32,000 nucleotides of DNA from assembly GCA_964619885.1 (NCBI GenBank), contig CAZUGA010000015.1:59510-91509 (forward strand). The letters run 5' to 3'. Of the stretch, positions 1 through 32,000 are shown in pieces. The stretch comes from an uncultured Methylococcaceae bacterium. Lineage in GTDB: Bacteria; Pseudomonadota; Gammaproteobacteria; Methylococcales; UBA1147. The notes beneath the pieces were generated by a model. The model made no database searches. It was not told the DNA's origin and saw only the letters and a program-made list of their open reading frames with translations. How positions within the stretch are numbered: the first letter of the stretch is position 1; the number at the start of each line of letters is the position of its first letter. The translations under genes were made by a program, and so were the position numbers.

Positions 1-99
1 TCTAAATGCGCGCGTATATACAGCGGCAATGATGAATAGCGCTATGGTCGCGATTAATAAAGCATGATTACGACTAAAAAAATGAATTCTTGATTTCAC
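1..99 (-). CDS. N-terminal end of a membrane-anchored protein; the gene continues past the left window edge
   Basis: GTG at 99-97 lies 5 nt after GGGAGG (110-105). Translation is VKSRIHFFSRNHALLIATIALFIIAAVYTRAFR, a basic stretch then a hydrophobic helix, and the frame is open to position 1. Confidence 0.35.
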   Translation of the reverse strand, partial: MKSRIHFFSRNHALLIATIALFIIAAVYTRAFR

Positions 100-691
100 G
101 ACAGCCTCCCCGTTGTTCGATTTATTTGGTATACGAATCGAGCCGACTGAACGGATTCAAAAAAACATGATTTTTTTACAACCACCAAGCTTTAGACCAA
201 ACCACGGATGAAATTGGCTTGAAATTGGATAGTTGGTCGGTTAAATGCGCTGGTCGGAAATATAGGAAGCTACAAAGATGCCAACCATTCATATCTCAGA
301 TAGACCAATTCGTCCGAAACCTAATGTCAATTTTTGAAAATTGTTATGCTGCTTCTAGCTTAGGCCGACCATTTATTGACAGTTCCGTCAATTACCCACA
401 AAGCCTGGGTTTCGAGGGATTGAAACGTAGATTTAACCAATATTAATCGACTGTTCTTTGTCATGACCACCGACCGATTAGCCGTAAAAACAGGCCCGGT
501 TCACTTTCACCTTTAATAAGTCATGTATAATCGCCGACAGACTCTATGCACCTTTATAGGTGGGTATTTAGACGGGTAAAACATTTAATCTGGCAGATCC
601 AACTTGTGAACGTGGCGTGATACTACAGCCGTCTCGGCAGCAAACAAGCGGCCAATGCAATTATTTTAAAACCATTTAATCAGGCAACCAC

Positions 692-1612
692 ATGACCGCA
701 AAAACCGATAATTCACAGGATCGAGAGACAAAGTATCGCTCAATTTTCAGCCCCTGCACATCGCAACAACGGCGGCAAAATTTTGAACAATATTGGGAAT
801 TTTCGAAAGCGCATTCCGGCGATATTTTTGAAGATGACCGCGACTTGGTGAATAAACGCACCAAACTCCAGTGGTTTGTCGATCACCCGGTCCGTTCGCA
901 AAAGCCTCTAGACAATCCTGAAGCATTCCGCCGAAACTGCGTTAAGTTGGTCGACGACGCCAGCAAACTCGATAAGCGTACCTTATTGATGACCTGTATT
1001 TACAAATTTGCCCGCCATGAATTCAATGGAATCAAAGGCGCGTGGGACACATTGCCGACGGTTGCATCTGCCAGCAAACTAACCGATAAAATCAGCCGAG
1101 TACACTTGGCCGAAGAATTCTGCCATGTACGTCTTTTCACCGAAATGCTGCATACCTTTCAGCTCGAGAATATCGAGATGCCTCCACTTGGTCCAATAGA
1201 GACCAAGGTCTATGAGATTTTCCCGCTATTCCCCGAAATATTGATGTCACCACCGGCATTTGTAACCGAACTGATGGGCATGAATTTTTACATGCAATTG
1301 GACGAACAAATTTGTACGTTACTCAAAGATGAGCCGGAAGCACGCGATCGACTCAGAGCTCTGCTACACGAAATAATGGTGGACGAGCTTGCCCATATCG
1401 GACAACGCCGAAATTTTATGGGACCTATAGGCGTGTGGTTTTCAAAAATCCTGATCAAACCGATATTCAAGATGTTCACTAGAGACATCCCGGAAATCGC
1501 AATTTTATTTGATCTGGACCGCTTAATCCGTGACGCCCACGCATTCGATTATTCAACCGTGTCGCGACGTTTGATCGAGCGTAGTTGGATTCCGAGCTAT
1601 TGTCATCCTTGA
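692..1612 (+). CDS. Ferritin-like di-iron carboxylate protein (possibly AurF-like oxygenase family)
   Basis: 306-aa ORF with two ExxH motifs about 100 aa apart (AEEFCHVRLF and VDELAHIGQRR), the usual di-iron ligand spacing. The specific family was not verified. Confidence 0.6.
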   Translation: MTAKTDNSQDRETKYRSIFSPCTSQQRRQNFEQYWEFSKAHSGDIFEDDRDLVNKRTKLQWFVDHPVRSQKPLDNPEAFRRNCVKLVDDASKLDKRTLLMTCIYKFARHEFNGIKGAWDTLPTVASASKLTDKISRVHLAEEFCHVRLFTEMLHTFQLENIEMPPLGPIETKVYEIFPLFPEILMSPPAFVTELMGMNFYMQLDEQICTLLKDEPEARDRLRALLHEIMVDELAHIGQRRNFMGPIGVWFSKILIKPIFKMFTRDIPEIAILFDLDRLIRDAHAFDYSTVSRRLIERSWIPSYCHP

Positions 1613-1700
1613 ACCAATTTTGATTTAGTACCCATCAAATCCCTGGTTTGGCGAAATACTAATTGTCTGGCTTGGCGTTGCGAAAGGATTCCGGCTGAAT

Positions 1701-2171
1701 CTAGATAGCGCCTTCCAAATAAACCAGTGCGCCACCGCGGGTGCTGGCTGCACCGTGCCAACTGCCTTGGCGTGCAAAATGAAAATCACCCGCAAACAAT
1801 TCTATGTCTTCGAACGACACATCACCCTCTAGCACGATACAATACTCATCTTGTTCATGCTGATGGCCAGGTAATTCAGCCCCAGGCTCGGCGCGCAACA
1901 GATAAGATTCGATTTTACGTTCGTGATCCACAAACAAGATCTTTTTCTCGATCTTTGGCGTTAGCCTAATCCAATCGCCATCGCCGGACCGGACCGTGAC
2001 ATAATCAGTCGCTTCTGGCTCAGCAGGCCGCTGGGTCTGGGCCATAATTTTGCCAAACAAAGCCTTTTTCCGCTGCTCGGGCATAACTTCCGGCGCCAAC
2101 GAATCACCTACCAGGTTAAGGATGTCATCGTCCAGAGCACCCGCTAATGGTCGCTCTTTAGAACTACTCAT
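1701..2171 (-). CDS. ChrR-type cupin anti-sigma factor lacking the zinc (HxxxCxxC) motif
   Basis: C-terminal cupin signature PGHQHEQDEYCIVLEGDV...FAGDFHF. ATG at 2171 forms an ATGA overlap with the stop (2170-2168) of the upstream ECF sigma gene. The track ORF extends to 2201. Confidence 0.7.
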   Translation of the reverse strand: MSSSKERPLAGALDDDILNLVGDSLAPEVMPEQRKKALFGKIMAQTQRPAEPEATDYVTVRSGDGDWIRLTPKIEKKILFVDHERKIESYLLRAEPGAELPGHQHEQDEYCIVLEGDVSFEDIELFAGDFHFARQGSWHGAASTRGGALVYLEGAI

Positions 2172-2857
2172 AAATGACTCCTGGATTCTTTTTCCGAGCA
2201 CATTAGCTTCTTTAATTCAATGATGGCTCGCCGAATTTGCGTTTTCACCGTTCCGATCGGCTTACCCGTTAATTGAGAAAGCTCACTGTGACTATAGTCC
2301 TTAAAATAGGCCAACGCGAGCAATTGGCGCGAAGCCGCGTCAAGACCAAGCAATGCATCGTGAAGAGCCGAATCCTGCTCCACCGCAACTAGTAGATCTT
2401 GCGCGACCATTGCGCTGTCTTCAACTACATGGTTCTCCACGGCTTCCTCTTTCTCGGCAACGCGCTGCCGTTTGCGCACTCGATCCAGAGCCCTGCTTCT
2501 GCAAATAATAGACAACCACGCCATCACCGATCCACGGTCCGGGATATATTGGTCGGCTTGCTGCCAAACCTGCAGGTAAACATCGCTAAGTACATCTTCG
2601 GCCAAATCGCGTGATTGGCAAATGCGTAAAGCCAATCCAAACAATCGATCCACAGTCATGTTGTACAGCGATTCGAAGGCTAGTTTGTCCTCACCGGCAA
2701 CTGCGGTCATCAATCGGCGCAGTTCGGTATTGTCACCGATAGAATCTTTCAATACCTGATGCTGGGTCAGTTGATCTGGCATAAACAGGAGTATACCGGA
2801 CATTATCCAGCTTCGGAAACCAAGCTCTTGTCGCATTAAAATTTGCATTGGACACAT
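2168..2857 (-). CDS. ECF-type RNA polymerase sigma-70 family factor
   Basis: Region 2 (FESLYNMTVDRLFGLALRI..DLAEDVLSDVYLQVWQQA) and region 4 HTH (LALAYFKDYSHSELSQLTGKPIGTVKTQIRRA). The true start is probably internal (ATG at 2803 or 2782). Confidence 0.85.
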   Translation of the reverse strand: MCPMQILMRQELGFRSWIMSGILLFMPDQLTQHQVLKDSIGDNTELRRLMTAVAGEDKLAFESLYNMTVDRLFGLALRICQSRDLAEDVLSDVYLQVWQQADQYIPDRGSVMAWLSIICRSRALDRVRKRQRVAEKEEAVENHVVEDSAMVAQDLLVAVEQDSALHDALLGLDAASRQLLALAYFKDYSHSELSQLTGKPIGTVKTQIRRAIIELKKLMCSEKESRSHL

Positions 2858-3013
2858 TGCTACCTCGTTGCGTCCCTGCGCATATTTCAGACCGGCATTA
2901 CCAGCCGACCCTGGAGAATAACCGTACTATTATTGCTATAAAAGATACGCGCCGTGTACTGATTCGGATTCAATCTTTGAGATTTAATCGTATCTATGCA
3001 ACCACTCGGGCGG

Positions 3014-3760
3014 TTAAACGCGCAAATTGGCTAGTATTTCCTCCCAAAGCGCTTCATAGGCTTTGGCCGAACGGCTTTTAGCAGCATAACTGGCCAGCGC
3101 CGCACGTTCTAGGCCCATTCGTTCGATATCGCTGGCGTAGGGAATCGTAGATTCAAGCACTTCCGAAAATTGATTTGATAAGCTTTGCATGATCTGCAGG
3201 TGTAATTTCTTACGCCGATCAACCATCGAGAAAAAAGCCATTAACTGCAATTTACTGAGGCCGTTTTTGTGGATAAATTTCTGCAACTGTTCCAATGTTC
3301 TTACCGATAGCGGGGTCGGAATGATTGGCGAGATTAATGCGTCTGCCGCACTAAACACCGACTCCGACAAAAGCGTAATACCGGGGGGGCAATCCAGAAA
3401 TACAAAATCATAATGTTGCGCCAATGGCTTGAGCCGCTTGCGCAATACCCGAAGTGGTTTTTTCTCCCCATCGAGCATCAGATCGGCGTTACGAAAAGAA
3501 AAATCCGCCGGAAGCAAATCGAGATTAGCATAGTCTGTCCCCTTAATCGCGTTATCCAGTTCATTATCGCCACAGATAAGCTTTTGACTACCGCCTTTCA
3601 GCTTGGGCTTGATCCTGAAGTAATAACTGCTCGCGCCTTGCGGATCAAGATCCCAAACCAAAACCCGAAATCCGTCGCGTGCAGCCAGATAGGCTAAATT
3701 GACAGCTGATGCGGTTTTACCAACCCCGCCTTTAATATTGTATATCGCTAGCGTTTTCAA
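3014..3760 (-). CDS. ParA/Soj-family deviant Walker-A ATPase (orphan; no ParB in the window)
   Basis: N-terminus MKTLAIYNIKGGVGKTASAVNLAYLAA (KGGxGKT) and Walker B FVFLDCPP. Confidence 0.9.
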   Translation of the reverse strand: MKTLAIYNIKGGVGKTASAVNLAYLAARDGFRVLVWDLDPQGASSYYFRIKPKLKGGSQKLICGDNELDNAIKGTDYANLDLLPADFSFRNADLMLDGEKKPLRVLRKRLKPLAQHYDFVFLDCPPGITLLSESVFSAADALISPIIPTPLSVRTLEQLQKFIHKNGLSKLQLMAFFSMVDRRKKLHLQIMQSLSNQFSEVLESTIPYASDIERMGLERAALASYAAKSRSAKAYEALWEEILANLRV

Positions 3761-3777
3761 GGTGTCTGCACCTCTTG

Positions 3778-5436
3778 TTATATTTGGTTAACAGTAAAAA
3801 TATGTCGAAATGATGCGGTGTTCTTAACCGATGCAAAATCCTCGAAACGCACGGCAAATTCAATTCTCGCCTGTTGACGTTTTTTCTCTAACTCCATAGC
3901 CAAGACACCCATCGCCAACAAAGTTTTAGCCGGTGTATCAGGTAGCTTCATCATCTCCTGGCCAAACTGTTTGATCGAGTGTTCCTGGACTTCGTAATCC
4001 TGGAAATCACCCAGGGTTTCCTGTAATCGTTTTAAACTGGCGATTGGGTCACGAACCCGCTTCTTCGCGTATAGCGATTGGAAGAATTCCAGCATATAGC
4101 GGAGTTTCTTACAGGTTTTTCGAAGATCGTGCAGGGATTCAGCCGGGGAAGCGTTATCGATACTTGCCCCCTCTCTAAGCACTTTCTCGTGCAGCCGTTT
4201 GATACTAAAAGAGGCAAATTGATAGACTTGAATTTCGGCATTGCTCGCCTCTGAACGTTCGGGTATCGGCGCGTCCAGAAATTTACGCCAGCGCTTCATG
4301 ATCGACCGGTAACTTGACGTTTTCAAAAACCGTGTCAACTCTTCGTACGCCACTTTACGCTTCTGTTCCAAAAAGCGGCGCATGGGATCCAAATCTCCCC
4401 GTATAGAAACCGGCAACGCCAACTTATAAGCTTCGAAATTGAGCAAGTATACGTCTAGATCCCTTGGTAATCCGGTAATCGAAGCCAACCATGCAAAATC
4501 AGCTGAAAATTTGTCAGCGGTTTCGGCAGGAAAAACATGTTTGATTTGCCCCAGCGCCGACCGCGTTCTCCTGACAGCGACACGGTAATCGTGCAAAAAT
4601 TCCGAATCCAAATTGTCTGTCAGGCCTGGCTGGTTCAATTCCATCGACTGAAACAAATCCCGTAAGATTTGCTTGGTAGCCGCGTCCGAGCGCATTTGAG
4701 GATCCAATCGGACACGGACCTTAGACGAATAATCCATCGGCTGACGTCCCAGCACGGACAAAGCCAGCAGCAACGAACTTTGTTGTGAAATAGGCAAGCC
4801 CATTTTGTCCCGCAAAAATGCACTGGCTCGGGTGAAAAATTTTTCGTACCCTTTGATTCCGATCAAGCACAAGCGGGTGATCGATTTTGATTTATCGTTA
4901 CCCGGAACCGCCAAGCTATCTTGCTCGATATGTAAACGCAAAACGGTTTTTTTATCTTTGTTTAACTGAATTAGATTGATCCGTCGGCACTGCAGCTCAA
5001 CTTTTGCAATCAGAGCACGCATCTCCAAAATCGGCTCGAGTCGTGCACGCATAAAACTGGCAGGAAAATCCCAGGCAAACCGAGGCACCGTGGAATGCGT
5101 TAGCGATACCGCTTCGCCGCAGGCTTCAAGGTTGTGCAGATACAATTTGACTTGATTTTGATCCTGCACGATATTCAAACAACAACCCGCAGCGTACAAC
5201 CGCCAATCAAAGCTATCGTAATAACTGCGCAAAAAGCTCTCTTCCGAATGCGATACTCTTCCCAAGAAACCCTTAATTTCAGAAACTAGCTCACTTAAAT
5301 CATACCCTTCGGGTATTTCAAAATTTACCGAATTCATACTCAATAACTTTGGCTGCAAAACGCAAAATTTTTCCGCTAGCCATGTTGTATCTGCCACTAG
5401 ACCCGCTGATCGGCCCAACGCCTGAGCCAAACCCAT
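3778..5436 (-). CDS. CYTH-CHAD two-domain protein (triphosphate-tunnel domain plus polyphosphate-binding CHAD domain)
   Basis: CHAD His/Arg helices (LHDYRVAVRRTRSAL, LHDLRKTCKKLRYMLEFF). N-terminal about 200 aa are CYTH-like. Alternative start at ATG 5337 (MNSVNFEIPEGY). The gene ends 17 nt upstream of the ParA start. Confidence 0.8.
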   Translation of the reverse strand: MGLAQALGRSAGLVADTTWLAEKFCVLQPKLLSMNSVNFEIPEGYDLSELVSEIKGFLGRVSHSEESFLRSYYDSFDWRLYAAGCCLNIVQDQNQVKLYLHNLEACGEAVSLTHSTVPRFAWDFPASFMRARLEPILEMRALIAKVELQCRRINLIQLNKDKKTVLRLHIEQDSLAVPGNDKSKSITRLCLIGIKGYEKFFTRASAFLRDKMGLPISQQSSLLLALSVLGRQPMDYSSKVRVRLDPQMRSDAATKQILRDLFQSMELNQPGLTDNLDSEFLHDYRVAVRRTRSALGQIKHVFPAETADKFSADFAWLASITGLPRDLDVYLLNFEAYKLALPVSIRGDLDPMRRFLEQKRKVAYEELTRFLKTSSYRSIMKRWRKFLDAPIPERSEASNAEIQVYQFASFSIKRLHEKVLREGASIDNASPAESLHDLRKTCKKLRYMLEFFQSLYAKKRVRDPIASLKRLQETLGDFQDYEVQEHSIKQFGQEMMKLPDTPAKTLLAMGVLAMELEKKRQQARIEFAVRFEDFASVKNTASFRHIFTVNQI

Positions 5437-5615
5437 TTTGAATCAATATGGGTTAAGGATTATACAATCTTAATCCTTCGATCATATTAAAATTGAGTAC
5501 GTTGCACAAGCTGCGTTGACTCTATCAAGTCGTAAACCTTAAGATCGTATCTACGATCTGGCACCCATTGGCTGCGGTTCCGCCCGCTGTGATCAAGACC
5601 TGTCAATCCACACCC

Positions 5616-6200
5616 TCAATCGACATATTCACCCACCAACCGATCCGCCATTTGCGTGATATCGACCGGAGATTTTCCGTTGCTGACTTGGGCGATCGAC
5701 GCCATGCCCTCCAGCAATATAAATAGCTTGAACGCCAGCTGCTTTGATTCTCTCGCTCCGGCTTCCCGGGCTAATCTTTCCAACATGCCCAATTCCCATC
5801 TTTTGAAGCACTGACAAGAATCTTCGATGGCGGCATCTTTGCCTGAAAACTCGGCCATGGCGTTGACCGCAAGGCAACCGTGAAATTGGGTGTCACCAAA
5901 CCATTTTTCCGCATCCTCGAAAATGGACAGTATTTTTTTGCGGCCGGACTGATCGCTGCGATCGAGTAGATCAGTCAGGTGCTTCTTATATTCGGAACGG
6001 TAGTATTCCAGCACCGAAATTATCAACTCATTTTTGGTTGGAAAGTATTTGTACAGCGTTCTCTTAGACACTTTGGCGGTACGCATAATCAAATCCACAC
6101 CGGTCGCGTAAAAGCCATTTTCTCTGAATAGTTCGAATGCCGCTTGGATGATCTGATCCCGTTTTAATCCACGGTTTAGGCTTGTAGTTTGCTCATTCAT
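5616..6200 (-). CDS. TetR/AcrR-family transcriptional regulator
   Basis: N-terminal HTH: RDQIIQAAFELFRENGFYATGVDLIMRTAKVSKRTLYKYFPTKNELI. Confidence 0.9.
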   Translation of the reverse strand: MNEQTTSLNRGLKRDQIIQAAFELFRENGFYATGVDLIMRTAKVSKRTLYKYFPTKNELIISVLEYYRSEYKKHLTDLLDRSDQSGRKKILSIFEDAEKWFGDTQFHGCLAVNAMAEFSGKDAAIEDSCQCFKRWELGMLERLAREAGARESKQLAFKLFILLEGMASIAQVSNGKSPVDITQMADRLVGEYVD

Positions 6201-6303
6201 CCAATTTTTTTCAGATTGTCTTGTTTAAATATCAATAAGATACCAGCTGATCATCTACGGTAAATCGGTCGGTATACAGTGGCAAGCAATTGGTATACTT
6301 TTA

Positions 6304-6349
6304 GGTTTACTCTGGTCGCCGACGTAGACTGAGCGGTTTACTCTATAAT
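6304..6349 (+). promoter_or_regulatory. Putative promoter and operator region of the AhpD-like gene
   Basis: Direct repeat GGTTTACTCT at 6304-6313 and 6335-6344; the second copy runs into TATAAT (6344-6349). GAGGAG lies 7 nt before the ATG at 6375. GGTATAC also occurs twice (6271-6277 and 6292-6298). Confidence 0.3.
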
Positions 6350-6374
6350 CAATCAACTAAACGAGGAGAACATC

Positions 6375-6677
6375 ATGCAACGTAACGCAAAGCTTGAACA
6401 TCCAACCGGCAAAGTCCAAACATTGTTGGATGCGGTAAAACGAAGCCTAGGCGTGACACCCAATTTTTTTACCACCTTAGCTCAGGCGCCAACCGCACTG
6501 GAAGCCTATTTGGGTTTCAACGTCACGCTCAGCGATGCCGTACTACCTTTTTTATTGTTGCCCGAAAACCCGTTCATCTGTGACTACAACTACGGTAACA
6601 TGAGGCTTCGTTATTCTAATCGCAATAGGCGAAATATTATGGATCAATCGCACTGTGACTGGCGGCATAAAAAATGA
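6375..6677 (+). pseudogene. Carboxymuconolactone decarboxylase/AhpD-like gene, apparently truncated or decayed
   Basis: The first ~57 aa (HPTGKVQTLLDAVKRSLGVTPNFFTTLAQAPTALEAYLGFNVTLS) look like the CMD/AhpD family N-terminus. The expected CxxC region reads ICDYNYG, then an unrelated basic tail and a stop at 100 aa, shorter than I expect for this family. Confidence 0.45.
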
Positions 6678-6678
6678 A

Positions 6679-6993
6679 GTGAAGCTAGTTTTGCTCGGTG
6701 CAACAATGATTGTCCTGACGTTGTGTAGCACAAAGTTTTTGCGCACGGAAATGGTGACTGATCCTGAATCGGGTTTGATAGTAGGTAAAGGCTATAAACG
6801 CGTCGACGCCTATTGTACCGGCTGCCATACCGCGGCAATGATAACCAAACACCGGGCAACGCGCACAAACTGGATGGGCATTGTTCGGCGCATGCAAAAA
6901 ATCGGCGAATGGACACTAGACCCCGATATCGAGACAGAAATTGTGGATTATCTATCAATCAATTATCCAGCGAATCACTCCAACCCAAACTAA
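6679..6993 (+). CDS. Small lipoprotein with one c-type haem-binding motif (CxxCH)
   Basis: A GTG start at 6679 gives MKLVLLGATMIVLTLCS (lipobox LTLC). CTGCH motif is present. The track ORF starts at GTG 6655. A terminator follows. Confidence 0.55.
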   Translation: MKLVLLGATMIVLTLCSTKFLRTEMVTDPESGLIVGKGYKRVDAYCTGCHTAAMITKHRATRTNWMGIVRRMQKIGEWTLDPDIETEIVDYLSINYPANHSNPN

Positions 6994-7008
6994 CCTCTCC
7001 GCCCGCAC

Positions 7009-7035
7009 CCGCGAGGCAATTTCGCGGCATTTTGT
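7009..7035 (+). terminator. Rho-independent terminator
   Basis: CCGCGA (7009-7014), 7-nt loop, TCGCGG (7022-7027), then CATTTTGT. Confidence 0.55.
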
Positions 7036-7200
7036 AATAGAGAATCTCTCGACCGCGTGAGTATCCATCAAATTCTACGACTGATTGATTAGGAAATGAA
7101 TTGGTATTGTGTGTACTATTTGTCGCGGAGGCAGTTATACCGCCCCACCCAAAATGCTTTTTAGGTGATTAGATTACTGACAGTTTGACCGATTGATTGA

Positions 7201-10200
7201 ATGACGCCCGAAACCGTTCGCATATTCGTTTCTTCCCCCGATGACGTCAAAGACGAGCGTTCCATCGTAAAAGATATCATTGAACGCCTGCGCATTGAAT
7301 ACGAAGCCTATTTCGAAGTTAACGCTATTCTTTGGGAGAACGAAGCCATCGTCGCCACCGGCGGTTTCCAGGAAGCGCTGGTCGACCCCGGCACTTGTGA
7401 CATTGTACTGGTGATTTTCTGGTCAAAGTTGGGTACGCCGTTACCGCAGAATAAATTCGGCGGTTTAACCGGCACGGAGTGGGAATTTATTAATGCGATA
7501 GAGCACTCGCACGAGTACGAGGGCATTCCCCAAGTCTTGGTTTATCGTAAAGATTCACCGATGTTGGGGAATTTTTTTGACGATGAAGCAGTACGCGAAG
7601 TCAGGGAAGATAAGAATAAGCTGGATAGTTTCTTTAAACAGCATTTCTTCAACCCAGACGGCTCATTCAAGCGGGCGTACAGAACGTTCCAAGACCAAAA
7701 CGAATTCGCCAACCTGGTAGAAACCCAACTACACAAACTGCTCGATGAACGTAAAGGTTCCGAAGGCCTCAAAGTGGTGTGGAAGGATTCACCGTTCCGC
7801 GGCCTGCAACCCTTCGAATTCGAACACCATGCGATTTTTTTCGGTAGGGATCAGGCCAAGCGCTATCTACTACGAAAGCTAGCCAAACAGATTGAACGCG
7901 GCATTGCCTTTGTGATGATCCAAGCAATGAGCGGCAGCGGTAAGTCATCTTTGGTTAAAGCCGGATTGTTGCCGCAACTGACTGCGCCCCGCGTTATCGG
8001 CGATGTAGTTGGTATACGCTGGTGCACGCTACGCCCAAGTGACGGCGAAGACAATCCACTGCGGGCCATAGCGCAAGCGATCATGCGTCCCGACGCATTG
8101 GGTACGGAATTACCGCAATACGGTGTGGATGAGGATTTCATCATGAAAGCTTTGTCCTCTGACCCCGCATTGCTTAAACCCTCGCTGCAAGTCGCGTTGG
8201 AGAAAATTGCCGAAGAACGATATCAGGTTGAAAGCGACGTGGTACGACTGGTTATCGTGGTCGACCAATTTGAAGAATTATTCTCGCAGCGAAAAATTCC
8301 GCTCGAACTGAAACAGCTTTTCGTTCGAAACCTGGATGTATTGGCACGCAGCGGAATGGTTTGGGTTATCGGCACCATGCGCAGCGATTTTTTGCACGAA
8401 ACCGAGGCTTATCCGGAACTGCAAGCGCTGATGGAAAACGACGGTCAGTTCCATTTATTCCCGCCGCGACACGAAGAAATCGAACAGATGATCCGCGAAC
8501 CGGCAAAACTTGCCGGACTGGAATTCGAATCGCGCGACGGGGTCAGCCTGGATGAAACGTTGCTCAAAGACGCAACAAGTCAACAAGGCGCGCTACCGTT
8601 ATTGGAATTTACATTGGATGCACTATACGAACGCCGTGTAGAACGCGAGCTGACCTATGCCGCCTACGAAAGTATCGGCGGATTGGCTGGCGCTGTTGCC
8701 GACCGCGCGGAGAAAGTATTTACCAGGCTACCGGACAATATTCAATCATCTTTATCACCGGTATTCCGGGCTCTAGTCACGATCAACCCCAAAGCTAATG
8801 AAAAAGTAACCGCTCGCCGTGCCGACTGGACCCAATTAGCCAAAGCGCCTGAAAATAAAGCGTTTATCGACGCCTTTATAGACGCGCACCTGCTCGTCTC
8901 GGACCAGGCCAGCGCGCAGGAAAAACAGGTGGTTTGGGTTGCACACGAGGCCTTACTGCGCAACTGGCCGCGGGTTGCCAAGTGGGTAGAATCCAATATT
9001 GAAGATCTTAGAGTTCGCTCCCGCATCGCTGAAGCAACCGCGCTATGGGACAAGGAAGGCCGCAACGACCAGTACCTTCTGCCCGAAGGCAAACCGTTTG
9101 CCGAAGCCACCGACTTATTGAACCGGGTCGGCCAGGAGTTAGAGGAACACGAATGCCAATTTATCGATCTGTCGACGCAACGAATCCGCGCTTCGCGATC
9201 GAGAGAACGGGTTAAGGTCGGTATTGGGATCGCATTATTTGTATTGAGCTTACTGGCAATCGGCGGATTGTATTTCACCTTTAATTTTTCATTACTTGCC
9301 ATGCGCAGTATCGACAACAACCGCCTGGTCAAAGCGGACGAAGCGGTCGATCGTGGCAACACGCCACACGCAATCTCACTTGCTGAAGCGGCTGACATCT
9401 TACCGCGGCAATCCTCGTACGTACTCAGCAGGGCGATTTCCAATAATCACTTGGTCGCAATGATCAAAGTGGAAAACAGTCAGGCCGTGGCCCACCGATT
9501 CGCAGGATTTAACTCAAGTTTGCATCATGCTTTGACCTACTCGCCAATAAATCAAGAGCAAGCCAAACCACTCACATTGTGGCGAATCGCTTCGGGAAAA
9601 CCAATGGGCTACCAATTCAACCGCGGGATGACGCAATGGCCGCAAAAACCTGATTTCCACAACGCGGCCTTTAGCGCAGACGGCCAAACCGTTTTTGCGG
9701 TTGCCGAAAGCGGCGTATGGCAACTTCCAGCCGATGGCTCGGGTGGTGCCTCCAGTCCGGCCTATGCTTGCAAAGCCACATCGGACACAATCATTAAACT
9801 AAGCAACGATGGTCATTGGGCAGCCATCAGCTATGATCGTTTGAATGACGGTAGCTGGCTGTGCCTGATGGATTTACAGCAACCGGGCCGTATCGCGTTT
9901 AACGCCAAACTTCACGACAAGCACATCCGCAGTCTGATGTTTTCACCCGATAGCCGCTTTCTGTCAACCGCCTCCGAAGATTTCAACAGCTGCTTAATGG
10001 CGCTGGATTCCGGGACACTAACAAGTCTGGCACCAACCTGTATCATGATCCCCTACACCCGCATCGTTAACCGGGCGAAATTTAACCGGGCGAGCACACA
10101 ATTGGCAATTGCATCGGTAGACGGAATCAGCCGGATTTTTGACATCAACCCTCCATGTCTGCAACAACTGCGCTCCGAATTCGTTACCAATATATCTGCC

Positions 10201-26344: not shown

Positions 26345-27145
26345 TCAAGTTCCGAATATAAAAACGAAGATCAGATCAATCAGCAAAATAGCCGCAATTG
26401 CACTGATCATCGTCCGCGTTGCAGCTTGAGACACGGCCTCTACATGACGACCGACACGGCAACCGTTAACAGTAGCAATCAATACAATCAAGACCGAAAA
26501 AACTAGGGGCTTTATAATACTGATTAATAAATCACTCGGCTCCAATACATCGCCCAGACTTTCTTGAAATAGGGTCACCGGTATCGCAGCCTGGAACCAC
26601 AACCAGGCTGAAGTAACACTTAAAACGACCAATCCAACCCACACCGCCAGCCCGAAAGACATCAATAACATGGCCAACATCATAGGCCCGACAATATATT
26701 GAATTGGATTCATGCCACTGACGATCAGACCATCAATTTCCCGATTCAATACCATCGACCCAATCCGCACAACCAACGCAATACCGGAACGCCCGGCGAC
26801 AAAAAAACCCACCAATAGGGGTGAGAACTCCTTAATAATAGAAAGCCCTACTCCGCCCAGCAATAATTCCGGAACGTTAACTTTATCCAATACATTTTGA
26901 CTTTGAATCCCAATGATCAATCCTACAACGATGGCGACTAAGGTAATTCTTAGTAGTATTGTCAGACCTGCTTCGCGCAAATCGTCGACAAACATCTTCA
27001 AATCCAACTTGCGGCGCCCGAAAAAAATATCGCGGTACAACCGCAGGCAATCCAGCAATACATAAAACCCCAAGCCGAGATTCTCCAAAAATTTAGTACT
27101 CAAAGGTCCATTCCGTTTGACCTGTGCTAGCATCCACCAATACAC
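26345..27145 (-). CDS. ABC transporter permease (MlaE-like)
   Basis: Collinear by eye with MlaE: IKEFSPLLVGFFVAGRSG..REIDGL..MNPIQYIVGPMMLA..SQAATRTMISAIAAILLIDLIF. The start (27145 or 27133) overlaps the upstream gene by 41-53 nt. Confidence 0.85.
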   Translation of the reverse strand: MYWWMLAQVKRNGPLSTKFLENLGLGFYVLLDCLRLYRDIFFGRRKLDLKMFVDDLREAGLTILLRITLVAIVVGLIIGIQSQNVLDKVNVPELLLGGVGLSIIKEFSPLLVGFFVAGRSGIALVVRIGSMVLNREIDGLIVSGMNPIQYIVGPMMLAMLLMSFGLAVWVGLVVLSVTSAWLWFQAAIPVTLFQESLGDVLEPSDLLISIIKPLVFSVLIVLIATVNGCRVGRHVEAVSQAATRTMISAIAAILLIDLIFVFIFGT

Positions 27146-28916
27146 GTCGGCCTACCGAGGAATATGAATCAACAAATTCGCTAGTCCGCGGCACCTGATA
27201 TTCGACCGGACTATATTCACCCGGGTTGTCCGAGATCACCAGCAAGATTTGAGCACGTTGGTCAACCCACTGAACCCATTCAAGACTATCACGAATAGAA
27301 ATCCGCCGTTCGCTACGCGACAATAGCTGTAAATAATCGCATCGCTCTTCGCTTTGACTAAAATTATTCAATACATCCTGCACTGGACGATGCAATATTA
27401 CCCGTAACCTAAACGAAAACTCCTCGAGCGCGCACCGAGCCAACAGGCGCTGCGCCGGATCTACCAAATCTGAATTCAATACCAAACTTCGATCGGGAAA
27501 TCGCTGTCGCAAGCGCGACAAAATCTTGCCTAGTTGCTCTTTGACATACTGGCCCGGTTTTACCACAGCAGATTCGACAATTGAAACCAGATTTAGGCCA
27601 CGCTTTACCGCCAGTCCCTGCCGACCCAGTAAAGCCGGGACTAATCTTACCGCATATCGATCCAAATCTTTCATATCGTCAGTCAGATCGTCGTACGCTA
27701 TCAATTCAGGGTGAATCTTAGCCGTATTGTCGCGCTCTGGACCGTATTGCCAACCGTCCAGATAACGATCAGCACACCAACGGTCATGTTCAATTATCGA
27801 CAGATGTTCCGCTTCACTCGCGGTAAACGCGAAAAAGTCAGACTCTCGTTCGTGCACGATAAAACTATCTATACTAGCCAGTTTCCCAGGCACATGATCG
27901 GCTTGGTGTCTAGACGCCTGTTTGTAGGATTCATATAGATTCTCCCAACTTTCACCGGCCGGGGTCCCGTCCAATGAACGCCCTTGAGCAGCAATACTAT
28001 CCCGATAATAATCATGAATAATCGAGGCTAAAGCATCACCGTGAAAACCAAACAGAACATCCGGGACGCATACGTCACGCACCGCCGAAAATGGAAAACT
28101 CACGCCATCCCAATCGCTGATTGGTACTGCACGATCGAATCCACTTAGATTCATAAAAATCGGCGGACTGCTATGTTGCTCGCGCCGCAGCCGCTCCCGA
28201 ATATCGGCGGCGCTATCGACAGTTGCTTGGTCGGACGCTTCGCATACATAAACGGATGTATATGGCTGCTCTGGGTCCGGAATCAACTGTGTGCGATTTG
28301 TAAAACGAATTTGGGCAACATTCTGTACTTGGGGAAAAGTCTGAAAAAATGCAGATTCGCATCGTTCCGGTTCAGAATCAACTACCGTGATAATAGGTTT
28401 TTTTATTCTGTATTGGGCCAACCGCATGGCGTGAACGGCAATCGCCTGACCAAGTTCTGCAAAGCCGATTATCAACAAGTTAATCGTCTGACCAAAGACT
28501 ACATCGGCCGCTAGATGTAACGGAAATCTACTAAGCAGTAAACGCGCAGCCCGACTCGGTAGGGATAAACTTCGCAATACAACGGTAGGTCCCAATTTCT
28601 GTTGCCAGCGATTACCTTCATCGATCGCAGGCAACAAAGTTTGGCTCAACAAACTGATATTAATTGGGCTACTTTTACGGCGACCAACCTTGCCCATCAA
28701 ACCGCAATACGTATCAAGAATCTTATCGATTTGTTCTGGCTGATCGCTTAAAACAACCAAGCCGTACAAGTTATTGAAATCAACCGCACGCGCACTCGAG
28801 ATGTCCGACAAAACCGAAACATGGCTACCCCAAGTTTTGAATGCAGCTTCAATTTGTTCGAAACCGGAGCCGTTAAAGACCAGTATTCTGTTATTTCTAG
28901 AACTTACCCCAAACAT
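27093..28916 (-). CDS. Multidomain protein: N-terminal alpha/beta domain, Rossmann-like (TrkA-N-like) domain, RyR domain and C-terminal uncharacterised domain
   Basis: LLIIGFAELGQAIAVHA is a Rossmann G-rich loop. EHDRWCADRYLDGWQYGPERDNTAKIHPELIAYDDLTDDMKDLDRYAV matches the bacterial RyR-domain pattern (W..ER...GW.YGP.RD...K.HP.L..Y..L....K..DR). Confidence 0.7.
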   Translation of the reverse strand: MFGVSSRNNRILVFNGSGFEQIEAAFKTWGSHVSVLSDISSARAVDFNNLYGLVVLSDQPEQIDKILDTYCGLMGKVGRRKSSPINISLLSQTLLPAIDEGNRWQQKLGPTVVLRSLSLPSRAARLLLSRFPLHLAADVVFGQTINLLIIGFAELGQAIAVHAMRLAQYRIKKPIITVVDSEPERCESAFFQTFPQVQNVAQIRFTNRTQLIPDPEQPYTSVYVCEASDQATVDSAADIRERLRREQHSSPPIFMNLSGFDRAVPISDWDGVSFPFSAVRDVCVPDVLFGFHGDALASIIHDYYRDSIAAQGRSLDGTPAGESWENLYESYKQASRHQADHVPGKLASIDSFIVHERESDFFAFTASEAEHLSIIEHDRWCADRYLDGWQYGPERDNTAKIHPELIAYDDLTDDMKDLDRYAVRLVPALLGRQGLAVKRGLNLVSIVESAVVKPGQYVKEQLGKILSRLRQRFPDRSLVLNSDLVDPAQRLLARCALEEFSFRLRVILHRPVQDVLNNFSQSEERCDYLQLLSRSERRISIRDSLEWVQWVDQRAQILLVISDNPGEYSPVEYQVPRTSEFVDSYSSVGRRVLVDASTGQTEWTFEY

Positions 28917-28927
28917 CTAGTCGTAGC

Positions 28928-29728
28928 TCAACCTTTTAATAAACTGCGAATCGATGATTCGAATTTCACTCGACTATCTTTAATGCTGACCGTCTGAACG
29001 TATCCCGAAGCCGCAAGACTCTCCGCTCTAGCATCGGTACGCTTACCTTTAAGAGTTACAGCCAAACAATCGGCAGCGCGACCGCTACCCGAAACAACCA
29101 ACGCAACCCGTTTTTGATTGACGCTGCACGACACATCCGACCAAGTGATCTCTCCTCCATTGACAACCAGGGTTAGCGATCCAAACCCGTCTGATAATGC
29201 ACTGCCAATTTGCGCCATCCACGGAGACTCATCACCCCAGTCGTTGCCTGGCACCAAAATAAAATGGCTATGATTACAGGCCAATGTAGGTATTTCAGTT
29301 GGGATCGCGGACCGACCTGGTTCTATAATAGTCCCGATCGCAGCTACCCCGAGTAGCGGAAAGTCACCGTTAATCTTCTGCCGGGCAATACCGATGCACC
29401 GCATCACGCCAGTATTTGTGCCCCCATCAATTACGCTGGCGCCTAACGATTGAGCAGCCGGAGCCACCACATCACTAAAAAAACCCTGTAAACGTTTCGC
29501 ATCGATTTCGGAAACCATGCCAGCCCCACCAACCAACACGATGACCGGTGCTTTGGCCATTCCTAAACAAAGCAGCGCTTGCGGAATGTCTGCGTAGGTA
29601 TCAACACTGGTTGCATTGGCGATATTACCACCTGCTACCGTGCATTTAAAACAACGTAGGATCGTATTTTTGCCAAAATCCATAGGGTATAAATTCTGCC
29701 AACCGCCATTACTTTCAGTGAAATACAA
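28928..29728 (-). CDS. SLOG-superfamily protein of the TRPM-associated (LSDAT-like) type
   Basis: APVIVLVGGAGMVSE (GGxG loop), VIDGGTNTGVM, and VALVVSGSGRAADCLA. The last closely resembles the xVVxEGSGRxADVIA motif of TRPM channel N-terminal SLOG domains. Start uncertain (TTG 29728 or ATG 29683). Confidence 0.65.
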   Translation of the reverse strand: MYFTESNGGWQNLYPMDFGKNTILRCFKCTVAGGNIANATSVDTYADIPQALLCLGMAKAPVIVLVGGAGMVSEIDAKRLQGFFSDVVAPAAQSLGASVIDGGTNTGVMRCIGIARQKINGDFPLLGVAAIGTIIEPGRSAIPTEIPTLACNHSHFILVPGNDWGDESPWMAQIGSALSDGFGSLTLVVNGGEITWSDVSCSVNQKRVALVVSGSGRAADCLAVTLKGKRTDARAESLAASGYVQTVSIKDSRVKFESSIRSLLKG

Positions 29729-30001
29729 CCAAACTTAAACCACAATAATGCCAAGATTAGATATCTAGTAAGAATAAAAATAATCCGTTCCATTAAGCTA
29801 AATCTGACTTGGTCGACGATTTTATCACCGAGTAATGAGCGATACACTTTTAGCGGAAGAAACATATGACACGGCGGGTGACATATTCCAAGCAAAACAA
29901 ACCTTTGAGATTGTACGTTTCCCTGTGTTGTATTTGACTAGATCGAAGTAATTCTGGGTATTAGATGCATTGCCGCTTGAATAGCTACTGGATTGAACGA
30001 C

Positions 30002-30036
30002 AAAAAAAGCCCCTACGCCAATGCGAAGGGGCTTTC
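30002..30036 (-). terminator. Rho-independent terminator of the PEP-CTERM gene
   Basis: AGCCCCT (30008-30014) pairs with AGGGGCT (30027-30033). On the minus strand the stem is followed by T7. Confidence 0.7.
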
Positions 30037-30057
30037 TGAATCGCTGATTACTAAATT

Positions 30058-30660
30058 TTAGCTTAATTCTTCGCGTCTACGAATTTGCGAAAAAGCCATC
30101 CCCAATAAACCAATACCGAACAATGCAAGACTTGCGGGTTCTGGAACCTGAGCTGACGATGAATAGCTAAATGAGGTCCCACTGTTGTTCGCGGTAAACT
30201 GGAATGAACCTTGTGTGTCCTGATAGCCATCTGCGGTCAAAATTGCAGCACCGGTTAGATTAATCTGGTTAGCATTTTGAGAAACAATAAAAGCGCTGGT
30301 CATCTTAAGCGCGTAGTTGATGCTGCCGCTTACAAAACTCCAAAGCGTAGGTTGGCCTGCGCCCAAAGGATTAAAAGTGAAATCATGGAAATCAACCAGT
30401 GAACCTACGGTGCTGGCAAAACTTCCGCTTCCAGCCGTCACGAACGCGTCATATCCGCCGAAAATAGAAGATCCACTGAACTGGATTCCAGTTGCAGTTC
30501 CGACACCGTTCGGATCAGAGGCAGTAGGCGTTCCGCCGGTTGGGCTCCAACTCGCACCAGGAGCAACACCAAAGGCTAGATCGCCCGTCAAATAAGGCAG
30601 GGCCCACGCGCTTCCAGTTAGACCGAGCAAGGATACGATTAATATAACTTTCTTTAACAT
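30058..30660 (-). CDS. PEP-CTERM sorting-domain secreted protein
   Basis: Signal peptide MLKKVILIVSLLGLTGSAWA. The C-terminus VPEPASLALFGIGLLGMAFSQIRRREE shows PEP, a TM helix and a basic tail. Confidence 0.85.
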   Translation of the reverse strand: MLKKVILIVSLLGLTGSAWALPYLTGDLAFGVAPGASWSPTGGTPTASDPNGVGTATGIQFSGSSIFGGYDAFVTAGSGSFASTVGSLVDFHDFTFNPLGAGQPTLWSFVSGSINYALKMTSAFIVSQNANQINLTGAAILTADGYQDTQGSFQFTANNSGTSFSYSSSAQVPEPASLALFGIGLLGMAFSQIRRREELS

Positions 30661-31340
30661 TATTGACTCCGCTAAGTACGAATAGTGTCTAAAAGGAACC
30701 GATGCCTTCTAGTTGCCTGTGTCTAAAGCAGAGACTGTGCCAACGCCTCTATATTACTGTTTTTATTAATTATTCCCTGTTTCTCCGATCAGAAAACAAC
30801 AATTCTGTAAAAATTTTCAACGAAAGCTACAGATATCCTTGTGAAAATCTAATATTTTGAATTCTTGCATTTTTGCAAACTGGCTAAATTTGGCAGATTT
30901 AGAGGGAAGAATGTCATTGCCGTACGCAAACGAAAGGCGAAAAATTGATTTACCGTCAGTTAATATTTGCGGCCATCTGAGCTTACTCGATGGGATCATA
31001 TGATTAATGCAACGGATCCAAGCAAACGGTTAGTCAAGTCGTAATGCACTGACGAATATGGAGAAAAATTTTAGAACTTATAAAATCCTTAGAACTTTAT
31101 TATGAAATTTGTACTTTGCTCGATTAACGTAGTAGACGTAAATATTAATTTCCAACGTTCCGATAAAGATAGGAACAACCTGACACTGACATGGTGAATA
31201 TTGCCGTGATTAAGGTTTAGCTAAAACATAACTTAAATTAGCTAAATTTAGATTCTGAAGCGGGATTATTTAAATAATAAGCAAGGAACATAAAACTTTT
31301 TTGATTACATCTCCTAGAAGCAGCGAAAGGATACGTCAAT

Positions 31341-32000
31341 ATGAGCATCAAACCGATCACCATAGTTTTACTGATCATCGTATACGGTTGTAGCCATTCT
31401 CCTAACAAAATAGATGCCGACAAGGAACAACCGCAAAGTGGTCTCAGTCAAAAACCGACGAATGTCGATGAACTACCGTGGGTAGCTCAAACTTTGGTTG
31501 CTCCGCCACAACTACCCAAACATGAACAAGTGGCGAAATCCGGTCCAAAAATAGTAAAAGTTCATCTGATCGCCGAAGAAAAAGAAGTGAAAATAGCAGA
31601 CGGCGTATTTGTTCAAGCGCTTACATTCAACGGAAGCATCCCAGGACCGATCATTGTTGTTCACCAAAATGATTACGTTGAATTGACTTTGGCCAATAGC
31701 AAATCCAATCTTTTACGGCACACCATCGATTTACATGCTGCTACCGGCGCATTAGGGGGTGCGCTGCTCATGAAAGTGGATCCTGGTCAGCAAAAAACAA
31801 TCCGCTTCAAAGCGACCAAAACGGGTGTTTTTGTCTATCACTGTGCCCCGGGAGGACCTGCCATTCCGTATCACGTTGTATCGGGCATGAACGGAGCCAT
31901 TATGGTACTACCGCGGGACGGTCTTAAGGATGCAGACGGCAAACCAATTGAGTATGACCACGCTTATTATATAGGCGAATGCATATTCCGGCGAAGCTGA
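31341..32000 (+). CDS. nirK: Copper-containing nitrite reductase NirK (lipoprotein, AniA-like); only cupredoxin domain I is in frame
   Basis: Lipobox IIVYGCS. Cu ligand motifs HTIDLHAATG and VYHCAPGGPAIPYHVVSGMNGAIMVLPRDGL. An in-frame TGA falls at 31998-32000, after 219 aa. Confidence 0.8.
   Translation: MSIKPITIVLLIIVYGCSHSPNKIDADKEQPQSGLSQKPTNVDELPWVAQTLVAPPQLPKHEQVAKSGPKIVKVHLIAEEKEVKIADGVFVQALTFNGSIPGPIIVVHQNDYVELTLANSKSNLLRHTIDLHAATGALGGALLMKVDPGQQKTIRFKATKTGVFVYHCAPGGPAIPYHVVSGMNGAIMVLPRDGLKDADGKPIEYDHAYYIGECIFRRS

Follow-up and report, generated by a model that had tools for sequence, protein, structure and literature searches.

A predicted membrane-spanning nSTAND1 protein with a TIR-like domain and tandem WD40 propellers from an uncultured Methylococcaceae bacterium

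Can a STAND switch respond to a cue that lies on the other side of a membrane from its own ATPase? To our knowledge, every STAND/NLR protein with a known mechanism senses in the cytoplasm, and its sensor keeps the ATPase off by folding back onto it. The question is raised by a single gene within a 32,000-nucleotide stretch of contig CAZUGA010000015.1 (the window), which belongs to an uncultured Methylococcaceae bacterium. A first-pass annotation, made from the sequence alone, had described its product as a stand-alone STAND protein with a TIR-like domain and the NTPase inside the cell, one membrane helix and two WD40 propellers predicted to lie outside. Fold-back autoinhibition is impossible across a membrane, so a protein built in this way must be under a different form of control.

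On balance we favour, with somewhat more than even confidence, the reading that this is a type-II single-pass inner-membrane nSTAND1 receptor, with a TIR-like effector and the ATPase inside and the WD40 region outside, in which an envelope cue would lead to oligomerisation and NAD+ depletion. Direct support comes from the domain identities, the conserved motifs, and a helix with a charge asymmetry that recurs throughout the family; from these we infer insertion, orientation, NADase activity, trigger and outcome. The query belongs to a very large family, and the predicted membrane-spanning layout appears common to nearly all of its relatives.

The gene and its surroundings

The gene is an intact, ATG-started open reading frame with no interruption, encoding 1570 aa plus a stop codon (Table 1). 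Exactly the same 1570-aa protein is present on five metagenome contigs, and cluster mates have 1570-1571 aa. The ATG start codon fits because homologues begin 3-6 residues upstream of a conserved 'RIFISSP'. The N-terminus, MTPETVRIFVSSPDD, shows no hydrophobic stretch and a signal peptide is therefore absent, as had been proposed. At the level of the whole protein there is no NCBIfam match, and the only PADLOC matches are HEAT-ARM_XIII in the WD40 region, PDC-S60 at the N-terminus, and a weak one to mad8.

The description of a stand-alone gene that converges on rtcB was borne out, as rtcB is indeed the convergent downstream neighbour and there is no conserved partner in the vicinity. A terminator had also been placed ahead of the gene. 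A terminator-like hairpin does lie there, at 7009-7027, but such sites are no more frequent than in shuffled sequence (two observed, 1.5 expected). An operon with the small upstream plus-strand ORFs was considered and rejected, as these look unrelated and the hairpin stands between. Neither of them has a Pfam match; visual inspection suggests an AhpD-like fragment for one and, for the other, a small CXXCH protein whose start is hydrophobic. The TPR-S/cyclase partner found with relatives is absent from the window by tblastn. Linkage to a RyR-domain protein, which adjoins one relative, was likewise set aside, since the weak match in the window is 15 kb away. An Mla-type system is encoded on the same contig, from which it follows that the host possesses an outer membrane and, with it, a periplasm.

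Table 1 Coordinates of the features discussed, in positions of the window.
Feature	Residues	Position	Strand	Basis
Terminator-like hairpin, weak T tract, upstream of gene; would end small upstream plus-strand ORFs		7009..7037	+	Hairpin scan
Complete ORF: DUF4062-like domain, nSTAND1 NTPase, membrane helix, tandem WD40 propellers		7201..11913	+	Sequence; exact protein on 5 metagenome contigs
N-terminal TIR-like (divergent DUF4062) domain; predicted cytoplasmic NADase effector	1-190	7201..7770	+	Pfam, AlphaFold2, Foldseek, PADLOC
GTEWEF motif; E95 invariant, E93 nearly so; candidate catalytic Glu	91-96	7471..7488	+	Alignment A1, model
nSTAND1 STAND NTPase module	198-623	7792..9069	+	Pfam PF20703
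Walker A AMSGSGKSS	241-249	7921..7947	+	Sequence; G245, G247, K248, S249 invariant in alignment A2
Walker B VIVVDQFEE	351-359	8251..8277	+	Sequence; D355, Q356, E358, E359 invariant in alignment A2
Conserved helical linker from NTPase to membrane, 'LLPEGKPFAEATDLL...FIDLS'	624-660	9070..9180	+	Alignment A2
Arg/Lys-rich flank RIRASRSRERVK, predicted cytoplasmic	661-672	9181..9216	+	Sequence; homologue K/R counts
Predicted single membrane-spanning helix (signal anchor, N-terminus inside)	673-701	9217..9303	+	Kyte-Doolittle, conserved position
Juxtamembrane segment, helices modelled at low confidence	702-750	9304..9450	+	pLDDT 33-42 (model residues 1-48); alignable with relative P0180
Tandem WD40 beta-propellers, ~15-16 blades, predicted extracytoplasmic sensor, 12 Cys	751-1516	9451..11748	+	Pfam WD40, AlphaFold2, Foldseek
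C-terminal tail, short helices at low confidence	1517-1570	11749..11910	+	Model; conserved in relative P0124

The TIR-like domain and the NTPase

The N-terminal domain had been assigned a DUF4062/TIR-like signature with a conserved acidic motif, and profile searches agree. The DUF4062 model (PF13271) matches aa 7-99 with 24.7-24.8 bits against a gathering cut-off of 24.7 (E = 2.6e-5), which is marginal for a single sequence; of the 23 homologous domains in the alignment, 15 match the same family (best E = 4.9e-7), and they match nothing else. The PADLOC candidate PDC-S60 covers aa 6-174. In alignment A1, G91, T92 and E95 are invariant and E93 is kept in at least 90% of sequences. An AlphaFold2 model of the domain (pLDDT 90.2) shows a five-stranded beta-alpha fold in the expected order. 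E93 and E95 lie where helix 91-105, the third main helix, begins; this N-cap position coincides with the end of the Pfam match.

Structural comparison is less specific. When the model was searched against the PDB with Foldseek, FMN (flavodoxin-like) reductases ranked above TIR domains, with TM-scores of ~0.35, and the TIR matches were weak (TIR-STING 7un8, E = 2.5e-3; SPARTA TIR 8qlp, E = 7.6e-3; TM-scores ~0.3-0.35). Foldseek was thus rejected as proof of a TIR fold, having returned only generic flavodoxin-like and weak TIR matches, and the PDB offered nothing usable by sequence or by alignment profile. Experiments have since established DUF4062 as a TIR-like NADase whose catalytic Glu is E97 in KpSwz and E1008 in TEP1, and these enzymes are switched on by assembly, KpSwz with the phage portal and TEP1 likewise (bioRxiv 10.64898/2026.05.01.722283). 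By analogy, Glu95 is a candidate for the catalytic Glu of the query.

For the NTPase, the assignment to the nSTAND type is confirmed by a full-length match to PF20703 (E = 8.4e-97; score 325.6 bits, cut-off 27.1 bits) that spans profile positions 1-378 of 379. It has both the Walker A and the Walker B motif, which sets it apart from the inactive 'iSTAND' proteins. The linker that follows has the consensus 'LLLPxGxPLxEAxxLLxR...FIxxS' in alignment A2, in which S658 is invariant. The first-pass annotation had likened the architecture to Avs and NACHT proteins; no PADLOC Avs or NACHT model matches, and no Pfam NACHT model appears in the best 25 of 40 matched families.

The membrane helix and the WD40 region

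A single membrane helix preceded by a positive-inside cue had been proposed, and this description stands. There is one strong hydrophobic segment, with a core at aa 673-694 and reaching residue 701, whose 19-residue Kyte-Doolittle maximum is 2.29 (next-best window in the protein, 1.31). The 15-residue flanks carry six K/R on the N-side and two on the C-side. Hydrophobicity of the single sequence was discarded as an argument, because 136 of 2000 whole-protein shuffles (6.8%) reach the same peak. The query peak alone is not significant against shuffles, so the case for a helix rests on its conservation in homologues.

That conservation is extensive. One hydrophobic segment lies at aa 670-740 in ~115 of the best 120 relatives (~95%), after the same N-terminal module and whatever follows it, with a median run of 23 residues (range 19-31). 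Of 114 homologues, 111 carry more K/R before the helix than after it (mean counts per flank, 5.8 and 2.1, respectively). A survey of how widely the helix-containing variant is distributed, suggested with the first-pass annotation, found the helix in 70 of 82 more distant nSTAND1 ORFs of many phyla (from 80 species genomes), and it is present in 112 of 135 further representatives. Most of the 23 helix-negative representatives have the same poly-Arg stretch and Ala/Gly-rich run, with a lower score. In two relatives (P0056 and P0304) there is no helix, and a second TIR-like domain is found instead. We see in these data the traits of a type-II single-pass protein: one span of ~20 residues, a conserved position, and a K/R excess on the predicted cytoplasmic side. 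The family comprises 9,203 representative clusters at E <= 1e-30. A membrane-spanning STAND had been thought mechanistically unusual, which does not hold as a description of an oddity. The helix is general in the family, so the layout is unusual among characterised STANDs yet ordinary among nSTAND1 proteins.

With a single span, the membrane separates the NTPase from the C-terminal region. Since ATP is required by the ATPase and NAD+ by an NADase, the TIR-like domain and the ATPase must be the cytoplasmic part, and the WD40 sensor would then occupy a different compartment from the NTPase, unlike in Apaf-1; this placement is a prediction only. The fold modelled beyond the helix agrees with the two WD40 propellers of the first-pass annotation, and their location on the far side is predicted. 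Pfam finds at least ten WD40 stretches, and the AlphaFold2 model of aa 702-1570 (mean pLDDT 76) has ~63 strands, equivalent to ~16 blades. The top Foldseek matches of this model are all tandem propellers, including 2ymu, Apaf-1 and Aip1, and the best query-normalised TM-score is 0.40, to Apaf-1.

That last match would also suit a different reading of the helix, as a mere tether or a re-entrant (monotopic) segment, with cytoplasmic WD40 propellers that fold back on the NTPase in the manner of Apaf-1. The protein would then be a conventional STAND at the inner membrane face, in keeping with the cytoplasmic sensing of all characterised STAND/NLR proteins, with the mostly cytoplasmic location of WD40 arrays in well-studied systems, and with a 2026 survey of prokaryotic STANDs in which the word 'membrane' is absent. 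In the query the hydrophobic run extends to 29-31 residues, with a GG in its middle, and a few relatives retain WD40 repeats when the helix is absent (for example L053). However, the family-wide median run is too short for a hairpin, and the one-sided K/R bias is a trait of signal anchors and not of peripheral tethers. We consider a tether improbable.

What follows the helix in relatives also argues against a tether. The domain at this position varies, and may be an FGE-sulfatase, TPR, WD40, CHASE2 or caspase-like domain. In CHASE2 members, the helix is itself the first membrane helix of CHASE2; in relative P0011 (CHASE2 at aa 699-966), the usual C-terminal membrane helices of CHASE2 come after it. 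CHASE2 is an established extracytoplasmic sensor. Two relatives (L005 and L007) have a Peptidase_C14 gene with a signal-peptide-like N-terminus directly downstream, and such caspase-like partners likewise speak for an outside location. Among the closest WD40 arrays elsewhere, 101 of 120 follow a single membrane helix; the proteins are Ser/Thr kinases and further nSTAND1 members, and receptor kinases are built in this way. By the predicted topology the query has 12 Cys outside and three inside, and ectodomain Cys are conserved beyond background at both 60% identity (6 of 6) and 33% identity (5 of 10). Cys enrichment is not a family-wide marker of export, with 0.48% on the C-side and 0.83% on the N-side, and it is the positional conservation within the query's own clade that is suggestive of export. 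Together, the CHASE2 fusion, the WD40 kinases, the Peptidase_C14 neighbours, Cys conservation and the Mla system lend independent support to a C-terminus that is predicted to lie outside.

The same caspase-like proteins could point to regulated proteolysis within the predicted topology, where, in place of clustering, a periplasmic protease would cut the ectodomain after a cue and an intramembrane cut would then free the TIR-like/nSTAND1 module for oligomerisation in the cytosol, as with anti-sigma factors. A caspase-like segment lies inside the ectodomain of five relatives, the downstream Peptidase_C14 products look secreted, and membrane-spanning anti-sigma factors are known to control defence loci, DdvA being an example. 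The query has no protease gene in its neighbourhood, most relatives lack such a neighbour, and no cleavage motif was found, and we regard this route as very improbable.

In the text of the papers searched, we found no discussion of a membrane helix in nSTAND1 proteins; architecture cartoons in their figures may show one. None of these papers considers STANDs that span the membrane as a group, though for one individual NACHT protein a periplasmic sensor has been predicted.

A possible envelope receptor and its known counterparts

The steps by which our favoured receptor might work are all drawn from its anatomy and from the workings of related proteins. At rest, the receptors would be monomeric in the membrane with the TIR-like domains off. 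An envelope ligand would bind or cross-link the propellers. It might come from a phage (a tail or ejection protein), from lysis or envelope damage, or from a competitor or neighbour. Clustering, or a change relayed via the conserved unit of linker and helix, could then bring about nucleotide exchange in nSTAND1 and oligomerisation at the inner membrane face. The TIR-like domains would pack together and hydrolyse NAD+ via Glu95, and loss of NAD+ would arrest or kill the cell, as in abortive infection.

Several observations link the protein to conflict systems. Besides the PDC-S60 match, relatives adjoin a Mu-like prophage and a PIN toxin-antitoxin pair, and another shares an island with genes for a reverse transcriptase and a TIR_2-NACHT-FGE protein. 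A receptor of identical topology could instead serve non-viral cues, such as kin or neighbours, envelope stress, predators or competitor toxins; it would not be an anti-phage suicide device, and NAD+ turnover or an NAD-derived signal would change physiology or induce dormancy. This would suit the distribution of the family, whose members occur mainly in soil and sediment and in lineages with a filamentous or social habit (Actinobacteria, Chloroflexi, cyanobacteria and Myxococcota), a trend that Kaur et al. described for such conflict systems. At the query locus, none of the nine scanned neighbouring proteins has a PADLOC match, cyclase/TPR-S proteins among the neighbours of relatives suggest signalling, and the ectodomains are common to receptor Ser/Thr kinases, which are ordinary signalling proteins. 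Set against this, both DUF4062 families examined to date defend against phages by depleting NAD+, a variable sensor on a constant module is a hallmark of an arms race, and the N-terminal domain matches a PADLOC defence candidate. A non-viral role thus appears rather unlikely, though it deserves more weight than the tether or proteolysis.

If a large and widespread clade does have its sensor beyond the membrane, NLR-type immunity would extend to the cell envelope, and the STAND switch would need another form of control. A bolder proposal, which we put forward tentatively and do not expect to hold in full, is that the whole nSTAND1 clade, with the query as a typical WD40 member, consists of membrane-spanning, NLR-like pattern-recognition receptors that watch the periplasm or surface, a hybrid of Toll-like and NOD-like function. 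One helix would connect the external sensor to oligomerisation driven by ATP and to a TIR-like NADase. On this proposal, invaders or damage to the envelope could be noticed no later than entry, and STAND switches could be controlled with no fold-back autoinhibition. The gene is a convenient test case because of its stand-alone, single-polypeptide architecture and its easily measured enzyme output (predicted NAD+ loss). As the point is family-wide and readable from public sequences, its value lies in recognising and testing the layout and not in the uniqueness of this locus.

Each of the known systems shares part of this architecture. Apaf-1 and NLR proteins have the same order of effector, NTPase and repeat sensor, with tandem WD40 propellers as the presumed sensor. 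Unlike Apaf-1, the query has an NTPase of the nSTAND1 clade and not an AP-ATPase or NACHT, a membrane helix between NTPase and sensor, and an enzyme as effector in place of a CARD adaptor. Avs and bNACHT proteins likewise combine effector, STAND NTPase and variable sensor in one polypeptide; unlike the query, they are cytosolic, and their sensors, mostly TPR-like, respond to phage proteins produced within the cell. Receptor Ser/Thr kinases of the PknB type, with WD40 or PASTA ectodomains, provide the nearest WD40 arrays, again placed after a single membrane helix, but their cytoplasmic output is a kinase and not a TIR-like domain with a STAND module.

Toll-like receptors also have a repeat sensor outside, a single helix and a TIR-type domain inside, and their ligand-driven clustering is a natural model for the query. 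They differ in being type I and not type II and in having LRR and not WD40 repeats, and in the query an ATPase lies between the helix and the TIR-like domain. We have no evidence for common descent of the whole architecture.

A further likeness is to TEP1, NWD1, NWD2 and the bacterial 'TEP1-like' proteins, which combine an N-terminal DUF4062 domain, a STAND NTPase and WD40 repeats, and the query thus forms a bridge from bacteria to TEP1 and NWD1, the animal proteins of DUF4062-NACHT-WD40 type. All of these are soluble NACHT proteins with no membrane helix, unlike the query with its nSTAND1 module and helix and a DUF4062 match that lies only at the cut-off. In TEP1, the DUF4062 domain has NADase activity and a catalytic Glu (bioRxiv 10.64898/2026.05.01.722283). 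The anti-phage proteins Swarozyc (KpSwz) and Evangelion (Eva01) have a DUF4062 effector with a conserved Glu, which depletes NAD+ once the sensor region is engaged, and KpSwz senses the phage portal in the cytoplasm. These two pair DUF4062 with an auxiliary or stalk sensor and have no STAND NTPase, helix or WD40 repeats, all three of which are found in the query.

The only explicit precedent found for a STAND with a predicted periplasmic sensor is the DGR-diversified NACHT-CLec target of Thiohalocapsa PB-PSB1 (Dore et al. 2024), which differs from the query in its NACHT NTPase, its C-type-lectin sensor and its diversification by a retroelement; in the same paper nSTAND1 targets are called cytoplasmic. 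The closest relative of the query with the full architecture is encoded by a Thiohalocapsa MAG (33% identity), and the best genome match to the query has 41% identity.

Domain composition of the encoded protein

The gene is one uninterrupted ORF encoding 1570 aa. A TIR-like N-terminus had been proposed in the first-pass annotation, and the first 200 residues do match the Pfam family DUF4062, although marginally, with a score equal to the gathering cut-off (24.7 bits, E = 2.6e-5). The match gains weight because relatives share the domain. A phmmer search with aa 1-197 finds it at the N-terminus of virtually every one of the top 120 relatives (E 1e-27 to 1e-56; 6e-19 in one truncated member), and 15 of 23 homologous N-terminal domains match DUF4062, with none matching any other family. 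When these domains are aligned, G91, T92 and E95 of the GTEWEF motif are invariant and E93 nearly so. AlphaFold2 models aa 1-200 with confidence (pLDDT 90.2), giving the alternating beta-alpha order expected of a TIR or flavodoxin-like domain, with E93 and E95 at the start of helix 91-105. Foldseek against the PDB returned FMN reductases first, followed by TIR-STING 7un8 (E = 2.5e-3) and SPARTA TIR 8qlp (E = 7.6e-3), with low TM-scores; neither sequence nor profile comparison of this domain with solved structures gave a match. PADLOC assigns aa 6-174 to the candidate PDC-S60. Judged from sequence, the protein is a borderline but family-supported DUF4062 member.

The expected nSTAND NTPase is present: aa 198-623 give a full-length match to Pfam nSTAND1 (E = 8.4e-97), covering 1-378 of the 379 profile positions. 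Both Walker motifs were found, A as AMSGSGKSS (aa 241-249) and B as VIVVDQFEE (aa 351-359), and their key residues are invariant among relatives. By membership test the protein belongs to nSTAND1. The same kind of test rejected membership of the DUF4062 families Swarozyc and Evangelion, and of Avs and bNACHT; PADLOC gives no Avs or NACHT-type match.

At least ten WD40 stretches exceed the Pfam threshold, and degenerate blades reach back to about aa 820. A model of aa 702-1570 (pLDDT 76, pTM 0.58) is all-beta over aa 751-1516, where about 63 strands make up 15-16 blades. Every top Foldseek match is a tandem propeller, aligned over 690-860 columns, so the earlier description as two propellers is fair. 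These matches include the 14-blade Nostoc protein 2ymu (E = 9e-37), Aip1, UTP/WDR3-type proteins and Apaf-1, which has the highest query-normalised TM-score (0.40). Twelve Cys residues lie C-terminal to the membrane helix described below (predicted outside) versus three N-terminal to it (predicted inside). Within the protein's own clade the predicted ectodomain Cys are unusually well kept (6/6 at 60% identity, 5/10 at 33% identity), which would fit disulfides. Family-wide Cys enrichment in the part after the helix was looked for and not found.

The predicted membrane helix and its orientation

The sole strongly hydrophobic stretch, aa 673-701, is preceded by RIRASRSRERVK and has a KD maximum of 2.29 (next-best window 1.31). 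As 6.8% of whole-protein shuffles equal this score, it is weak evidence alone. A search with aa 1-760 gave 2226 proteins, and the helix position was scored in the top 120. In about 115 a single hydrophobic segment, at aa 670-740, comes right after the NTPase. Among 114 relatives the median hydrophobic run is 23 residues, and the 15-residue flanks hold on average 5.8 K/R on the N-side versus 2.1 on the C-side; the N-flank is richer in 111, the C-flank in two, and one is equal. The single helix and positive-inside cue noticed in the first-pass annotation thus hold well beyond this protein. A survey of the helix-bearing variant, as that annotation suggested, took in 80 species genomes spanning about a dozen phyla, where 70 of 82 nSTAND1 ORFs have exactly one segment, 40-90 residues past the NTPase, including some in which an N-terminal kinase or caspase domain replaces the TIR-like domain.

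Against 1.84 billion representatives, an exhaustive HMMER search with aa 1-721 gave 9,203 proteins with E <= 1e-30, a number that grows to 40,427 when the limit is E <= 1e-3. The helix passes a strict threshold in 112 of 135 new top representatives; in most of the others the poly-Arg stretch and the Ala/Gly-rich run recur but score lower. Because they recur among the relatives, helix and charge asymmetry are a family trait. What the first-pass annotation saw and how it read it are both supported, with one correction: a membrane-spanning STAND had been thought unusual, but the layout is what a very large family normally shows, and this locus is an ordinary member of that family. The NTPase-to-helix linker (aa 624-660) is conserved family-wide, which suggests mechanical coupling between helix and NTPase rather than a loose tether. 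Two relatives, P0056 (924 aa) and P0304 (916 aa), lack the helix and carry a second TIR-like domain after the NTPase (P0056 aa 730-910); as natural helix-less variants they would be useful for comparison.

Because there is a single span, the two ends of the protein should face different compartments. The ATPase and the predicted NAD+-using enzyme, which lack a signal peptide, must be in the cytoplasm; the K/R bias agrees with a cytoplasmic N-terminal side. Four independent observations support a predicted external C-terminus. CHASE2 is an established extracytoplasmic sensor, and in the relative P0011 and four other CHASE2 relatives the helix falls on that domain's first membrane helix; in P0011 the CHASE2 match (aa 699-966) is followed by its usual C-terminal membrane helices. 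Secondly, the post-helix part is freely exchanged among relatives while the 700-residue N-terminal module stays constant. We counted FGE-sulfatase (about 45), TPR (about 33), WD40 (11), CHASE2 (5) and caspase-like (5) domains, and also see a Vgb-lyase-type propeller and multi-span regions. Thirdly, the nearest relatives of the WD40 array occur in other nSTAND1 proteins and in Ser/Thr kinases, and 101 of the 120 proteins with the nearest arrays have exactly one membrane helix, always N-terminal to the array, which is the receptor-kinase layout. Finally, Peptidase_C14 proteins of about 710 aa are encoded immediately downstream of TPR-type relatives in two loci from different lineages (L005, L007); they share 52% identity and both have signal-peptide-like N-termini, which suggests a putative periplasmic protease partner. 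Architecture and orientation, taken together, are in our view probably correct. That the host has an outer membrane follows from the Mla-type lipid transport system encoded on the contig.

Proposed mechanism and precedents

In STAND NTPases, nucleotide-dependent oligomerisation gathers effector domains. Evangelion, a second DUF4062 family, acts like Swarozyc in phage defence. DUF4062 domains are TIR-like NADases that use a catalytic Glu, the Swarozyc protein KpSwz is activated when it assembles with a phage portal, and the specific activity of the TEP1 TIR-like domain climbs with concentration (bioRxiv 10.64898/2026.05.01.722283). From these points and the protein's anatomy we infer a receptor mechanism. 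An envelope-located ligand would bind or cross-link the periplasmic propellers, the nSTAND1 modules would oligomerise at the inner face of the membrane, and proximity would activate the TIR-like domains, which would then deplete NAD+. We lean only slightly towards this chain as a whole. Proteolytic release may activate the protein instead, an alternative prompted by the caspase-like partners of relatives. With the predicted topology the membrane keeps the sensor from folding back on the NTPase, and the 'off' state would therefore be kept differently from that of Apaf-1, which is the mechanistically interesting point.

The protein resembles animal TEP1/NWD1 (DUF4062, NACHT, WD40) and Apaf-1 in its parts, and Toll-like receptors and bacterial receptor kinases in its predicted topology. 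The text of the paper defining nSTAND1 does not mention a membrane segment. A 2026 Nature survey frames prokaryotic STANDs as intracellular sensors, and the word 'membrane' is absent from its text. The sole precedent in the literature searched is a predicted periplasmic lectin domain in a single NACHT protein targeted by a diversity-generating retroelement; that paper describes its own nSTAND1 targets as cytoplasmic. We found no discussion of membrane-spanning STAND receptors as a class in the texts searched, though published cartoons may show the helix. As a class they are uncharacterised and readily testable.

Genomic surroundings

Coordinates of features in the window and in loci holding relatives (L numbers)
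Locus	Feature	Coordinates	Strand	Position
Window	TetR gene		divergent	upstream
Window	CHAD-domain gene			upstream
Window	Two small overlapping ORFs, apparently unrelated	6375-6993	+	upstream
Window	Terminator-like hairpin	7009-7027		between small ORFs and STAND gene
Window	STAND gene	7201-11913	+	
Window	rtcB		convergent	downstream
Window	PcfJ-like gene	13515-14954		downstream
Window	Two rhodanese-domain genes, adjacent	17662-19957	-	
Window	AT-rich direct repeat	20345-20519 / 20965-21140		intergenic
Window	RyR-domain and SLOG/LSDAT_prok genes, adjacent	27093-29728	-	
L002	TPR-S/MAP3K_TRAF_bd gene	6148-7881		adjoins relative
L003	TPR-S/MAP3K_TRAF_bd gene	5964-7784		adjoins relative
L004	TPR-S/MAP3K_TRAF_bd gene	2807-7529		adjoins relative
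L089	TPR-S/MAP3K_TRAF_bd gene	6426-7811		adjoins relative
L005	Peptidase_C14 gene	9928-12078		downstream of relative
L007	Peptidase_C14 gene	9597-11729		downstream of relative

The gene stands alone behind a terminator-like hairpin and converges on rtcB, as had been described, and PADLOC found no match among nine neighbouring proteins. The two small upstream ORFs have no Pfam match. The 100-aa product, encoded beside the TetR gene, looks by eye like a truncated AhpD/carboxymuconolactone-decarboxylase-like protein, and the 112-aa product starts with a hydrophobic stretch and contains the haem-binding motif CXXCH. PcfJ is a family known from conjugative elements. G+C is 0.50-0.53 over the STAND gene (7001-12000) versus 0.44-0.48 in the kilobases on either side, falling to 0.38-0.43 farther downstream, which would fit horizontal acquisition. 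The identical protein occurs on five metagenome contigs (longest ENA ERZ27249630 k141_831010, 91.7 kb), and its 90%-identity cluster has three members of 1570-1571 aa.

A TPR-S/MAP3K_TRAF_bd protein may be a recurrent partner of relatives, as its gene adjoins one in four loci. The L002, L003 and L004 proteins are 44-49% identical; those of L002 and L003 also have a weak Guanylate_cyc match, and separate Guanylate_cyc fragments lie nearby in L004. One relative lies near a Mu-like prophage and a PIN toxin-antitoxin pair, and the L089 relative shares an island with a reverse transcriptase and a TIR_2-NACHT-FGE-sulfatase gene. None of the partners seen beside relatives (TPR-S/cyclase, caspase-like or others) lies within the window.

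The TIR_2-NACHT-FGE-sulfatase gene, beside the reverse transcriptase, resembles a target of a diversity-generating retroelement. P0124, which lies in this region (L089 1-10680) and is the closest relative of the propellers (60% identity), is a 559-aa remnant covering no more than the final 555 residues; the DUF4372 ORF before it may derive from an insertion element. Elsewhere in the window, the genes for an RyR-domain protein (607 aa) and an SLOG/LSDAT_prok protein (266 aa) appear to form a separate module of two genes for nucleotide sensing or conflict; PADLOC matches neither protein. In L005 a TrkA_N+RyR protein, encoded directly upstream of the nSTAND1 gene, is 30% identical to window 27600-28091. 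The direct repeat (about 175 nt, spacing 620 nt) has 94% and 82% identity in two segments. Each gene of the rhodanese pair ends in its rhodanese domain, combined in one with MCP signalling and in the other with a metallo-beta-lactamase fold.
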